Of a stretch of DNA of 64,000 nucleotides, positions 1-64,000 are shown piece by piece. The position numbers and the translations under genes are program-made. The stretch is from assembly GCA_902626385.1 (NCBI GenBank), contig CACOEZ010000001.1, positions 145,864 to 209,863 on the forward strand, read 5' to 3'. This DNA comes from an uncultured SAR86 cluster bacterium. GTDB taxonomy: Bacteria > Pseudomonadota > Gammaproteobacteria > Magnimaribacterales > D2472. The notes beneath the pieces were generated by a model. That model had not been told where the DNA came from and searched no databases. It saw only the letters and a program-made list of their open reading frames with translations. How positions within the stretch are numbered: position 1 is the stretch's first letter; each line of letters starts with the position of its first letter.

Positions 1-29
1 TATTGTAACCTTCTTTAAGAAACATAAAA

Positions 30-1178
30 ATGAAAGTAATAGTTTTGGGTGCTTGTGGTGGCATGGGAAGATATGTTTCGAAATCCATTTCATCATTTCA
101 AGAAATTGATGATCTAGTCGTTGCAGATTTAAATTTAAAAGATGCTGAGCTTTTTGCCTCCAAATTAGGCCCCCATGTAAAAGGAATCGCAGTTGACATT
201 AATGACACTGAAACCTTATTGAGAGTTTTGTTAAATTACGATGTTGTTTTAAATACTGTTGGACCTTTTTTTAAATTTGGTTATCAAGTACTAAAAACCT
301 CCATAGAAGCCAATTGCCACTACATGGATATTTGTGATGACTGGGAACCAACAGAGAGAATGCTAGAGTTAAATAATATTGCTAAAGAAAAAAACTTGAC
401 AGCAATATTAGGTCTTGGGGCAAGCCCAGGTATTACAAATTTACTAGGAAAAATTGCAATAGATCATTTAGATATAGCTCATACAATTTATACAGGCTGG
501 AATTTAGAGGAGGCACAACCAGAGTCTGTATCTTCTCAAAAGGAAATTAATGCAGCTATGATCCATGGGATTGAGCAAATTACTGGAAAAGTAAAAATTT
601 TTAAGGATGGTAAATTTGAGATGGTTAACCCTCTTAAAGAACTTAAAGTTTCATATCCTAATATTGGAACTCATAGTGCATTTATTTTTGGTCATCCTGA
701 AGCAATTACATTTCCATACCATTGCAAAGATCTTTTAAATTCAGTCAATCTTGCTCACGGAAATAAATCTACCATTTTTGTTTTAAAAATCATGAGGAAA
801 TTAATTAACCTAAAAATACTTACAAAAAAAATAGCTGCACGATTTTTAGAATGGTTGGAAAAACAAGAAGCTTCAAAAAAACTTGTTCAAGCAAACTCTT
901 TACCAGAAATTTATGCTTTAGCAATAGGATTTAAAAATGGTAATCAAGAGTCTGTTGGAGTATCTCTTGATGGAGAACCATCAAGAGAACTAACAATGGG
1001 TGAGGCAACAGGCTATCCTCTGTCTCTTGGCCTTAAAATGTTTCTTAATAACGAAATATCAGAAAGAGGAGTTATTGCACCTGAAAGTAAATGCATTGAT
1101 CATAAAAAACTATTGATGGAAATTTATGAATCGTTTGGCATGAAAGAGGCAAAAATAAAAATTGATAAATCTTGGTAA
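30..1178 (+). CDS. saccharopine dehydrogenase-family NAD(P)-binding oxidoreductase
   Basis: N-terminal Rossmann-type motif VLGACGGMG. The LGASPGITNLL segment is typical of the Sacchrp_dh family. Intact 382-aa ORF. Confidence 0.65.
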   Translation: MKVIVLGACGGMGRYVSKSISSFQEIDDLVVADLNLKDAELFASKLGPHVKGIAVDINDTETLLRVLLNYDVVLNTVGPFFKFGYQVLKTSIEANCHYMDICDDWEPTERMLELNNIAKEKNLTAILGLGASPGITNLLGKIAIDHLDIAHTIYTGWNLEEAQPESVSSQKEINAAMIHGIEQITGKVKIFKDGKFEMVNPLKELKVSYPNIGTHSAFIFGHPEAITFPYHCKDLLNSVNLAHGNKSTIFVLKIMRKLINLKILTKKIAARFLEWLEKQEASKKLVQANSLPEIYALAIGFKNGNQESVGVSLDGEPSRELTMGEATGYPLSLGLKMFLNNEISERGVIAPESKCIDHKKLLMEIYESFGMKEAKIKIDKSW

Positions 1179-1184
1179 TTATAA

Positions 1185-1235
1185 TGGTGCCCAGAGGTGG
1201 GATCGAACCACCGACACAAGGATTTTCAGTCCTTT
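1185..1235 (-). repeat. displaced 3' half of tRNA-Phe (att-type direct repeat, 51 bp, identical to 7316-7366)
   Basis: tggtgcccagaggtgggatcgaaccaccgacacaaggattttcagtccttt matches the intact tRNA-Phe gene exactly (tRNA nt 26-76 including CCA). Identity stops at 1236, so the D-arm and 5' acceptor are absent. Confidence 0.92.
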
Positions 1236-1279
1236 ACTCGAGAGTAAAAACCTCATAAGAATACATATTACAGACTCTT

Positions 1280-1299
1280 CTGTTCACCTATCTGTTCAC
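1280..1299 (+). promoter_or_regulatory. two direct CTGTTCAC(C) sites 12 bp apart (candidate recombinase arm-type or operator sites), left arm of island
   Basis: ctgttcacc at 1280-1288 and ctgttcac at 1292-1299, about 45 bp from the tRNA-fragment repeat. The same 8-mer pair recurs next to the other att repeat. Confidence 0.45.
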
Positions 1300-1335
1300 T
1301 AATCTGAATAAAAAAAGTTGATATATAATTAAATT

Positions 1336-1857
1336 GTGAACAAACTATTATTATCAAGTTTTATTTTATTACCATCTTTTCTTTTTTCATCAGATTTAGA
1401 AGAACTTTTAACTTACGATGTTGGTGTAGAGAATCAATTATTATTTTCAAGACGATGTTCCGCTTTAAATTTCTATTTTGCCACTTTCATTCCTGATTTT
1501 GATCAAAAAGCAGAGGAGCATGGTTATTTTTTTAATACAATATCTTTTGGTTACTCTGCTTTAAATTATTATGAGAGTAGAGAAGACTATAAAAATGCAG
1601 ATGAAGATCGAATCACAAAAATAAGTCAACAGATTCAAATTGAAAATGATAAACATTACGATAAATATATTGATTTTTATGTTTCATTAACAAGGGATCG
1701 ACTTAAAGAAAATGATTTCACAGATGATGAAGATTTTGATGAAATATTGCCATCAATAATTATGAGTGACTATGACTTTTGTAATGCATTCTATCATTTT
1801 ATCCAAGAAGAGATTTATAAGTCTCCTGACGATTTGAGTAATCTTCGTGAACAGTAA
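1336..1857 (+). CDS. hypothetical secreted protein (N-terminal signal-peptide-like segment), island cargo
   Basis: GTG start. The hydrophobic N-terminus MNKLLLSSFILLPSFLFSS resembles a signal peptide, and the rest of the protein is acidic. I recognise no family. Its last ~22 codons are duplicated at 7196-7266. Confidence 0.45.
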   Translation: MNKLLLSSFILLPSFLFSSDLEELLTYDVGVENQLLFSRRCSALNFYFATFIPDFDQKAEEHGYFFNTISFGYSALNYYESREDYKNADEDRITKISQQIQIENDKHYDKYIDFYVSLTRDRLKENDFTDDEDFDEILPSIIMSDYDFCNAFYHFIQEEIYKSPDDLSNLREQ

Positions 1858-1861
1858 TTGA
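1791..1861 (+). repeat. 71-bp imperfect direct repeat, copy 1 (3' end of ORF 1336-1857)
   Basis: Aligns with 7196-7266 without gaps, with 5 mismatches in 71 positions (hand alignment). Confidence 0.85.
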
Positions 1862-1867
1862 AATAAC

Positions 1868-2260
1868 TTAATAACTATTATATTTCTTTAAGCATTCATT
1901 CATATCGATAAGGTAATTGTATTTTTCAAGACTTTTTTCAAAGAAGGGCATTATTCTGCTATAAAAGTATGCTCTTTTGCCCTTGATGTATTTTGTAGCA
2001 CCAAAGATAATCTCGTACTCTTCAAACATCACCTCAATGAGTCCAACATAACTCATGTGCATAACCACTGCTTCTGTAATAACTACTTTGGATCGAATAT
2101 GACGTTTGTTATTTTTCGATCTGAAATGCTCATGAATAAGGTTTTCCATTAGATCTGAGAAATGTTCTAGACTTTCTTTGACTTCAGCATTAATGATTTT
2201 TTCATGTTCTTTTGCTTCAGGATTTTGAAATTCACCAAAAATACTTACTACATTAGACAT
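1868..2260 (-). CDS. hypothetical protein, island cargo
   Basis: 130-aa ORF with no recognisable motif. Convergent with 1336-1857 and divergent from the MTase operon. Confidence 0.4.
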   Translation of the reverse strand: MSNVVSIFGEFQNPEAKEHEKIINAEVKESLEHFSDLMENLIHEHFRSKNNKRHIRSKVVITEAVVMHMSYVGLIEVMFEEYEIIFGATKYIKGKRAYFYSRIMPFFEKSLEKYNYLIDMNECLKKYNSY

Positions 2261-2385
2261 AATTTAAATATACACAATTGTTTAAAATTTAAAATAGACA
2301 TTTAAAAGTTAGTATATTTTTTTATTAAAGAATTACTGTTAACATCCATATATTATTATCATTTACTCTGATAAATTATAAGTAT

Positions 2386-3135
2386 ATGGCAAAAAAAGAA
2401 TCAATTGCTTTGATCAAAGGCGATGCAATAAAAGAGTTAAAAAAAATAAAAGATGATTCAATAGATTTTGTTTTAACAGATCCGCCATATAATCTAGGAC
2501 TCTTCATGAAAAACAGAGCAACAAATCTTTCTGCTCTTCGTAAAAATCATTTCTCAGGTAAAGAATGGGACAATTTAGAAATCAATGATTGGAAAGAAAA
2601 TATGGAACAATTATTTTTTCAACTAGATAGGGTTTTAAAAGAAGGCGGCAATCTAATCGTCTTTATGGCAGTTATTAAAATAGAAACACTTATTAATATT
2701 GCTGAAAAGAACAATTTTTATTATAAAACTACTGGCATTTGGCATAAAAAAAATCCTATGCCAAGAAATAAAGATCTTCACTTTATAAATTCAAATGAGT
2801 GTTGGGCATATTTTGTAAATAATAAAAAAACTGGAACATTTAATAATAAAGGTAAAACAATTCATGATTTCTTTGAAACTGCATTAACTTCGTCTAAGGA
2901 AAAAGAGTTTGGTGGTCATCCAACTCAAAAACCGTTACCTTTGATGGACCATTTAATTCAAATTTTATCAAATAAAGGAGATACAATTCTTGATCCTTTT
3001 ATGGGGTCTGGATCCACTGGTGTTTCTGCTTCAAGACTGGGTAGAAATTTCATCGGAATCGAACTTAATGGCGATTATGTAAAAATTGCTAAGCAACGGT
3101 TAAAAAAGTCAAAACAATGTCAGTTAGATTTGTAG
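2386..3135 (+). CDS. beta-class DNA methyltransferase (N6-adenine or N4-cytosine; DPPY type, N6_N4_Mtase family)
   Basis: Catalytic motif IV LTDPPYNLG lies near the N-terminus (DPPY = nt 2479-2490). The AdoMet motif I region HPTQKPLPL...LDPFMGSGSTG lies near the C-terminus. The IV-before-I order defines the beta class. Confidence 0.9.
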   Translation: MAKKESIALIKGDAIKELKKIKDDSIDFVLTDPPYNLGLFMKNRATNLSALRKNHFSGKEWDNLEINDWKENMEQLFFQLDRVLKEGGNLIVFMAVIKIETLINIAEKNNFYYKTTGIWHKKNPMPRNKDLHFINSNECWAYFVNNKKTGTFNNKGKTIHDFFETALTSSKEKEFGGHPTQKPLPLMDHLIQILSNKGDTILDPFMGSGSTGVSASRLGRNFIGIELNGDYVKIAKQRLKKSKQCQLDL

Positions 3136-4166
3136 ATCTATTTTCTGGAGCAGGTGGTTTATCAAAAGGTCTCTGTGATGCCGGATTTGAGTTAGTTTAT
3201 GCAAACGAAATAGATAATTCTTTTTGTGAGACATTTGATAAAAATCATAATGTAAGAATAATAGACAATAGAGATATTAATATAATTAATATCAAAAAAG
3301 ACTTTCAAAAATTTTCTAAAATTGATCTTATTGTAGGAGGTCCACCATGCCAGGGATTTTCTCAAAAAGGAAGTCGAAAAGGACTTCTTGATGATAGAAA
3401 TTTTTTATTTAAAAAATTTGTAGAATTTGTTGAAATTTTAAAACCACAAGTTTTTTTAATGGAAAATGTTCCAAATTTATTAACTTCAAATAATGGTTTC
3501 TTTTTTAAAGAAATAAATAAGCATTTTAATAATATGGGTTATCAAGTTTCTAGCAAGGTTATGAATTGCTTTGACTATGGTATTCCTCAAACAAGAAGAA
3601 GGGCGATAATAATTGGTAACTTACTTTCTAAAGAATTTGAATTTCCTAAAAAGATTAAAAAAGTAGTTAGTGTTCACGAAGCAATCTCAGATCTTCCAAG
3701 ACTTCTTTCAGGAGAAGGTGATACTTTTCAAGAGTATGTAAAATCTTCTTTATCAGATTATCAAAAGATAATGAGAAAAGGATCAAAGGGTATTTATAAT
3801 CATGTATCAACGAAACATTCACCAGAAGCACTTGAGAGACTAAGTTTGATTCCACCATTTGGGGGAAAGTCTGACTTACCAAGTCAGTTAAGGACAAAAT
3901 CTATATATAGTGGAACGTGGGGTCGAATCGATCCAAATGGACCAGCAAGAACAATAACAACAAGATTTGACACACCCTCATCTGGTCAGTTTACTCTCAA
4001 TGATCAAGATAGATGTCTTACTGTTAGGGAAGCAGCAAGGATACAGTCATTTCCTGATAATTTTATTTTTTATGGAAATAAAACATCTCAAATGAAACAA
4101 GTAGGAAATGCTGTGCCGCCTTTGTTAGCAAAGCAGATTGGTCAGAAAATCTTAGAATTATTTTAA
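3117..4166 (+). CDS. DNA (cytosine-5)-methyltransferase
   Basis: Full set of C5-MTase motifs: I FVDLFSGAGG, IV GGPPCQGFS (catalytic Cys codon 3348-3350), VI ENVPNL, VIII QTRRR, X GNAVPPLL. The ATG lies 19 nt inside the upstream MTase gene. Confidence 0.93.
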   Translation: MSVRFVDLFSGAGGLSKGLCDAGFELVYANEIDNSFCETFDKNHNVRIIDNRDINIINIKKDFQKFSKIDLIVGGPPCQGFSQKGSRKGLLDDRNFLFKKFVEFVEILKPQVFLMENVPNLLTSNNGFFFKEINKHFNNMGYQVSSKVMNCFDYGIPQTRRRAIIIGNLLSKEFEFPKKIKKVVSVHEAISDLPRLLSGEGDTFQEYVKSSLSDYQKIMRKGSKGIYNHVSTKHSPEALERLSLIPPFGGKSDLPSQLRTKSIYSGTWGRIDPNGPARTITTRFDTPSSGQFTLNDQDRCLTVREAARIQSFPDNFIFYGNKTSQMKQVGNAVPPLLAKQIGQKILELF

Positions 4167-6743
4167 ATAATATTCAAAAAAACTTTTTGAGGAATAAAGC
4201 ATTTTCCTATATTCATCATAACTGCCTTCGTGAAAAATATTTTCTAATTTTATTACTTCATCAAATTTAGATACTTTCTCATTAATTTCCTCAAAGTACT
4301 CATGTTTTAATTTGATTTGTTTTTCATTCCAAGAAAGACATTCAATATTTTTTAATATGCTGAAATATCTTGTATCAAAGATATTATATTTTTCATCTTT
4401 AGCATTTGATTTAACAGATGAAATTAAAAATTTTTCTAATTCATATATATTTTTTGATCCTCTGTATTTAATAATGCTTTGAATAACTTCAGATACCTGA
4501 TCATGATTTCTAGCAAAGAAAACAAAATGTGCTAATTCAAATTTTGATAAAGTGCTTTCTTCACCTAAATTCTTTAACCCAACTAATATTTGATAGATGA
4601 AGATAACAGTGTAGAGAGTAAAAACAGAACCTTTGTTTGATGTGATGGTAGTAGCATGGCGATTTATTGGACTATGAATGTCATTCCAGAAATAAAGTTT
4701 TTCCATTTGATTTGAAATGATTTTATAAGTTTGGTTTGGTTCATTAAGAATTTTTTGGTACACATTAGTCCCTTTAAATGGACTATTTGTATCAATTAAT
4801 CCCAATAATTTTGAAAAAAATAATGCTCTAGTTCCTTCAATTTTTATACCGCTCTTTTCTGCGTCTCTTTTTAATGCTTTATCAAGATCTTTTAACCTAT
4901 CGTGGTTATTAACGTTTTCAAGATAATATTCGATTGCCCAAAGATGATCTTTGATGTCCTTTTTTTTCTTATCAACTTGCCAATATTCAGTAACCGAATT
5001 TTTCTTGTCTTGATCCGTCTTTGTGCTTTGATTTAAAAATTCACCGTAATCAAACCATTCTTCTTCGATTTCTGTTAAGTCTATTTCTTTTGATTTTTTT
5101 GCAACAATTGCTTGAAAAATATTTATAACTTCTTTTTCAAAAGTTACATGTTTTCCATCATTATCATAGTAATAAATATCTTTTTCTTCATCATATTCAA
5201 AATCACCTGGTTCCAAATTTAAACCATTAAGAATAATATCTGAAGTTCTATAATTACCAATAAAATCTAATACTTTAAGGTATTCTTTATCATCAGAAAG
5301 TCTTAGTCCTCTTCCAATTTGTTGAATAAATATCGTTAGGGAGTCAGTTGGTCTTAACATAAGAATTGTTGATACATCAGGTATATCAACTCCTTCGTTA
5401 AACATATTTACAGTAAAAGCAACTTCGTATTCGTCATTTCTAAATTTTTGAAGCAGTGTTTCTCTTTCTTCGTTTGAAAATCTACTCCTTGAAGTCTCAG
5501 ATTTCGAGTGAATTGCAACAGACTTTATTCCGTTATCATTAAAAACTTTTGCCATATAATTTGCATGTTCTATTGATGTACAAAATCCAATTGTTTTTTC
5601 TTTTTCAACTGATTCAAGTCTATATTTTGAGATAATTGACTTATCCCTTGACTCGATCATCAATTTTTTATTTAGATCATCAATATCATATCTATTTCCA
5701 TTCCATCTTATGTTTGAATAGTCAATGTCATCAAAGAACCCAATGTAATTTATGTCTGCTAAATAACCTTCTGCGACTGCTTGATCTTGATCCATTTGAT
5801 AAAAGATATTATCTCCAAAACTTGGAAGTATTTCTTTTTCATCCGTTCTAAATGGTGTAGCAGTTAGACCAAGCAAGAATTTTGGTTTGAAATAGTCTAA
5901 AACTTTTTGATAAGTCGGTGCAGCAGCGTGATGCGCTTCGTCAATTATTATGTAGTCAAAATAATTTGGAGTAAATTTTTCAAGCATTTGTTTTCTATGA
6001 AGACTTTGTATTGTTGCAAAGAAAATATTTTTACTCTCAAGATTAGAATTTTTTGACAGCATCTCCATTTCTCCAATTCTGTCTTTCATTAAATCTTCAA
6101 AATCATTTTTTGTCTTTCTAAGTATTTCCTCAACATGTGCAACAAATAAAACCTTTTTTGATTTAGAATTTTGAATATCGAATCCGCTTAGAAAAGTTTT
6201 TCCAAGTCCTGTTGCTAAAATTACAAGACCAGCATTTTTATTATTTGTCCTATTCTCATGAATTTTTTCTAGTGCTATTTTTTGGACTGGCGAGGGAGTT
6301 ATTTCTTGTGAATTTCTTCCAAGATATAAGTTATATAGATTTTTATCAGACTTGAAACATTTTCTTAGTTCAAATACTGCTTCATTTATAGAATCAACTT
6401 GATTTTTAGTAATTTCAAGATATTTATCAAAATTTTCTCTGATAAAATTATTTTTTCTTTGCAGTTCATCAAACCTATCTTTTTTATTTCTTACAAAGAT
6501 TCCAGTTTCGTCGTGACTGTGGAAACCATGTGTTTCTATTGCATATTTTTTATTAACTGTTGTTACTACAAAGTCAATTATAAAAACTCTACCAGATCCA
6601 TCTTCCCGCTCCATTTCAACCTGTGGTTCAATAAAATCAAGACCTTCTTCTCCATAATCTTTAAAAAAGACATTTCTAATAAAAGACTCTTCGAGATGAC
6701 CTAACTTACCTCTATACTTTGAAATATAATCTTCTAGTAACAC
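4158..6743 (-). CDS. fusion protein: Vsr/DUF559-like PD-(D/E)xK nuclease domain + SF2 DEAH helicase (ResIII/Helicase_C type) + ~330-aa uncharacterised C-terminal domain
   Basis: Helicase motifs: I ATGLGKT (nt 6195-6215), II DEAH (5931-5942), III LGLTATP, VI QQIGRGLR. The N-terminal segment VFIIDFVV-x10-YAIETHGFHSH resembles the Vsr/DUF559 core (xDF ... IExDGxxH). I recognise nothing in residues ~530-861. Confidence 0.8.
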   Translation of the reverse strand: MLLEDYISKYRGKLGHLEESFIRNVFFKDYGEEGLDFIEPQVEMEREDGSGRVFIIDFVVTTVNKKYAIETHGFHSHDETGIFVRNKKDRFDELQRKNNFIRENFDKYLEITKNQVDSINEAVFELRKCFKSDKNLYNLYLGRNSQEITPSPVQKIALEKIHENRTNNKNAGLVILATGLGKTFLSGFDIQNSKSKKVLFVAHVEEILRKTKNDFEDLMKDRIGEMEMLSKNSNLESKNIFFATIQSLHRKQMLEKFTPNYFDYIIIDEAHHAAAPTYQKVLDYFKPKFLLGLTATPFRTDEKEILPSFGDNIFYQMDQDQAVAEGYLADINYIGFFDDIDYSNIRWNGNRYDIDDLNKKLMIESRDKSIISKYRLESVEKEKTIGFCTSIEHANYMAKVFNDNGIKSVAIHSKSETSRSRFSNEERETLLQKFRNDEYEVAFTVNMFNEGVDIPDVSTILMLRPTDSLTIFIQQIGRGLRLSDDKEYLKVLDFIGNYRTSDIILNGLNLEPGDFEYDEEKDIYYYDNDGKHVTFEKEVINIFQAIVAKKSKEIDLTEIEEEWFDYGEFLNQSTKTDQDKKNSVTEYWQVDKKKKDIKDHLWAIEYYLENVNNHDRLKDLDKALKRDAEKSGIKIEGTRALFFSKLLGLIDTNSPFKGTNVYQKILNEPNQTYKIISNQMEKLYFWNDIHSPINRHATTITSNKGSVFTLYTVIFIYQILVGLKNLGEESTLSKFELAHFVFFARNHDQVSEVIQSIIKYRGSKNIYELEKFLISSVKSNAKDEKYNIFDTRYFSILKNIECLSWNEKQIKLKHEYFEEINEKVSKFDEVIKLENIFHEGSYDEYRKMLYSSKSFFEYYLK

Positions 6744-6812
6744 AAATATATTATGCCTTTATCAAAACTTTTTTGTGTCTTAATTCTTATACACATATAT
6801 TAGTAAATGATT

Positions 6813-7211
6813 TTAGTTAATTGGTTTCTTAAGGTTTTCATTTTTTATAATCCAATTATTAAATATTTTTAAATCGCCTTTACAGATTTTTTGTAACTCG
6901 GCACTAGTTGTCCAGTCTTCCGCAGTAACCTTTTGCCAATAGATGCCTTTCCATGAACCAGACTTACAAAATACCACATCTCCAATTTTTATATTCTCAA
7001 TTGAACTAAATACCTCAAAGGGATTTTTACCAAGATCTTCCCAGGAACCATTAATTACATGTATTTGTGGTTTTTTATAAACATTAATTATTTTAATAAT
7101 GATTTGAAAAATATCCTTTATCCAATTCATAAAAATGAAAATTACATAAATCATCATTATCAATACAACTATTAATAAAATATTTTCAATCATCACTATG
7201 ATTTTATCCAA
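6813..7211 (-). CDS. small membrane-anchored hypothetical protein (one N-terminal TM helix), upstream of and co-oriented with the nuclease-helicase
   Basis: The hydrophobic segment IIVMIENILLIVVLIMMIYVIFIFM is followed by an ~85-aa soluble part. The tracked start is TTG (7211), and an in-frame ATG lies at 7193. The 5' end overlaps the 71-bp repeat. Confidence 0.4.
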   Translation of the reverse strand: MDKIIVMIENILLIVVLIMMIYVIFIFMNWIKDIFQIIIKIINVYKKPQIHVINGSWEDLGKNPFEVFSSIENIKIGDVVFCKSGSWKGIYWQKVTAEDWTTSAELQKICKGDLKIFNNWIIKNENLKKPIN

Positions 7212-7266
7212 GAAGAGATTTATAAGTCTACTGACGATCAGAGTAATATTCGTGAACAGTAATTGA
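7196..7266 (+). repeat. 71-bp imperfect direct repeat, copy 2 (orphan remnant of the 3' end of a 1336-1857-like gene)
   Basis: Reads in frame ...DFIQEEIYKSTDDQSNIREQ*, against ...HFIQEEIYKSPDDLSNLREQ* at 1791-1861. No upstream coding similarity remains. Confidence 0.85.
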
Positions 7267-7287
7267 TCTGTTCACCAACTGTTCACC
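7252..7287 (+). promoter_or_regulatory. GTGAACAG / CTGTTCAC hairpin plus a second CTGTTCACC site (candidate arm-type or operator sites, or terminator-like stem), right arm of island
   Basis: gtgaacag (7252-7259), an 8-nt loop, ctgttcac(c) (7268-7276), then ctgttcacc again (7279-7287). The last site ends 28 bp from the tRNA 3' end. Confidence 0.45.
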
Positions 7288-7315
7288 TTTAGAGACTTGA
7301 AGAATGTTGTAACTA

Positions 7316-7391
7316 TGGTGCCCAGAGGTGGGATCGAACCACCGACACAAGGATTTTCAGTCCTTTGCTCTACCAACTGAGCTATCTGGGC
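7316..7391 (-). tRNA. tRNA-Phe (anticodon GAA), 76 nt with encoded CCA
   Basis: The reverse complement GCCCAGATAGCTCAGTTGGTAGAGCAAAGGACTGAAAATCCTTGTGTCGGTGGTTCGATCCCACCTCTGGGCACCA folds as a cloverleaf: 7-bp acceptor stem, GCTC/GAGC D stem, AAGGA/TCCTT anticodon stem with loop CTGAAAA, and GGTGG/CCACC T stem. It is very similar to E. coli tRNA-Phe. Confidence 0.97.
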
Positions 7392-7449
7392 TCAAATTGA
7401 ACTTTGGATTATAGGCAAGTTTACAACCGTTGTCATTAAGTCTAATTTT

Positions 7450-10053
7450 TTAAGCACGAACTCTTTCGTTGTTAGGGTCATAAAGGGATCCTTTGCCAAC
7501 AATTTGAACAGTCATAGGATATAGACCATCTCCACCTTCATTAAAGTATTCGATAAGAAGTGACTTTCCTTGAATTGCAATCTCTTTTGGGAGATAGCCC
7601 ATAACAACAAATTTCTTAAGTGATGGACAATAGGACATTCCAGTTGTATAAGATCTTCTTCCTTTACTATCTATGGGTACTTCACCAGTTGCAGGATCAA
7701 TAATTGGTGAAATGCCAACAGGGTATCTTGTATTTCCAGATACATTGAGATCATCTAATGTCATTGTGCACAGAATTGCACATGGATCCTCATCTCTTTG
7801 TGAAAGATGAGCTGCTTTCCCATGGAAATCTGCTTCTTTAACAAGAGGCCTTTGAATAGCTGCTTCAATGGCAGTATATTCTGTTTCGAGATCCGCACCT
7901 TGAAGTCTAAAACTTTTCTCGAGCCTTCTACTATTGGCATATGTTTCAATGCCAACTGGAACTACACCAACCTCAAGCAATGAATCATATAAAGCCAAAC
8001 CATCTTCTTTATTATTATCAAAGTAAATTTCCCATCCACTTTCACCAACGTATGAGATTCTAGCCGCCCAAACATCAACTTTCTTTCCGCCTAATAAATT
8101 GAGTGTTAAATTTTTTGCAGTTACAAATGGGAAACTTTTAATATCAATTTCATTAGGATCGATAAAATTACCTAAGGCATTTACAGCCTTTGGTCCCCAT
8201 AATCCTATAGTTGCAATATCATGAGTTCTTATATTTATATCTGCGTCCAATCCATTATCGTCTCTATAATTTCTTAATGTAACCCAGTCACGATTTCCAT
8301 CAGCACCACCTGTTACAACTCTGTAACTATCAGCACCTAAACGTGAAATAGTAAGATCTGCATGAACTCCACCATCTTCATCTAGGAAGTTCGTATAAAT
8401 AACTTTACCCTCAGGAGTATTGCCACCAACCTTGGCTACTGATAAGTATTCCAGCATGCGTTCAGCATCTCGACCCTTTATATCCATTATTGGAAAGTGA
8501 GATAAATTAATCATGCCAACAGAATCACTCATTGCAAGATGTTCAGCATTAGCAACATCATATGGAACATGTCGGGTATCCCACTCGTTTTCTCGTAAAG
8601 GCACTTCTTTAAGATACTTTTCAAGCTTTTCTCTGTTGCTAATATATGCTAAAGCTCGTTCCCAACCAGCTACTTCGTTCTCAAAGTGTCCACCTAATTC
8701 TTTCTCTCTCTCATAGAATGGACTTACAAACATTTCTCTTTGAGTAATATAAGGTTCTCTAGGATGAACAGCAGGTGTATATATAGTTTGAGAGTTTTCA
8801 AATGCTCTTGTTTTAACAAACTCTTTTTCTTTTTGATGCGGATAGAACCTTGAGATGTCAAAAGAATGCATATCAACCTGAGTTTTACCATGTACCATTG
8901 CCTCAGCACATAGTCTGGCACAACCAGGACCATCTTTTACCCAAACAGCCTCACATAGCCAAAAACCTCTGACTTCAGGACTTTCACCAATCAAAGATCC
9001 TGCATCAGCTGTCACAGAAAGTAGTCCATTAAATGAACTTTTTTCATCCCATCCTAATTCGCTAAGAATCGGCGTAGTTTCAAAAGCTTTTTCTAGTGGC
9101 TCTGCTATTTCTTCTAGTTCTAAATATCTCATTGAATCTGATAACATAGTTTTGTCTGGATTACCTATATCTTCAGGATCGACAAGTCTAGGATTTTTGT
9201 CTTCATAAAAACCCCATTCGAGCATACCGCCATGAAATTTTCCTGTATCTCTAACGTAAGCAGAGTTGCCTTGGTCCCTTAGAAGAGGATACACAAGCAT
9301 CTCTTCAGTATCTTGAATTTTTTCGTATGGTCCAAAAAATAACAATGGATGCTCAACAGGCATTAATGGAACCCCGACACCTGCCATGTCGCCCATTAAA
9401 GGCCCCCAAATTCCTGAGGCAATAACAACTTTATTTGTTTTAATGGTTCCTCTATCAGTTTTCACTGCAACAATTTTCCCATTTTCTGTTTCAAATCCAG
9501 TAGCTGGAGTATTTGTAAATGTTTTTAAAGCGCCTTTGTCTTTTGCTGTTTCAACAGCAAAATTAACAACTTCTTGTGATCGCGGAACTACAAGGCCCGC
9601 ATCTGGATCCCACATAGCACCAATCATAGAATCCTCTTCAAGTAAGGGAAATTTTTCAACTGCTTCAGCTGCAGATATTAATCTTACGTTTGTGCCAAAT
9701 GCTTTTCCTGATGCAACTTTTCGCTTTAATTCTTCCCAGCGCTCATCATCACCTTTCCGGCAGATTTCTAACCCACCTTTTTTTAAAAAAAAGCCGTTAT
9801 CTTCGTAAAATTTTCTACTAAACGAAGTTGTCCAACAACCTAATTTGTCATGTGTAGTGTTATAAACAAAATCGGATGCATGAGCAGTTGATGCGATATC
9901 TGAGGGGATTATTGTTGATTTTTCTAAACCTACAATATTTTTTTGACCAAGTTCAGCCAACCAATAAGCAAGCATTGAGCCTACGATACCACCGACACCT
10001 ACAATTACTACATCTGCTTCTTCAGGAAATTTTGAGTTGGATTTATCTGACAT
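7450..10053 (-). CDS. FAD-dependent oxidoreductase fused to a GcvT-type folate-binding domain (dimethylglycine/sarcosine dehydrogenase family)
   Basis: FAD motif VVIVGVGGIVGSM at the N-terminus. The C-terminal aminomethyltransferase-like region includes YVGESGWEIY. I prefer the ATG at 10053 (MSDKSNS...) to the TTG at 10095 in the track. Confidence 0.85.
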   Translation of the reverse strand: MSDKSNSKFPEEADVVIVGVGGIVGSMLAYWLAELGQKNIVGLEKSTIIPSDIASTAHASDFVYNTTHDKLGCWTTSFSRKFYEDNGFFLKKGGLEICRKGDDERWEELKRKVASGKAFGTNVRLISAAEAVEKFPLLEEDSMIGAMWDPDAGLVVPRSQEVVNFAVETAKDKGALKTFTNTPATGFETENGKIVAVKTDRGTIKTNKVVIASGIWGPLMGDMAGVGVPLMPVEHPLLFFGPYEKIQDTEEMLVYPLLRDQGNSAYVRDTGKFHGGMLEWGFYEDKNPRLVDPEDIGNPDKTMLSDSMRYLELEEIAEPLEKAFETTPILSELGWDEKSSFNGLLSVTADAGSLIGESPEVRGFWLCEAVWVKDGPGCARLCAEAMVHGKTQVDMHSFDISRFYPHQKEKEFVKTRAFENSQTIYTPAVHPREPYITQREMFVSPFYEREKELGGHFENEVAGWERALAYISNREKLEKYLKEVPLRENEWDTRHVPYDVANAEHLAMSDSVGMINLSHFPIMDIKGRDAERMLEYLSVAKVGGNTPEGKVIYTNFLDEDGGVHADLTISRLGADSYRVVTGGADGNRDWVTLRNYRDDNGLDADINIRTHDIATIGLWGPKAVNALGNFIDPNEIDIKSFPFVTAKNLTLNLLGGKKVDVWAARISYVGESGWEIYFDNNKEDGLALYDSLLEVGVVPVGIETYANSRRLEKSFRLQGADLETEYTAIEAAIQRPLVKEADFHGKAAHLSQRDEDPCAILCTMTLDDLNVSGNTRYPVGISPIIDPATGEVPIDSKGRRSYTTGMSYCPSLKKFVVMGYLPKEIAIQGKSLLIEYFNEGGDGLYPMTVQIVGKGSLYDPNNERVRA

Positions 10054-10223
10054 AGTATCGAAATTAAACTCTATTTTTTTTACTTTGTAAATCAAAATAT
10101 TTATGGTTTTTGATAGGCAAAAATTTGATATTAATTTTCTATTTTAAAGAGAATTTTTTAAGAAAAAATTATTAATATTTTGACAATTTAATCTTTAAAA
10201 AAAACTAAAATTTAAGTTTAATT

Positions 10224-10493
10224 TTAGTCAAGAGCTTTGAATCCAGAAGCTTTTTCATAGTCCTCGTTATTAAAAAACTTGTCCATCTGTTCCAAAAGCC
10301 ATTTTCTATTATCTGCATCAGACATATCTAAATGTTTCTCATTAATTAGAGTGGTTTGATGCGACTTCCACATTTCCCAAGCTTCCTCTGAAACAGAATT
10401 CATTATCTCAATTCCTTTGGGCCCCGGCATAGGTGGGATGGAAAGAGCTGGCAGCTCTTTTTCTAACTTTTTACAAAAAATAGTCTTAGACAT
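10224..10493 (-). CDS. yggX: Fe(2+)-trafficking / oxidative-damage protection protein YggX
   Basis: MSKTIFCKKLEKE...EAWEMWKSHQTTLINEKHLDM is collinear with E. coli YggX. It lies immediately downstream of mutY, as in E. coli. Confidence 0.9.
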   Translation of the reverse strand: MSKTIFCKKLEKELPALSIPPMPGPKGIEIMNSVSEEAWEMWKSHQTTLINEKHLDMSDADNRKWLLEQMDKFFNNEDYEKASGFKALD

Positions 10494-11496
10494 GATTATC
10501 TATTATATGCTTTATTGGTTTTGGGAGACCATAATTTTTAATCTCATCACGACATATCCATTGATGCTCACGATTAGTAGAAATTTTAAAAGGCTTTTTG
10601 TATTCAAAAATTTCAATTGTGATCATTAGGTCTAGATGTGACAGAGCGTGATTAAATTTTTGTTGATTTCTTTTTAATGGCTTTTTAAATATTTTGTCAT
10701 TTTTAATTCCCTCATCTTCATACGGAACCCATAAACTCTCCCAAAAACTTTTTGAATTTTTCTTAAACAAAAGAAATTTATTATTTGAATGTGCTAATTT
10801 AAAAAATATCTCTCTTTGGGGTTTTTCTTTTTTAGACTTTCTTATGACTTTAATTTCTTCGAAAGCAGTCTTGCAAGTTTTGCTGACAGGACACTCGATA
10901 CATGTGGGCTTTTTAATGCTGCATACTGTAGCTCCAACATCCATGATACCTTGGGTGTATTCAAATATTTTTTTATTTGGAGTGTAAAGATCTGATAATT
11001 GCCAAAGTTTGTTATCAGATTTTTTTTCTGATACATCTACTTTGTCATGTCTTGATATAACTCTTTTAACGTTTGCATCTAAAATTGGAAAAGATTTTTT
11101 ATATGCAATTGATAAGATAGCTCCGGCTGTTGACTTTCCTATGCCCGGAAGACTTACAAGCTCATCAAATGTAGAGGGAAAATTGTTGTCAAAGTTCTTT
11201 TTAACAATTTCTTTTGCTGCAAAGATATTTTTTGCTCTTCTGTAAAAACCTAACCCTGTCCAAAGTGCAAGAATTTCTTCTTCTGATGCATCTGATATGG
11301 CGTTGAGATCTGGAAATTTTTTCATAAATCTTTCATAGAAAGGTATTACTGTCTTTACCTGAGTTTGTTGAAGCATTATTTCAGATATCCAAACGCTATA
11401 TGGAGTAATATTTTTTCGCCATGGAAGATCTTTGCGACCATGTTTTTCATACCAACTGTAGATAGATGAAGAAAATATGTTTGTAGCTGCCTCCAA
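10486..11496 (-). CDS. mutY: A/G-specific adenine DNA glycosylase
   Basis: LPWRKNITPYSVWISEIMLQQTQVKTV, the HhH-GPD region LPGIGKSTAGAI, and a 4-Cys cluster CSIKKPTCIECPVSKTC. Confidence 0.9.
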   Translation of the reverse strand: MEAATNIFSSSIYSWYEKHGRKDLPWRKNITPYSVWISEIMLQQTQVKTVIPFYERFMKKFPDLNAISDASEEEILALWTGLGFYRRAKNIFAAKEIVKKNFDNNFPSTFDELVSLPGIGKSTAGAILSIAYKKSFPILDANVKRVISRHDKVDVSEKKSDNKLWQLSDLYTPNKKIFEYTQGIMDVGATVCSIKKPTCIECPVSKTCKTAFEEIKVIRKSKKEKPQREIFFKLAHSNNKFLLFKKNSKSFWESLWVPYEDEGIKNDKIFKKPLKRNQQKFNHALSHLDLMITIEIFEYKKPFKISTNREHQWICRDEIKNYGLPKPIKHIIDNHV

Positions 11497-11497
11497 T

Positions 11498-12121
11498 TTA
11501 TTTCATCATATTATTACGAAACAAGATTGCCCCATCTTCAGAAAAAACATAATGTATCGGAGCTCCTGTTGGTATTTCAAGTTTTACAATGTCTTCATCA
11601 GAAACATTATCTAAATGCTTAATAAGTGAGCGAAGTGAATTTCCGTGAGCAGCAATAATTATATTTGCACCATTAAACAGATGTGGCTCAATTTTCTCCA
11701 TGTAATATGGCACGACTCTTTCTCCAGTTTCTTTGAGAGTTTCCCCGCCTGGCGGACCTTTATCATATGATCTTCTCCAAATCTGAACTTTTTCTTCTCC
11801 CCATTTTTGTCTGCATTCATCTTTATTGAGTCCTTGAAGGTCTCCATAAAATCGTTCATTAAGAGCTTTATCTTTCTCGATCGGTATGGTTGTCTGTTTT
11901 AATTCAGAAAGAATAATAGTTCCAGTTAACTGTGCTCTTGTGAGAGCAGATGTATATAAAAAATCGAAATTAATATCTAGATTTTTAATCAATCTTCCAG
12001 CATTTTCAGCTTCTAGTTTTCCTTTATCTGTAAGACCTGGATTCTCCCATCCTGTGAATAGGTTTTTTTCATTCCATTCACTTTGACCATGCCTTACTAG
12101 TATGAGATTTCTTTGTTTCAT
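11498..12121 (-). CDS. gpmA: 2,3-bisphosphoglycerate-dependent phosphoglycerate mutase
   Basis: LILVRHGQSEWNEKNLFTGW and the second catalytic His in AAHGNSLR. Confidence 0.9.
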   Translation of the reverse strand: MKQRNLILVRHGQSEWNEKNLFTGWENPGLTDKGKLEAENAGRLIKNLDINFDFLYTSALTRAQLTGTIILSELKQTTIPIEKDKALNERFYGDLQGLNKDECRQKWGEEKVQIWRRSYDKGPPGGETLKETGERVVPYYMEKIEPHLFNGANIIIAAHGNSLRSLIKHLDNVSDEDIVKLEIPTGAPIHYVFSEDGAILFRNNMMK

Positions 12122-12162
12122 ATTTTTAATAAATATTACTTATTTTAATAGATAATATACAC

Positions 12163-12564
12163 ATGGAACTAATAAATTTTTTAATTGAGCATTACTATCT
12201 TTCGTTACCTTTGCTGGCGACAATTATTTTGTTAATTAATGCAACATCAAAAAAAGGAGGAACAAAAATTTCTCCTCAAAATTTAGTAGCACTTTCAAAC
12301 AATGAAACCGCATTTATTGTTGACCTTAGAGATTCTGAACAGTTTCAAAATGGTCATATTACAGGCTCAATTAATATTCCTTTTTTAAACTTAAGTAATA
12401 GAACAAACGAAATCCCTCAAGATAAGTCAGTAATTCTTGTATGTGAAATGGGTAACGTTTCACCTAATGCAGGAGAGCTTCTCAAGAAGGAGGGTTTTAA
12501 AGAGCTTTTAATTCTCAAGGGTGGAATAAATGAATGGAGAATTCAAAATTTACCTTTAGTTTAA
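12163..12564 (+). CDS. rhodanese-domain protein with an N-terminal TM segment
   Basis: Rhodanese fold pattern DLRDSEQFQNGHITGSINIP and the active-site loop VCEMGNVS. Confidence 0.7.
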   Translation: MELINFLIEHYYLSLPLLATIILLINATSKKGGTKISPQNLVALSNNETAFIVDLRDSEQFQNGHITGSINIPFLNLSNRTNEIPQDKSVILVCEMGNVSPNAGELLKKEGFKELLILKGGINEWRIQNLPLV

Positions 12565-13937
12565 ATACCATGATCTTTCATTTTCTTTGAAAGAGTATTT
12601 CTGCCCCAGCCCAGAATTTGTGCGGCATCATTTTTTTTGCCCTTTGATCTCTCAAGAGCAGTTTTGATTAACATTTTTTCAATCTTTGTAATTGCTATTT
12701 CTGATAACCCTGATTCTATATTCATAGAAACATTGTTTAACCAGTTTTGTAAGCCGTCTTCCCAAGAAGACGCTGGGATGTCTGTAATCTCAAACTCCTT
12801 TACCTCAGTAGGGAGATCTTGTGCTTTTACATGTTGTGTTGGTGACATTAAAGTCAGCCAATAACATACATTCTCAAGTTGTCTTACATTTCCTGGCCAG
12901 TCATATTTTTCAAGTAATTTTTTAGCATCGTCTGAGAGTACTCTTAATTCTTCGTCTAAAGATTCAGAATAATTTTTGAGGAAGAATTTACAAAGATCTT
13001 CAATATCATCTTTTCTTTCTTTCAAAGCAGGAACTTCTATTTTGATAACATTCAATCTATAAAATAGATCTTCTCTAAATTTTTTCTGAGAAACAAGATT
13101 GTTGAGATTTTGATGTGTAGCTGCAATTATTCTTACATCTACTTTTATTGGTTTATCACCTCCAACTCTATAAAACTCTTTATTTGATAAAACTCTTAAA
13201 AGTCTTGTTTGAGATTCAAGAGGCATATCTCCTATTTCATCAAGGAAAAGGGTGCCTCCATTGGCCTGTTCAAATCTTCCGATTCTCTTTTCAACTGCTC
13301 CTGTAAAAGCTCCTCTTTCATGACCAAATAATTCTGACTCAACAAGTTCTTTGGGTATATCAGCCATATTTAATGCTATGAAAGGCATGTCATGTCTAGG
13401 ACTATTCTTATGAAGTGATTTTGCGATAAGTTCCTTGCCTGTGCCTGATTCACCTTGAACCAGGACTGTAGCAATTGTATTAGAGAGCTTACCAATCGCT
13501 CTAAAAACATTTTGCATAGGCAGAGATTCACCAATAATGTCTAGTTTCACGTCTTTCTTAAGACCCTTGGTTAATGGTTTTTCCTCTAGTGCTCTTTTTA
13601 TTATTTTGATTGCCTCTTCAAGATCAAATGGCTTAGGAATATACTCGAATGCACCGCCACCAAAAGATTCAACAGCTGCCTGCATATCTGCAAATGCTGT
13701 CATAATTATTACAGGCAGGTCTTCGTAATTATTATTTACGTGCTTTAGAATGTCGTATCCTAGCATTCCTGGCATTTGTACGTCGGTTATGATGAGATCA
13801 GGCTTTTCAGTCTCTAACTCTTTGATCAGATCTTCACCATTCGAAAAGATTTTTGTCATGAAGCCTTCACTTCCAAGACTCTCTTCAAGAATCAATCTTA
13901 TTGCATCATCGTCATCCGCAATCCAAATTTTATGCAA
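12561..13937 (-). CDS. glnG: sigma54-dependent nitrogen response regulator NtrC
   Basis: Receiver domain (DLIITDVQMPG), AAA+ sigma54-activator core (GESGTGKE, GAFTGA, ESELFGHERGAFTGA) and a C-terminal Fis-type HTH. It lies downstream of ntrB and a glutamine synthetase gene. Confidence 0.9.
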   Translation of the reverse strand: MHKIWIADDDDAIRLILEESLGSEGFMTKIFSNGEDLIKELETEKPDLIITDVQMPGMLGYDILKHVNNNYEDLPVIIMTAFADMQAAVESFGGGAFEYIPKPFDLEEAIKIIKRALEEKPLTKGLKKDVKLDIIGESLPMQNVFRAIGKLSNTIATVLVQGESGTGKELIAKSLHKNSPRHDMPFIALNMADIPKELVESELFGHERGAFTGAVEKRIGRFEQANGGTLFLDEIGDMPLESQTRLLRVLSNKEFYRVGGDKPIKVDVRIIAATHQNLNNLVSQKKFREDLFYRLNVIKIEVPALKERKDDIEDLCKFFLKNYSESLDEELRVLSDDAKKLLEKYDWPGNVRQLENVCYWLTLMSPTQHVKAQDLPTEVKEFEITDIPASSWEDGLQNWLNNVSMNIESGLSEIAITKIEKMLIKTALERSKGKKNDAAQILGWGRNTLSKKMKDHGI

Positions 13938-15021
13938 TTTTTTCTTCTCCTTTAATGTTTTTTAACGGCATATTTACAGAAAAAATTGTTTTCCCATCTA
14001 TTGAGGTAAATGAAATACTCCCACCATGTACTCTTATTATGTCTTGAGCAATTGTTAAGCCAAGTCCAGATCCATTCTCTTTAACTGAGACAGTTGGAAA
14101 GAATATTTGATCGTTCATTTCCTTGGGAATACCACATCCATTATCAATTATTTCTATGCAACATACTGTGGAGTGCAAAACGCCATTAATTGGATGACTG
14201 TATTTAATTCTGGACCTAATTTTTATTTTAGGATTTTTAGTATTTTCAGTTGCTTGCTGAGCATTTTTTACTAAATTTAATATGGCTTGAACAAAAAGAT
14301 TTTCATCACCATTAATCTCAGGAATGCTTGGGTCATAGTCTCTCTTTAACTCGAGATCGTCCTGATTTTCAGCATCTGATAATGCATAAACTTTTTCTAA
14401 TGCAGAGTGAATATTGAAAGATTCTATACTTGGTTTAGACGGAGGAGTTAAAATTTTTGTGACTATTTGGTTAAGCCTTTCGGTTTCGTTAATTATAATT
14501 CTTAGAAATTTTTGAGAATGTGAATCATTAAATTTTTTATTTAGAATTTGCGCACTTCCTTTTATACCAGCTAATGGGTTTTTAACTTCATGAGCTAGAG
14601 TTCTAGCTAAGTTTGCTGCTATTTTTTGTGTCGAAAATGTTTTAGTAGAGTCAATGATCTTATTAAGGTTATCCGTACAAAGTATCTCTAAAATCAATGC
14701 TTCATATTCATTGCTCCAACTGACAGTAAGATCAATTATCCTTTTTGTTTTAGCAGCTGTAGTCAACTCGAATTCTCTTTTAGTTTTAGAACCTTGGCTG
14801 TTCAAAGTTTTCTTAAGAAAACTAACTAAAGACTTCTGTGTTTCTTCAGAAAATTGATCAGTTATGACATTTTCAGCATTTTTATTTAAAACCCACCCTT
14901 TATTGAGAGCAGATTCATTAAGCCACAAAATTTTAAAACTTTTATCAAGTAAAACTATCTCAGAAGAAAGCTGATTTAAAAAACTTAATTTTGACTTATC
15001 TATCATCATGAAAAATGACAC
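13930..15021 (-). CDS. glnL: nitrogen-regulation sensor histidine kinase NtrB
   Basis: H-box LAHEVKNPLAGIKGSAQIL and an HATPase region (NLVKNAQQA, DNGCGIP, GSGLGLTIA). 8-nt overlap with ntrC. Confidence 0.85.
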   Translation of the reverse strand: MSFFMMIDKSKLSFLNQLSSEIVLLDKSFKILWLNESALNKGWVLNKNAENVITDQFSEETQKSLVSFLKKTLNSQGSKTKREFELTTAAKTKRIIDLTVSWSNEYEALILEILCTDNLNKIIDSTKTFSTQKIAANLARTLAHEVKNPLAGIKGSAQILNKKFNDSHSQKFLRIIINETERLNQIVTKILTPPSKPSIESFNIHSALEKVYALSDAENQDDLELKRDYDPSIPEINGDENLFVQAILNLVKNAQQATENTKNPKIKIRSRIKYSHPINGVLHSTVCCIEIIDNGCGIPKEMNDQIFFPTVSVKENGSGLGLTIAQDIIRVHGGSISFTSIDGKTIFSVNMPLKNIKGEEKIA

Positions 15022-15072
15022 CCTGTTTTTTTATTAGTAAACAGAGTGTCATATATATAAACGGACAAAATA

Positions 15073-16041
15073 TTAAGAAAGTGTTCCTACAATATGCTTA
15101 AGAATTCTGTAGGGATCTGCATTTGATGCTGGCCTTCGATCTTCAAGATAACCATTCCAATTATGCTCAACGGTGTAGACAGGTATTCTTATACTTGCGC
15201 CTCTGTCACTTACTCCATATGAAAATTTTTCGATACTTTGTGTTTCATGAAGTCCAGTTAACCTCATATCGTTATCTGAACCATAAGAAGCAATTCCTTC
15301 TTCATGAACTTCACCTAGCTTGTCACACATTCCAGTAAATAGCTCTTCAGAACCAGCTGTTCTCATGGCTTCATTTGAAAAGTTTGCATGCATGCCTGAA
15401 CCATTCCAATCACCTGTTTTTGGTTTAGGATGTATGTTCACTCCAACTCCAAACTCTTCAGCAATTTTATATAAGAGATATCTACTTACCCATAAATCAT
15501 CAGCAGCTTTAATACCTTTTCCAAAGCATTGATATTCCCACTGACCTAAAGCAACCTCTGCATTAGTTCCAGTTATGTCTATACCTAAATCCAAACATGC
15601 AAATAAATGTGCATCTGAAATCTCTCTTCCAACGACATTGCTTGCTCCAACACCACAATAATAATCGCCTTGTGCTCGAGGTTCGCCGTCTTCCCATCCA
15701 AGAGGCTCCCCAGTTTGTGCGTCTGTTAAGAAATATTCTTGTTCAAAACCAAACCACCATTCATCAGTTGTTACTTCAGCTGCTGCTGCTCTGTAATTAG
15801 AGGGATGAACAGTATGATCTGCAGCATGAACTTCTGTCATTACAAGATCATGGCCATTTGGATTATCATATGTTCGAACTGGAATGAGAAGACAATCTGA
15901 GCTGCCTCCTTCTGCTTGTTGAGTGGATGAACCATCGAAAGACCATTCAGGTGGTGTCTCATCTTTTGTTGCTTTTACTTTGCTCCTCATTGAAGACTCG
16001 GGTTTGTAACCATCGAGCCAAATATATTCATATGTTTTCAT
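15073..16041 (-). CDS. glnII: glutamine synthetase type II (eukaryote-like GSII)
   Basis: GSII signatures EYIWLDG, FDGSSTQQAEGGSSDC, NAEVALGQWEYQ, HPKPKTGDWNGSGMHANFS, DRGASIRIP and EDRRPASNADPY. At 322 aa it is far shorter than GSI (~470 aa). Confidence 0.9.
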   Translation of the reverse strand: MKTYEYIWLDGYKPESSMRSKVKATKDETPPEWSFDGSSTQQAEGGSSDCLLIPVRTYDNPNGHDLVMTEVHAADHTVHPSNYRAAAAEVTTDEWWFGFEQEYFLTDAQTGEPLGWEDGEPRAQGDYYCGVGASNVVGREISDAHLFACLDLGIDITGTNAEVALGQWEYQCFGKGIKAADDLWVSRYLLYKIAEEFGVGVNIHPKPKTGDWNGSGMHANFSNEAMRTAGSEELFTGMCDKLGEVHEEGIASYGSDNDMRLTGLHETQSIEKFSYGVSDRGASIRIPVYTVEHNWNGYLEDRRPASNADPYRILKHIVGTLS

Positions 16042-16067
16042 AAAATCTCCTAAATACTGTTATACAA

Positions 16068-16082
16068 GCAATTTATGTGCCA
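16068..16082 (-). promoter_or_regulatory. sigma54 (-24/-12) promoter of glnII
   Basis: The minus strand reads TTGGCACATAAATTGCTTG, i.e. TGGCAC-N5-TTGC, matching the consensus TGGCAC-N5-TTGCW. It lies ~27 nt upstream of the glnII ATG, and the AGGAG Shine-Dalgarno (plus-strand ctcct) is at 16047-16051. Confidence 0.75.
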
Positions 16083-16121
16083 ATAATATTAAGCATATTT
16101 GCACAAATATTGTAATAATTA

Positions 16122-16138
16122 TGCATTATTTAAGTGCA
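16122..16138. promoter_or_regulatory. candidate NtrC enhancer site
   Basis: TGCATTATTTAAGTGCA is a 17-mer with TGCA...TGCA dyad ends like the NtrC consensus TGCACC-N5-GGTGCA. It lies ~40 bp upstream of the -24 element. A further TGCAC half-site is at 16100-16104. Confidence 0.45.
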
Positions 16139-16173
16139 AAATAAAATATTTTGCTCTAATTTAATACATTTAT

Positions 16174-16746
16174 TTAGATTCTAAGAAAATTTCTAATTTT
16201 TTTAAGTTTTTCTTGAAATGATGAGTATGAATGATTGCCCCCATAAACTATATCTAATTGGGAGCCGGCAAAATATGAAATACTTTTTGAGTAATTAAGA
16301 ATCTCATCACCTGACTCAACTAATACAAGTGTTTTTTCGTGATTCATAAATTTTTTGTGTGAAATTGATCTTAAGTATTCTATATCTTCGTGACTAAGAT
16401 TGAATTTTTCTCCAGTTGAATAGTTTTCATTTTCTCCTAGATGAATATCAAAACCCTCCAATGGAGGTATTGCTGGATTAATTAAAACAGCTTTTGCATT
16501 GAATTTTTGTGCGAAGTAATCAGCATAGTATCCTCCTAAAGATGACCCCATAAAGGCAATCGGTTTTTCACAGACGCTTATTAATTTTTCTATTTGAAGA
16601 ATTGCTTCATGAAAGTTATTGCTAAGGTCAGGAGTAAAAATTTTTACTTTTCTGTGATTTTTAGAAATGAATTTTTGAATAAGTTTTGCTTTAGTAGAAT
16701 CTGAAGATGATGCAAATCCATGTAAATATATTATCGACTTGGTCAT
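16174..16746 (-). CDS. yqiA: YqiA-family esterase (alpha/beta hydrolase, UPF0227)
   Basis: IIYLHGFASSSDSTKA, the nucleophile elbow GSSLGGYYA and the C-terminal GGNHSY are collinear with E. coli YqiA. Confidence 0.8.
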   Translation of the reverse strand: MTKSIIYLHGFASSSDSTKAKLIQKFISKNHRKVKIFTPDLSNNFHEAILQIEKLISVCEKPIAFMGSSLGGYYADYFAQKFNAKAVLINPAIPPLEGFDIHLGENENYSTGEKFNLSHEDIEYLRSISHKKFMNHEKTLVLVESGDEILNYSKSISYFAGSQLDIVYGGNHSYSSFQEKLKKIRNFLRI

Positions 16747-16749
16747 TAA

Positions 16750-17172
16750 CTAAAATTTAACATCCGCACTTATTCCAGAAATAAAAATACTTTCCAGCCA
16801 CTCTGTTAAAAATCTATTTTGTTGTAACTTCTCATCTTTTGATTGAGTCATTGATATTTTCATAAAAAAAGGCACAGCTTTTTCACCTTGGTAAGAAATA
16901 ACTTCAGCTAATTTTGCATCTATTGAAATCTGAATTCTCATAATAAATGTTCCAAGATTAGATATTTTTGATTTTTGCTTAGCTTCTAAAATAACAGTAT
17001 GTTTTGATCTTTGAATTACCCGAAAAAGAACAAAATATTCACTGTTGTCAGGATTAATCAAATTAAATTTATAATTTGTTTTGTTGAAACCACATAAAAT
17101 TTTTTTTAGCCTTATGTAGTTTGCTTCACAAATTATTTGATGATGAGCTGTTTTTGGCAGGGTATTTATCAT
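16750..17172 (-). CDS. DUF1249 (YqiB-like) protein
   Basis: The size, the ICEANYIRL motif and the position next to yqiA match the yqiB-yqiA neighbourhood of enterics. Confidence 0.5.
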   Translation of the reverse strand: MINTLPKTAHHQIICEANYIRLKKILCGFNKTNYKFNLINPDNSEYFVLFRVIQRSKHTVILEAKQKSKISNLGTFIMRIQISIDAKLAEVISYQGEKAVPFFMKISMTQSKDEKLQQNRFLTEWLESIFISGISADVKF

Positions 17173-17174
17173 GT

Positions 17175-18311
17175 TTAAATTTTATATTCTTTATTGAACG
17201 GAGTATATCTTTTACAAGCCTCAAGATAGCTTTGAATTTCTTCTTTTTCTCTAATACAAAAATCTGAAATAGCTTTTCTAAAATCATCTTTCATAATTAA
17301 ATGGTATGAGTGGGTGGTGATCGGCTCAAAACCTCTCCTAATTTTATGCTCTCCTTGAACTCCAGGATCAAAATGACTTATGCCGTTATTTATACAATAG
17401 TCTATGCCTTGATAATAACAGCATTCAAAATGAAGGGAGTCAATATCATATTTTGTACCCCAGTTTCTTCCATACAAATTATCTTTGTCTCTAAAACAAA
17501 GAGAGCCAGCAATTATTTCATCATTTAGCTTTGCAAAAAAAATTATTGGCCTTAGCACATATTTGTTTTTTTGAATTAATTCAAAGAACTTATAGTTTAA
17601 GTATGGCCTCTGAAGCCTTTGCTCATATGTATTTTTATAAAAATTGTAAAAGACATCCCAGTCTTCTATTGATAGAGAATCAGAGTCTTTAACAATAAAT
17701 TCGATACCGTAATCAGATATTTTCTTCCTTTCATTTCGTATATTTTTTCTCTGTCTCGATTTAAAAATCTTTAAGTAATCTTCAAAATCTTTAAAGTTTC
17801 TATTATTCCATACAAATTTATAGCCTGATCGTTCGACCAAGCCACACTTTTTTAAGTTTTCTTTTAAATCATGATCTGGATAAAGAATATGCCATGTTTC
17901 TATATCATTACTGCTCATAAAATTTTTTGTTGTATCAACAAATTTATCTACATTGTTTTTTGAAATTATTTTTCTAGTTTCGCATGGAGTAAAGGGCACC
18001 GCTGTTAATAGTTTAGGATAATATCTTCTCCCAGCCCTGTTTAAAGAATAGGACCACGAATGATCAAAAACAAACTCACCTTGACTATTATCTTTTAGAT
18101 AAAGGGGCATAAAACCGGTTATTTTTTTATCATCAATTGAAACAAGATGATTGGGCTTCCAGCCATTTATATTGGAGACTGATTTAGACTCCTCTAAAGC
18201 TTGTAAAAATTGATATCTGATAAACGGCGAATCCTTATCAGACAAAAGCTCATCAATATCAGAGCCACTTATTTCAGACAATTTCTCTATAAATTTGAAT
18301 TCTTTTAGCAT
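17175..18311 (-). CDS. FemAB-like / DUF482 GNAT-fold protein (COG3146)
   Basis: The pattern YLKDNSQGEFVFDHSWSYSLNRAGRRYYPKLLTAVPFTP is typical of this family. Assigned by pattern only. Confidence 0.6.
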   Translation of the reverse strand: MLKEFKFIEKLSEISGSDIDELLSDKDSPFIRYQFLQALEESKSVSNINGWKPNHLVSIDDKKITGFMPLYLKDNSQGEFVFDHSWSYSLNRAGRRYYPKLLTAVPFTPCETRKIISKNNVDKFVDTTKNFMSSNDIETWHILYPDHDLKENLKKCGLVERSGYKFVWNNRNFKDFEDYLKIFKSRQRKNIRNERKKISDYGIEFIVKDSDSLSIEDWDVFYNFYKNTYEQRLQRPYLNYKFFELIQKNKYVLRPIIFFAKLNDEIIAGSLCFRDKDNLYGRNWGTKYDIDSLHFECCYYQGIDYCINNGISHFDPGVQGEHKIRRGFEPITTHSYHLIMKDDFRKAISDFCIREKEEIQSYLEACKRYTPFNKEYKI

Positions 18312-18317
18312 TTGAGC

Positions 18318-19178
18318 TTAACCCAATATCAATATTTCTATGGCGAAACCAATTACTGATAATATTCCTACCAAATTGTTAATTTTAAAAGCCTCCAAGA
18401 ATTTTTTATCATTTATTAGAATTTTTTGATAAATAAAAATTATTAATAATGCTGCAAAAATTAAGAAAAAGAAGTATGAAAATGAGTTAAGCATTGCTAT
18501 CAAAAGCAGAGATATATAGAAGCAAAGATGAAGCACTCTCGAAACCTTTACTGCAGCATTGCCCCATAAAATAGCTGTAGAATTTATTCCAATTTTTATA
18601 TCATCTTCCATATCCTCCAGAGCATAATATGTATCAAAACTAATTATCCAAGCTATTAAACCTACATAGAGCAAAATTATTGATAATGTAAAATCAGAGG
18701 ATACCAATGAATAGGCGATCAATGAGCCAGAACCAAAGGTAATTCCTAAAAAAAATTGCGGAGCAGGAAAAAATCTTTTTGTAAGAGGGTAAAGAACAAT
18801 TAAAAATGCAAATAAAATAGCTATTTTCATAGTGAATGGATTAGTAAAAAATAAAATAATAAGAGAGACTAAACCTAGAAATATAAAAAATCCCCATGCT
18901 TCATATATGCTCAAGGCTCCCGTGGCCAGTGGTCGTCCTACGGTTCTAGATACCAATTTATCTATTTTGTAGTCACTAATATCATTTATAACACAACCAC
19001 ATGATCTTACTATTAAAGAACCTATGACAACGATAATAAAATTTTTAATGCCTATTTCATGACTTATACCTGCCAATAATAATCCTAACATCGAAGGCCA
19101 AAGCAGAAGATAAGTACCTATTGGTTTATCTAATCTTGCAAGCTCTAAAAAAGATTTTATTTTATTTTTTGAAAGCAT
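18318..19178 (-). CDS. ubiA: 4-hydroxybenzoate polyprenyltransferase
   Basis: LARLDKPIGTYLLLWP, the Asp-rich motif NDISDYKIDKLVSRT, and multiple TM helices. Adjacent to ubiC. Confidence 0.9.
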   Translation of the reverse strand: MLSKNKIKSFLELARLDKPIGTYLLLWPSMLGLLLAGISHEIGIKNFIIVVIGSLIVRSCGCVINDISDYKIDKLVSRTVGRPLATGALSIYEAWGFFIFLGLVSLIILFFTNPFTMKIAILFAFLIVLYPLTKRFFPAPQFFLGITFGSGSLIAYSLVSSDFTLSIILLYVGLIAWIISFDTYYALEDMEDDIKIGINSTAILWGNAAVKVSRVLHLCFYISLLLIAMLNSFSYFFFLIFAALLIIFIYQKILINDKKFLEAFKINNLVGILSVIGFAIEILILG

Positions 19179-19181
19179 TAA

Positions 19182-19667
19182 TTAAATTAAAAATATTTCC
19201 ATTACAGACAAAGGGCAGTTCTTAACATAGTATTTTGCCTTTCTTCCCCAATATTCTTTTTTATTTTGAGAAAAGGTTGAGAAAACTACTTGATCTTTTT
19301 TAAATACTCCTTTTTCAAACAATATATCTCCAAGTGGTTTTGTATTTAATTCACCAAGTTTTTTGAGGCCATTTTGAATGGTGACTTCTGGGATGAGAGA
19401 CCTTGCAAAGACTAATGGATTTTTATCAGCTAGAAGAATAACTTCTCTAACTTTAACCTCGCCATCAATATTATCTAAAAAGTATCTATCATTAATATCT
19501 ACTTCTCCAACACTGTCTCTCAAAAGCTTTAGCTCAAATTTGTGTTTTGATTTTATTCTCTCTGTAATTGGACCTTGTTCAAGAAGCCAGGATTTTATTT
19601 TTTCATTACAAAGTATACCTTCCATATCATTTTGGTTAATCCATTTAGAAATATGTTTAAGGTTCAT
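19182..19667 (-). CDS. ubiC: chorismate pyruvate-lyase
   Basis: 161 aa, immediately upstream of ubiA. The REVILLADKNPLVFARS and PLGDILF patterns are typical of UbiC. Confidence 0.7.
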   Translation of the reverse strand: MNLKHISKWINQNDMEGILCNEKIKSWLLEQGPITERIKSKHKFELKLLRDSVGEVDINDRYFLDNIDGEVKVREVILLADKNPLVFARSLIPEVTIQNGLKKLGELNTKPLGDILFEKGVFKKDQVVFSTFSQNKKEYWGRKAKYYVKNCPLSVMEIFLI

Positions 19668-19737
19668 TAATATAAGTATTCAAATCTGATATTATAGCCT
19701 CCTTGATTTAAAGCAAATAACAATATCTTTAATAAGT

Positions 19738-19911
19738 ATGGAATATAAAAAATGGGAATGTATTGTCTGCGGGCTAATTTATGATGAAGAATTAGGTTGG
19801 CCTGAGGATGGAATTGAACCAGGAACTGCGTGGGAAGATGTTCCAGAGGATTGGCTTTGCCCTGAATGCGGAGTAGGCAAAGAGGATTTTGATATGATAG
19901 AGATTACATGA
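19738..19911 (+). CDS. rubredoxin (57 aa; not in the supplied ORF track)
   Basis: My translation is [57 protein letters not shown]. It has the two CxxCG knuckles and the conserved aromatic core. Its stop TGA overlaps the ATG of the next gene (ATGA at 19908-19911). Confidence 0.9.
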
Positions 19912-21164
19912 GTCAATTAGATCCACCAAAAAATCTTACTAGAAATGTCTTAGTGGGGATGTTTGCTGGAGTATTCATAGCCTCACTTTGTTTTTATTTT
20001 CAAGACCTAATATCGCAATCAATTTTTTTTGGCATTGAAAAATATCTATTTAATCTCGGTGGCCAGATTTTTAAAAATCTCCTCTTATTAATAGTAGTTC
20101 CGCTAGTCTTCTTTTCATTAGTGTCTGGTATATCATCTCTATCAAATATGGTGAAGCTTGGATCAATAGCCTCAAAAACAATATTACTTTATTTATTTAC
20201 TACAGCTTTTGCAGTAATGATAGCTATATTCTTTGGATGGGCTTTTAACATTTCTGGTTACGAAGGCGAAGTCGCATCTTTTAGCGCGCCTCCTGGTGAA
20301 GCAAGTTTATATGATACCGTTTTAAGAATTTTCCCTAGTAATATTTTTGGAGCTTTTGTTGAAAATAACATGTTAGGAATTGTTTTCATAAGTGTGCTAT
20401 TTGGCATTGCCTTAAACCTTACAGACAATCTCACAGACAATCTTTCTAAAAATTTCGAAAAATTAAACATAGTTTTTATGAAGATAGTTTTAATAGTAAT
20501 GAGTTTTGCACCAATTGGAGTTTTTTGCTTAATGGGAAGTTATGTGATGGATCATGGTCTAAATATCTTTGGAGATCTAATTCAATATGTCTTATTACTG
20601 ATCTTCGTTTTACTGTTTCATTTATTTTTTACATATTCATTAGTCTTAAAATTATTCGCTAATTTAAATCCAATTATTTTTTTTAAAAAAATGAGAAATG
20701 TTGCTATATTTGCATTTACCACATCATCAAGCGCGGCAACTATTCCAGTAACACTTAAGACAGTTACTGATGAGCTTGGAGTTAAAAAAGATGTATCATC
20801 GTTTGTTATTCCTGTTGGGGCTACTATAAATATGGATGGTACTGCGATAATGCAGGGCTTAGCGACTATGTTTATTGCAAGCACTGTTGGTGTTGACCTA
20901 TCAATGATTCAATATATTCAAATAGTTTTGCTTGCAATGGTTGCCTCTATTGGAGCAGCTGCTGTTCCATCTGCTGGAACTGTTACATTAGCTCTGATTT
21001 TGAGCTCTTTAGGGCTGCCATTAGACGCAATTGGCCTAATATTAGCGGTTGATAGAATTCTCGACATGATACGAACTTCGGTAAATGTTTCTGGTGATGC
21101 TGCGGTAGCTTGCGTTGTTGCAAATTCAGAAGAACTTTTAGACAAAAACATATTTAATAAATAG
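19908..21164 (+). CDS. dicarboxylate/amino acid:cation symporter (DAACS/SDF family)
   Basis: Polytopic membrane protein with the family signature [17 protein letters not shown]. Confidence 0.85.
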
Positions 21165-21194
21165 GTAAAAAATACGCTTTTATTTCAAATAATT

Positions 21195-21203
21195 TGCTAG
21201 AAT
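21195..21203 (+). promoter_or_regulatory. possible extended -10 promoter element for hppA
   Basis: TGCTAGAAT (TGn + TAGAAT) lies 27 nt upstream of the hppA ATG. No convincing -35 element was seen. Confidence 0.3.
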
Positions 21204-21229
21204 GCTTTATTTAAATTAAGGGGTTCTAT

Positions 21230-23212
21230 ATGGATAATTTAATCATTCCACCAGCTCTTGGAATATTGGGTATGGTAATGGCATTCGTTGTTTATAAACT
21301 TGTCATGAAATATCCCGATGGCGAGGACAAAGTAAAAAAAATAGGCGATCAGATTCATGCTGGAGCGCTCGCTTTCATGAAAACTGAGTATAAATATTTG
21401 TCCATATTTATTGCGGTAATAGTAGTTTTAGCTTGGTATGCATTAGGGCCTTATACCGCTATATCTATAATTGTTGGAGCTATATGCTCATCCGTGGCTG
21501 GCTTTATTGGCATGTATGCAGCAACCAAAGCAAATGTTAGAACTGCAACCGCTGCGCAAAAGGATGGCCCAGCAGCGGCTTTATCAGTATCTTTTTACGG
21601 TGGTTCAATAATGGGTCTATGTGTTGCATCATTAGGTTTAATAGGTCTAGGAGGCTTATATTATTTCTATATACCAGCTGAAATTGATCCTCATAAGCTT
21701 GAAGGTTTTGCTATGGGAGCTTCTGTAGTAGCTCTTTTTTCAAGAGTAGGTGGAGGAATTTTTACAAAGAGTGCAGATGTTGGAGCTGATCTTGTTGGTA
21801 AGATAGAAGCAGGTATTCCAGAAGATGATCCAAGAAATCCAGGTGTTATAGCAGATAACGTAGGCGATAATGTTGGCGATGTTGCTGGAATGGGATCGGA
21901 TATATTTGAGTCTTATTGTGGTTCTATGATTGCTTCAATAGCTATAGCATATACCCTAGGCAATAAAGACATGATGATGCTTCCTTTAGCTTTAGCATCA
22001 ACAGGCTTAATTGCTTCAATAATTGGAATATTCATAGTTAAGCTTCAGTCTGCAAAAGCGCCTGCGAGCGCATTAAGATCTGGAACCCTCTTAGCACCAG
22101 TAATATTTGTTGCTATGGCTTATTTTATAATCAATTCCTTTGATGGTGTTGGAATGAATGTATGGTGGTGTGTTATTGCCGGAGCTGTAGGCGGAGTATT
22201 AATCGGACTTATTACAGAATACTATACTGGTGGAAGTCCAGTAAGAAAAATCGCTGAATCTGGAGAAACTGGTTCAGCAACAGTGATGATTTCAGGATTA
22301 TCAGTTGGAATGCAATCGGTTGTAATACCTATTGTTATTTTGGCTCTGATAATTCTTACATCAACTCAATTATCAGGTATTTATGGAGTTGGAATAGCTG
22401 CAGTTGGAATGCTTGCGACTGTTGGAATAACAATGGCAATAGACGCATACGGACCTGTTGCAGATAATGCAGGTGGTATAGCTGAAATGTCAGGTATGGG
22501 TGATGAGGTAAGAGAAATAACTGATTCTCTTGATGAACTTGGAAATACTACCGCCGCAATTGGAAAAGGCTTTGCAATTGGAGCCGCAGCTCTAGCGGCC
22601 TTGGCTATAATTTCAGCTTTTTCAGCCGTGGTAGCGGTAGCAAATCCTGAATTTTCTTTAGCGCTGACAGAGCCAATAGTTTTAGTTGGAATGTTTATTG
22701 GAGTTTGTATACCTTTCTTGGTCTCTTCGATTACTATGACAGCTGTTGGCGACGCAGCTTTTGAAATGATTAATGAAATAAGAAGACAATTTAGAGAAAT
22801 ATCTGGACTAATGGAGGGTACAGCAGAACCCGATTCAGAAAAATGTGTTGAGATTGCTACCAAAGCAGCCTTAAAGAAAATGATGTTGCCGGGAGTGATA
22901 GCAGTATCAATGCCAGCTATTGTAGGCTTTGGTTTAGGCGCACAAGCTTTAGGTGGAATGTTGGCAGGTGGACTTCTTGGTTGTGTATCACTTGCGCTTA
23001 TGATGGCTAATGCTGGAGGTGCCTGGGACAATGCGAAGAAATATGTTGAAAAAGGTAACTTAGGAGGTAAAGGGTCTGATACTCATGCTGCTGCCGTAGT
23101 AGGAGATACAGTAGGAGATCCTTTCAAGGATACATCTGGACCTTCAATGAATATTCTTATTAATGTTATGGCAATTGTTAGTTTAGTTATCGCACCATTA
23201 TTAAGCATATAA
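21230..23212 (+). CDS. hppA: membrane-bound ion-translocating pyrophosphatase
   Basis: Signatures [48 protein letters not shown] and [14 protein letters not shown], with ~16 TM helices. Confidence 0.95.
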
Positions 23213-23230
23213 ACAAATCATCTACTTATA

Positions 23231-23261
23231 AAATCCAGGGTTGTGTCCCTGGATTTTTTTT
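23231..23261 (+). terminator. Rho-independent terminator after hppA
   Basis: aaATCCAGGG-ttgtgt-CCCTGGATtttttttt: an 8-10 bp GC-containing stem, a 6-nt loop and an 8-T run, beginning 19 nt after the stop codon. Confidence 0.8.
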
Positions 23262-23275
23262 GACTAAATAAGAAT

Positions 23276-23941
23276 ATGAAAAAAAATATTCTTATTATTG
23301 GCTACGGAGACATAGGAAAACGCCTCACAGATGTTCTTGATAGTGATTTATATAATTTACTTTTAGTTTCAAGAAATAATAAATATAACTCAGATGATTT
23401 TATAGAATGGGATTGGTTATCAAAAAAAGAATTTGTTCATAATTTTGAAAAAATCGACGTTGTAATATTTTTTCCGAAGCCTTCAAGAAATGATGAATCT
23501 GGATATGAGGATGGATTTAAAAATTCTACTGAAAATCTAAATAAGATAATTTCAAAACTTCCAATTGATACATTTATTTCAATTTCATCAACAAGAGTTT
23601 ACGACAAAGAATCAAAATCATCATGCAAAGAAATCGATTCAATTGATCCAATTGAATTTAGGGGAAAGTTTATAAAGGAATACGAAGAAAAACAGATAGA
23701 TTTATATAAAGATAAATTAATTATTTTAAGATTTTCTGGTTTATATGATTCTCAATCTGCAAAAATGTCAAATAATCATTTACACAGGGATAATGCCGCG
23801 AAAATCATAAAGTTTTTTATAGAAAATGATTTTCATTTCAAATCTTATGAGATTTTTAATTGTTCTGAAGACAATCCAAATGGGAAAATTTCAAATAAAA
23901 AAATAAAAGACTTAGGATTTAATTTTAAAGAATATAACTAG
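23276..23941 (+). CDS. NAD(P)-binding Rossmann-fold protein (atypical epimerase/SDR-like)
   Basis: N-terminal ILIIGYGDIGKRL glycine-rich motif. The rest is poorly conserved. Confidence 0.4.
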   Translation: MKKNILIIGYGDIGKRLTDVLDSDLYNLLLVSRNNKYNSDDFIEWDWLSKKEFVHNFEKIDVVIFFPKPSRNDESGYEDGFKNSTENLNKIISKLPIDTFISISSTRVYDKESKSSCKEIDSIDPIEFRGKFIKEYEEKQIDLYKDKLIILRFSGLYDSQSAKMSNNHLHRDNAAKIIKFFIENDFHFKSYEIFNCSEDNPNGKISNKKIKDLGFNFKEYN

Positions 23942-23973
23942 AAGAAAACCCTTTTGCAAAATACAATAAAAAC

Positions 23974-24822
23974 ATGATTAAAAGTATGACAGGCTTCGGG
24001 CAGTCCAGACTTGTTGACAAAGATACAGAGATACTTGTCGAGTTAAAAAGTTTAAACCACAGATTTTTTGAAGTTAATTTAAAGTATGCTGAAATTCAAA
24101 GTGAGGACGAAGAATATTTTAAAAAAACTATTTCAAAAAAGTTAAAGAGAGGTAAGGTTGATATTCATATAAAAGCAAACACATCCAGTAATGGAAAATT
24201 ACAGATCAATAGTGAACTTTTAGCCGAATTTAAAAAAGCAATTAAAAATGAATCATTGATTTCAAATGAACTAACACTTCGAGATATAAAAGATATACCA
24301 GGTATCCTTAAAATAACTAAGTCTTCAAAAATAAAACTCCCAACATTAAAAAAGGTTTTTAATAAAGCTCTCGCTGATTTTCTTGAATCAAGAATCGAAG
24401 AAGGTCGAAAGATTCATAAAGTACTAATAAACAAGATCGATATAATTCAATCAAAACAAAAAAAAGTTTCTAAACTTTGCAAAAGAGATCTTGATAAAAG
24501 AATAAAGATCTATAAAAAAAGAGTAAAAAACATAATAGAAAAATATGATGAAAATAGGCTCGATCAAGAAATTACTCATCTCGCAATGAAAGCTGATGTG
24601 TCAGAAGAACTAGAAAGAATCGACTTTCATTTACACTCAATTAAAAAAGAGTTAAACAATAAAAATTCTAGTGGTAAAAAAATTGATTTTATTCTTCAAG
24701 AACTCTTTAGAGAATCAAATACTCTCACTGTAAAACTTGATGAGCCAGAAACAAAAAATATTGCTTTAGAGATTAAAGTATTAGTTGAAGAGATGAGAGA
24801 ACAAATTCAAAATATTGAGTGA
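23974..24822 (+). CDS. yicC: YicC-family stress-induced protein
   Basis: The N-terminus MIKSMTGFG and the C-terminal LQELFRESNT (DUF1732) pattern. Positioned before gmk-rpoZ-spoT. Confidence 0.85.
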   Translation: MIKSMTGFGQSRLVDKDTEILVELKSLNHRFFEVNLKYAEIQSEDEEYFKKTISKKLKRGKVDIHIKANTSSNGKLQINSELLAEFKKAIKNESLISNELTLRDIKDIPGILKITKSSKIKLPTLKKVFNKALADFLESRIEEGRKIHKVLINKIDIIQSKQKKVSKLCKRDLDKRIKIYKKRVKNIIEKYDENRLDQEITHLAMKADVSEELERIDFHLHSIKKELNNKNSSGKKIDFILQELFRESNTLTVKLDEPETKNIALEIKVLVEEMREQIQNIE

Positions 24823-25435
24823 TATGGATAAAGCTAAGCTAATCATATTTTCTGCTCCTTCTGGTGCTGGTAAGTCTTCGCTTATAAAACAATTGATTGA
24901 AATGAGTGAGAGTCCTCTAGAGTTATCAATATCTGCTACAACAAGAAATCCAAGGGATGGAGAAATCCATGGCAAAGACTATTTTTTTATTTCTGATGAA
25001 GAATTTAATTCATTAAATGATCAAGATGCTTTTTTGGAGTCCGCTAATGTACACGGATTCAAATATGCAACCTTAAGATCATTTGTCGAAGAAAAAATTA
25101 ATTTAGGAATTAGTGTAATTTTAGATATTGATGTTCAGGGCTATAAGCAAATCATTGAAACATCCCAAAAATTTACATCAATTTTTATATTGCCGCCTTC
25201 ATTTAAAGAGCTTGAGCAAAGGTTGATAAGTAGAGGCTTAGACTCAAAAGATGTTATTTCAAAAAGATTGAGTAATGCTATTATTGAATTAGAATCTGCA
25301 AATTTATTTGATTTTGTTGTACTCAATGATAATTTTGACAAAACTATTGAGGTTTTAAGTTCAATTCTTTTTGATAAAGGCTTTAAATATAACAATGATC
25401 ACGCAAATGAAATTTTGAGAGAATTATTGGATTAA
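24815..25435 (+). CDS. gmk: guanylate kinase
   Basis: P-loop SAPSGAGKSSL and TTRNPRDGEIHGKDYFF. Confidence 0.92.
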   Translation: MSDMDKAKLIIFSAPSGAGKSSLIKQLIEMSESPLELSISATTRNPRDGEIHGKDYFFISDEEFNSLNDQDAFLESANVHGFKYATLRSFVEEKINLGISVILDIDVQGYKQIIETSQKFTSIFILPPSFKELEQRLISRGLDSKDVISKRLSNAIIELESANLFDFVVLNDNFDKTIEVLSSILFDKGFKYNNDHANEILRELLD

Positions 25436-25477
25436 TGAACTATTTGGAATTAGAATACTCAACCCAGGAGATATATT

Positions 25478-25747
25478 ATGGCAAGAATTACAGTTGAAGA
25501 TTGTTTAGAAAAAATTCCAAGTAGATTTGATCTCATCCTTATGGCATCTAAGAGAGCTAGGCAGCTTTCAACAACCAGCAGAGATCCACTCGTAGAATGG
25601 GATAATGATAAACCTACTTTGGTTGCTTTAAGAGAAATAGAAGAAGGCCTGCTTGATAAAGAAACTCTTGAGAGAACTTTAGAAGAAGACGTTCTATTAG
25701 ATGAATTTTCTACTCCAAGTAACCAAGAAAATGAAAATATAGGCTAA
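25478..25747 (+). CDS. rpoZ: DNA-directed RNA polymerase subunit omega
   Basis: [30 protein letters not shown]. Confidence 0.95.
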
Positions 25748-25767
25748 ATGATTATTGGGAGGTTATC

Positions 25768-27951
25768 TTGAGTGACCAAGTTCTCCCAAGTACTTTAATT
25801 AGTAATTTCGATGAGCAATATTACTTAAAGCTGCCTCAAATATTTTATAAGTCTGCCAAAACATATTTAGATAACAAAGAAATAAAAAAAATTCAAAAGG
25901 CATACACGTTTGCTTTTTATTCTCATGATGGTCAGCAGAGAAGGGATGGCTCAAAATATATAACTCATCCTGTTGAAGTAGCTCAAATTTTACTAGATCT
26001 AAGAATGGACCCAGACACTATTTGCGCGGCTCTAATGCATGACGTTCTTGAAGATTGTGATGTTAATAAAAACAATCTAGTAAAACTTTTCGGTGAAGAT
26101 GTTGCCGAAATTGTTGATGGAGTAAGTAAATTAGGAAAACTAGATATTAATGCAAGAATAGATGCAGATGCAAATAATCTTCAAAAAATGATGTTAGCAA
26201 TGTCAAAAGATGTTCGTGTTGTTCTCGTAAAGATATGCGATCGCTTGCACAACATGAGGACCATCGAACATCTACCAAGATCTAAGCAGATAAAAAAATC
26301 AAAGGAGACAATTGATTTATATGGCCCATTAGCTCTGCGAATTGGTATGCAAGATATTAGATCTGAGCTTGAAGACCTAGCATTTAGATGTATTCATCCC
26401 TTAAGAGCTTCAATGCTTGAAAGTGCTATAAAGAAATCAAGTGGTGGAAGAAAAAGAATTGTTACAAAGATTAGGAAAGAGCTTAAAAAACATCTTAAAG
26501 CAAATAATATTCAAAAGGTATCTGTTAAAGGTCGTGAAAAGAATATCTATAGTATATATAGGAAAATAAAATCAAAACATAAACCTTTTTCAGAAATCTT
26601 AGATGTTTATGGTTTTAGAATTTTGGTAGATTCAATCGATGACTGTTACAGGGCGCTTGGCATAATCCATAACTATTTTTCTCCAATTGAAAACAGATTT
26701 AAAGATTATATTGCTATTCCAAAAAGTAATGGTTATCAAGCTTTACATACTAGTCTATTGGCTTTAAATGCATTTCCTATTGAGGTTCAAATTCAAACAA
26801 GAAGCATGTCAGAGATTGCAAGTTTTGGAATAGCAGCCCATTGGCAGTATAAAACAAAAGATAGTGATGACAATTCTGAGCTTAGAGCTACTAGATGGTT
26901 ATCAGGACTAGTAGACCTTCAGAAAAAAACAAGAAGTCCAAAAGAGTTTGCTCAGTCAGTTAAAACTGATTTAGATTCTAATGAAGTATTTTTGTTTTCA
27001 CCTAAAGGAGATGTATATGCATTAAGAAGAGGCTCTACTCCAATTGATTTTGCTTATGAGGTTCACACAGATTTGGGTGATTCTATAGTTGGATGCAAAG
27101 TAAATAGGAGTGAGGTTCCTCTAAACATTGAGCTTGAGACAGGCCAAACTGTTGAAGTAATAACATCTAACACTAAATCAGATGTCGATCCGTCTTGGTT
27201 AAACTACGTTGTAACAAGTAAAGCAAGGAGCGCAATAAGATCAAAATTAAGGAAGCAAAAAACTTCTGATGCTAGAAAGGCTGGCAAGATAATGCTTGAA
27301 ACTGAATTAAAAAGAGGTGGAAAAAGCCTTAAAGAATATAGGGGAGGAGCTTTAAAGAAAATTTTAGATTCAATAGGAGTAACATCCCTAAATAAACTTT
27401 TGACAGACCTTGGCCTTGGAAAGCGAACTGGGAGTATCATTGCTGAAAGATTTTATTCTGGTCTCCAAATCAGAGAGGGTATTGAGGAACCAAAACCAGT
27501 TTTAATAGTAGATAACAAAATTGAAAGTGTCACAGTACGATTTGCAAAATGTTGTTTACCTGTTCATGGCGATAGAGTAGTAGCCCACTCAGATACAGAA
27601 AGAGGTATGGTTATCCATCATAAGAAATGTAAGCAAGTAGCTCCTTTTATAAAAAAAGATGCAAGATACATGCCAGCTATTTGGGGTGAAAACAAAAATG
27701 ATCATGTTTATAAAGTTAACATAGATGTAAATACAAAGGACAAAGTTGGTGTTTTATCTGATCTGGGTTCAGTTTTCGCAAGGTCAGGTATTAATATTGG
27801 ATCAGTAAATACTAAAACTATAGATAAAAAATTTGCTGGATTTAAAATTGAAATCGAAGTTGAAGATAAACAAGAATTAAGAGCAATTATGCAAAAAGTT
27901 AGAGCACAAAAGTTTACAACGAGTTGCAAAAGAAATATTAATGAAAAATAG
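25768..27951 (+). CDS. spoT: bifunctional (p)ppGpp synthetase/hydrolase
   Basis: HD hydrolase domain (HPVEVAQIL, MHDVLED), RelA_SpoT synthetase region (YRKIKSK, GYQALHT), and TGS and ACT C-terminal domains. TTG start preceded by GGGAGG. gmk-rpoZ-spoT synteny. Confidence 0.9.
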   Translation: MSDQVLPSTLISNFDEQYYLKLPQIFYKSAKTYLDNKEIKKIQKAYTFAFYSHDGQQRRDGSKYITHPVEVAQILLDLRMDPDTICAALMHDVLEDCDVNKNNLVKLFGEDVAEIVDGVSKLGKLDINARIDADANNLQKMMLAMSKDVRVVLVKICDRLHNMRTIEHLPRSKQIKKSKETIDLYGPLALRIGMQDIRSELEDLAFRCIHPLRASMLESAIKKSSGGRKRIVTKIRKELKKHLKANNIQKVSVKGREKNIYSIYRKIKSKHKPFSEILDVYGFRILVDSIDDCYRALGIIHNYFSPIENRFKDYIAIPKSNGYQALHTSLLALNAFPIEVQIQTRSMSEIASFGIAAHWQYKTKDSDDNSELRATRWLSGLVDLQKKTRSPKEFAQSVKTDLDSNEVFLFSPKGDVYALRRGSTPIDFAYEVHTDLGDSIVGCKVNRSEVPLNIELETGQTVEVITSNTKSDVDPSWLNYVVTSKARSAIRSKLRKQKTSDARKAGKIMLETELKRGGKSLKEYRGGALKKILDSIGVTSLNKLLTDLGLGKRTGSIIAERFYSGLQIREGIEEPKPVLIVDNKIESVTVRFAKCCLPVHGDRVVAHSDTERGMVIHHKKCKQVAPFIKKDARYMPAIWGENKNDHVYKVNIDVNTKDKVGVLSDLGSVFARSGINIGSVNTKTIDKKFAGFKIEIEVEDKQELRAIMQKVRAQKFTTSCKRNINEK

Positions 27952-28024
27952 TAAAAAAGTTTTACTTATTTTATGTACAATTCTTATAGCACCAACATTT
28001 TTATATTCAGAGGAGTCAAAGAAA

Positions 28025-28411
28025 ATGTCTAAAGAAATTATATCTACTGATAACGCGCCACAAGCAATTGGCCCTTATTCTCAAGCAGTTAAAACTGGCA
28101 ATCTTATATTTATATCTGGACAAATACCTCTTGATCCGAAAACTGGAGATTTGGTTAATGGCTCAATTGAAGATCAAGCGAATCAAGTGCTCAAAAATAT
28201 CAAAAGCATTTGTGAGGCAGCAGGCCACAGTCTTGAAGACATAGTCAAGATAACAATTTTTCTTACTGACTTAGGTAACTTTGCTGTTGTGAATGATGTA
28301 ATGAAAGCGCATTTTAAGGAGCCATATCCAGCAAGAGCAACAGTGGAAATATCTGGACTACCCTTAGGTGTTGATGTCGAAATTGAGGCAATAGTTTCAA
28401 CGAATGGCTAA
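28025..28411 (+). CDS. ridA: RidA/YjgF-family enamine/imine deaminase
   Basis: STDNAPQAIGPYSQAVKTGNLIFISGQIPLDP and ARATVEISGLPLGVDVEIE. I prefer the ATG at 28025 (GAGGAG 7 nt upstream) to the 27941 start in the track. Confidence 0.85.
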   Translation: MSKEIISTDNAPQAIGPYSQAVKTGNLIFISGQIPLDPKTGDLVNGSIEDQANQVLKNIKSICEAAGHSLEDIVKITIFLTDLGNFAVVNDVMKAHFKEPYPARATVEISGLPLGVDVEIEAIVSTNG

Positions 28412-29309
28412 AAACCTTCTATCAATTAATGATCTAACTAAAAAAGACATTTTAGATTTGATAGCTTTCTCAAATAATTTTATTGATGAGGATGGCAACT
28501 TTAGAAAAGAAGATCTTTTTCCTGACAAAATAGTTGCTAATGTTTTCTGTGAGCCAAGCACCAGAACAAAGATGTCATTTGCGGTTGCAGCAGGAAATTT
28601 AGGCTGTAATGTTTTAGATTTTGATGTTGATACCTCTTCTGTTCAAAAAGGGGAATCAATTTTTGAAACTATAGATGCTTTAAATCTGATGGGAGTTGAT
28701 CTTTGCGTCCTAAGGCATCCTGAATCTGTGATTAGAGATCTCGCTGAACATTTACCAAAAATGGTATTTATTAATGCTGGAGAGGGATCCATTTCACATC
28801 CAACTCAAGCTTTACTTGATATGAAAACAATAATTGATCATAAATCAGATCTAGATGGACTAAAAATAGTCATTGTTGGTGATCTTGATCATTCAAGAGT
28901 TACATCATCCTTTGTAGAGGGCGTATCTAATTTTGATATAGACTCACTTGTTTTTTGTGGTCATCCAGAGATGTGTCAAAAATATCAAAATACTGATTTT
29001 GGAATTTATGAGCCTGACATAGACAAAGCACTTAAAGATGCTGATGTGATTATGACTCTTAGAATCCAGTATGAAAGGTTTGAAAAAGATCTAAATTTAG
29101 ACCTTGATTCGTATAAAAGCGCATATCAGCTATCTTCAGAAAAACTTGGTTATGCTAAGGGCGATGCAATTATTATGCATCCCGGCCCAGTAAACTACGT
29201 TGAAATTACAGAATCTGTTTATGATTCTGAAAATTCTGTAATTAGGCAGCAAATTGCAAATGGTGTTGCCGTTAGAATGGCAGTTTTATCAAGATTTTTG
29301 AGCAGCTAA
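28404..29309 (+). CDS. pyrB: aspartate carbamoyltransferase catalytic subunit
   Basis: Carbamoyl-phosphate motif STRTKMSF, plus HPTQALLD and the HPGP loop. Confidence 0.9.
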   Translation: MAKNLLSINDLTKKDILDLIAFSNNFIDEDGNFRKEDLFPDKIVANVFCEPSTRTKMSFAVAAGNLGCNVLDFDVDTSSVQKGESIFETIDALNLMGVDLCVLRHPESVIRDLAEHLPKMVFINAGEGSISHPTQALLDMKTIIDHKSDLDGLKIVIVGDLDHSRVTSSFVEGVSNFDIDSLVFCGHPEMCQKYQNTDFGIYEPDIDKALKDADVIMTLRIQYERFEKDLNLDLDSYKSAYQLSSEKLGYAKGDAIIMHPGPVNYVEITESVYDSENSVIRQQIANGVAVRMAVLSRFLSS

Positions 29310-29900
29310 AATATTTCTTACACTCTCTACTATAGTCATAGTATTTTGATCAATCTCAATATTTACACTAGAACCAACTGAAATCATATCAAGATTTGTA
29401 ACTGATAATGTCTCTGGAATTAAATGAAGATTAAAAGATTCCTTATTTACTTTTCCAATTGTTAAGCTACAGCCATTTAACCCTATGTAACCTTTTTCGA
29501 TAATAAAGTCACAATATTTTTTTGGATAGCTTACAACAATATCTTTTGTAGATTCTTTATTAATAATTTTTTTAACTTTTCCAGTGAAATGAATATGACC
29601 AGACATCAAGTGTCCACCAATTTCAGTTGAGGGGGTTATTGATCTTTCCAGATTCACAATAGAACCTAGTGTTAATTTGTTTAAATTTGTTCTTGAAATA
29701 GTTTCTTCAATTACGTCAAAGCTTAATCCATCTTTGCCATCATTAAGTGATGTCAAACATACACCATCTACTGAAATACTCGCACCTTTCTTTAAATTTT
29801 TATTAAAATTTTTAGGTGGAAGTATTTTTAAAGCAATTGAGTCTTTTTTATTCTTTAAATCGACTACTTTTCCTTTTCCCTGAACTATGCCTGAAAACAC
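29289..29900 (-). CDS. ribE: riboflavin synthase (alpha chain)
   Basis: MFSGIVQGKGKV, internal lumazine-binding repeats (VDGVCLT / LNGCSLT), ~200 aa. Confidence 0.9.
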   Translation of the reverse strand: MFSGIVQGKGKVVDLKNKKDSIALKILPPKNFNKNLKKGASISVDGVCLTSLNDGKDGLSFDVIEETISRTNLNKLTLGSIVNLERSITPSTEIGGHLMSGHIHFTGKVKKIINKESTKDIVVSYPKKYCDFIIEKGYIGLNGCSLTIGKVNKESFNLHLIPETLSVTNLDMISVGSSVNIEIDQNTMTIVESVRNILAAQKS

Positions 29901-30539
29901 TTATGCACCCCATGCTTCTCTATATGCATTTAATTTATCAAGATAATCTCTAAACTTGCTATCATCTTTTACAAAAGATATAAGTGTTTCTAGATTAACA
30001 ATTGACTCAACTTGCATATCAAAATCATCTCTAAGTTCCTGACTAGAAGACTTATTTGATTGACCTTTTTCCTGTCTATCAAGACCAACTATAAAAGCCT
30101 TTGGCGAAGCAGATAGATTCAAAATTGTTTCAATTGATTCTCTTCCAGCGGTTCCCGCAGAGAGAACATCATCAATTATTAATACATCTCCAAAAGGCTT
30201 TTCGCCGATAATATTTCCACCTTCACCATGATCTTTTTCTTCTTTTCTATTAAAAGATAATGGATATATTTTTCCATTTTTGCTGAGTAAAGTTGCAACA
30301 ATTGATCCAAGAAAAATACCTTTATATGCAGGTCCATAAATGCAATCAAACTTTAGACCTTTATCATTAATAGCATCAACATAACATTGAGCAAGCTCGA
30401 AGAGGCTACAGTTACTTAGCATCTTAGCTGCATTGAAAAAATATGGACTGGATCTTCCAGATTTAAGGGTAAACTCACCAAATTGAAGTGATTTTGATTC
30501 TATGGCTAAGTTTAAAAATGATATTTGATAATCTTTCAC
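29901..30539 (-). CDS. pyrE: orotate phosphoribosyltransferase
   Basis: PRPP-binding motif VLIIDDVLSAGTA and FGEFTLKSGRSSPYFFN. Downstream of rph as in E. coli. Confidence 0.9.
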   Translation of the reverse strand: MKDYQISFLNLAIESKSLQFGEFTLKSGRSSPYFFNAAKMLSNCSLFELAQCYVDAINDKGLKFDCIYGPAYKGIFLGSIVATLLSKNGKIYPLSFNRKEEKDHGEGGNIIGEKPFGDVLIIDDVLSAGTAGRESIETILNLSASPKAFIVGLDRQEKGQSNKSSSQELRDDFDMQVESIVNLETLISFVKDDSKFRDYLDKLNAYREAWGA

Positions 30540-31244
30540 TTATTCAATACAAGCTTTTTGCTTTTTAATAATTTCGCTGATAGCTGAACTACCTAATTCA
30601 AGCATATCATCAAGTTCACTTTTTGAAAAAGGAGCGTCTTCTGCGGTTCCTTGAATTTCAATAAGATCATTTTTATCATTCATTACTATATTTAAATCAG
30701 TATCAGCAGTACTATCCTCTTCATAATTTAAGTCTAATAGAACTTTATTATTCTTTATGCCAAGGGAAACAGCGGCTATATATGATTTTATTGCTCTTTG
30801 ATCATCGTGATGATTTTTGATGGCCAGAAATAATGCAACACATCCACCAGTTATTGATGCAGTTCTTGTTCCACCATCAGCTTGAATGACATCACAATCA
30901 ACATTGATAGTCTTACCTTTAAGGTACTTTAAATTAACTGCCTGTCTGAGAGATCTTCCGATTAGTCTTTGTATTTCTTGTGTTCTTCCGCTTTGTTTAC
31001 CTCTGGCGGCTTCTCTACCCATTCTTTCGTTAGTAGATCTAGGCAACATCCCATATTCACCTGTAACCCATCCTTCATCAGAGTTCTTCATCCATCTTGG
31101 AACATTATTTTCAATTGATGCATTGCAAATAACCTTTGTATTTCCAAATGTAATCAATACAGAACCTTCAGCGTGAATGTTTACATTTGTTTCAATAGAT
31201 ATATCTCTCAGTTGGTTATGATTTCGATTATCTATTCTTTCCAT
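30540..31244 (-). CDS. rph: ribonuclease PH
   Basis: [29 protein letters not shown] and [18 protein letters not shown]. Confidence 0.95.
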
Positions 31245-31255
31245 TAGTTAATTTT

Positions 31256-31696
31256 TCAGGATAGTTCTTCTTTTACAATCTTGCTTACTATGCCCATGTC
31301 TACAGAACCAGCTAAGTTCTTTAAAAGACCCATGACTTTACCCATATCCTGCATTGAGGATGCACCGCTCTCAGAAATAGCTTCTTTTACTTTAGCAGCT
31401 ACTTCTTCCTCGCTAAGCTGCGCTGGCTTGTATTTTGAAAGAACCTCTACTTCTGACTGTTCTTTGTCAGCTAAATCATCTCTTCCACCACTTTTAAATT
31501 GTGAAATAGAATCATTTCTTTGTTTTATCATTTTGTTTATTATTTGAAGAGCTTTTGTATCATCTACCTCTTCTTTATTATCAATTTCAAATCTTTGAAC
31601 TTCTGAAAGGAACATTCTTAATGTATCTCGAACGAGATCATTTTTTTCAAGCATAGCTTGTTTTAAGTCTTGTTTGATATCAGATAAGAGCGCCAA
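31256..31696 (-). CDS. GatB/YqeY-domain protein
   Basis: The DLKQAMLEKNDLVRDTLRM and SGASSMQDMGKVMG patterns. Downstream of rpsU. Confidence 0.85.
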   Translation of the reverse strand: MALLSDIKQDLKQAMLEKNDLVRDTLRMFLSEVQRFEIDNKEEVDDTKALQIINKMIKQRNDSISQFKSGGRDDLADKEQSEVEVLSKYKPAQLSEEEVAAKVKEAISESGASSMQDMGKVMGLLKNLAGSVDMGIVSKIVKEELS

Positions 31697-31698
31697 AA

Positions 31699-31914
31699 CT
31701 ATCTAGATCTTTGCCTTGGAAAAGAAAACTTTCTGTTTGTTTTTTTTGCTCTTTTAACGGCTGCTGCCATTAAACGTTTTCTTTTTTCTGTTGGTTTTTC
31801 ATAAAATTCTCTTGCTCTTATTTCAGGAACAATTGCTGCTTTTTCGCACGCACGCTTGAATTTTCTCAAACCAATATCAAAATGTTCTGTATCTTTTATT
31901 ATAATTGAAGGCAT
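31699..31914 (-). CDS. rpsU: 30S ribosomal protein S21
   Basis: [47 protein letters not shown]. Confidence 0.95.
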
Positions 31915-31963
31915 AATGTGACGCGTAGTTTAGGCTTTTATTTACATTTTTGCAAAACTTTTT

Positions 31964-32965
31964 ATGAAAACTTTAGGTATTGAAACATCTTGCGACGAAA
32001 CAGCGATAGCAATTTATGATTCAGAGAAAGGAATTATTGGTGAGTCTGTCCATAGTCAGATGCAAATGCATGCAGAATACGGTGGAATTGTTCCTGAATT
32101 AGCATCGAGAGATCATTGTTCAAAAATAGTAAAAGTTCTTCATGATGCTTTAGGCGACATAAAACTAAATAGTATTGATCAAATTGCATATACTTCAGGG
32201 CCTGGGCTTTTAGGCGCACTCTTGATAGGTGAAAGTTTTGCCCAAGGATTATCAACTGCGCTAAATATCCCACTTATTTCTGTAAATCATCTTGAGGGTC
32301 ATTTGATGTCACCTATGATGGAATTTGATGAGTTGGATATGCCTTTTATTTGTTTGCTAGTTTCTGGTGGCCACAGCATGATAGTTGATGTTAAGGAAAA
32401 AGCTGATTATGAGATTCTCGGTCAATCACAAGATGATGCAGTTGGTGAAGCTTTCGACAAGGTTGCAAAAATGTTGGATCTGCAATATCCCGGAGGGCCT
32501 CACATTGAAAATCTTGCAAAAAACGGCAAAAGTAACGCGTACGATTTTCCAAGACCAATGATCAGTTCAAATGATTTAAACATGAGCTTAAGTGGCTTAA
32601 AAACTTCTGTTCTTTATACAATTCAAAAAATTGAAAATATGAATGATCAAATAAAGTGTGATATTGCAGCATCTTTTCAACAAGCAGTTGTCGATGTTTT
32701 AGTTGCAAAAATTAAAAAAGCTGTTGATCAGACGGGGAGATCAGATGTAATAGTTGCAGGAGGCGTTGCAGCTAATCAATTTTTAAGAGAAGAATTTAAA
32801 AAATTAGAGAATCTATTAAATATCAATGTATATTATCCTCATATGAAGTATTGTGGAGATAATGCTGCAATGATTGCTTTTGTAGGTTCAAAAATGCAAT
32901 CAAAAGCTAATGATCATTCTTCAAAAGCAAGGGCAAGGTGGCCATTGGACGAATTACAAAAATGA
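31964..32965 (+). CDS. tsaD: tRNA N6-adenosine threonylcarbamoyltransferase
   Basis: LGIETSCDETAIAIYD, HLEGHL, and SGGHS. Divergent from rpsU as in many gammaproteobacteria. Confidence 0.95.
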   Translation: MKTLGIETSCDETAIAIYDSEKGIIGESVHSQMQMHAEYGGIVPELASRDHCSKIVKVLHDALGDIKLNSIDQIAYTSGPGLLGALLIGESFAQGLSTALNIPLISVNHLEGHLMSPMMEFDELDMPFICLLVSGGHSMIVDVKEKADYEILGQSQDDAVGEAFDKVAKMLDLQYPGGPHIENLAKNGKSNAYDFPRPMISSNDLNMSLSGLKTSVLYTIQKIENMNDQIKCDIAASFQQAVVDVLVAKIKKAVDQTGRSDVIVAGGVAANQFLREEFKKLENLLNINVYYPHMKYCGDNAAMIAFVGSKMQSKANDHSSKARARWPLDELQK

Positions 32966-33309
32966 AAGACACAATTTATATAAAAGATTTAAGGGTAAAA
33001 ACAATTATTGGTATTTTCGATTGGGAGCGGAAGGTAAAGCAAGAGGTTAGTATCGATATTGAGTTTCCATTCGATTGCAAAAAGGCAGCTAAAAATGACG
33101 ACATAAATGACTCTGTAGATTATAAAAAGATTTGCAAGGCTGTTATAAAGCTTGTTGAAGAATCTTCCTTTCAACTACAAGAGTCATTAATAGAAGCAAT
33201 TGCATGCCTTATTAAGGACGATTTTGGAATTGAATCTGTAAAGTTAAGAATCTCAAAACCTGGAGCACTTAGAGGAGCAAAGGATGTTGGCATTATGATA
33301 GAAAGATAA
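32962..33309 (+). CDS. folB: dihydroneopterin aldolase
   Basis: IYIKDLRVKTIIGIFDWERKVKQEVSIDIE. I prefer the ATG at 32962 (ATGA overlap with the tsaD stop) to 32938. Confidence 0.85.
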   Translation: MKDTIYIKDLRVKTIIGIFDWERKVKQEVSIDIEFPFDCKKAAKNDDINDSVDYKKICKAVIKLVEESSFQLQESLIEAIACLIKDDFGIESVKLRISKPGALRGAKDVGIMIER

Positions 33310-33683
33310 TGAAATACTTTTTATCAATTGGAAGTAACATAAATGCTGAGAAAAATATAAAGCTAGCCTTAAGTGAGCTTGGAAAGATCTTTATAAACTT
33401 TTATATATCATCCACCCATGAAACAGAATCAGAAGGGTTTGAGGGAGACAATTTTCTTAATCTAGTTACCTCTGGTGAAACCAACCTTGAATTTGATGAA
33501 TTGAATAAGATCTTAAAAAAAATTGAAGATAAATCTGGTAGAGATAGATCTGCGCCAAAATTTAGTGCTAGAACTCTAGATATTGATATTGTTCTTCAAA
33601 TTGATGACGATGAAGTAATTTTTGAGAGCGATGAAATTGAAAAATATAAATTTGTCTCTGATCCATTGAAAGAAATTTTGTAA
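33309..33683 (+). CDS. folK: 2-amino-4-hydroxy-6-hydroxymethyldihydropteridine pyrophosphokinase (compact, 124 aa)
   Basis: SIGSNINAEKN, FLNLV, GRDRSAPKFSARTLDIDIV and KFVSDPLKEI are collinear with HPPK. TAATG junction with folB. Confidence 0.8.
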   Translation: MKYFLSIGSNINAEKNIKLALSELGKIFINFYISSTHETESEGFEGDNFLNLVTSGETNLEFDELNKILKKIEDKSGRDRSAPKFSARTLDIDIVLQIDDDEVIFESDEIEKYKFVSDPLKEIL

Positions 33684-34295
33684 ATGAAAACTAAAAAATT
33701 TATTAGACAATTTCACAGATATTTAAGCATATTTGTATCAATACAACTTTTGCTATGGACACTTTCAGGTATTTATTTTGCATACAATAAAATTGAAATG
33801 GTTAGAGGAGAACAATATCGTCTACCTAAGGAAGTCGAACATAGAATCTTTAATCGACTCGGAACTTCAGTAATTGAAACTATTGATAATGGTAAAAAAT
33901 CATATAAATCATATCCTGAAAATGAATCTATTAATCCAATCACCAAAGAGGAAGCGATTCAAATAACCATTCAAAAAACAACTCTTAATCCAACAGAGGC
34001 TAGTCTTGTCGAGGATATTTCACCGAGATATGAATATAAAGGCGATCTACCAGTTTATAAAGTAAAAACAGATTCTAGAGATAGCATTAATGTATATGTT
34101 GGATACTGGACCGGAGACATAAATTCTATAAGATCAGATTCATGGAGAATCTGGGATTTTCTTTGGTCTCTTCATATAATGGATTATCGCGAAAGAGAGA
34201 ATATCAACAATATTTTACTAAAGATACTATCGGTTCTTGCTTTGGTGACCTCGATATCAGGGATTACTCTTTTCTTTGCGAGATCAAGATTTTAA
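33684..34295 (+). CDS. PepSY-associated TM-helix-like membrane protein
   Basis: The N-terminal FHRYLSIFVSIQLLLWTLSGIYF and a C-terminal TM helix. Pattern-level call only. Confidence 0.4.
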   Translation: MKTKKFIRQFHRYLSIFVSIQLLLWTLSGIYFAYNKIEMVRGEQYRLPKEVEHRIFNRLGTSVIETIDNGKKSYKSYPENESINPITKEEAIQITIQKTTLNPTEASLVEDISPRYEYKGDLPVYKVKTDSRDSINVYVGYWTGDINSIRSDSWRIWDFLWSLHIMDYRERENINNILLKILSVLALVTSISGITLFFARSRF

Positions 34296-34300
34296 AAAAT

Positions 34301-35353
34301 TTAAAGTAAGTTTTCTTCAATTATCTTCCAAGCTGCCTCTGATAAAGGATAAACAAGCATCCCTCTTTCTTCTGCATGTTTATTTGCAGCTGTACCGTCT
34401 CTTACTCTTCCAAGAATACCTTGAAGGATACCGGCGATTTTAAACATGTTGTAAGCCATATAAAATTCCCAATTTTTTGATAAATCTTTCCCAGTGTTTT
34501 CACAGTACATTTCCATGTACTCTTTTTCATTTGGTACTCCAAGTTCTTTTAGTCTAGCCTCATCCCAAAATGCCTCTTGAGTTCGCCACGAGAGACAATG
34601 ATAACTAAAATCTGCTATTGGATGACCTAAGGTTGATAACTCCCAATCTAAAATTCCAATCACCTTATTATTTTTAAGAATCATGTTATCTAATCTATAG
34701 TCCCCATGAACAATAGAAGTTTCATCATCATCAGGTATATTATTTGGCAACCACTCAATTAGATTATTCATAGCTTCAATATTATCCGTTTCTGATGCTC
34801 TATATTGTTTTGACCATCTCGATACTTGCCTAGCAACATAGTTTCCTGGCTTACCATAGTCATCAAGCCCAATCTTTTTATAGTCAACGCTATGAAGTTT
34901 AGCTAACGTTTTATTTTTGTTTTTATATATTTCTGTCCTGTCATTGTTTGTCATTGAGGGAATCATTGGATCCCAGAAAAGGTCACCATCTAAGAAGTCC
35001 ATGACAAAGAAAGCAGTGCCTGCAACATCATCATCCTCACAAAGGCCATAAGTTTTAGGAACTGGAACATCTGTTTCATACAGAGCAGTTATAACTTTAT
35101 ACTCTCTATCTACAGCATGCGCTGAAGGCAGAAGTTTTCCAGGCGGCTTTCTCCTTAAAACAAGATCTTTCATATCAGTCGAAATTTTATACGTAGGATT
35201 AGATTGCCCGCCCTTAAATTGCTCAATTGATTTTATTCTTCCTGCATTAGGTACATTTTCATCGATCCAAGGTTGAAGTTTCGCAGAATGAATTAAAAGC
35301 TTTTCATCAACTTCTTTAGTTCCAGAAAATTTTGCATCATCCAAAGGCTTCAT
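34301..35353 (-). CDS. phosphotransferase-family (APH/ChoK-like) kinase
   Basis: Catalytic loop HGDYRLDNMI and the DWELSTLGHPIADF motif. Confidence 0.75.
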   Translation of the reverse strand: MKPLDDAKFSGTKEVDEKLLIHSAKLQPWIDENVPNAGRIKSIEQFKGGQSNPTYKISTDMKDLVLRRKPPGKLLPSAHAVDREYKVITALYETDVPVPKTYGLCEDDDVAGTAFFVMDFLDGDLFWDPMIPSMTNNDRTEIYKNKNKTLAKLHSVDYKKIGLDDYGKPGNYVARQVSRWSKQYRASETDNIEAMNNLIEWLPNNIPDDDETSIVHGDYRLDNMILKNNKVIGILDWELSTLGHPIADFSYHCLSWRTQEAFWDEARLKELGVPNEKEYMEMYCENTGKDLSKNWEFYMAYNMFKIAGILQGILGRVRDGTAANKHAEERGMLVYPLSEAAWKIIEENLL

Positions 35354-36078
35354 TACAAAGATCTACCTCCATCAACCTTAATTATTTGACCAGTTATGTA
35401 TTGAGAGTGAGCAAGAAACTTAACCGCTTCAGCAATATCCTTTTCTGAGCCCATTCTCTTAAGAGGTATGCTATCAATAACTTTATTTTTTTGTTCTTCA
35501 GTCCAAGTAACGTCAGGCGGTTCAAGCATAGCTCCAGGAGCAATTGCATTTACTTTAATCTCAGGCGCTAATTCCCTGGCTAAACCTTTTGTTACTGATT
35601 CAAGTCCAGCTTTTGCAGCTGAATATATTGAATAGTTTGCTACGCCTTTAGATAAATTTGTATCAGTGATATTGATGATTGAGCCTTTTGAAGATTTCAA
35701 TTTCTCTTTTAAACCCTGTATCAAGAATAATGGGCCTTTAAGATTACTTCCTACTAATTTTTCCCAATGTTTTTCAGATATCTCATCTATTGGAGTAGGG
35801 TAAAAGGTTGATGCATTATTTATTAACAAATCAATTGTTGGAAACATTTTCTGGACCTCAGTAATTATATTTTCAACATCATCAGTTTTATCAAGATCGC
35901 CTTGGACTATTTTGGCAGTATCTTTATTTGCCTCATTAATTTCAGAGGCTAATTTTTCAGCATCGTCTTTTGATGAATTGTAATGAATTATGATATTCCA
36001 TTTTAATTCTTTGAAGGTAATAGCTATCTCTTTTCCAATTCTTTTTGCGGCACCAGTAATAAAAATTGTTTTATTCAT
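35353..36078 (-). CDS. short-chain dehydrogenase/reductase, pteridine-reductase (FolM/PTR1)-like
   Basis: ITGAAKRIGKEIA cofactor motif, YSAAKAGL catalytic Y-x3-K. Located near folB-folK. Confidence 0.65.
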   Translation of the reverse strand: MNKTIFITGAAKRIGKEIAITFKELKWNIIIHYNSSKDDAEKLASEINEANKDTAKIVQGDLDKTDDVENIITEVQKMFPTIDLLINNASTFYPTPIDEISEKHWEKLVGSNLKGPLFLIQGLKEKLKSSKGSIINITDTNLSKGVANYSIYSAAKAGLESVTKGLARELAPEIKVNAIAPGAMLEPPDVTWTEEQKNKVIDSIPLKRMGSEKDIAEAVKFLAHSQYITGQIIKVDGGRSL

Positions 36079-37091
36079 AATTGACTAATTATATCTTTAT
36101 ATATTTTATCTTTCTCTTCTTTAACTTTCTCTTTGGAAAATTTTGCAAGAATTGAAAAATCTGCTTCATTAATCTTTTTCTCAAGTTTTGAAATATATTC
36201 TAAAGATTCGATTAAATTTGGGAGAACCTTTAGCTCTTTAATAAGCTCACTATTTGCCTTGAAATCAATAGCATATATCAAAGACAGTAGCTCAGATTTA
36301 TCTTTACCCCTTGAGATCATTGAAAGGCTTCTTAAACAGTTACTAGAGTGCTGAAGTTTTTTTGGAATTGGAAGGCTTTGACCAAGCAAGAAACTATTAT
36401 TTATTTGAAGCTCGCACCATCTAATTAATTTGTTAGGGTGAGTATCGCAAACGGCGGAATTTAAATTTTCAAAAAAAGGACTTTTTAAATTTAATGAAAT
36501 AATTTTTTCAAAAAATTTATTAGGATTTTTATTATCGAGTGATTTACTAACTTCTGCCCATACCCTATCTGGCAGCAGCTCAGATAATTCATTAGATTCA
36601 ACAATTTTTTCTACATGCTCAACGGTTGATTCAGATATCTTAAAGTCAGATAGATGTTCATAAGAATAGAACCTTGCAAGTCTTATTGCTCTTAATGGAT
36701 CTTCGTGAAAAGCATCAGAAACATGCCTGAAAATCTTCTGCTCTAAATCATCTGTGCCATTGTGTGGATCTATGATATTTCCATCCTTATCTTGTGCGAT
36801 AGCATTTATGGTGAAATCTCTTCTAAGCAAGTCTTCTTCAATCGTAACGTCTTTGCCATAATAAAAAGTAAAGCCATGATAGCCAGTTCCAGATTTTCTT
36901 TCAGTTCTAGCCAAAGCATATTCTTCTTTGGTTTCTGGATGTAAAAAAACAGGAAAATCTTTGCCGATCGGCTTGTATCCTTTTGAAATCATTTCCTCAG
37001 GAGAAGAACCAATGACTACCCAATCATTATCAGAGGCATCAACCCCCAATAAAGAGTCTCTTACAGCACCTCCCACTTTATATACTTTCAT
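36075..37091 (-). CDS. cca: CCA-adding tRNA nucleotidyltransferase (class II, no recognisable HD domain)
   Basis: MKVYKVGGAVRDSLLG...DNDWVV and RDFTINA. The start is taken at the ATG giving MKVYKVGG. Overlaps the apaH 3' end. Confidence 0.85.
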   Translation of the reverse strand: MKVYKVGGAVRDSLLGVDASDNDWVVIGSSPEEMISKGYKPIGKDFPVFLHPETKEEYALARTERKSGTGYHGFTFYYGKDVTIEEDLLRRDFTINAIAQDKDGNIIDPHNGTDDLEQKIFRHVSDAFHEDPLRAIRLARFYSYEHLSDFKISESTVEHVEKIVESNELSELLPDRVWAEVSKSLDNKNPNKFFEKIISLNLKSPFFENLNSAVCDTHPNKLIRWCELQINNSFLLGQSLPIPKKLQHSSNCLRSLSMISRGKDKSELLSLIYAIDFKANSELIKELKVLPNLIESLEYISKLEKKINEADFSILAKFSKEKVKEEKDKIYKDIISQL

Positions 37092-37890
37092 ATTTAACAC
37101 TAATAATTTTTTTATCTTCCAGTCTAATAGCAGTTAACTTTTTACCCCAAACACAGCCTGTATCTAATCCAATAATATTATTTAGCTTAGTTTTACCATT
37201 AAGTGCAGCCCAATGACCAAAAATTATGTATTCATTATCATCTAGATTATCAATCGTTTGTTTAAACCATGGAATATAATTTTTTTGAGATTTTAAATCC
37301 TTTTTATCAAGCATTAGACTTCCTTTCTTATCTAAGTATCTCATTCTTGTAAAATAGTTAATAATTGTTCTATATCTTTTTGATCCTTCTAATTTAGTGT
37401 TCCATCGCTTTGGTTCATCACCCCACATATTTTTTAATAGAGAATACGAATCTTTTTTCAAAACCTTCTGTATTTCATCTGAAAGCGTTTTTGCAGTTTC
37501 AAAACTCCAAATAAAAGGTATTCCTGCATGAGCTATCCAAAAAGTTTCATTACTTTCTTTAATATAAACTTTTAAAAGCAGGGGCAAGCTTTTAATCCAA
37601 TTATTTATGTCTTTGACATGTTTCGAGTCTAATATTTTATTCAGAGAAGTATTTCTTTCATTATGTTCAATTAAATACATTAAATAAAAGTCATGATTAC
37701 CAAGCACCGCGCGGATAGAATTCTTATTTCTTAAACAGAACTTCATAACATCAAGTGACTTAGCTCCTCTGTTAACTAAATCACCAGCAAAAATTAATTG
37801 ATCTTTATTTGGATCGAATTTTATTTTGTTACAGAGTTTTTCAAGTTCATCATAACAACCCTGAACATCGCCAATTACATAATGAGACAT
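37078..37890 (-). CDS. apaH: bis(5'-nucleosyl)-tetraphosphatase (symmetrical)
   Basis: YVIGDVQGCYDEL, GDLVNRG and GNHD metallophosphatase motifs. Confidence 0.9.
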   Translation of the reverse strand: MSHYVIGDVQGCYDELEKLCNKIKFDPNKDQLIFAGDLVNRGAKSLDVMKFCLRNKNSIRAVLGNHDFYLMYLIEHNERNTSLNKILDSKHVKDINNWIKSLPLLLKVYIKESNETFWIAHAGIPFIWSFETAKTLSDEIQKVLKKDSYSLLKNMWGDEPKRWNTKLEGSKRYRTIINYFTRMRYLDKKGSLMLDKKDLKSQKNYIPWFKQTIDNLDDNEYIIFGHWAALNGKTKLNNIIGLDTGCVWGKKLTAIRLEDKKIISVKYESI

Positions 37891-38658
37891 CTATGAATTA
37901 TATTCTTTTAAAATATCAATATATTCACGAATAGAGATTTCTTCTGGTCTTTTATTAGGATCAACATTAATCTTTTCCCAATTAATTTTAATATTTTTTA
38001 AATTATTTTTAATATTTTTTCTACGAGATGTAAAAGCAAAATCGATTATCCTGAATAGATCTTCTTTAATTGAAATGTCGTAATCAAGATTTTTCTTTTT
38101 TATAAGTCTTATAAAACTTGAATCAACTTTTGGCTTAATATCAAACGAGCTTGGTGGAACATCAAATAAAATTTCACTCTCAAAAAATAATGATATTTTT
38201 AAGGCAAGCTTGCCCCAATTTTTAGTAGACTTTTCCCCATTTATTTTTGTTGCGACTTCTTTTTGAACAAGAAAATGCATATCATGGATTATCTGATAAT
38301 CATTTATTAATTTTAAAATTATTTGTGTTGAAACATTATAGGGAAGGTTGCCAACAACTCTTAGAGATTGAGAATCTCTGGGAAGATCAAATTTAAGAAA
38401 ATCACATTCAACAAATTTTAAATTACCAGGCCCATTATATTTTTCTCTTAAGTATGAGATATTCTCTTCATCAATATCAACAGCAAGAATATTTATATTC
38501 TTCTTGTTTATTTGTTCAGTCAGCGCTCCTCGCCCAGGACCGATTTCTACAAATGAATCATTTTGTTTTGGATTAATATAACTACTCATTTCAAATAAAA
38601 CAGCTTTATCTTTTAGATAATTTTGGCCAAATTTTCTTCTCTTACTTCTTGAATTCAT
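37891..38658 (-). CDS. rsmA: 16S rRNA (adenine1518/1519-N6)-dimethyltransferase
   Basis: KFGQNYL, EIGPGRGALT and GNLPYNVST. Confidence 0.9.
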   Translation of the reverse strand: MNSRSKRRKFGQNYLKDKAVLFEMSSYINPKQNDSFVEIGPGRGALTEQINKKNINILAVDIDEENISYLREKYNGPGNLKFVECDFLKFDLPRDSQSLRVVGNLPYNVSTQIILKLINDYQIIHDMHFLVQKEVATKINGEKSTKNWGKLALKISLFFESEILFDVPPSSFDIKPKVDSSFIRLIKKKNLDYDISIKEDLFRIIDFAFTSRRKNIKNNLKNIKINWEKINVDPNKRPEEISIREYIDILKEYNS

Positions 38659-39638
38659 CTAATAAGATTTTCAGCACTTTCCACTGCTAATTTGAGTGAC
38701 GATATGTCTGACATACCAGATCCAGCAATATCTAGAGCAACCCCATGATCTACTGAAGTTCTTATAATAGGAACTCCAAGAGTTATATTTATTGACTTTC
38801 CAAAGCTCAATGCCTTCAGAACAGGAAGTACCTGATCATGATACATGCCAAGATAAGCGTCAGTTTCGTCTAAATATTTTTTAGAAAAAGCTGTATCAGC
38901 AGATATTGGGAATGATACATTTATTTTTAACTTCTTTAACTTTTTAATAGCCGGTATAAGAACTTCTTTTTCTTCAATTCCAATCTTACCGTTCTCACCC
39001 GCATGAGGATTTAGGCCTAACACTTTTATAACAGGGTTTTTAATTCCAAATTTTTTTTTGAGATCACCATTAAGAATTTTTACTTTATTAATAATTAATT
39101 CTTGATTGATTGTCTTCGGGACTTTTCTAAGAGGTATGTGTGTTGTTGCTAATGCGACTCTTAGCTTATCTGAAGCAAGCATCATTAGAACATCACTGCT
39201 TTTTGTCATTGCTTTAATATGCTCAGTGTGCCCAGTAAATTTTTTATTTATTGAAATAATATTTTCTTTACTTATTGGCCCCGTAACTAAAGCAGTATTT
39301 TTATTCAAAAGAGTTTTTTCAATGCCAAAGTTTAGATTCTCCAAAACATAATTAGCATTAGATTTATGAATTTTACCAACGTCAAAATTTTTACAATTTA
39401 AAACTTTATAAACTTGTATTACTCCAGTTTTATTTTTACTGGCTTTTTCTATATCGTTTAGTTCTACTAATTTAATATTCTTTTTAAGAAGAAATGCTCT
39501 TTCTTCAAAAAGTTTTTTATCACCAATTACAACTATTGGAAATAAAAATTTACTCCATGTTTTTGTTTTACATAGTTGAAGTATTAAATCTGGCCCAATT
39601 CCAGCCGGCTCACCAGGCGAATATATAATTTTTTTCAA
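38655..39638 (-). CDS. pdxA: 4-hydroxythreonine-4-phosphate dehydrogenase
   Basis: GEPAGIGPDL, TGHTE, GLNPHAGE and RTSVDHGVALD. Confidence 0.9.
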   Translation of the reverse strand: MKKIIYSPGEPAGIGPDLILQLCKTKTWSKFLFPIVVIGDKKLFEERAFLLKKNIKLVELNDIEKASKNKTGVIQVYKVLNCKNFDVGKIHKSNANYVLENLNFGIEKTLLNKNTALVTGPISKENIISINKKFTGHTEHIKAMTKSSDVLMMLASDKLRVALATTHIPLRKVPKTINQELIINKVKILNGDLKKKFGIKNPVIKVLGLNPHAGENGKIGIEEKEVLIPAIKKLKKLKINVSFPISADTAFSKKYLDETDAYLGMYHDQVLPVLKALSFGKSINITLGVPIIRTSVDHGVALDIAGSGMSDISSLKLAVESAENLIR

Positions 39639-40873
39639 TCTAGATCTTTGAATTCAACAAAAGCCTCCGCTCTCATTGTTCTAAGTGTATTTTCAAGCTC
39701 GACATCAAATTTACTGGCATATAGGATTTGATAAGCTCTATTAGATATTAACTCGTCTGTAAGTTCATGATTTCTTTTATCCAAAACTTCAAGAAAATGG
39801 AATCCAAAATCGGTCTCAAATACTTCTGAAATAACACCAATTTCTGACGTTGTCATTGTTTGCTCAAACTCGGGTGCGGTCACACCTAAACCTAACCATC
39901 CTAAATCTCCGCCTTGCTTCGCAGACCCAGGATCCTCTGAGAACTCTTTGGCAAGATCCTCAAATTTTTCACCATTTATGATTCTCTCTCTAATTTCAGT
40001 TAGTTGCAATTTAGTTTCATCTTCAGTTCTTATCGCAGATGGTATTAGTAGGATATGTCTAGAACTCCATTGATCTTCAAATTTAACGTATTCACCTCTT
40101 TTATCCTCAAGCTTGAGAATGTGATATCCAGAACCACTTTCCAATGGCTCAGATATAAAACCAATAGACTGTTTTTTAACTGCATTTTCAAAAAGCTCTG
40201 GCATCTCTACTGCTTTTCTCCATGGAAGTAGGCCTCCCGATGATGCATTAGAGCTTATTGAGTATTGAATAGCCAGATTACCGAAATCTTCACTTTCAAG
40301 CTTTGTTTTTATTAGTTCAGCCGTATCTTTATCTTTAACTAAGATTTGTCTTACTAACAGTTCAGGTTCAAGTGCTGCAAGAGTCTCATCAGTTGCTAGG
40401 AAAGCTTCAAATTCTTTTTCAGTTATATCAATATTTGAATCTACTCTTCCTCGTTGAATTCTTTGTATTCGCATGTCTCTTCGAATACTTTCTCGAAGTT
40501 GTTCATATGAGTCACCTTGATTTTCAACAAAAGCAATGAATTCTTCCAAGGTCATACTATTGTTTGAAGCAAGTCTTTCAAAAGTTACATTGAGTTCAGC
40601 ATCACTTATTTTTACACCAGCCCTGTCAGCTAATTGAAGTTGCAATTCTTCTATTATGAGTCTTTCGGTTATTTGCTCCATTAAAACATCCATAGGTGGA
40701 AGGGGTAAGTTCTGCTCCTCATAACTCTTTTTGATATCAACAAGAGTATCTTCAATCTGGGATTCCATGATTACTCCGTCATCTACAATGACTGCCACTC
40801 TGTCTAGCAATTCAACTTTTGCGCTTAAATTAAACGCCAAGATTAAAACTAAGCTATATAAAACTGATTTCAT
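39635..40873 (-). CDS. surA: periplasmic chaperone / peptidyl-prolyl isomerase SurA
   Basis: Signal peptide, SurA N-domain (DRVAVIVDDGVIMESQ) and a parvulin domain (GGDLGW...GFH). pdxA-surA-lptD synteny. Confidence 0.85.
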   Translation of the reverse strand: MKSVLYSLVLILAFNLSAKVELLDRVAVIVDDGVIMESQIEDTLVDIKKSYEEQNLPLPPMDVLMEQITERLIIEELQLQLADRAGVKISDAELNVTFERLASNNSMTLEEFIAFVENQGDSYEQLRESIRRDMRIQRIQRGRVDSNIDITEKEFEAFLATDETLAALEPELLVRQILVKDKDTAELIKTKLESEDFGNLAIQYSISSNASSGGLLPWRKAVEMPELFENAVKKQSIGFISEPLESGSGYHILKLEDKRGEYVKFEDQWSSRHILLIPSAIRTEDETKLQLTEIRERIINGEKFEDLAKEFSEDPGSAKQGGDLGWLGLGVTAPEFEQTMTTSEIGVISEVFETDFGFHFLEVLDKRNHELTDELISNRAYQILYASKFDVELENTLRTMRAEAFVEFKDLD

Positions 40874-40876
40874 TAT

Positions 40877-43297
40877 CTAATATTCAAATATTGAGTTATT
40901 AAAGAGTCTTCCAGGTCTATTAAAGGACGAGTTTAGTCCCTTTAGCTGAAACTGAAAATTAATCCTACTCTTATTTTCTATTCTTATTATATTATCCCAT
41001 GCATCATTAAGATATGTGAACGAATTTAAATTTGAAGCAGTTAAATATTTTGAAAGATTTTTATCAGAAGCTGTAATACTTAATTTTAAGCAGCAATTCT
41101 CATATCCAAGCCCAAAAACAGATTCTATTTTTTCATTGTTTTCATCATCCATTTTAAATTTTGCAATTAGCGAAATATTTTGATTAATTTTCAAATCAGC
41201 AAAGAATTCTGAGTAGTCTAAAATTACATTAAAATCTCCTGACATACGCCTATACCTCTTAGCGAGACCAATATCACCATTTTTGAATTTATGTTTAAGT
41301 GTTAATCCGCCCATAGGCATTTTCTTAGTGTCTTCAAAATAACCACCATATGACATTAACATTGTCTTCATACTTGGCATCCATTTTGCCATGACAACAA
41401 ATGGGCCTTCATCCATCGGCATATCCATCATTGAATTTGAGGTATCCATCATGGGTCCTGGCATATGCATCATTTGAGAAGACATTCCCGACATGTCCAT
41501 TGAAGAATCATTCATATTCATCATCATATTGTCAATCCACACTTTTCTATCTTTTAAAAAGAATTGCTTAGAAATACTTAAGGACACTTTATCCATATTC
41601 ATATGCCTTTTTTTGTATTCAAAATTTAAGGAATAAAACTCTTGGTCACCGATTCTATCCTTGCCTGAAAATCTTTCATTATTAAATAGAGTGTTGTTCA
41701 TTGATAAAATATTTGAGTCAAAAACAGGATTATTTTCTTGATCTTTATAGTCAACAAAACCATAAGTTAGTGAAGGTTTAATGATATGTTTATCCATATT
41801 TACTTTTTTTATAAACATTGAGCTTATTATTAGCTTAAAGTTCGGAACATTAACATTCTTTGTTTTAATATCATCTCTAAGATTGTATTTAATACTCTTA
41901 ATCCCAAATGAACTTTGTAAATGAGCTTTTGAAAAATATTTATTAGTAACTATTCTAAAATCTGAATATATTCTTGAGCCTTCAGTGATTTCATCTAAAT
42001 TTACAAGATATTTATTTGATTTTTTATTTCCGTAAAAACCATGGAGCTCACTTGCCTTGAAATTAGTAATATTTAGATATTCATAAATTGCAAAACTACC
42101 AAGGTTTTTTGAAAACTCTAGATCAATTGAAGGAGATTTTGAATAACCATTTGTTAACAAAGGATTTAGACTTTGATTTTTTTGCTGTTCTATTTTTAAA
42201 ATAAAGTTTTCGTATACAGCTTCTAAAGTGATGTTCTGATTTAGGCTTTGTTTTCTTTCAGAACCAATTGAAGATATCTCCCCACTGATATCTCTTAAAA
42301 CTAGACTATCCGAAGCTTTAGACCAGTCAACGTCAACTCTTATGTTTTGATTAAATTGATATTTGTCTTTTAAACCAAAAGCCCATCTGTTACTTGCAGA
42401 AGTGCCATATAATTTTTCGTATTCTTTATCGCTATCAAAATATAAAAAATCGACATTAGTTAAATTAGAATTCAATCCATGTAATTTTCTGAAATTACCC
42501 TCTAATCCAGCACCCCTCTCTGAAATATTTCTTACAGCTAGGGTAATATCTGATTCTTTTGATAAAACTTTAAAATATGGAATCATAAAGTCCAAACCAT
42601 CGGATGAGTAAGATATGGATGGTTCAAGAAATCCTGTCATTCTTTCTTCTGATGTTGCAAAAGGTACTGAAGGTAGTTTTAAAACAGTCCTATCAAGGAT
42701 TTTGATTTGAACATTTTTGGCACTTCCTCTGTTTGTTACGCTATCTAAATTAATAGATTCAGCTTTTAAGACCCATCCTTTTTTTGAATCTTGGCATGAG
42801 GTCATTAAAACATCATTAAGAATTACTTTATTATCAATACCTCCATTTAGGTTTTTAAAATTCAGAATTAAATTTCTATCTTTTAGGTAAGCCTCACCAT
42901 TAATCAAATTTATAAAATTATTATCTTTATTAAATACACCTTCTTCAGCACGAAAGAAAAAATTATTTAAATATATATCGCCACTTTTCCTGAACTCAAC
43001 AGAGCCTTTAGATCTATCTATTCTCGCTTTTTCTGTAAACATATATCCGTCTGGAAAGTCTAACTCGATGTTACCGTTGAGTATTAAAACCTTTTCGTCT
43101 GTAACTTCAAATTGGTCTGATTTTATATCCAGATTATCTATGTCCTTCACAGAGCCCAAATATGGCTCATAAATAAAACATGACTCTAATGAAGCATTAT
43201 TTTGCTTAAGAACTCCATCATCCAGTAAATTTGAGTACAAATATGTATGTGTAAAGATAATACAGCTAAAGAAAACTATTCTATTTATGATTTTCAT
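40877..43297 (-). CDS. lptD: LPS-assembly outer-membrane protein LptD, with a Met-rich insertion
   Basis: Signal peptide, OstA-like N-domain and a long beta-barrel-type C-terminal region. Position upstream of surA-pdxA-rsmA-apaH. Confidence 0.85.
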   Translation of the reverse strand: MKIINRIVFFSCIIFTHTYLYSNLLDDGVLKQNNASLESCFIYEPYLGSVKDIDNLDIKSDQFEVTDEKVLILNGNIELDFPDGYMFTEKARIDRSKGSVEFRKSGDIYLNNFFFRAEEGVFNKDNNFINLINGEAYLKDRNLILNFKNLNGGIDNKVILNDVLMTSCQDSKKGWVLKAESINLDSVTNRGSAKNVQIKILDRTVLKLPSVPFATSEERMTGFLEPSISYSSDGLDFMIPYFKVLSKESDITLAVRNISERGAGLEGNFRKLHGLNSNLTNVDFLYFDSDKEYEKLYGTSASNRWAFGLKDKYQFNQNIRVDVDWSKASDSLVLRDISGEISSIGSERKQSLNQNITLEAVYENFILKIEQQKNQSLNPLLTNGYSKSPSIDLEFSKNLGSFAIYEYLNITNFKASELHGFYGNKKSNKYLVNLDEITEGSRIYSDFRIVTNKYFSKAHLQSSFGIKSIKYNLRDDIKTKNVNVPNFKLIISSMFIKKVNMDKHIIKPSLTYGFVDYKDQENNPVFDSNILSMNNTLFNNERFSGKDRIGDQEFYSLNFEYKKRHMNMDKVSLSISKQFFLKDRKVWIDNMMMNMNDSSMDMSGMSSQMMHMPGPMMDTSNSMMDMPMDEGPFVVMAKWMPSMKTMLMSYGGYFEDTKKMPMGGLTLKHKFKNGDIGLAKRYRRMSGDFNVILDYSEFFADLKINQNISLIAKFKMDDENNEKIESVFGLGYENCCLKLSITASDKNLSKYLTASNLNSFTYLNDAWDNIIRIENKSRINFQFQLKGLNSSFNRPGRLFNNSIFEY

Positions 43298-43345
43298 TGA
43301 TTTTTGAATGCTTTAATTATTTGAAAGTATTTATGATAAAAAGTT

Positions 43346-43948
43346 CTATTTTTTTGATTCAATATATAACTCTAGTTGATACAAATGATCTTTCCCAAAA
43401 AATATCTGATCATCTAGGAAAAAAGTTGGAACGCCAAAAGCTCCTTTTGCAACCGCTGAATCTGTGTTAGAAATTAACTTATCTTTACAGGATTGAGAAG
43501 TAATAATTTCAAGAATTGCACCCACATCAAACCCATTTTCTTTTAAGACACTTTGCAGGACATCTATATCCGAAATATTTTTATCTTCTTCCCACATAGC
43601 ACACAACATACATTCAATGTATTCTTCAAATACATTTAGTTCTTGCGCAGCTATTGCACCTCTCTGAACTTGAATTGTTACCGGAGGAAAATGTGAATTA
43701 AATTTATATTTTTTTAAATTATGTTGCTTAACAAATCTATCTATTTCATGCATTTGATAATCGTTTTTATTTTTACAATCAGCATAAGCAATGAATGGTG
43801 GCTGATTGTTTGTCATTTTATGAATTCCACCAAGCAAACACGGTATGTAATTGAAGTTTGCTCCAGTTCTTTTTTCAATTTCAGGAATTAACTTATGTGA
43901 AAAATAAGTATTAGGGCTGGCAACGTCAAAAATAAAGTCTACTATCAT
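43346..43948 (-). CDS. DsbA-like thioredoxin-fold protein (2-hydroxychromene-2-carboxylate isomerase family)
   Basis: MIVDFIFDVASPNTYF N-terminus and GAFGVPTFFLDDQIFFGKD C-terminal motif. The start is taken at the ATG at 43948, not 43978. Confidence 0.7.
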   Translation of the reverse strand: MIVDFIFDVASPNTYFSHKLIPEIEKRTGANFNYIPCLLGGIHKMTNNQPPFIAYADCKNKNDYQMHEIDRFVKQHNLKKYKFNSHFPPVTIQVQRGAIAAQELNVFEEYIECMLCAMWEEDKNISDIDVLQSVLKENGFDVGAILEIITSQSCKDKLISNTDSAVAKGAFGVPTFFLDDQIFFGKDHLYQLELYIESKK

Positions 43949-43990
43949 TTCTATTAACAATTTTGTAAAGTAAAACAATTAAACACTGTT

Positions 43991-44731
43991 ATGAAAGATT
44001 TTTCAAAATATTCTGCAATTATCATTGGGGCTGGTGATGCTACTGGCGCAGCAATTACCAGAAAGTTTGCCAGTCATGGATATAAAGTTTGTCCTGCAAG
44101 GAGACCTAGAAATATAGATAAAGTTGAAGAACTGTCTGAGGACATTATTAAGTCTGGAGGCTGGTCTAAGGGCTATGGCGTTGATGCTAGAGACGAAGAA
44201 TCAATACAAAGTTTCTTCAAAGAGGTTGAAGAAGAAGTAGCACCTATTGATGTTGTTGTATTTAATCCAGGAGCAAACGTATATTTTCCCATTGAGGAAA
44301 CAACCTCTAGAGTTTTTAAAAAAGTATGGGAAATGGCAGCTTTTGCAGGATTTTTAACTGGAAGAGAAGCCGCAAAGTATATGAGAAAAAGGAGTTCTGG
44401 CAGTATTTTCTTTACTGGAGCAACCGCATCGTTAAGAGGGGGCTCTGGTTTTGCAGCTTTTTCAAGTGCTAAATTCGCTTTGAGATCTGTCAGTCAGAGT
44501 ATGGCAAGAGAACTTGGGCCAGAAGGTATACATGTTGCACATTTTATAATTGATGGAGCAATAGATACTGCATTTATTAAGGAAAATTTCCCTGATACTT
44601 ATGCATTAAAGGATAAAGATGGGATACTTAAACCTGATGCAATTGCAGATACATATTGGAATGTGCATACACAAGACAGAAGCGCATGGACACATGAATT
44701 AGATTTGCGTCCATACATGGAAAAATTTTAA
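43991..44731 (+). CDS. short-chain dehydrogenase/reductase
   Basis: IIGAGDATGAAI cofactor motif and the SSAKFAL (S-x3-K region) catalytic segment. Confidence 0.8.
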   Translation: MKDFSKYSAIIIGAGDATGAAITRKFASHGYKVCPARRPRNIDKVEELSEDIIKSGGWSKGYGVDARDEESIQSFFKEVEEEVAPIDVVVFNPGANVYFPIEETTSRVFKKVWEMAAFAGFLTGREAAKYMRKRSSGSIFFTGATASLRGGSGFAAFSSAKFALRSVSQSMARELGPEGIHVAHFIIDGAIDTAFIKENFPDTYALKDKDGILKPDAIADTYWNVHTQDRSAWTHELDLRPYMEKF

Positions 44732-44748
44732 TTTAAAGAGAGGTATAT

Positions 44749-45606
44749 ATGAGTTTAAAAGATAAAGTAATTTTTATATCTGGTGGCAGCAGAGGTATTG
44801 GTCTGGCTATGGTAAAAAGAGCAGCACAAGATGGTGCTAAAGTAGTTATAGCCGCTAAGACTGCTGATCCTCATCCCAAATTACCTGGAACAATATATAC
44901 GGCAGCAGAAGAAATAGTTGAAGCGGGTGGCGAAGCTCTACCTGTAATATGTGATATAAGAAGCGAAGACAATGTTAGAGATGCAGTTAATCAAGCTGTT
45001 GATCATTTTGGAGGTATAGATATTTGCATTAATAATGCCTCAGCAATTCAATTGACAAATGTTACTGATACTGAAATGAAAAGATATGATCTAATGCATC
45101 AGATAAATGGAAGAGGCACATATATGGTTAGCAAATTTTGTTTACCACATTTAAAAAAGTCCACCAATGCTCATATTTTAAATCTTGCTCCGCCGCTCGA
45201 TATGGCACCTAAATGGTTTGCAGGAACTGTTGCATATACCATGGCAAAATACACAATGAGTATGTGTGTTCTAGGCATGGCTGAAGAATTTAAAGAAATG
45301 GGGATAGCAGTTAATGCTCTTTGGCCTAGAACAGCTATTGCAACAGCAGCAGTTCAGAATCACCTTGGTGGTGACGAAATTATGAAGTTATCAAGAACTG
45401 TTGAGATAATGGCAGACGCAGCTTACGAAATTCTTATAAAAGACTCCAAAGAATTTACCGGGAATTTTTGTATAGATGATATTGTTCTTCATGAATCAGG
45501 CGTTAAAGATTTTTCAAAATATGCATCTGTTCCTTTTGGTGAATTAATGCCAGACTTTTTTGTTCCTGATGATACTCCTCTTCCAGATGAGATTAAGAAT
45601 AGTTAA
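44749..45606 (+). CDS. short-chain dehydrogenase/reductase (HSDL2-like)
   Basis: ISGGSRGIGLAM cofactor motif, NNAS, and YTMAKYTM Y-x3-K. Confidence 0.8.
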   Translation: MSLKDKVIFISGGSRGIGLAMVKRAAQDGAKVVIAAKTADPHPKLPGTIYTAAEEIVEAGGEALPVICDIRSEDNVRDAVNQAVDHFGGIDICINNASAIQLTNVTDTEMKRYDLMHQINGRGTYMVSKFCLPHLKKSTNAHILNLAPPLDMAPKWFAGTVAYTMAKYTMSMCVLGMAEEFKEMGIAVNALWPRTAIATAAVQNHLGGDEIMKLSRTVEIMADAAYEILIKDSKEFTGNFCIDDIVLHESGVKDFSKYASVPFGELMPDFFVPDDTPLPDEIKNS

Positions 45607-46554
45607 TTGAAAGAAGAAGAAGTATTAAATCTAGCAAAAAAATTCGAATTCAATGCTTATGAAGCTTTTCCCCTGAAAGATGAAGCAAGTGGCAGAGAAT
45701 ACTGGCGGATATCTTCAGAAACTGAAAGTAAAATTTTATGTTATTTAAATCCAAGTAAAGGCAATCATGGAGATTTTATTAAAATCTCAGAAAGTCTTCT
45801 TGCAAATAATGTAGATGCTGTAAAAGTATTCCATCATGATGAAAAGATGGGGGTTACAATTCAAGAAGATCTAGGCGATGAAGACTTAATCAAAATTTTT
45901 AATGACGATAATAAGGATTCATTGATCAAGAAGTCACTAGATCTTTTAGTCACTATCCAGCAGTCAAATATTGAGAAAATTAGCAAGTTTTCTATAGAGG
46001 AACTTAGAAATCAAATGAATTTATTTAAGGCAAGTTTTTGTAAAGATTTTTTAAATATTGATCCAGATAAATCATTAGATGGATTAATAGATAGCGTGTG
46101 TAGCAATATACAAAATCAATCATGGAAAAATTGTCATTTTGATTTTGAAAGACGAAATTTAATTCTAAATAAGCATGGAACAATTTCAGTAATTGATTAT
46201 CAAGATATGAGGATTGGACCAATTGGAATAGATTTGTCCGGAATTTTGGTTGATCACTATTATCCTTACGAAGAAAATAACGTTAAGGAATATCTCTGTT
46301 ATTACGCAGATATATCAGGTACAAAAGATATTTCATATCTTTTTGAAGCATTAAAGTGGGGATGCATACAAAGAAATCTCAGAATTCTTGGGACTTTGAC
46401 AGATTTATATGTTTCTCAAAATAGAAAATTTAGACTAAAAGACTTACCCTTGATTTTAGAAAACACTATTGCTATTTCAAGTGATGAAAATTTTATTACC
46501 GATTTCTTTGAAGAAATCCTCCATGCTCTAAAATTAAAAATGAGTTCACTATGA
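45607..46554 (+). CDS. amgK: APH-fold sugar kinase, probable N-acetylmuramate/N-acetylglucosamine anomeric kinase
   Basis: HFDFERRNLIL catalytic loop and VIDYQDMRIGP motif. TTG start. Paired with a murU-like gene as in Pseudomonas (lptD-amgK-murU). Confidence 0.65.
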   Translation: MKEEEVLNLAKKFEFNAYEAFPLKDEASGREYWRISSETESKILCYLNPSKGNHGDFIKISESLLANNVDAVKVFHHDEKMGVTIQEDLGDEDLIKIFNDDNKDSLIKKSLDLLVTIQQSNIEKISKFSIEELRNQMNLFKASFCKDFLNIDPDKSLDGLIDSVCSNIQNQSWKNCHFDFERRNLILNKHGTISVIDYQDMRIGPIGIDLSGILVDHYYPYEENNVKEYLCYYADISGTKDISYLFEALKWGCIQRNLRILGTLTDLYVSQNRKFRLKDLPLILENTIAISSDENFITDFFEEILHALKLKMSSL

Positions 46555-47222
46555 AAGCAATGATTCTTGCTGCAGGTTTTGGTAAAAGATTATTGCCTCT
46601 TACAGAAGTTACCCCAAAGCCACTTCTTATGATTGGGAAAAAAACTCTTATCGAAAGGAATATCGAATATTTATTAAACAATGGATTTTCAGAAATTGTA
46701 ATAAATGTTTCTCATTTGTCAGAGCAAATCATCGAACATGTGAATGAAAAGTTTCCCGACATTAAAATTAATTTTTCAGTTGAAAATAAACCTCTTGGAA
46801 CTGGAGGCGGTATTCAAAATGCTATTCCAGTAATTGGATCAGATCCTTTTTTATGCGTAAATGCAGACATTTTTCATGAAATTAAGATTAATGATCTTTC
46901 ATTTGACGTTGAGGCAGCTCATTTAATTGGAGTACCGAACCCTGAACACAACAAAGAAGGAGACTTTTCAATTAACAACGGTGCCGTTGTTGTTAATGAG
47001 ATTAAAAATATGCTCACATGGAGCGGAATTTCAGTCATAAATCCTAAAATATTTAGCGATATTCAATCTAGAGAGAATTCTTTTAACATGTGGGATGCCG
47101 TTCTTCCAAAATACATAAAAAAAGGCATTGTTACTGGACATTTATCTAAAGATACATGGATTGATGTTGGAACCAAAGACCGTTTAAAACTTGCTAATAG
47201 TGTATATAATGACCAGAATTAA
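46551..47222 (+). CDS. murU: nucleotidyltransferase, probable N-acetylmuramate alpha-1-phosphate uridylyltransferase
   Basis: MILAAGFGKRLLPLTEVTPKPLL sugar-nucleotidyltransferase motif. 4-nt overlap with the amgK-like gene. Confidence 0.75.
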   Translation: MKAMILAAGFGKRLLPLTEVTPKPLLMIGKKTLIERNIEYLLNNGFSEIVINVSHLSEQIIEHVNEKFPDIKINFSVENKPLGTGGGIQNAIPVIGSDPFLCVNADIFHEIKINDLSFDVEAAHLIGVPNPEHNKEGDFSINNGAVVVNEIKNMLTWSGISVINPKIFSDIQSRENSFNMWDAVLPKYIKKGIVTGHLSKDTWIDVGTKDRLKLANSVYNDQN

Positions 47223-47225
47223 ATT

Positions 47226-47894
47226 ATGACAGAACAAAAATACATAATTGCGCCGTCAATTCTAGCTTCTGACTTTGCAAGATTAGGTGACGAAGTTAAA
47301 AATGTAATGAAAGCAGGTGCAGATTGGGTTCATTTTGACGTTATGGATAATCATTACGTACCTAACTTAACAATTGGACCTATGGTATGCAAAGCTCTTC
47401 GTGAATTCGGCATAAAAGATTTTATCGATGTTCATCTAATGATTGATCCAGTTGACGATTTAGCTCAAAGTTTCATTGATGCAGGCGCAGATTTAATAAG
47501 CTTTCATCCAGAAGCAACTAAACACATTCACAGATCAATACATGCAATAAAAGACAAGGGTTGTAAAGCCGGCTTAGTGTATAATCCGGCTACACCACTT
47601 CATACACTTGAAAGCGTTATTGATGATATAGACCTTGTTCTAATTATGAGCGTAAATCCTGGATTCGGAGGACAAAAATTTATTCATAGTTCTTTGGAAA
47701 AGATTTCTAAAGTAAGAAAAATGATTGATGACTCTGGAAAAGATATTCGTCTAGAGGTGGATGGCGGTATCAATAAAGATACAATTGGTCTTGCATCTTC
47801 TGCAGGTGCTGACACATTTGTTGCAGGCTCAGCAATCTTCAACACAGAAAATTATGAGCAGACAATATCTGAACTTCGTTCAAACATCGCTTAG
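47226..47894 (+). CDS. rpe: ribulose-phosphate 3-epimerase
   Basis: [38 protein letters not shown] and VDGG. Confidence 0.95.
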
Positions 47895-48303
47895 GCACAT
47901 TATATTTTTGACTTTAACATTTGATGTATTTGCATCAGAAAAAATCAATATCAATAATATCTTGACTAATATAGAAGTTGTTTCAAGTTCTCAAGAAAGA
48001 AGAAAAGGACTTATGAATAGAAAGTATTTGCCAGAAAATCATGGGATGTTTTTTATTTGGGATTATAGAAAAAGACAATGCATGTGGATGAGAGATACAT
48101 ACATTCCATTAAGTGTTGCTTATATTAATAATGAAGGAAAAATATTGGAAATATATGATATGGTTCCCCACTCAGAGAAATCAGTTTGCTCAATCAAAAG
48201 AGTTAAATACGCTCTTGAGGTAAATAAAGACTGGTTCGAAAAAAATAATATTAATATCGGAGACATGCTTAATATAAGAGTTCTAATCCAAAATGATAAG
48301 TAA
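47854..48303 (+). CDS. DUF192 (COG1430) protein with a signal-peptide-like N-terminus
   Basis: [21 protein letters not shown]...[16 protein letters not shown] is typical of DUF192. The start is taken at the in-frame ATG at 47854, giving a 41-nt overlap with rpe. The start is uncertain. Confidence 0.6.
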
Positions 48304-49759
48304 ACAAGAATACAAAAATTATGCTGAAGAGGGCTTTAATATTTTACCAATTGTAAAAGATCTAAAAATTAGCTCTGAATCACCAATAAGTTTATTTGAG
48401 AAAATTAAAAACAAAGAGAATTCATTCTTACTTGAGTCTGTAGAGGGAGGAGAGAAATGGGCCCAATATTCAATTATTGGGATTGATTGCTCTGATAGCA
48501 TCAAAGTTATTGATAAAACTATTGAAATTAAAGAGGATGGCCAGAAAAGATCTTTCGAATCTAACGATCCACTGAATGAAATAAGTAAAATTATTGAAAA
48601 GTATAATACGCCGGAAATAAAGAATATGCCGAGATTCTATGGAGGCTATGTCGGTTTTTTTGCATACGAGAGTGCCAAATATGCAGAGAAGAAAATCGAA
48701 ATTCTTGAAAAAAAAGATTCAAAATTTAAAGAACATATGCCCGAGATATATTTAGTAAAAGCAAATAAATTAATAGTCTTTGATAATTTTAATAAAAAAC
48801 AGTTTGCTGTTTTTAATGCTAATCCAACAAAAATCTCTTATGAAGAATCTCTTAACTCGCTAAATAAGATTGAAAGTTATATTGATCAGGAACTTATCCA
48901 TGGAGAAACAGCTTTTGAAACAGTCACTGGGAAAATTGAGTTTAATTCAAATTTTACTAAAGATGATTTCATTCAGGCTGTAAAAACCATAAAAGAATAT
49001 ATTAAAGAAGGGGATGTAATGCAGGTTGTATTAGCGCAAGACTTCTCGTTACCGTTTTCAAGTGACCCATTTAAATTATATGCTGCATTAAGAGCATTAA
49101 ATCCGTCGCCATATATGTATTATTTGAATTTGAGCGAATGCAAGGTTGTTGGAGCATCTCCAGAAATTTTAATTAGGCTTGAAGAGGATAAAATTACATT
49201 AAGGCCAATCGCCGGAACTAGGAAAAGGGGTAACAACAAAAACGAGGATGAACTTAATGAAATAGATTTATTAAACGACCCAAAGGAACTTGCAGAGCAC
49301 TTAATGTTGATTGATCTTGGAAGAAATGATGTTGGGCGTGTCTCTAAAATCGGAACTGTGCAAGTTACTGAAAAAATGGTGATAGAAAAATACTCTCATG
49401 TAATGCATATAGTTTCTAATGTAATTGGCCAAATATCTGACGGACTTAATGCAATAGATGCATTAAAGGCTACTTTACCTGCAGGCACTTTATCTGGAGC
49501 ACCAAAAATTCGTGCCATGGAGATAATTAATGAATTAGAGCCAAGTTCGAGAGGTATATATGGTGGTGCGATAGGATACATATCATGGAATGGCAACATC
49601 GATACCGCAATAGCAATTCGTACAGCAGTGATTAGAGATAATTTAATTCATGTTGGTGCTGGGGCTGGAATTGTTGCAGACTCAGATCCTGAGAACGAAT
49701 GGTTGGAATGTATTCAGAAATCGAAAGTTTTCCTTGATGCAATTGAAATGATCTCATGA
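48293..49759 (+). CDS. trpE: anthranilate synthase component I
   Basis: [31 protein letters not shown] and [21 protein letters not shown]. Confidence 0.92.
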
Positions 49760-50319
49760 TATTAGTTATAGATAATTATGACAGCTTTACTTACAACCTT
49801 GTTCATTACATTGGCGAGTTTGATAATAATATTGAGGTCATTAGAAATGACGAAATGTCAGTCGACGATATATTAGGCTTGAAGCCAGATAAAATTGTTA
49901 TTTCTCCAGGTCCGTGCACTCCAAATGAGGCTGGCATTTCAGAGGAATTAATTAAGTCTTCAAGCGTTCCATTATTAGGTGTATGCTTGGGCCATCAAGC
50001 AATTGGCACAGCATTTGGAGGAAAAATTATAAAAGCTCCAGAAATTGTTCATGGAAAATCTTCCAACATTATTCATGAATCAGACGACCTATTTAATAAT
50101 ATTGAAACACCCTACAGTGTAATTAGATATCATAGCCTAGTGATTGAAATGAACTCACTACCTGATGAACTTATGGTAACAGCCACACTTGAGAATAATA
50201 AAAACATGATTATGGGATTGAAACATAAAGAAAGACCTATTTTCGGCGTTCAGTTTCATCCTGAATCAATAGATACAGATAATGGAAAAAAATTAATTGA
50301 AAATTTTTTAAATATTTGA
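49756..50319 (+). CDS. trpG: anthranilate synthase component II (glutamine amidotransferase)
   Basis: [14 protein letters not shown], catalytic GVCLGHQ, and FGVQFHPES. Confidence 0.92.
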   Translation: MILVIDNYDSFTYNLVHYIGEFDNNIEVIRNDEMSVDDILGLKPDKIVISPGPCTPNEAGISEELIKSSSVPLLGVCLGHQAIGTAFGGKIIKAPEIVHGKSSNIIHESDDLFNNIETPYSVIRYHSLVIEMNSLPDELMVTATLENNKNMIMGLKHKERPIFGVQFHPESIDTDNGKKLIENFLNI

Positions 50320-51329
50320 TGAAAGAAGTCTTAAAAAAAATAGAAGATAAAATTGATCTTTCGTTGGATGAAATGAAAGAAGCAATTAATTTAATCATGT
50401 CCGGAGAGGCGAGCGATTCTGATATTGAATCATTTTTAGTTGGACTTAATAAAAAAGGCATTTCAAAGAATGAGATTGCTGGAGCAGCATCTGTGATGAA
50501 AGAAAAGTCTTTAAAATTTAGTATTGGAGAGGGTAAAAACATTGATACTTGTGGTACAGGTGGAACTGGATTACATACATTTAATTGCTCTACAGCTTCA
50601 TCATTTGTTGCAGCTGCAGGTGGAGCAAAAATCACAAAACACGGCAATAAAGCTATTTCCAGTAAATCTGGCAGTGCTGATTTTTTGACCGAGGCTGGAG
50701 CAGATATAGGTCATGACAGAGATAAGCTACAGTCAATTTTTGACAAAGTTGGTTTTATATTTCTTTTCGCTCCGCTCCATCACGAAGCCATGAAACATGT
50801 TATGCCAGTAAGAAAAAGAATAGCTGAAAAAACTATTTTTAACTTATTAGGACCACACACCAATCCTTGTAATGCAAAAAAACAAATAATTGGAGTTTAT
50901 GATAAGAAACTACTCAATACTTTTTCTGAAGTTTCCAAGAGCCTTGGAATGGATCATGTCTTAGTTGTTCATGGGAGCGATGGTTTAGATGAAATTACTG
51001 TTACAGGAGATACCTTGGTCAGTGAATTAAATAATCATAAGATTTCTGAATATACAATATCTCCAAAACAATTTGGACTAAGCAATTCTTCACTTGAAGA
51101 GATTTATGCTAATTCTGCTGAAGATAGCCTGATGTTAGTAAATGAAGCGTTTGCAGGTGAAAAATCTGCTGTTCAAGACATGATTGCTATGAATAGCGGT
51201 GCTGCTCTTTACATAGCTAGTGTTGTAAATTCAATAGGAGATGGAATAGAACTTTCTTATGAATTAATGGATAACGGTAAGGCCGCTGACAAGTTAGCAG
51301 CATACGTCAGGATATCTAATACGTTATGA
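50316..51329 (+). CDS. trpD: anthranilate phosphoribosyltransferase
   Basis: DTCGTGGTG, KHGNKAISSKSGSADF and NLLGPHTNP. Confidence 0.92.
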   Translation: MMKEVLKKIEDKIDLSLDEMKEAINLIMSGEASDSDIESFLVGLNKKGISKNEIAGAASVMKEKSLKFSIGEGKNIDTCGTGGTGLHTFNCSTASSFVAAAGGAKITKHGNKAISSKSGSADFLTEAGADIGHDRDKLQSIFDKVGFIFLFAPLHHEAMKHVMPVRKRIAEKTIFNLLGPHTNPCNAKKQIIGVYDKKLLNTFSEVSKSLGMDHVLVVHGSDGLDEITVTGDTLVSELNNHKISEYTISPKQFGLSNSSLEEIYANSAEDSLMLVNEAFAGEKSAVQDMIAMNSGAALYIASVVNSIGDGIELSYELMDNGKAADKLAAYVRISNTL

Positions 51330-52081
51330 ATATTCTTGATGAGATAATCGACGCAAAGAAAAGAAAACTTATTTCAAAAAAATCTGAATTAAGTTTAGAA
51401 GATATTATTTCAAAGATTGAGATGATTTCTCCAACTAATGCTTCCTTTAAGGCTAGTTTGTTAGATAAAGAAGAAGCAATTATTGCAGAAATTAAAAAAG
51501 CATCACCAAGCGCAGGCATCATTAGCGAAAACTTTGATCCTATTTCAAAGGCTAAGGAATTTGAAGCAAAAGGCGCATCAGCTCTCTCAATTTTAACTGA
51601 GGAGGACTATTTCCTTGGAAGCATCCAGTATTTGAAAGATGTGAAATCAATTTCAAATCTTCCAATACTTAGAAAGGATTTTATAATTGATGAATATCAA
51701 ATATATGAGTCAAGACTGGTCGGAGCTGACTGTATTTTATTAATTGCTAGTGTTTTAAACGATGAAATGCTTAAAAAATTTACTGAACTAGCTGATAGCC
51801 TTGAACTCGATTACATCATAGAAGTTCACGATATGGATGAGCTATCAAGGATAAAAAACTTTTCTAAAGCTATTATTGGTGTCAATAATAGAGATTTAAA
51901 AACGTTCAATGTAGATATTAATAATTCAATAAATCTAAGAAAAAACTTTCATGGAGATAATATTTTTGTTTCAGAGTCTGGCATCAAGTCAAAAAAAGAC
52001 ATAGAAATGCTGAAAGAAAATAATATCAATGTTTTTTTAATTGGTGAAAGCATGATGAAGGGAGATTTTTTTGAAGCTTAG
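51326..52081 (+). CDS. trpC: indole-3-glycerol-phosphate synthase
   Basis: IIAEIKKASPS, ILRKDFIIDEYQIYESR, EVHD, GVNNRDL and SESGI. Confidence 0.9.
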   Translation: MNILDEIIDAKKRKLISKKSELSLEDIISKIEMISPTNASFKASLLDKEEAIIAEIKKASPSAGIISENFDPISKAKEFEAKGASALSILTEEDYFLGSIQYLKDVKSISNLPILRKDFIIDEYQIYESRLVGADCILLIASVLNDEMLKKFTELADSLELDYIIEVHDMDELSRIKNFSKAIIGVNNRDLKTFNVDINNSINLRKNFHGDNIFVSESGIKSKKDIEMLKENNINVFLIGESMMKGDFFEA

Positions 52082-53243
52082 AGAATGGCAAGAAAAAGCC
52101 TTTCCGTTGTGGTGGAAGAATAAAAGAGGAATTATAAAAGTTGTTACTGGAGGTGGTAAAACATTTTTTGCCATTCATTGTCTTAGAAAATACTTAGAAG
52201 AAGATCATAATAAAAATATCTTAATTGTTGTTCCCTCAATTGCTCTACTAGATCAATGGTACGAGAGCCTTTCACAAAATTTTAGTGACAGAGAAATATC
52301 TTTGAATGGTGGAGGGGAACAAACAACCTCAATAACAAAAATTTGTATCTCAACAATAGATTCTTTAAAAAATATCATTAAGGAAGTTGATGCCTCAAAT
52401 TCTCTTTTAATTGTTGATGAATGTCACAAAATTGGCACTGAAAAAAGAGGAGAGATGCTAACTAATAATTGGCATGCAACTCTTGGATTATCTGCGACAC
52501 CTGAAAGAGACTATGATGACAACTTCTATATCATCATCAAAAAAATTCTTGGAGACATAATTTTTGATTACGACTATATAGATGCTAGAGAGGACGAGGT
52601 CATTGTCAATTTTAAACTACTATATGGGTATGCAGCTTTACTTCCAGAAGAAGAGAACAAATATAGAAAATTTACAAAAAGCATTCAAAGAAGGGCTGCA
52701 ACAATTGGTGGCCAGGACATGAATGATTATCCCTTAAAAATGTTGATATTTAACAGAGCAAGACTAGTGAAAAATTCAAAAAACAGAATTCCGTATGGAA
52801 TTGAGCTTATTCAGAAATATGAAAGAGATAGCTGGATTGTTTTTACGGAAAATAAGAAACAAGCAAAGGAATTTAATAAAAAAGTTAATCACATTAAAGG
52901 CTTTGAATCAGGTATATACAACACAGATTTGAAAGATGATGAAAGACAAGAGAATCTAGAAAATTTTAAGGCAGGAAAGTTGAATGTTTTAGTGAGCTGT
53001 ACAGCCTTAGATGAGGGTTTCGATATGCCAGAAGCTGACGGAGCTATGATATTAAGTGCATCTTCATCAAAAAGACAAAGAATACAAAGAATGGGAAGAG
53101 TTCTGAGAATCACTGCCAACAAAGAAAACGCTTTGATAGTAACTGTTTATTCATCCAAAACTGAGTATGAAAAACTGCGTGAGGAATCAAATCGCTATAA
53201 ATTGGAAGGGGTACCAGTGAAGTGGCAACAAATGAGTCTATAA
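52071..53243 (+). CDS. minimal SF2 DExH helicase (ResIII/XPB-like core, two RecA domains only)
   Basis: Motif I VVTGGGKT (GGGKT = nt 52149-52163), II DECH (52416-52427), III LSATPER, VI QRIQRMGRVLR. TTG start overlapping the trpC 3' end by 11 nt. Confidence 0.75.
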   Translation: MKLREWQEKAFPLWWKNKRGIIKVVTGGGKTFFAIHCLRKYLEEDHNKNILIVVPSIALLDQWYESLSQNFSDREISLNGGGEQTTSITKICISTIDSLKNIIKEVDASNSLLIVDECHKIGTEKRGEMLTNNWHATLGLSATPERDYDDNFYIIIKKILGDIIFDYDYIDAREDEVIVNFKLLYGYAALLPEEENKYRKFTKSIQRRAATIGGQDMNDYPLKMLIFNRARLVKNSKNRIPYGIELIQKYERDSWIVFTENKKQAKEFNKKVNHIKGFESGIYNTDLKDDERQENLENFKAGKLNVLVSCTALDEGFDMPEADGAMILSASSSKRQRIQRMGRVLRITANKENALIVTVYSSKTEYEKLREESNRYKLEGVPVKWQQMSL

Positions 53244-53250
53244 TTAAATT

Positions 53251-53808
53251 ATGGCTTTAACTTATTCAAGCATGCTAGATCTTCAAACAGATCTGATACC
53301 ATTCAGTTTATTAAATACTGTAACCAATCAAACTTTTTCATCAGAACACCTAGATCTAACTAAACCAACTCTAATAATGTTTGTTTGTAATCATTGCCCA
53401 TATGTAATTCATTATCATAAGGAAATAATAAAACTAGCAACCGATTATCTTGATTACATTAATATCGTTGCCATAAGCTCTAACGATATAACAACTCATC
53501 CAGAGGATAGCCCAGAAAAAATGAGAAATTTATGGGATGATTTGGGTTTAAGATTTCCATATCTTTATGATGAATCACAAGAGCTTGCAAAAAAATATCA
53601 AGCCGAATGCACACCTGAATTTTATTTATTTGATTCAAATAGAAAGCTTGTTTATCGAGGTAGGATGGATGACAGTTCGCCAGGGTCAAGCTCAAAGCCA
53701 ACAGCAAAAGACCTTAGATTGGCAATTGATAATTTGTTAGCAAATAAAACAATTTTGAAAGAACAATTTCCATCAATGGGATGCAATATAAAATGGAAAT
53801 CTAATTAG
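53251..53808 (+). CDS. thioredoxin-fold (TlpA/redoxin-like) protein
   Basis: CNHCPY CxxC-type motif following a beta strand (LIMFVCNHCPYV), TPEFYLFD, and C-terminal GCNIKW. Confidence 0.7.
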   Translation: MALTYSSMLDLQTDLIPFSLLNTVTNQTFSSEHLDLTKPTLIMFVCNHCPYVIHYHKEIIKLATDYLDYINIVAISSNDITTHPEDSPEKMRNLWDDLGLRFPYLYDESQELAKKYQAECTPEFYLFDSNRKLVYRGRMDDSSPGSSSKPTAKDLRLAIDNLLANKTILKEQFPSMGCNIKWKSN

Positions 53809-55219
53809 GTTTTATTTTCCTTTTTCTTCTGCTGCCATGCTTTAAATAAACTTGCCTAGCCTCATTTTTGAATTTATTGCTTTTTCTAATTGCCCAAATA
53901 TTTTCTCGAGCAAATTTAGCAGACGCTTTAAGATCAACTATTTTATCTATGTAAGTACCATTTAATTCTGCATTATGAATTAACTTTGGATCAATATTAT
54001 CAAGCTGAGGTAATATGTTTTTTGTCCAACTTGAATCAGGATCTTGATCCATGCTTTGTTTAGGAACTGAATATATTCTCGGTAAATTAATTCCAGTAAC
54101 TCCACTTTGCATTTGAACCTGACTAATGTGAATACCAGGTTCATAATCCGTAAAGAGTTGTGCCAGCAGAGGTGAGGTTTTTTGCCACGGTTGCCAAAGA
54201 TTATATGAAGCAAATGACATTATCATTGCTCTCATTCGAAAGTTAATCCATCCATAACGGTCAAGATATTTCATACATGCATCTAAAAAAGGAAATCCTG
54301 TTTCACCACTAATCCACTTACTGATCATTTCATCGTCATGTTCAGTCCTTAGTGAGTCACACATTCTGTGCATAGAATAAAATTCAAGTTCAGGTTCTGT
54401 GTGGAGTTTCTGAACAAAATGACAATGCCAATACAACCTCTTTTTAAATGAATATAAATCTTGTTTGTGATTAAGACTGTGAACAGTTTTATTTAATTTT
54501 TGATACACCTGCCTAATAGATATTGAACCATATGTAAAATGCGGCGATAGCCTCGAACAGCTTTCTTTGGATTGACTTGGACTGGACATTTTCACTCTGT
54601 AATCTTCACATCTTTCAGTCAAGAAACTTTCCAACAGCTGATTTGCAAAAGAGGTTCCACCTTTTTGGATGTCCCTAAGTTTATAAGATTCATCTACAAA
54701 CATATCTTCAAAAAATTTGATTTTTTTAAGATTTAAATTGTCATCATTATTAGAATATTTTGGAGCGCCTAATAAATCGGCACTCATAATATGATTCCAA
54801 TTTTTAGACCAAGAGTCTCTATCAAAATTGCTTAACTGTAGTCCAAAATCATCGTATATTCTCAACCTCCTACCAAAATGATTTTTAAAATTTTCAAAGC
54901 CAAGTCTAAAATAATTTGTGTCTGTGCAATGATTCATATGGATAAAATAATCATTGTAGTTTTTCTCTATCCAATCCTTCAGCATTTCAAAGGAACCATC
55001 AAAGACGTTAATTTCTGAATTAATCTTTTTTAGATCCTGATCTAACTCATTCAAGCATTCTGTTGCAAACTTGAGCTGTCTGAGTGACCTCCCATTAGAT
55101 TTCCAATATTCTTTGTCATGCAAATAAATAACAATGTAGTTAGACCTTAAAGACCCATAAAACAGGGCAGCATTATCAAGCAGTCTTAAGTTTCTGTTTA
55201 AAATAATAATATCAATCAT
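53801..55219 (-). CDS. cryptochrome/photolyase-family flavoprotein (class unresolved)
   Basis: N-terminal NRNLRLLDNAAL and C-terminal FAD-binding region GFPFLDACMKYLDRYGWINFRMRAMIMSFASYNLWQPW. SRLSPHFTYGSIS. Confidence 0.8.
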   Translation of the reverse strand: MIDIIILNRNLRLLDNAALFYGSLRSNYIVIYLHDKEYWKSNGRSLRQLKFATECLNELDQDLKKINSEINVFDGSFEMLKDWIEKNYNDYFIHMNHCTDTNYFRLGFENFKNHFGRRLRIYDDFGLQLSNFDRDSWSKNWNHIMSADLLGAPKYSNNDDNLNLKKIKFFEDMFVDESYKLRDIQKGGTSFANQLLESFLTERCEDYRVKMSSPSQSKESCSRLSPHFTYGSISIRQVYQKLNKTVHSLNHKQDLYSFKKRLYWHCHFVQKLHTEPELEFYSMHRMCDSLRTEHDDEMISKWISGETGFPFLDACMKYLDRYGWINFRMRAMIMSFASYNLWQPWQKTSPLLAQLFTDYEPGIHISQVQMQSGVTGINLPRIYSVPKQSMDQDPDSSWTKNILPQLDNIDPKLIHNAELNGTYIDKIVDLKASAKFARENIWAIRKSNKFKNEARQVYLKHGSRRKRKIKPN

Positions 55220-55251
55220 TTATATGAATTTTTTTAGGGATGATCCCTAGT

Positions 55252-56577
55252 TCAAATTTTTTCGTTTAAGTCTGTTTTATACGTTTCAGTAAGAGACATT
55301 ACTGAAAGTAGTGTCAAAAATGAAGCAAATGCAATGTATACGGATACCCATAAGATATCATAATCTGTCCAAAGCTTTGCAGCTATAGTGGGAGCAAACG
55401 CTCCTCCAGCAATAGCTCCAAGCTGGTAGCCCAATGTTGCTCCAGAATATCTTACTTCTGTTGAGAATAATTCTGTAAAGAAAGCAGCTTGAGGACCATA
55501 CATCATGGCTAAAAAAGATAGTCCAAACGAAACAGCAATAACTATCAACCAAAAATTTCCTGTATCAACCAGAGGAAATATTGCGAAGGCCCATATTGCT
55601 GTCAAAATAGCACCTGTCATAAATATGCCTTTTCTTCCATTTCTATCAGAATATGAGGAGAAAACAAACTGAATTGGAACCATTATTGCCGATCCAATTA
55701 ATACTGCTGCTAACATATCATCACGTGACATATCCGCACTTTTAACACCATAAGCAAGCAGGAATGCAACTAAAATATAAAACGTTACTTGAATTGACAA
55801 AAATGCACCTGCCGCAAGTGCAATTCTTTTAGGATATTTCATTATTGCTTCAAGTACTGGAGATTTTTGTATTGGTTTTTCTTCAACCTTATCTTTTAAA
55901 GTTTGATGATTTTGAAGATCTCTGAAAGCTTTTGTATCTTCCATTGTTAGTTGAATGTACATGCTGATGCCAATTAATATTGCACTTGCTAAAAATGGGA
56001 TTCTCCATCCCCATGACATAAATGCATCATCTGATAAAAGGGCACTCGTAGCTATAAAAGCAAGATTTGCAAGAATTACACCAATAGGAGCTCCTGCTTG
56101 AGCATAAGCTCCGTAGTAACCTCTTTTATTTGAAGGAGCGCTCTCAGTAACAAGCAGCGTTGCACCTCCCCATTGACCACCAATCGCAAGTCCCTGAGCA
56201 AATCGAAGTGTAGTCAAAAGTATTGGTGCTGCAACTCCTATCATTGCGTAAGTTGGAAGGAGTCCGATCAAAGTGGAAGCAACACCCATTAACATCAAGG
56301 CAGCCACTAATGTTTTTTTTCTTCCAACTTTATCACCAAAATGCCCAAAAATTATTCCACCAATAGGTCTAGCGATAAAACCAGCTGCAAAAGTTAGAAG
56401 TGATAAAATTAAAGCAGTTGATTCTGGTACTTCTCCGAAAAAAGCTGTTGGAAAAACAAGTGCAGCAGCAGCTCCATATAAAAAGAAGTCATACCATTCA
56501 ATGCTAGTTCCAGCCAAAGCTGTGAGAGCAACTTTTCGCATGGAAGATTCTTTATTTACAGAAGTAATTTCTTGCAT
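55252..56577 (-). CDS. MFS transporter, metabolite:H+ symporter (ProP/KgtP-like) family
   Basis: GTSIEWYDFFLYG, GHFGDKVGRKK, 12 TM helices. Confidence 0.85.
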   Translation of the reverse strand: MQEITSVNKESSMRKVALTALAGTSIEWYDFFLYGAAAALVFPTAFFGEVPESTALILSLLTFAAGFIARPIGGIIFGHFGDKVGRKKTLVAALMLMGVASTLIGLLPTYAMIGVAAPILLTTLRFAQGLAIGGQWGGATLLVTESAPSNKRGYYGAYAQAGAPIGVILANLAFIATSALLSDDAFMSWGWRIPFLASAILIGISMYIQLTMEDTKAFRDLQNHQTLKDKVEEKPIQKSPVLEAIMKYPKRIALAAGAFLSIQVTFYILVAFLLAYGVKSADMSRDDMLAAVLIGSAIMVPIQFVFSSYSDRNGRKGIFMTGAILTAIWAFAIFPLVDTGNFWLIVIAVSFGLSFLAMMYGPQAAFFTELFSTEVRYSGATLGYQLGAIAGGAFAPTIAAKLWTDYDILWVSVYIAFASFLTLLSVMSLTETYKTDLNEKI

Positions 56578-56585
56578 GTACTTTT

Positions 56586-57221
56586 TTAGATGTAAGCACT
56601 TGTGGAAGTCATAACCTTTGCTGTAACCTCCATAACTTTTTTAGTTGGTGATTCTAATTCTTCAGCCCCTGATTCATTAGCCTGACCAGCATGTAAATCT
56701 TCATCAGCTTGCATTGTTTTCAGTATTTCGATTGTTTCTTTATCTTTTTGTGAAATTTTATCAAGATGTTTCTGAAGGTGAATAACAACTTGTTTTTCTG
56801 TTTCTTCGACAAACCCTAAGCTAGTTTTTTCTCCCATTGCACCAAAAACTGCTCCAATAGCAAATGAGCCTGCATACCAAAGTGGGTTTAATATAGAACT
56901 TTTTCCACCAAGCTCATCTAGGCGTTTTTTGCACCACACAAGATGATCAGTTTCCTCTTCACCAGCTTGTATAAGATGTTCTTTAATTTTAGGGTCTTTG
57001 CATACAAAAGCTTGTCCTCTGTATAGAGCTTGAGCAGCAACTTCACCGGCATGGTTAATCCGCATCATTTGAATTGAAAGATCTTTTTCTTTCTTAGACA
57101 TATCTTCAGTATTTTTTTCTATAGGATCTGGTGGATACGCTCTATCTGTTCCAGTTTTTTTATCTGAAAGTGTTCTTAAAGCTATATCTAGTTCATTGAC
57201 AATATTATTTAAAATGCTCAT
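56586..57221 (-). CDS. coq7: demethoxyubiquinone hydroxylase (di-iron Coq7 type)
   Basis: RINHAGEVAAQALYRGQ and the EExDH carboxylate-bridged di-iron motifs (EEETDHL, DEDLHAG). Confidence 0.9.
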   Translation of the reverse strand: MSILNNIVNELDIALRTLSDKKTGTDRAYPPDPIEKNTEDMSKKEKDLSIQMMRINHAGEVAAQALYRGQAFVCKDPKIKEHLIQAGEEETDHLVWCKKRLDELGGKSSILNPLWYAGSFAIGAVFGAMGEKTSLGFVEETEKQVVIHLQKHLDKISQKDKETIEILKTMQADEDLHAGQANESGAEELESPTKKVMEVTAKVMTSTSAYI

Positions 57222-58489
57222 TTTATTCCTTTATATCCAATGTCTTTTCTGAAGTATGCACCGTCGAAGTTGACTTTGCCAACAAGATTATATGCTTTTT
57301 CTTGAGCTTCTTTCAAATCATTACCAAGTGCGGTTGCACAAAATACTCTTCCGCCATTAGTGAAGATTTTGTCATCTTGCATTTTTGTTCCGGCATGGAA
57401 AAGTTTTATTTCTGTATCTTCATATTCTTCAATATTAACTTCTTTGTTTGACTCATATGATTCTGGATAACCATTTGATGCTATTACAACTCCGCATGAG
57501 TGTTTTTCATTCCATTTGATTTGATATGCATCAAGATCATCATTAATTGCTGATAAACATAATTTAACAAGACTTGATTCAAGCCTGAATAATATTGGTT
57601 GTGTTTCAGGATCTCCAAACCTGCAATTAAACTCAAGTACTTTTATGTCATTATCTTTAATCATCAATCCTGCATAAAGGAATCCAAGATATGGAAATTT
57701 CTCAGCAATTAGACCATTAACGGTTGGTACCATCACCTCATCCATGATCTTTTTCTCTAGCTCCTCTGTAACTATTGGTGCGGGTGAGTATGCACCCATG
57801 CCTCCAGTATTTAGTCCAATATCACCATCGCTGATAGCCTTATGATCTTGACTGGTAGCAAGCGGAATGATTTTATCTTTGCTGACAACTGCAATAAATG
57901 AGGCTTCTTCTCCCTCAAGAAAGTCTTCAATTACAACTCGACTGCCAGCATTTCCAAAGGCATTATCTTTGAAAATACTCACTAAAGCGTCTTCAGCCTC
58001 AATTTCATTTTGACAAATAATTACTCCTTTTCCAGCAGCAAGCCCATCAGCTTTAACGACGGTTGGGTAGTTAATTTTTCTTAGGTAATTATGAGCATCT
58101 TTAAAATTATCGAATGACGCATATGATGCAGTTGGTATTCCATACTTAGTAAAAAAATCTTTTGAAAAAGTTTTAGAACCCTCTAGTTGGGCAGCTCCTT
58201 TTGATGGACCAAAAGAATTAATATCATGATTACTCAAATAGTCGGATAGTCCTTGAACTAAAGGTTGCTCAGGACCAATTATTACTAATTTAATATCTTG
58301 TTCTTTACAAAAATTTTTGATTGACTCAAAGTTGTCTAGATCTAGGTTGATATTGGAAGTCTTGCTTTCAAGAGCAGTTCCAGCGTTTCCAGGAGAAACA
58401 AATACCTCACTTACATTTTCGTCTTGCGAAGATTTCCAAGCTAATGCATGTTCTCTTCCACCAGATCCAATTATGAGAACTTTCATCAA
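57218..58489 (-). CDS. purD: phosphoribosylamine-glycine ligase
   Basis: MKVLIIGSGGREHALAWK and an ATP-grasp core. Overlaps purH by 4 nt. Confidence 0.95.
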   Translation of the reverse strand: MMKVLIIGSGGREHALAWKSSQDENVSEVFVSPGNAGTALESKTSNINLDLDNFESIKNFCKEQDIKLVIIGPEQPLVQGLSDYLSNHDINSFGPSKGAAQLEGSKTFSKDFFTKYGIPTASYASFDNFKDAHNYLRKINYPTVVKADGLAAGKGVIICQNEIEAEDALVSIFKDNAFGNAGSRVVIEDFLEGEEASFIAVVSKDKIIPLATSQDHKAISDGDIGLNTGGMGAYSPAPIVTEELEKKIMDEVMVPTVNGLIAEKFPYLGFLYAGLMIKDNDIKVLEFNCRFGDPETQPILFRLESSLVKLCLSAINDDLDAYQIKWNEKHSCGVVIASNGYPESYESNKEVNIEEYEDTEIKLFHAGTKMQDDKIFTNGGRVFCATALGNDLKEAQEKAYNLVGKVNFDGAYFRKDIGYKGIK

Positions 58490-60027
58490 TGTCTAAAATG
58501 TCTTATGCCTGTGAAGACCATTGCTATATTATGTTCGTTTGCAGCTGCAATAACTTCATCATCTTTAATAGAGCCACCAGGTTGAATTATTGATGAAATT
58601 CCACTGGATGCTGCTTTGTCAATTCCATCTCTAAAAGGGAAAAAAGCATCCGAGGCCATACTTGCATTCTTAACATCTAAGCCTTCTTCTTTTGCTTTTA
58701 AGTTTGCTATTTCGGCACTAATTACTCTACTCATTTGTCCAGCACCTATTCCAATAGTTTGCCCATTTTTTACATATACTATGGCATTACTTTTAACAAA
58801 TTTTGCAACTTTCCAAGCAAACAAAAGATCATGAACCTCTTCAACAGTTGGCTCTCTTTTAGTAACACATTTTAATTCCTCTTCGGATATTTTTTTTTCA
58901 TCATCATCCTGAATTAAAATTCCACCTGAAACTTTTTTTATAGCTCCAGGATATGGATTGTCATTATGAGAGTCTACTTTTAAAACTCTTACATTCTTTT
59001 TTGATGAAAGTTCCTTAAGCGCATCCTCTTCGTAACTTGGAGCAATTATCAATTCAACAAACTGTCTTTGATTTATTTCGGCCGCTGTTCGATGATCAAG
59101 ACTCTTATTGAATGCAATAACTCCACCAAATGCCGATGTAGGATCAGTTTTAAAAGCCAGATCATATGAATCATAAATATTTTCACTTTCTGCAACACCG
59201 CATGGATTGGCATGTTTAACAATAACGCACGCCGGTCCATCAAATTCTTTTACACATTCCCATGCAGCATCTGCATCAACAATATTATTATAAGAAAGCT
59301 CTTTGCCTTGAATTATTTCCGAATTTGCTATGTTTTTTCTTTTAAGGTTAGAAAATGTATGAAGAGTTGCGGATTGATGGGGGTTTTCTCCGTACCTTAA
59401 TTTTGAGCTTTTTGAAAAACTATATGACGGTATGACATTAGATATCTCATTAGAAAGATAATTTGAGATTGCTTGATTGTAATCAGCCATTGTTTCAAAT
59501 ACTTTCTGCGCCAATATTTTTCTTGTTTCGTAGCTCACCCCATCATCATTTCTCCATTCATTAATGAATTTCTCATAATCATCTGTGTCAGAGAGAACCA
59601 CTACATCTTTAAAATTTTTTGCAGCAGCTCGTATCATCGTAGGTCCGCCAATATCAATCTTTTCAACTGCCTCCTCGAAAGTACAATCTGAGGCAACTGT
59701 TTCTTTAAATGGATATAAATTTACCACTACAAGATCAATTGCTTCATAGTTGTTGTCTTCAAGAACCTTCATATCAGAATCTCTTCTAGCCAAAATACCA
59801 GCATGAATTTTAGGATGAAGTGTTTTTACTCTTCCATCCATCATCTCTTCAAAACCTGTAAAATCGGATACTTCAACAACACTGTCTGTTATATCTTTTA
59901 TAGCTTGAAATGTTCCACCAGTAGAAATAATTTTTACATCTTTTGAAATTAGAAAATTTATTAATTCTTCAAGATTGGTTTTGTCTGATAAGCTTACGAG
60001 AGCAGTTTTTGGTCTTACTAAGCTCAT
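58486..60027 (-). CDS. purH: bifunctional AICAR transformylase / IMP cyclohydrolase
   Basis: ALVSLSDKTNLEEL, GGTFQAI, KTLHPKIHAGIL and the C-terminal TGIRHFRH. Confidence 0.95.
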   Translation of the reverse strand: MSLVRPKTALVSLSDKTNLEELINFLISKDVKIISTGGTFQAIKDITDSVVEVSDFTGFEEMMDGRVKTLHPKIHAGILARRDSDMKVLEDNNYEAIDLVVVNLYPFKETVASDCTFEEAVEKIDIGGPTMIRAAAKNFKDVVVLSDTDDYEKFINEWRNDDGVSYETRKILAQKVFETMADYNQAISNYLSNEISNVIPSYSFSKSSKLRYGENPHQSATLHTFSNLKRKNIANSEIIQGKELSYNNIVDADAAWECVKEFDGPACVIVKHANPCGVAESENIYDSYDLAFKTDPTSAFGGVIAFNKSLDHRTAAEINQRQFVELIIAPSYEEDALKELSSKKNVRVLKVDSHNDNPYPGAIKKVSGGILIQDDDEKKISEEELKCVTKREPTVEEVHDLLFAWKVAKFVKSNAIVYVKNGQTIGIGAGQMSRVISAEIANLKAKEEGLDVKNASMASDAFFPFRDGIDKAASSGISSIIQPGGSIKDDEVIAAANEHNIAMVFTGIRHFRH

Positions 60028-60293
60028 TTTGTAATATTATATTTCTTTAATTTGGTTCTTAAGGTAGTTCTATTTAGTCCAAGAATTCTTGCTGCTTTAG
60101 ATTGATTATTATTTGAGAATCTCATTACAGCATGCAGAAGTGGAGGTTCAACCTCATTTAAAACAAGTTGATAAACGTTTATAGGAGTATTCTTCTGATC
60201 AAGTTGGTTAAAGTATCTTTTCATAGCCTTTCTTACCTCATCTTTAAGAGGTTTTTTAGAATAACTATCGAAAGATTTTTTTCTACTTTTCAA
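60024..60293 (-). CDS. fis: DNA-binding protein Fis
   Basis: C-terminal HTH NQSKAARILGLNRTTLRTKLKKY. fis-purH-purD order as in Pseudomonas. Confidence 0.9.
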   Translation of the reverse strand: MKSRKKSFDSYSKKPLKDEVRKAMKRYFNQLDQKNTPINVYQLVLNEVEPPLLHAVMRFSNNNQSKAARILGLNRTTLRTKLKKYNITK

Positions 60294-60359
60294 ATTATGT
60301 AAGGTTTATTGCTAAGAACTATTTAGTTTACAGTTGTTTAAAAATTGCTCAATAGTTTT

Positions 60360-60923
60360 TTAGAGATTTACGTGCGTTTTTTTATTATCGCCAATTTGAA
60401 AAGATTTTATTCTTCCATTAAGTAAAAAAATTTTTGTCACAGAGGTATTGTCTGGATAAAAGTAAAAAATTGTATCGGATTTTAAAATATTGCTAATTAC
60501 AGAGTTTATTACCATAAAATGTGAAAAAATTACTGTGTTGCCCCGTGATTCTAAAACGCTCTCATAGATTTTTTGTTGCCAATCTAAAATATTTTTTGGC
60601 AAATCTGATTTTTTCGTTTTCACTATGCTTTCTAGCCATTCTCGTTTTTTATTATTATCTATATTGCTAGAGGGTATCTCATTGAACGTTTCATCAATAA
60701 TAATTTTTTTATTAAATTTTTTTGCGAGAGGTTTTGATGTTTCAATTGCTCTTTTTCTAGGACTAGAAATAAATTTATAATTTTTTAGATCTTGTAAGTC
60801 TTCTCGATGGAGAATAGCCATAGATTGTTCAAGGCCTTTTTTACTTAGACCAGGATCCTCATGAGAAACCCATGAACTGGCTGCTTCGCCATGTCGGATA
60901 AATATTAAACTAATCTCTGACAT
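60360..60923 (-). CDS. histidine phosphatase-family protein
   Basis: The RHG motif (LIFIRHGEA) and a second His segment (VIFSHFMVIN). Confidence 0.7.
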   Translation of the reverse strand: MSEISLIFIRHGEAASSWVSHEDPGLSKKGLEQSMAILHREDLQDLKNYKFISSPRKRAIETSKPLAKKFNKKIIIDETFNEIPSSNIDNNKKREWLESIVKTKKSDLPKNILDWQQKIYESVLESRGNTVIFSHFMVINSVISNILKSDTIFYFYPDNTSVTKIFLLNGRIKSFQIGDNKKTHVNL

Positions 60924-60953
60924 TTACTTTCAAGCTATAGCTATAATAATCAA

Positions 60954-61694
60954 GTGAGAATTCATAGAGTATATTGTAAATCTTTATCTGCGCATAATGA
61001 GATATTCCAACTGGACGAACCTCAATCACATCACTTAATTAAAGCGTTGAGAATTAAGGAGAATGACATGGTTGAGGTTTTTGATGGCCAGGGTAATGTT
61101 GCAAATTGTTTAGTATTTAAACTTAGCAATAAAATATGTTCCTTACAAAGGACTGAAAGTTTAAAAAAAGATAGCAAACCAAAGAATCTTATTACAGGGA
61201 TAATACCAATCATTAAAAAAAATAACTTTAACTTCATGTTGCAAAAGATGACAGAAATAGGAGTTAATAGATTTTTGGTGTACCAACCTGACAACATTGA
61301 CCAAAGTGTTGCAAAAAAAGATAAATCAATATTCATAGAAAAATCAAAAGAAATTGTAATAAGTGTATGTAAGCAATGCGGAAATAATTTTCTTCCAAAA
61401 ATTAAAAGCTATATTCATTTACAAAGTGCAGTTGATGAACTTCAAAAAGACGATCAGATATTTGCTTTTGATACAGAGGCTTCAGAGTATTTTGCTCAAG
61501 ACGAACTTGATATGAACAAAAATATAACAATAATTACCGGGCCTGAGTCTGGTTTTTCTGATAAAGAACTAAATATTTTGAGACAACATAACGTGATGAT
61601 AAGATTTTTAGGTAAAAATATTTTGAGGTCAGAAACTGCACCTATTGTAGTTGCTGCGATAATTAAAAATCATTTTGGTAAGATTGAAAAATGA
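60954..61694 (+). CDS. rsmE: 16S rRNA (uracil1498-N3)-methyltransferase
   Basis: GTG start. The MRIHRVY N-terminus, PUA-like N-domain and C-terminal SPOUT knot (GPESGFSDKEL, LGKNILRSETAP). Confidence 0.85.
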   Translation: MRIHRVYCKSLSAHNEIFQLDEPQSHHLIKALRIKENDMVEVFDGQGNVANCLVFKLSNKICSLQRTESLKKDSKPKNLITGIIPIIKKNNFNFMLQKMTEIGVNRFLVYQPDNIDQSVAKKDKSIFIEKSKEIVISVCKQCGNNFLPKIKSYIHLQSAVDELQKDDQIFAFDTEASEYFAQDELDMNKNITIITGPESGFSDKELNILRQHNVMIRFLGKNILRSETAPIVVAAIIKNHFGKIEK

Positions 61695-62617
61695 AAAAAA
61701 AGATCCTATTTGTAACTGATGTTCTGGACGAACTTGATCTTAAAAAAGATACATCAGTATTAATGATGGAAGAATCATTAATTCACGGATTTGATATATA
61801 TCAATGTGAGATGAATAAACTTTATGTAGAAAATAAACAAGTTAAAGCATTTGCAAAAAGAATCACATCAGCTTCAATAAAAAAAATTGAATTTGAGGAA
61901 AGCATCGAATCATCGTTGAAAGAATATTCATACTGTTTCATGAGAAAAGATCCTCCTGTTGATGAAAACTATATAAATACTCTCCACTTACTAAGTTTGG
62001 CAAAAGAACAAGGAGTATCAGTTTTCAATGATCCCTTATCTATTAAAGAATTTAATGAAAAAGTATTTGCTTTACACTTTTCAAAATATATCCCCAAAAC
62101 ATTAATTAGTAGTGAAATTAAAAAAATTGAAAAATTTTTTAATGAGAATGGCCAGATAATTGTAAAGCCATTAGATGGCATGGGTGGCAAATCAATATAC
62201 AAACTAGACAAAATGGATGAATCTGAAAAAACTATTCTTAAAGAAATAACTAACAATGAAACTACACAAATTATCTCTCAAGAGTTCATTAAAGAAATTT
62301 ACGATGGCGACTTTAGGGTCTTAATTATTCATGGAAAACCATTTATAAAAACTTTAGCAAGAATTCCTCAAGGTAATAGTTTTAAAGGAAATTTAGCTGC
62401 TGGAGGAAAAGGGGTAGTAAAAGATATAACAGAATTTCAACATAATTTAGCGTCAGAGATCGGAAACTTCCTTATGCAAAAAGGAATAAATTTTGCTGGT
62501 ATTGATGTAATTGGCGAATATCTAACAGAAATTAATATAACAAGTCCAACATGCGCTAGACAAATTTTGGATCAATCAGGCATGAATGCTGCTAAAGAAT
62601 ACATTAAAAACTTATGA
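61691..62617 (+). CDS. gshB: glutathione synthetase
   Basis: Prokaryotic GSH synthetase N-domain (KKDTSVLMMEE) and ATP-grasp region (IVKPLDGMGGKSI, GDFRVLIIHG, EINITSPT). Confidence 0.9.
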   Translation: MKKKILFVTDVLDELDLKKDTSVLMMEESLIHGFDIYQCEMNKLYVENKQVKAFAKRITSASIKKIEFEESIESSLKEYSYCFMRKDPPVDENYINTLHLLSLAKEQGVSVFNDPLSIKEFNEKVFALHFSKYIPKTLISSEIKKIEKFFNENGQIIVKPLDGMGGKSIYKLDKMDESEKTILKEITNNETTQIISQEFIKEIYDGDFRVLIIHGKPFIKTLARIPQGNSFKGNLAAGGKGVVKDITEFQHNLASEIGNFLMQKGINFAGIDVIGEYLTEINITSPTCARQILDQSGMNAAKEYIKNL

Positions 62618-63240
62618 CCTCTATCAGCACTTCTCAAAAAACGAGTAAAAGATCTTTAACATTTAATAAATCATTTCTTTTATCAATTTTTATTCATCTA
62701 ATCATAATATTTGGCATTACTTTAACTACTTTTTATAAATTACCTATTTTGAAGGATTCACCGGTTATAAACGTAAAATTCGCTAATTCAAATGAAGATT
62801 ACCTAGGGTCAATGTCAAATAGTATGGATAGCATAATTGATGATAGCCAAAGTGAACAAGAGATGTTTGAAACAGAAATACAAAAGGGAAACTTTCAAAA
62901 CTTTAAAGTAAAAAAACTAGAAGCAAATTCATATGTAAATAGTGATGAGGCTATATATCTCAATATTTGGCAAAGAAAGATAGAGTCAATAGGAGATAGA
63001 ATTATTCAAGCCAATAGAGAATCTTTTGAAGGAACTGTTCAAATTATGGCTACTATTGATGAAACTGGAAACTTAATTAAATCAGATATATTGATATCAT
63101 CAGGAAATAAAATTATCGATAATATGGCAATAAAAATTTTAAATGAATCTGCTCCATTTGAGCCATTTAATGATGATATGAAAAGCGAATATACATTTAT
63201 AGAGATTGTAAGAGATTGGAATTTCTCAACTAGCTCCTAG
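62614..63240 (+). CDS. TonB-family C-terminal-domain protein (single N-terminal TM)
   Basis: TM anchor FLLSIFIHLIIIFGITL. The C-terminal GTVQIMATIDETGNLIKSDILISSGNKIIDNMAIKILNESAPFEPF fits the TonB_C pattern. gshB-tonB-like-ruvX order as in Pseudomonas. Confidence 0.6.
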   Translation: MTSISTSQKTSKRSLTFNKSFLLSIFIHLIIIFGITLTTFYKLPILKDSPVINVKFANSNEDYLGSMSNSMDSIIDDSQSEQEMFETEIQKGNFQNFKVKKLEANSYVNSDEAIYLNIWQRKIESIGDRIIQANRESFEGTVQIMATIDETGNLIKSDILISSGNKIIDNMAIKILNESAPFEPFNDDMKSEYTFIEIVRDWNFSTSS

Positions 63241-63243
63241 TAT

Positions 63244-63636
63244 ATGCAAATAGTAGCATTTGATTTTGGAACAAAAAAAATTGGAGTCGCTGTTGGTCAA
63301 ACTGAGACGTTTACATCTTCTCCTCTTCAGATAATATACAACGATCACGAAAAAACTAATTGGAACGAGATTAGTATTTTAATTAAAGAATGGAATCCTG
63401 ATCTGATCCTTGTTGGGAAGCCTCTTAATATGGATGGTACAGAAAGTGATATTATGAAAAAGGTTGATAAATTTCTAAACAAACTTGAAAAAATTTCAAA
63501 AGTGCAATGTGAATACGTAGACGAGAGATTAACAACTTTTGAGGCTAAAGAAATGCTTGGAGAAAATAAAATGGATGATGTCGATGCGCATGCAGCAAAA
63601 ATTCTAATTGATAATTGGTTTGACAGGAGTAACTAA
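63244..63636 (+). CDS. ruvX: putative pre-16S rRNA nuclease / Holliday-junction-resolvase-like YqgF
   Basis: IVAFDFGTKKIGVAVG and YVDERLTTFEAK. Confidence 0.9.
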   Translation: MQIVAFDFGTKKIGVAVGQTETFTSSPLQIIYNDHEKTNWNEISILIKEWNPDLILVGKPLNMDGTESDIMKKVDKFLNKLEKISKVQCEYVDERLTTFEAKEMLGENKMDDVDAHAAKILIDNWFDRSN

Positions 63637-63638
63637 AC

Positions 63639-64000
63639 TTGTCGCTTTCTTCAACATTTATCGATCGTTTGCTTGCTAGTGTAAATATAGTAGAAGTAAT
63701 TGGAAGACGCATTAATCTTGAAAGAAGAGGTGGGGCTTATTGGGCTAAATGTCCATTTCATGGCTCAGGAGAGGAAAGAACAGCATCTTTTAAAGTTTAT
63801 GATGAGACTGGAACATATCATTGTTTTGGTTGTAAAGAATCCGGTAATGCAATTCATTTTTTAAGAAAGCATGATGGTCTAGATTTCATGGAGGCTGTTG
63901 AATTACTCGCATCTCAAGTAGGCATGGAAGTTCCTAAATTCGAAGCCAAGACCGATAAATCAAATGCTACTGATGTAAATAATAGTGCTTTGGATATATT
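63639..64000 (+). CDS. dnaG: DNA primase, N-terminal part (runs off the window)
   Basis: My translation from TTG 63639 (AGGAG 8 nt upstream) is LSLSSTFIDRLLASVNIVEVIGRRINLERRGGAYWAKCPFHGSGEERTASFKVYDETGTYHCFGCKESGNAIHFL. This is the CHC2 zinc-finger region of DnaG. It is not in the ORF track because it is open-ended. Confidence 0.9.
   Translation, partial: MSLSSTFIDRLLASVNIVEVIGRRINLERRGGAYWAKCPFHGSGEERTASFKVYDETGTYHCFGCKESGNAIHFLRKHDGLDFMEAVELLASQVGMEVPKFEAKTDKSNATDVNNSALDI

What the first reader, a model, noticed from the sequence alone, without database searches (positions are those of the whole stretch)
1185..7391. Integrase-less genomic island at tRNA-Phe bounded by a perfect 51-bp tRNA 3'-half duplication
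The intact tRNA-Phe(GAA) gene (7316-7391, minus strand) has its 3' 51 nt repeated exactly at 1185-1235. These 51 nt run from the anticodon stem through the CCA. The copy at 1185-1235 lies 6 bp after the stop codon of the flanking core gene.

This is the standard footprint of site-specific integration by a tyrosine recombinase into a tRNA gene. None of the six ORFs between the repeats looks like an integrase, excisionase or transposase.

So the element is either a decayed island fixed in place, or one that depends on an integrase supplied in trans. The perfectly conserved repeats and intact arm motifs argue that the event is recent or the sites are maintained.
Basis: partly seen in the sequence, partly recalled or inferred. 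Interest (0 to 1): 0.6.

Follow-up and report, generated by a model that had tools for sequence, protein, structure and literature searches.

The report
Integrase-less restriction-modification cassette at tRNA-Phe
A 6.1-kb block of restriction-modification genes sits in a tRNA-Phe gene with the footprints of site-specific integration but no integrase of its own; the matching integrase is found on small circular helper elements in related marine bacteria, so this is an ordinary kind of mobile island in a dependent, cargo-only form.

Summary
tRNA-Phe(GAA) lies at 7316-7391 (-), and its 3' 51 nt recur exactly at 1185-1235. These are the only two copies in the genome.

Close relatives carry a clean empty site whose two flanks overlap by the 56-nt core. 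The island is therefore a recent insertion, not an artefact.

It has no recombinase. Its cargo is two DNA methyltransferases, a helicase-nuclease and three small ORFs.

Both ends keep a full lambda-type arm set of the 8-mer CTGTTCAC. In 54 sibling cassettes from genomes and marine metagenomes, the 8-mer variant matches between the two arms in 43.

I found the missing partner: 8.5-9.6-kb elements carrying a divergent lambda-like tyrosine integrase, a resolvase and, in the one examined (L139), a rolling-circle Rep-like gene. They occur integrated at this same tRNA-Phe and as attP junctions. The integrase N-terminal arm-binding domain tracks the 8-mer variant.

A 98.5%-identical copy of the cassette sits beside a flank gene only 76% identical to this genome's.

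Best reading: a non-autonomous R-M cassette made, and probably still moved, by a helper integrase supplied in trans. It resembles cis-mobilizable elements and tycheposon or additive-island cassettes. Mobilisation itself is inferred, not shown.

The parts
30..1178 (+). Left flank: saccharopine-dehydrogenase-like gene (host side of the insertion).
   Evidence: Pfam PF03435/PF16653. The gene is 98.3-98.5% identical in the empty-site metagenome contigs L210 and L212-L215, and 96.9% in L209. It is present in only 4 of 25 same-genus genomes.
1185..1235 (-). Displaced copy of the tRNA-Phe 3' part (the distal att site). Positions 1185-1229 (45 nt) match the tRNA 3' end through the anticodon loop. Positions 1230-1235 (TCCTTT) are the element-derived half of the core inverted repeat.
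   Evidence: Exact 51-nt repeat. The point where identity ends was fixed by comparing many islands.
1236..1335 (+). P' arm, with two direct arm-type 8-mers CTGTTCAC (1280-1287 and 1292-1299). The first starts 50 nt after the anticodon loop.
   Evidence: Sequence. The same layout appears in the genome cassettes of this arm family and 120 metagenome contigs. It aligns with the attP of integrase-bearing elements.
1336..1857 (+). ORF173, with a signal-peptide-like N-terminus and unknown function. Its last 67 nt plus 4 nt form repeat D1 (1791-1861), which contains an inverted 8-mer GTGAACAG (1847-1854). This is the relic of the P arm of a first, small cassette.
   Evidence: No Pfam or PHROG hit. 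D1 vs D1' is 93% identical. In L082 the homologue sits at the P-arm end of a cassette. In L077 it is still followed by both direct 8-mers.
1868..2260 (-). ORF130, a small protein of unknown function that recurs in cassettes.
   Evidence: Cluster c4 is found in 14 loci. It has 70 database clusters, all marine, with no Pfam domain. It is absent from the helper elements.
2386..3135 (+). N4/N6 DNA methyltransferase (cargo).
   Evidence: PF01555 at 4.5e-45; PADLOC MTase_II at 1.5e-61.
3117..4166 (+). C5 cytosine DNA methyltransferase (cargo).
   Evidence: PF00145 at 2.5e-80; PADLOC MTase_II at 1.4e-112.
4158..6743 (-). 861-aa ResIII/SF2 helicase protein, the presumed restriction component (cargo).
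   Evidence: PF04851 at 1e-40 and PF00271. The best PADLOC hit is the helicase core of mREase_IV at 2e-68.
6813..7211 (-). ORF132, a small protein with a hydrophobic N-terminus, upstream of the helicase gene.
   Evidence: No family hit. A homologue at 46% identity lies in the G048 cassette.
7196..7315 (+). P arm. It holds D1' (7196-7266, the orphan 3' end of an ORF173-like gene), an inverted 8-mer GTGAACAG (7252-7259), and direct CTGTTCAC at 7268-7275 and 7279-7286. Another 29 nt separate the last 8-mer from the tRNA 3' end.
   Evidence: Sequence. It aligns with the P arms of L113, L111 and L070, where the integrase start codon lies just upstream of the inverted 8-mer.
7316..7391 (-). Intact tRNA-Phe(GAA). 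Its 3' 45+ nt were supplied by the element on integration.
   Evidence: ARAGORN.
7450..10095 (-). Right flank: dimethylglycine/sarcosine-dehydrogenase-like gene (host side).
   Evidence: PF01266, PF16350 and PF01571. Syntenic in all relatives.

Best explanation
The stretch 1185-7315 is a non-autonomous integrative cassette carrying a restriction-modification system.

**How it got there (inferred)**
- It was placed in tRNA-Phe by lambda-type site-specific recombination.
- The inferred crossover is in the 7-nt anticodon loop TTTTCAG, between the inverted half-sites AAGGA and TCCTT.
- The enzyme is a heterobivalent tyrosine integrase that the island does not encode.

**The likely source of that integrase**
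- It belongs to a divergent family of about 385 aa. In the HxxR box the His position is Tyr.
- The family is carried by 8.5-9.6-kb elements that also encode a serine resolvase. The one examined (L139) also has an HUH Rep-like gene.
- These helpers are seen integrated at the same tRNA-Phe and, more often, as attP junctions (circles or tandems).
- The integrase N-terminal domain reads 8-mer arm sites: one inverted and two direct copies on the P arm, and two direct copies on the P' arm.
- The arm sites fall into several specificity classes. The window's island carries a complete CTGTTCAC-class set on both ends.

**Expected behaviour**: a CTGTTCAC-class helper entering the cell could excise, circularise and re-integrate the island.

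**Composite origin**: the present island is a fusion of two cassettes, an ORF173 mini-cassette and an R-M cassette. The internal att site has been deleted, leaving the 71-nt D1/D1' repeat.

**Shown versus inferred**
- Shown: the insertion with an empty site, the arm architecture, the cognate helpers in both forms, the covariation, and near-identical cassettes in different backgrounds.
- Inferred: the exact crossover point, binding of the N-domain to the 8-mers, and present-day mobilisation in trans.
For: **1. Insertion and empty site**
- In G008, window 1-1239 and 7315-10124 map contiguously with a 56-nt overlap.
- Metagenome contigs L209, L210, L212, L213 and L215 are empty. L210 and L212-L215 have left flanks 98.3-98.5% identical (L209 96.9%); right flanks are up to 100% identical over the 216 nt available (L212).

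**2. Hotspot**
- 10 of 36 genus genomes and about 30 of 98 family genomes with the tRNA carry 2-3 copies of its 3' part, spaced 0.7-9.5 kb.
- All copies match the tRNA through the anticodon loop, then diverge into element-specific sequence.

**3. Arm sites**
- The 8-mer variant matches between the two arms in 43 of 54 complete cassettes. Shuffles gave a mean of 8.4 and a maximum of 19 in 10,000.

**4. Helper elements**
- L200 has an 8,516-bp element between the displaced att and tRNA-Phe, in the same synteny as the window. The resolvase lies at the P' end and the integrase at the P end.
- L201 carries the same element's P-core-P' junction, with integrase and resolvase adjacent.
- L203 has a 9.6-kb element with CTGTTCAC arms.
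- L139 is 8.5 kb with overlapping ends and a Rep-like gene (phrog_3584, 1e-5).
- The window's virtual attP aligns with the attPs of L113 and L111.

**5. The helper protein is a tyrosine integrase**
- 12 of 26 members hit PF00589, best 7e-8.
- The family profile hits Tn1549 Int (6emy) at 4e-7.
- R228, R335 and Y368 are invariant; K260 is near-invariant.
- The AF2 model has pLDDT 90.8. Its top fold match is full-length lambda Int, 1z1g, at 6e-8.

**6. Specificity**
- N-domain (residues 1-62) identity is 93.5-100% within an 8-mer class and 56-62% between classes.
- The rest of the protein is 79-88% identical between distinct integrases whichever the class (99.4% for the near-identical L165/L200 pair).

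**7. Horizontal spread**
- Window 1868-7413 is 98.5% identical to contig L123 over 5,547 nt.
- L123's flank gene is only 76% identical to this genome's. Its P' arm and first gene also differ.

**8. Chromosomes rarely carry the integrase**
- None is found in this assembly, and only one distant homologue in 139 family genomes.
- This fits supply in trans.
Against: - No excised circle or recombination event of this island was observed.
- The assembly is only 72% complete, so a helper elsewhere in this cell can be neither shown nor excluded.
- Attribution to the helper integrase family rests on the shared attP architecture; no remnant of helper genes lies inside the island.
- Arm variants are mismatched in 11 of 54 cassettes, including the near-twin L123. 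This shows that recombination other than clean site-specific excision also shapes these islands.
- The helper contig L139 has a 97%-identical rather than exact terminal overlap, so tandem copies cannot be told from a circle.
- The crossover position inside the 45-nt identity block cannot be fixed from sequence alone.
Confidence: 0.7

Rival explanations
1. The island is a decayed, immobile remnant. It was once part of, or delivered by, an integrating element, and it is now simply chromosomal DNA. It is inherited vertically and will erode.
For: - It has no recombinase, Rep or resolvase and no trace of them.
- It is a fusion of two cassettes with an internal att site deleted, which is a sign of decay.
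- An 805-bp mini-island with another arm type looks fixed in several genomes.
Against: - All five 8-mers and both core sites are perfect.
- The two arms are of the same class, as in 43 of 54 cassettes.
- Closest relatives have the empty site.
- A 98.5%-identical copy lies next to a flank gene that is 76% identical.
Confidence: 0.22
2. The cassette spreads mainly by homologous recombination after DNA uptake. The conserved tRNA, the arm sequences and the flanking genes act as the homology. The att repeats are relics of older events.
For: - The left module (P' arm plus first gene) differs between the window and L123, while the remaining 5.5 kb is 98.5% identical.
- 11 of 54 cassettes have mismatched arm classes.
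- Flank genes are duplicated inside an array in G014.
Against: - The left flanks differ completely between carriers: Sacchrp_dh here, another gene in L123, and a third in L077. Only the 45-nt core and short arms are therefore shared on that side.
- The insertion boundaries coincide exactly with the att core.
Confidence: 0.15
3. The island is the remnant of a prophage, or the 51-nt copy is an assembly artefact.
For: tRNA genes are common phage attachment sites. The genome is a fragmented assembly of 20 contigs.
Against: - No phage genes are present (PHROGs).
- No phage or IMG/VR record carries this core or this integrase.
- The largest spacing between repeats anywhere in the family is 9.5 kb.
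- The same structure appears in many independent assemblies.
Confidence: 0.03

Closest known systems
Cis-mobilizable elements (CIMEs) of the ICESt1/ICESt3 family in Streptococcus (from my own knowledge of the literature)
   Same: - Flanked by attL/attR sites related to those of an autonomous element.
- Lacks its own recombination module.
- Expected to depend on the helper's integrase.
- Tandem accretion at one tRNA- or gene-end site, followed by deletions.
   Different: - The helper here is an 8.5-9.6-kb element with a lambda-like integrase and a resolvase (plus a rolling-circle Rep-like gene in L139), not a conjugative ICE.
- The host is a streamlined marine bacterium.
- The cargo is mostly R-M systems.
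- Trans-mobilisation has not been demonstrated.
Tycheposons and their cargo remnants in Prochlorococcus islands (Hackl et al. 2023, as described in PMC10872708 and PMC9618062)
   Same: - Integration at tRNA genes in oligotrophic marine bacteria.
- Arrays of cassettes separated by partial tRNA repeats.
- Many units lack an integrase.
   Different: - The integrase family was not compared with tycheposon integrases.
- No tycheposon-type replication module was sought or seen.
- The units here are much smaller (0.7-9.6 kb).
- The arm-site classes described here have no stated counterpart.
Additive flexible genomic islands next to tRNA genes (for example the tRNA-Lys island with recurring 20-nt tRNA-end repeats in 'Ca. 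Methylopumilus', PMC10872708)
   Same: - Recurrent direct repeats of a tRNA 3' end separate gene cassettes.
- Content is strain-specific at a fixed locus.
   Different: - The repeat here is 45-51 nt and ends at the anticodon loop.
- Arm-type sites are present.
- A cognate integrase-bearing helper has been identified.
Classical tRNA-integrated islands and phages with lambda/P4-type integrases (Islander definition, PMC4383910)
   Same: - An intact tRNA plus a displaced 3' fragment mark the ends.
- The identity block runs from the anticodon loop to the 3' end.
- The integrase is heterobivalent and uses arm sites.
   Different: - The defining integrase gene is absent from this island.
- A neighbouring genus (G120) does have a 9.5-kb island at the same tRNA with a P4-like integrase and different arm repeats, GATGACTT.
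Integron gene cassettes
   Same: The logic is similar: promoterless or compact cargo units with a recombination site, an integrase encoded elsewhere, and arrays at one site.
   Different: - No attC hairpin and no IntI.
- The sites are duplex lambda-type att sites with arms.
- The target is a tRNA gene.

Membership tests
tRNA-integrated genomic island (Islander-type) | An intact tRNA gene plus a displaced 3' fragment as a direct repeat at the far end. | tested here: met
tRNA-integrated genomic island (Islander-type) | An empty site in relatives that equals the two flanks joined over one core. | tested here: met
tRNA-integrated genomic island (Islander-type) | A tyrosine integrase gene inside the island. 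| tested here: not met
   Pfam; PF00589 in the whole genome finds only two Xer-like genes of about 300 aa elsewhere; helper integrase search; tblastn.
Non-autonomous (cis-mobilizable) integrative element | att ends homologous to the attP of an autonomous element that uses the same target. | tested here: met
   The virtual attP aligns with L113, L111 and L139. Helpers are integrated at tRNA-Phe in L200 and L203.
Non-autonomous (cis-mobilizable) integrative element | Excision or transfer when the helper integrase is supplied in trans. | not testable with these tools
The only support is indirect: a 98.5%-identical cassette beside a 76%-identical flank gene.
Lambda-type heterobivalent tyrosine integrase (the helper protein, not in the window) | Catalytic R...K...[H/Y]xxR...Y, the tyrosine recombinase fold, and an N-terminal arm-binding domain. 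| tested here: met
   N-domain/8-mer covariation. DNA binding itself was not tested.
Tycheposon | A tycheposon-clade integrase and its replication module. | not tested
   No tycheposon sequences were on hand. The window has no integrase at all.
Integron cassette | An attC site and an IntI integrase. | not tested
   No attC or IntI search was run. The ends seen are direct repeats of a tRNA part with duplex 8-mer arm repeats, and the only PF00589 hits in the genome are two Xer-like genes.
Prophage | Phage structural or replication genes, or a phage with this attP. | tested here: not met

The most novel reading that the evidence does not exclude
A population-wide cassette-and-helper system operates in a major group of streamlined marine bacteria.

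- Dozens of integrase-less defence cassettes, mostly R-M systems of types I, II, IIG and III, each keep a full lambda-type attL/attR arm set.
- The arm sets fall into at least six 8-mer specificity classes.
- Matching integrases, whose N-domain classes track the 8-mers, ride on small, mostly episomal elements that also encode a resolvase (a rolling-circle Rep-like gene was seen in L139).
- These helpers visit cells transiently and shuffle cassettes at tRNA-Phe.

This would be an integron-like economy built from tRNA att sites. It would let 1-Mb genomes trade immune genes without paying for a resident integrase.
Probability: 0.4. Interest if true: 0.7.

Novelty: new member of a known kind. Interest (0 to 1): 0.55.

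Why it matters
Streamlined ocean bacteria almost never carry integrases or prophages, yet they differ strain by strain in their defence genes.

This locus gives a concrete, testable route for that turnover:
- a tRNA-Phe hotspot;
- cargo-only R-M cassettes that keep complete recombination sites;
- a rarely assembled small helper element that carries the matching integrase.

The arm-site classes paired with integrase N-domain classes are a natural specificity code. They could be tested directly with EMSA and excision assays.

The integrase family is also missed by the standard Pfam model in about half of its members. Surveys that conclude "no integrase" in these genomes may therefore undercount it.

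Tried and rejected
- **Wrong host assumption.** I first assumed a SAR11 host and looked for pelagiphage attachment sites.
  - Published pelagiphages use tRNA-Cys, tRNA-Leu and tRNA-Arg (bioRxiv 10.1101/410191).
  - No phage record has this core beyond generic tRNA-Phe similarity, and no IMG/VR contig has the exact 51-mer.
  - NCBI titles of a family member and of integrase carriers read "Gammaproteobacteria bacterium". I therefore withdraw the SAR11 guess. The exact clade (SAR86-like?) was not verified.
- **PF00589 scan of 139 family genomes.** It suggested there was no integrase at all. This was misleading, because the helper integrase is too divergent for that model in many members.
- **tblastn with three other integrases from the family** (G120, G097 and G057) against the metagenome loci found nothing.
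- **Shallow structure and profile searches.**
  - An AF2 model from a 4-sequence alignment was useless, with pLDDT 46.
  - The PDB profile search with 4 sequences found nothing.
  - Both worked after the alignment was deepened.
- **The look-up of sequencing runs was closed.** The circular-junction test could not be run.
- **Exact-protein look-up of ORF130** found nothing. The listing of cluster members gave no organism names.
- **ORF130, ORF173 and ORF132** have no family assignment.
Full report
**1. Observation**

The window holds one tRNA gene, tRNA-Phe(GAA), at 7316-7391 on the minus strand. Its 3' 51 nt recur exactly at 1185-1235. The match extends to 56 nt with one mismatch (sequence).

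The 51-mer occurs twice and only twice in the 1.09-Mb, 20-contig assembly, which is 72% complete. The copy at 1185 starts 6 nt after the stop of a 382-aa saccharopine-dehydrogenase-like gene.

Between the repeats lie these ORFs:
- ORF173 (1336-1857, +);
- ORF130 (1868-2260, -);
- an N4/N6 DNA methyltransferase (2386-3135, +);
- a C5 methyltransferase (3117-4166, +);
- an 861-aa ResIII/SF2 helicase protein (4158-6743, -);
- ORF132 (6813-7211, -).

None of them is a recombinase.

**2. It is an insertion, and a recent one**

In the genus relative G008, the dehydrogenase-like gene, a complete tRNA-Phe and the dimethylglycine-dehydrogenase-like gene are contiguous. Window 1-1239 and 7315-10124 map onto it with a 56-nt overlap.

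Metagenome contigs whose copy of the left-flank gene is 98.3-98.5% identical to the window's also have the empty site. Their right flanks are 90-100% identical (100% only over the 216 nt available in L212).

**3. The locus is a hotspot across the bacterial family**

- In the genus, 10 of 36 genomes with the tRNA carry two or three copies of its 3' part.
- In the family (139 genomes, 10 genera), about 30 of 98 do.
- Spacing ranges from 0.7 to 9.5 kb.

Every displaced copy is identical to the host tRNA from the 3' end through the anticodon loop (45 nt...AAGGATTTTCAG). It then diverges directly afterwards, in the 5' strand of the anticodon stem. Variants include TCCTTTACTC here, and TTCTTGACTC, TCCTTGTGTC and TGCATGACTC elsewhere.

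In genera whose tRNA has a G-to-A change in the T arm, the displaced copies carry that change too.

This is the pattern expected of a tyrosine integrase that exchanges strands in the anticodon loop, between the inverted half-sites AAGGA and TCCTT. The exact crossover is inferred.

**4. Arm sites**

- On the P' arm, two direct copies of an 8-mer spaced by 4 nt begin 50 nt after the loop (window 1280-1287 and 1292-1299, CTGTTCAC).
- On the P arm, before the tRNA 3' end, lie one inverted copy and then two direct copies spaced by 3 nt (7252-7259, 7268-7275 and 7279-7286).
- The same layout is found in genome cassettes of this arm family.
- It is also found in 120 marine metagenome contigs retrieved with a pattern for loop + 48-52 nt + two 8-mers.
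- The 8-mer comes in classes: CTGTTCAA, CTGTTCAC, GTGTTCAA, GTGTTCAT, CTGTTCAT, GTATTCAA and CTGTGCAT.
- In 54 cassettes where both ends could be read, the class is the same on both arms in 43. Shuffling gave a mean of 8.4 and never more than 19 in 10,000 trials.

Each cassette is thus one attP-derived unit, and the 8-mers behave as functional sites.

**5. The missing integrase**

Standard PF00589 searches find only two Xer-like genes in nearly every family genome. One exception is a 494-aa P4-like integrase inside a 9.5-kb tRNA-Phe island in G120. That island has the same arm layout but another repeat, GATGACTT.

Among the metagenome contigs, seven carry a protein of about 385 aa immediately beside the P arm, and a 200-aa serine resolvase (PF00239, 4e-44) immediately after the P' arm.

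Evidence that the 385-aa protein is a divergent tyrosine integrase:
- 12 of 26 family members reach PF00589, best 7e-8.
- A 68-sequence profile hits the Tn1549 integrase structure at 4e-7.
- R228, R335 and Y368 are invariant, and K260 nearly so. Tyr stands at the His position of HxxR.
- A confident AF2 model (pLDDT 90.8) matches full-length lambda integrase best, followed by XerH and Cre.

**6. The helper exists in both forms**

- **Integrated.** In assembly GCA_902613665.1 (L200), the synteny is the same as in the window (GSII-ntrB-ntrC-rhodanese-gpmA-mutY-DMGDH-tRNA-Phe). An 8,516-bp element lies between a displaced att copy and the tRNA. The resolvase is at the P' end and the integrase at the P end, with CTGTTCAT arms on both sides.
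- **attP junction.** A Tara scaffold (L201) carries the same P arm, core and P' arm joined, with integrase and resolvase adjacent.
- **Window's own class.** L203 has a 9.6-kb integrated element of the CTGTTCAC class.
- **Possible circle.** Contig L139 (8,561 bp) has overlapping ends, 250 nt at 97%. It also has a small HUH-motif protein that hits a phage replication-initiator family.

Junction-form contigs outnumber integrated copies. Only one distant homologue is found in 139 family genomes, and none in this assembly. The helper is probably mostly episomal. This is an inference.

**7. Specificity**

| Comparison | Identity, residues 1-62 (4 strands + helix, pLDDT 82-97) | Identity, rest of protein |
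|---|---|---|
| Integrases with the same arm 8-mer | 93.5-100% | 87.9% (L113 vs L203); 99.4% (L165 vs L200, near-identical proteins) |
| Integrases with different 8-mers | 56-62% | 79-88% |

The same-class figure holds even across host genera (L113 vs L203). It places the window's island in the L113/L203 class.

The window's virtual attP (7096-7315 joined to 1185-1400) aligns with their attPs site for site.

**8. Evidence for movement without an integrase**

- Window 1868-7413 is 98.5% identical over 5,547 nt to contig L123.
- There the cassette abuts a different flank gene, only 76% identical to this genome's copy.
- L123 also has a different P' arm class and a different first gene.
- The left module (att, P' arm, ORF173, ORF130) occurs in a GOS contig (L077) with yet another left flank.
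- Exact copies of the methyltransferase occur in several ocean samples.

**9. The island is composite**

- The 71-nt repeat (1791-1861 vs 7196-7266, 93%) is the 3' end of ORF173 plus the inverted 8-mer.
- In L082 the ORF173 homologue sits at the P-arm end of a cassette.
- In L077 ORF173 is still followed by both direct 8-mers before ORF130.
- In L123 only the orphan 3' end remains at the P arm.

The simplest history is two cassettes in tandem: an ORF173 mini-cassette, then the R-M cassette. These fused when the internal core and adjoining arm parts were deleted. Tandem arrays of two or three units are common.

**10. Cargo**

| Genome | Cargo of sibling cassette |
|---|---|
| G018 | Type I R-M |
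| G048 | Type III R-M |
| G064 and others | Split type IIG-like system |
| G091 | Type II R-M |

C5 methyltransferases are the commonest ORF family of 150 aa or more inside 77 complete cassettes.

Small ORF families recur in cassettes but are absent from helpers. These include ORF130, a 109-aa protein and a 70-aa protein. Their role is unknown.

**11. Verdict**

The island is best read as a non-autonomous R-M cassette. It is comparable to cis-mobilizable elements, tycheposon remnants and additive tRNA islands. I identified a plausible helper family for it.

Mobilisation in trans remains inferred. The read test could not be run.

I found no paper describing this system. A 2026 preprint on Pelagibacter notes tRNA-Phe near a hypervariable region, but only by position and in another clade.

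Host identity is uncertain. NCBI labels relatives "Gammaproteobacteria bacterium".

Noticed in passing
L057 (G120:C1:1227000-1245000); in window orientation, att at 4103, integrase at 4254-5738, tRNA at 13636: A second, unrelated element family uses the same tRNA-Phe. It is a 9.5-kb island with a 494-aa P4-like integrase (Arm-DNA-bind_3 + PF00589). It has the same two-plus-two arm layout but uses the 8-mer GATGACTT.
   Followed up: partly
L058 (G097:C7, 7,952-bp contig), 4491-4900 upstream of the 529-aa integrase: An attP-like region has two pairs of GGTAGCA repeats about 190 nt apart, with no tRNA-Phe core between them. Part of this region resembles the P arm of the G120 island. It is probably a related element with another target site.
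   Followed up: no
L049 (G014), L052 (G005), L055 (G024), L200: the most distal att copy plus about 805 bp: A mini-island holds one 154-163-aa ORF and a different arm (TTTTTATTGAAACCGAGC..., containing a hairpin). It is nearly identical in four genomes and always lies furthest from the tRNA. It looks like an old, fixed unit.
   Followed up: no
L049 (G014) between att copies 1 and 2; also L092, L110, L168, L173, L176: Host flank genes lie between att copies. One case is a 325-aa dehydrogenase gene with a fragment of its neighbour. Another is a four-gene block that sits left of the att site in other genomes, here inverted between att and the tRNA. This suggests att-mediated capture or rearrangement of chromosomal genes.
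   Followed up: no
window 1868-2260 (ORF130) and homologues; 109-aa and 70-aa ORFs in L052, L054, L056, L062, L120: Three small protein families without any domain hit recur near the P' end of integrase-less cassettes that carry unrelated cargo. They are absent from helper elements. They may be a cassette backbone of unknown function.
   Followed up: partly
L145 (metagenome contig, 6,918 bp): A related two-methyltransferase plus helicase module (74% nt identity) lies in the opposite orientation inside a GTGTTCAT-class cassette. The R-M module has therefore moved between cassettes.
   Followed up: no
window 30-1178: The left-flank saccharopine-dehydrogenase-like gene is present in only 4 of 25 same-genus genomes. 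In other genomes different genes abut the att site. The left side of tRNA-Phe is therefore variable beyond the recognisable cassettes.
   Followed up: partly
Helper integrase family (alignments A2 and A3): About half of the members fall below detection by Pfam PF00589, and Tyr replaces His in the HxxR box. Genome surveys based on that model will miss this integrase.
   Followed up: yes

What the first reader, a model, noticed from the sequence alone, without database searches (positions are those of the whole stretch)
2386..6743. Candidate undescribed ATP-dependent restriction/defence module: two MTases of different chemistry plus a nuclease-helicase-unknown-domain fusion
Seen in the sequence. 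A 249-aa beta-class DPPY methyltransferase (2386-3135) overlaps by 19 nt a complete C5-cytosine methyltransferase (3117-4166). The 3' end of the C5 gene overlaps by 9 nt a convergent 861-aa ORF (4158-6743).

That ORF has three parts. The N-terminus looks like a Vsr/DUF559-type PD-(D/E)xK nuclease (IIDFVV...YAIETHGFHSH). The middle is an SF2 helicase with ATGLGKT, DEAH, TATP and QQIGRGLR motifs. The last ~330 aa are unrecognisable.

The combination does not fit the classical types as I know them:
- There is no HsdS and no gamma-class HsdM, so it is not Type I. The nuclease-N-terminal / helicase order is nonetheless HsdR-like.
- Type III Res proteins carry the nuclease C-terminally and pair with a single large Mod.
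- I saw no DISARM or BREX markers (DUF1998, PLD, PglZ, Lon).
- SauUSI-type Type IV enzymes share the nuclease-helicase-recognition-domain layout, but they use a PLD nuclease and have no cognate MTases.

Three hypotheses:
(a) A new ATP-dependent R-M variant in which the C-terminal domain reads the unmethylated target.
(b) A modification-dependent translocating nuclease carried next to MTases whose marks it tolerates.
(c) A Vsr-like repair nuclease-helicase associated with the C5 MTase, since Vsr normally accompanies Dcm.

Its location on a tRNA island supports a defence role.
Basis: partly seen in the sequence, partly recalled or inferred. Interest (0 to 1): 0.82.

Follow-up and report, generated by a model that had tools for sequence, protein, structure and literature searches.

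The report
Motor-driven restriction enzyme with two methylases
This is a three-gene restriction-modification cassette on a small tRNA-Phe island: its cutting enzyme joins a nuclease, a SauUSI-type ATP motor and a DNA-reading domain borrowed from Type IIS restriction enzymes, and it travels with two methylases that probably each protect one strand; the family is conserved in many bacteria, and no experimental study of it turned up in the libraries searched here.

Summary
All three ORFs, both overlaps (19 nt and 9 nt) and all catalytic motifs are present and intact.

The 861-aa protein has three parts:
- an N-terminal Vsr/DUF559/MTES_1575-type PD-(D/E)xK nuclease;
- an SF2 motor whose closest solved relative is the Type IV enzyme SauUSI;
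It matches Nt.BspD6I and BpuJI by fold and Pfam RE_AlwI by sequence in 14 of 25 relatives.

In 42 of 44 related loci with 3' flank (a few are duplicate contigs), a C5 methylase lies beside or one gene away from the gene. Most of these also carry a second, adenine-type methylase. The reader domain co-diverges with the methylases while the motor does not.

The same reader domain, again next to a C5 methylase, also occurs fused to HNH nucleases and to McrB-like AAA+ NTPases. In the HNH locus a second, adenine-type methylase is present as well.

Best reading (confidence about 0.7): an ATP-dependent, Type IIS-like R-M system. It reads an unmethylated asymmetric site, and the two methylases protect one strand each. 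It is not Type I, III, ISP or IV.

It is a new variant of a known kind. Public databases name it only as a helicase, and I found no experimental study. The target sequence and the cleavage geometry remain unknown.

The parts
2386..3135 (+). Small beta-class DNA methylase (249 aa), probably N6-adenine (DPPY motif). Proposed to modify one strand of an asymmetric target.
   Evidence: PF01555 4.5e-45. PADLOC MTase_II 1.5e-61. Best solved relative is M1.HpyAVI (5hek/5hfj, m6A at GAGG), E 5e-32 (PMC5173035). A close homologue (53-74% identity) lies in the same cassette in about 24 related loci.
3117..4166 (+). C5-cytosine DNA methylase (349 aa). Proposed to modify the other strand.
   Evidence: PF00145 2.5e-80. 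TIGR00675 5e-71. All catalytic motifs present. Found beside or one gene from the R gene in 42 of 44 related loci that have 3' flank.
6324..6743 (-). R protein aa 1-140: PD-(D/E)xK nuclease of the Vsr/DUF559/MTES_1575 type.
   Evidence: 19/25 relatives hit PF18741, 11 hit DpnII, 6 hit DUF559. Invariant D57, E70, G73, H77, K97, N99. AF2 model pLDDT 88, alpha/beta core. Fold hits are weak (E 0.03-0.5), but many of the top ones are nucleases I know as PD-(D/E)xK: Bax1, R2 RLE, HincII, PvuRts1I, Can2, Cas4.
5214..6323 (-). R protein aa 141-510: SF2 helicase-like ATPase (dsDNA motor), SauUSI-like.
   Evidence: ResIII 1.1e-40 and Helicase_C 1.2e-16. PADLOC mREase_IV 2e-68, covering the core only. PDB 7clg SauUSI 6.7e-64 with the single sequence and 1.1e-97 with the family profile. 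Motifs I, II, III and VI intact.
4161..5213 (-). R protein aa 511-861: sequence-recognition domain of the Type IIS (AlwI / Nt.BspD6I / BpuJI) kind. Stop codon at 4158-4160.
   Evidence: AF2 model pLDDT 83, pTM 0.83. Foldseek PDB hits: Nt.BspD6I E 2e-5, prob 1.0, about 300 columns; BpuJI recognition domain E 2-5e-4; next hit E>1. 14/25 relatives hit PF09491 RE_AlwI, best 3.3e-8, at profile positions ~20-130 of 441. Co-diverges with the methylases.
7316..7391 (-). tRNA-Phe (GAA), the integration target of the island.
   Evidence: ARAGORN. Rfam RF00005, 72.9 bits.
1184..1239 (.). 56-nt direct repeat of the 3' part of tRNA-Phe (partner 7315-7370). Far boundary of the island.
   Evidence: 98% identical direct repeat, spacing 6131 nt.
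1791..1861 (.). Left copy of a 71-nt direct repeat (the 3' end of ORF 1336-1857). Together with 7196-7266 it brackets the 5.4-kb cassette.
   Evidence: 93% identical, spacing 5405 nt. Homology is confined to this stretch.
7196..7266 (.). Right copy of the 71-nt repeat. It encodes a relic of the last ~19 codons of an ORF173-like gene.
   Evidence: Translates to ...DFIQEEIYKSTDDQSNIREQ*, against ORF173's ...HFIQEEIYKSPDDLSNLREQ*.
1868..2260 (-). 130-aa ORF of unknown function. It is island cargo, not part of the conserved module.
   Evidence: No Pfam, PADLOC or NCBIfam hit. Found only in the near-identical contig L087.
6813..7211 (-). 132-aa ORF of unknown function. It is island cargo, not part of the conserved module.
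   Evidence: No family hit. Found only in L087.

Best explanation
This is an ATP-dependent, Type IIS-like restriction-modification system made of three genes.

Shown:
- The R protein is a single chain: PD-(D/E)xK nuclease, then a SauUSI-type SF2 motor, then a Type IIS-type DNA-recognition domain.
- It is inherited as a unit with a C5-cytosine methylase and a second, adenine-type methylase.
- The reader domain co-diverges with the methylases.

Inferred:
- The C-terminal domain binds a short asymmetric sequence when it is unmethylated.
- Binding licenses the motor, which hydrolyses ATP and moves the enzyme along the duplex, as SauUSI and Type ISP enzymes do.
- The N-terminal nuclease has one active site per chain. 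It makes double-strand breaks away from the site, when two enzymes meet or dimerise.
- The host is protected because each methylase modifies one strand of the asymmetric site (m5C on one, probably m6A on the other). Every daughter duplex therefore keeps one mark after replication.

The cassette is mobile: here it sits in a repeat-bounded island at tRNA-Phe.
For: - Domain identities: motor; nuclease; reader.
- Synteny: in 42 of 44 related loci with 3' flank, a C5 methylase is beside or one gene from the R gene. The loci come from Pelagibacter-like, Saccharibacteria, Paceibacterota, Pseudomonadales and many metagenome lineages, in unrelated surroundings. About 38 of them (roughly 33 by sequence match, the rest by Pfam) also show a second methylase: a small beta N6_N4 type, an HTH-fused or ~550-aa N6_N4 type, or a gamma N6_Mtase/Eco57I type. 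The other two loci (L113, L118) have N6_N4 methylases.
- Co-divergence: reader identity tracks C5-methylase identity (Spearman 0.83, n=38). The motor meanwhile stays near 50%.
- The same reader domain sits N-terminal in 419-448-aa HNH fusions; one of these is convergent with a C5 plus gamma-N6 methylase pair (L128). It also sits N-terminal in McrB-like AAA_5 fusions; one of these is preceded by a C5 methylase closely related to the window's and followed by an unidentified 375-aa ORF that I take, from its position only, to be McrC-like.
- The small methylase's best solved relative is M1.HpyAVI. That enzyme works with an m5C partner on the asymmetric site GAGG/CCTC (PMC5173035).
- Two methylases for one asymmetric site is the established Type IIS pattern, e.g. 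HgaI, cited in PMC12898733.
- All catalytic motifs are intact.
Against: - There is no experiment on any member. The target sequence, the methylated bases, ATP dependence and cleavage position are all unknown.
- The nuclease assignment rests on sub-threshold Pfam hits in relatives and on weak fold matches.
- The third catalytic-motif position (ExK) is H, D or N rather than K. A clade of co-directional variants shows no detectable N-terminal nuclease.
- The motor's nearest characterised relative is a methyl-directed enzyme.
- The loci are not phylogenetically independent, so the correlation is descriptive and not a test.
- REBASE could not be searched.
Confidence: 0.7

Rival explanations
1. Same R-M system, but the SF2 domain is a molecular switch, not a stepping translocase. 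A short ATP burst would release the enzyme into 1D diffusion (as in Type III) or activate cleavage near the site (as in CglI). Cleavage would then occur at a fixed distance from the site instead of at distant collision points.
For: CglI/NgoAVII cut 6-7 nt from an asymmetric site in an NTP-dependent way, and Type III motors act as switches (PMC5737866). AlwI/BspD6I-type readers normally position a nuclease a few bp from the site. Nothing or 14 distinguishes a stepping motor from a switch.
Against: The motor is much closer to SauUSI (profile E 1e-97) than to Type III Res (PADLOC REase_III 1e-8). SauUSI is reported to translocate and to cut away from its sites (PMC7913695; bioRxiv 10.1101/2025.10.16.682607). 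Both strands appear to be methylated, so the Type III rationale for site-orientation dependence is absent.
Confidence: 0.17
2. A modification-dependent (Type IV-like) translocating nuclease that attacks foreign methylated DNA. It would simply be carried next to methylases whose marks it tolerates.
For: The motor core's best PADLOC model is mREase_IV and its best structure is SauUSI.
Against: - The methyl-reading SRA/DUF3427 domain and the PLD nuclease of SauUSI are both absent.
- Near-obligate linkage to methylases and co-divergence with them has no rationale for a Type IV enzyme.
- The same reader next to a C5 methylase recurs with HNH and McrB-like engines, and the HNH locus also carries an adenine-type methylase.
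Confidence: 0.07
3. A Vsr-like repair or maintenance nuclease-helicase serving the C5 methylase (T:G mismatch processing). Alternatively, a decayed or non-nucleolytic helicase retained with orphan methylases.
For: The nuclease domain belongs to the Vsr/DUF559 clan. Vsr classically accompanies Dcm (established knowledge).
Against: - The best matches are to REase-type members (MTES_1575, DpnII), not to Vsr itself.
- The protein carries a sequence-specific Type IIS reader and a restriction-type motor.
- An adenine methylase is equally conserved.
- The genes are convergent and overlapping, as in Type II R-M cassettes.
- All motifs are intact, and the cassette is horizontally mobile.
Confidence: 0.04

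Closest known systems
SauUSI (Type IV ATP-dependent restriction enzyme, PDB 7clg)
   Same: Single chain with the order nuclease, SF2 motor, C-terminal target reader. The motor is clearly homologous (E 6.7e-64 single sequence; 1.1e-97 family profile).
   Different: - SauUSI has a PLD nuclease and an SRA/DUF3427 5mC reader joined by a long helical coupler, and it has no methylases (PMC7913695).
CglI / NgoAVII (ATP-dependent Type II-like restriction enzymes)
   Same: NTP-dependent cleavage directed by a Type II-style reader of an asymmetric site (GCCGC), an SF2 helicase-like ATPase, and separate Type II methylase(s) (PMC5737866, PMC4267654). This is the closest functional precedent.
   Different: - CglI is two proteins: R (PLD nuclease plus B3-like reader) and H (ATPase).
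- Here everything is one chain, with an unrelated nuclease fold, an unrelated reader fold and a different motor lineage.
- I ran no direct comparison with H.CglI or R.CglI. They do not appear among the family and PDB matches.
Type IIS enzymes of the AlwI / Nt.BstNBI / Nt.BspD6I family, and BpuJI
   Same: The recognition-domain fold (Foldseek prob 1.0) and the Pfam RE_AlwI match in relatives. Pairing with two strand-specific methylases is typical of Type IIS systems.
   Different: Those enzymes are ATP-independent and carry their own C-terminal catalytic domain.
Type ISP enzymes (LlaGI, LlaBIII)
   Same: Single chain with an N-terminal PD-(D/E)xK-type nuclease, an SF2 motor and an asymmetric target. 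The motor is detectably related (E ~1e-11).
   Different: Type ISP enzymes contain the methylase and TRD in the same chain and methylate one strand only (PMC4666363). Here the methylases are separate Type II enzymes of two chemistries.
LlaJI-like McrB-type NTP-dependent R-M systems, and HNH Type IIS enzymes (MnlI/HpyAVI-like)
   Same: Proteins carrying the same reader domain, fused to AAA_5 (McrB-like) or to HNH, sit next to a related C5 methylase. The HNH locus also has an adenine methylase.
   Different: The cleavage engine differs. The identity of these relatives with LlaJI or MnlI themselves was not tested; those names come from memory.

Membership tests
Type I R-M (HsdR) | HsdR acts with gamma-class HsdM and a specificity subunit HsdS encoded nearby | tested here: not met
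   No HsdS or HsdM among the ORFs of 1-7.3 kb. The ORFs beyond are metabolic, judged by eye from the translations and not scanned. NCBIfam EcoAI HsdR scores 153.9 bits against a cut-off of 550.
Type III R-M (Res/Mod) | Res has the helicase N-terminal and the PD-(D/E)xK nuclease C-terminal, and works with one large Mod that methylates one strand | tested here: not met
   The nuclease is N-terminal. There are two small separate methylases of different chemistry. PADLOC REase_III gives only 1e-8 over part of the motor.
Type ISP R-M | Nuclease, motor, methylase and TRD in one polypeptide | tested here: not met
   The 861-aa protein has no methylase domain. The methylases are separate genes.
Type IV SauUSI family | SauUSI-type SF2 motor | tested here: met
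   7clg E 6.7e-64 / 1.1e-97. PADLOC mREase_IV 2e-68, covering aa 141-509 only.
Type IV SauUSI family | N-terminal PLD nuclease and C-terminal SRA/DUF3427 5mC reader; no cognate methylase | tested here: not met
   No PLD or DUF3427 hit. The C-terminal model does not match 7clg but matches Nt.BspD6I and BpuJI. Methylases are always linked.
Type IIS AlwI / Nt.BspD6I family | AlwI-type N-terminal recognition domain | tested here: met
   Foldseek E 2e-5, prob 1.0. RE_AlwI hit in 14/25 relatives, above Pfam's cut-off in several. The window protein alone gives no Pfam hit.
Type IIS AlwI / Nt.BspD6I family | AlwI-type C-terminal catalytic domain; ATP-independent single-domain cleavage | tested here: not met
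Only profile positions ~20-130 of 441 are matched.
CglI / NgoAVII | Separate R (PLD nuclease plus B3 reader) and H/N (SF2 ATPase) subunits | tested here: not met
   Single chain. No PLD or B3 domain found. No extra conserved gene in the cassette.
BREX / DISARM / Druantia | Marker genes (PglZ, BrxC, DrmA/DUF1998, DrmB, DruA-E) | tested here: not met
   The only PADLOC hits to these systems are generic methylase models (DrmMII, DruM) and a marginal BrxHI/BrxHII match to the motor (E 0.0076, no passing stretch). No neighbouring ORF matches.
Classical R-M system (functional definition) | The nuclease cuts the unmodified site that the cognate methylases protect | not testable with these tools
   Only indirect support: synteny and co-divergence.

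The most novel reading that the evidence does not exclude
This would be the founding member of an uncharacterised class of single-chain ATP-dependent restriction enzymes. A Type IIS sequence reader licenses a SauUSI-type translocating nuclease, and self-protection comes from full two-strand hetero-methylation (m5C plus m6A) by separate Type II methylases. One reader, kept beside a related C5 methylase (and in the HNH case the full methylase pair), has been recombined in nature with three different cleavage engines: HNH, McrB-like AAA+ (probably with a McrC-like partner), and SF2 plus PD-(D/E)xK.
Probability: 0.5. Interest if true: 0.65.

Novelty: new variant of a known kind. Interest (0 to 1): 0.55.

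Why it matters
- It fills a gap between Type IIS, Type ISP, Type IV (SauUSI) and CglI-like enzymes, and shows that the SauUSI motor is a chassis also used for classical, methylase-protected restriction.
- It offers a natural experiment. The same reader, next to a related C5 methylase (and in one case the whole methylase pair), is coupled to three different cleavage engines. That lets one ask what an ATP motor adds to a Type IIS enzyme.
- Defence-system finders currently see only 'a SauUSI-like helicase plus two Type II methylases'. PADLOC 2.0.0 has no full-length model, so such loci are likely to be mis-scored as Type IV plus orphan methylases.
- The host appears to be a streamlined marine bacterium: the window's G+C is about 30% and Pelagibacter-like relatives exist. 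Active R-M systems there are of ecological interest.

Tried and rejected
- Sequence-profile searches of the PDB with the C-terminal domain and the N-terminal domain gave nothing significant.
- Foldseek on the N-terminal model gave only weak nuclease hits (E >= 0.03). They are used as supporting evidence only.
- The genome-contig scan chose motor-core patterns, so it mostly returned SauUSI-like helicases. Only L003-L007 were informative, and I rescanned with the C-terminal alignment.
- Promoter and terminator scans did not differ from shuffled sequence in this AT-rich DNA.
- Rfam found only the tRNA.
- Attempts to name the source genome through exact-protein look-up failed.
- Literature searches found no paper describing this architecture. 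I could not establish whether H. pylori HP0052 (HpyAVIP) belongs to this family or to the HNH relatives.
- Target-sequence prediction from methylase similarity was judged unreliable. By eye the match to M1.HpyAVI is moderate (114 bits over ~215 residues; no percent identity was computed), so it was not pursued.
- ORF130 and ORF132 were tested as possible fourth and fifth components and rejected: they are not conserved.

Full report
**1. Observation**

They overlap by 19 nt and 9 nt.

- Pfam assigns the first to N6_N4_Mtase (4.5e-45) and the second to the C5 DNA methylase family (2.5e-80).
- The translations show the beta-class motif order (DPPY before FMGSGSTG) and the full C5 motif set (FSGAGG, GPPCQGFS, ENV, QTRRR, GNAVPP).
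- The 861-aa protein has ResIII plus Helicase_C, with ATGLGKT, DEAH, TATP and QQIGRGLR.
- Nothing is truncated or frameshifted. The lengths match those of relatives.

**2. The motor**

- PADLOC's best model for the 861-aa protein is the SauUSI-type 'mREase_IV' (2e-68). It covers only aa 141-509 of the query and positions 214-572 of a 953-position model.
- The best solved structure is SauUSI itself (7clg): E 6.7e-64 with the single sequence and 1.1e-97 with a 38-sequence family profile.
- Type I HsdR (3h1t), RadD and XPB follow far behind.
- NCBIfam's EcoAI HsdR model scores 154 bits against a cut-off of 550.

So the motor is a SauUSI-lineage SF2 ATPase, and neither end of the protein is SauUSI-like.

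**3. The N-terminus**

- The window protein alone gives no Pfam hit. Of 25 aligned relatives, 19 hit MTES_1575, 11 hit DpnII and 6 hit DUF559.
- The alignment shows the DUF559-like signature (I-D-F ... Y-A-I-E-x-[DHN]-G-x-x-x-H), with D57, E70, G73, H77, K97 and N99 invariant.
- The AlphaFold model is confident (pLDDT 88).
- Its fold matches are individually weak (E 0.03-0.5), but many of the top ones are nucleases I know as PD-(D/E)xK: Bax1, the R2 restriction-like endonuclease, HincII, PvuRts1I, Can2, Cas4.

**4. The C-terminus**

This is the main new result.

- A 25-sequence alignment of aa 510-861 gave a good model (pLDDT 83, pTM 0.83).
- Foldseek against the PDB returned exactly two groups with E < 1e-3. 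One is the nicking enzyme Nt.BspD6I, an AlwI/BstNBI-family member (E 2e-5, probability 1.0, about 300 aligned columns). The other is the DNA-recognition domain of the Type IIS enzyme BpuJI (E 2-5e-4). The next hit has E > 1.
- Independently, 14 of the 25 C-terminal segments hit Pfam RE_AlwI (best 3.3e-8). In full-length relatives the match lies at aa ~690-780 against profile positions ~20-130 of 441, which is the N-terminal part of AlwI, and it exceeds Pfam's gathering score in several.
- A profile search of 1.84 billion representative proteins found only 190 hits. They comprise about 15-20 clusters of full-length ~850-aa proteins, fragments, and proteins in which the same domain is N-terminal.
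- Of those I scanned, the 600-870-aa ones carry an AAA_5 (McrB-like) NTPase and the 419-448-aa ones an HNH nuclease.

**5. Gene neighbourhood**

I examined relatives fetched by exact-protein look-up and by scanning metagenome and viral contigs with the C-terminal alignment. I then searched all six-frame ORFs of 48 loci with the window's proteins.

- Of 44 loci with any DNA 3' of the R gene, 42 have a C5 methylase beside or one gene from it. The other two (L113, L118) have N6_N4 methylases. A few of the 44 are duplicate contigs (for example L087 = L001 and L125 = L120), so about 39-41 are distinct.
- About 38 loci also show a second methylase (roughly 33 by sequence match, the rest from Pfam annotation). 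It is usually a 245-270-aa beta enzyme like the window's. In other loci it is HTH-fused (L099), a ~550-aa N6_N4 form (L004, L119, L120, L124), or a gamma-class N6_Mtase/Eco57I type (L085, L114, L116).
- Gene order varies (R> <C5 <N6; R> <N6 <C5; R> N6> C5>), and so do the surroundings: RNA polymerase genes, glycosyltransferases, conjugation genes, a 2-oxoglutarate dehydrogenase operon. The three genes therefore move as a unit.
- The two small flanking ORFs in the window (130 and 132 aa) are not conserved.

**6. Co-divergence**

- Across loci, identity of the reader domain to the window's tracks identity of the C5 methylase (Spearman 0.83, n=38) and of the small methylase (0.67, n=24).
The motor stays at about 50% throughout.
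- The loci are not independent samples, so this is descriptive. It is nevertheless what is expected if the C-terminal domain and the methylases share a target.

**7. The same reader with other engines**

- An AAA_5 fusion (P0178) is preceded by a C5 methylase whose last 96 residues match the window's at 4e-32. It is followed by a 375-aa ORF that I did not identify; from its position after a McrB-like gene I take it to be McrC-like.

**8. Clues to the target**

- The small methylase's best solved relative is M1.HpyAVI (5hek/5hfj, E 5e-32).
- M1.HpyAVI methylates adenine in GAGG. It belongs to a Type II system with a second methylase and a putative restriction enzyme (PMC5173035).
- From my own knowledge, the partner is an m5C enzyme acting on CCTC, and the system is a MnlI isoschizomer whose REase is HNH-type. 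These points were not tested here.
- The similarity is too low to transfer specificity. It does show the same logic: an asymmetric short site, with m6A on one strand and m5C on the other.

**9. Mechanism**

Shown: the domain composition, intact motifs, obligate linkage and co-divergence.

Inferred from SauUSI (PMC7913695; bioRxiv 10.1101/2025.10.16.682607), Type ISP (PMC4666363) and CglI (PMC5737866):
- the motor is activated and translocates;
- two nuclease domains must come together for a double-strand break.

Whether cleavage is distant (collision) or near the site (switch) cannot be decided from sequence, so I keep the switch model as the main rival.

A Type IV reading is unlikely. The methyl-reading SRA domain is replaced by a reader typical of enzymes that cut unmethylated DNA, and methylase linkage would be pointless. 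A Vsr-type repair role is unlikely for the reasons given under the rival explanations.

**10. Mobile context**

- tRNA-Phe lies at 7316-7391 (-).
- Its 3' 56 nt are repeated at 1184-1239 (98% identical), bounding a 6.1-kb island.
- Inside the island, a 71-nt direct repeat (1791-1861 and 7196-7266, 93% identical) brackets the 5.4-kb segment that carries the cassette.
- The right copy encodes a relic of the C-terminus of the 173-aa ORF that ends in the left copy.
- No integrase is present.
- G+C is about 27-29% in the cassette against 31-38% to the right.

**11. Comparison with known systems, and novelty**

- The system fails defining features of Type I, III, ISP and IV, of CglI/NgoAVII and of the AlwI family, while sharing modules with several of them (see the membership table).
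- Public databases name the protein only 'superfamily II DNA or RNA helicase' or 'DEAD/DEAH box helicase family protein'.
- PADLOC 2.0.0 has no full-length model.
- Seven literature searches found no description.
- A 2008 survey did note that REBASE holds putative Type II REases with DEXD helicase domains (PMC2441816), and REBASE could not be queried here.

I therefore rate the finding a new variant of a known kind: restriction-modification, ATP-dependent, Type IIS-like. It is real and conserved, and no experimental study of it turned up. It is of solid but not exceptional interest.

Noticed in passing
window 1184-1239 and 7315-7370; 1791-1861 and 7196-7266: Two nested pairs of direct repeats. 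A 56-nt copy of the 3' part of tRNA-Phe bounds a 6.1-kb island. A 71-nt repeat, which is the 3' end of ORF 1336-1857 plus a relic copy next to the tRNA, brackets the 5.4-kb R-M segment. There is no integrase in the island. This suggests successive insertions or recombination at this tRNA.
   Followed up: partly
P0176, P0178, P0180, P0195, P0203; L126 299-2188: The same Type IIS-like reader domain occurs N-terminal to McrB-like AAA_5 NTPases. In L126 the gene is preceded by a C5 methylase closely related to the window's and followed by an unidentified 375-aa ORF that may be McrC-like.
   Followed up: partly
P0164, P0169; L128 612-6870: The reader domain is also fused to HNH nucleases (419-448 aa). 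In L128 the 448-aa HNH fusion follows a 473-aa ORF with only a faint HNH_2 match, and both are convergent with a C5 methylase and a 721-aa gamma-class (Eco57I/MmeI-type) methylase. This looks like an ordinary Type IIS system with the same specificity set, possibly with two R subunits.
   Followed up: partly
L099 8082-9146 (also L100, L101): In one clade the N6_N4 methylase of the cassette carries an N-terminal HTH_3 domain (3.6e-13). It may be a built-in controller for delayed R expression. The window's cassette has no such domain and no C protein.
   Followed up: no
L004, L119, L120, L124, L125 (R genes ~820-840 aa): A co-directional clade (R> N6(~550 aa)> C5>), partly on IMG/VR viral contigs. 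It keeps the motor and reader but has no detectable N-terminal nuclease by phmmer or Pfam. The first ~120 aa are unassigned.
   Followed up: partly
L006 7998-11652 (Poribacteria MAG); also L010, L013, L012, L052, L057: These relatives align with the window protein from aa 1 or ~45 through the motor (tblastn). Only L006 was looked at further: phmmer detected only its motor, its C-terminus is different (an HNH_repeat DNA-binding module), and it is followed by a single N6_N4 methylase. The motor may therefore be a chassis for several readers.
   Followed up: partly
L085 9549-10070: In the gamma-methylase variant an extra 173-aa ORF with no Pfam hit lies between the R gene and the C5 methylase.
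   Followed up: no
window 7450-10095: An 881-aa ORF beyond the tRNA looks by eye like a fusion of an FAD-dependent oxidoreductase with an aminomethyltransferase-type domain (dimethylglycine or sarcosine dehydrogenase-like); it was not scanned. It is followed by ORFs that look MutY-like and phosphoglycerate mutase-like. This is ordinary core-genome context, consistent with a low-G+C marine alphaproteobacterium.
   Followed up: no
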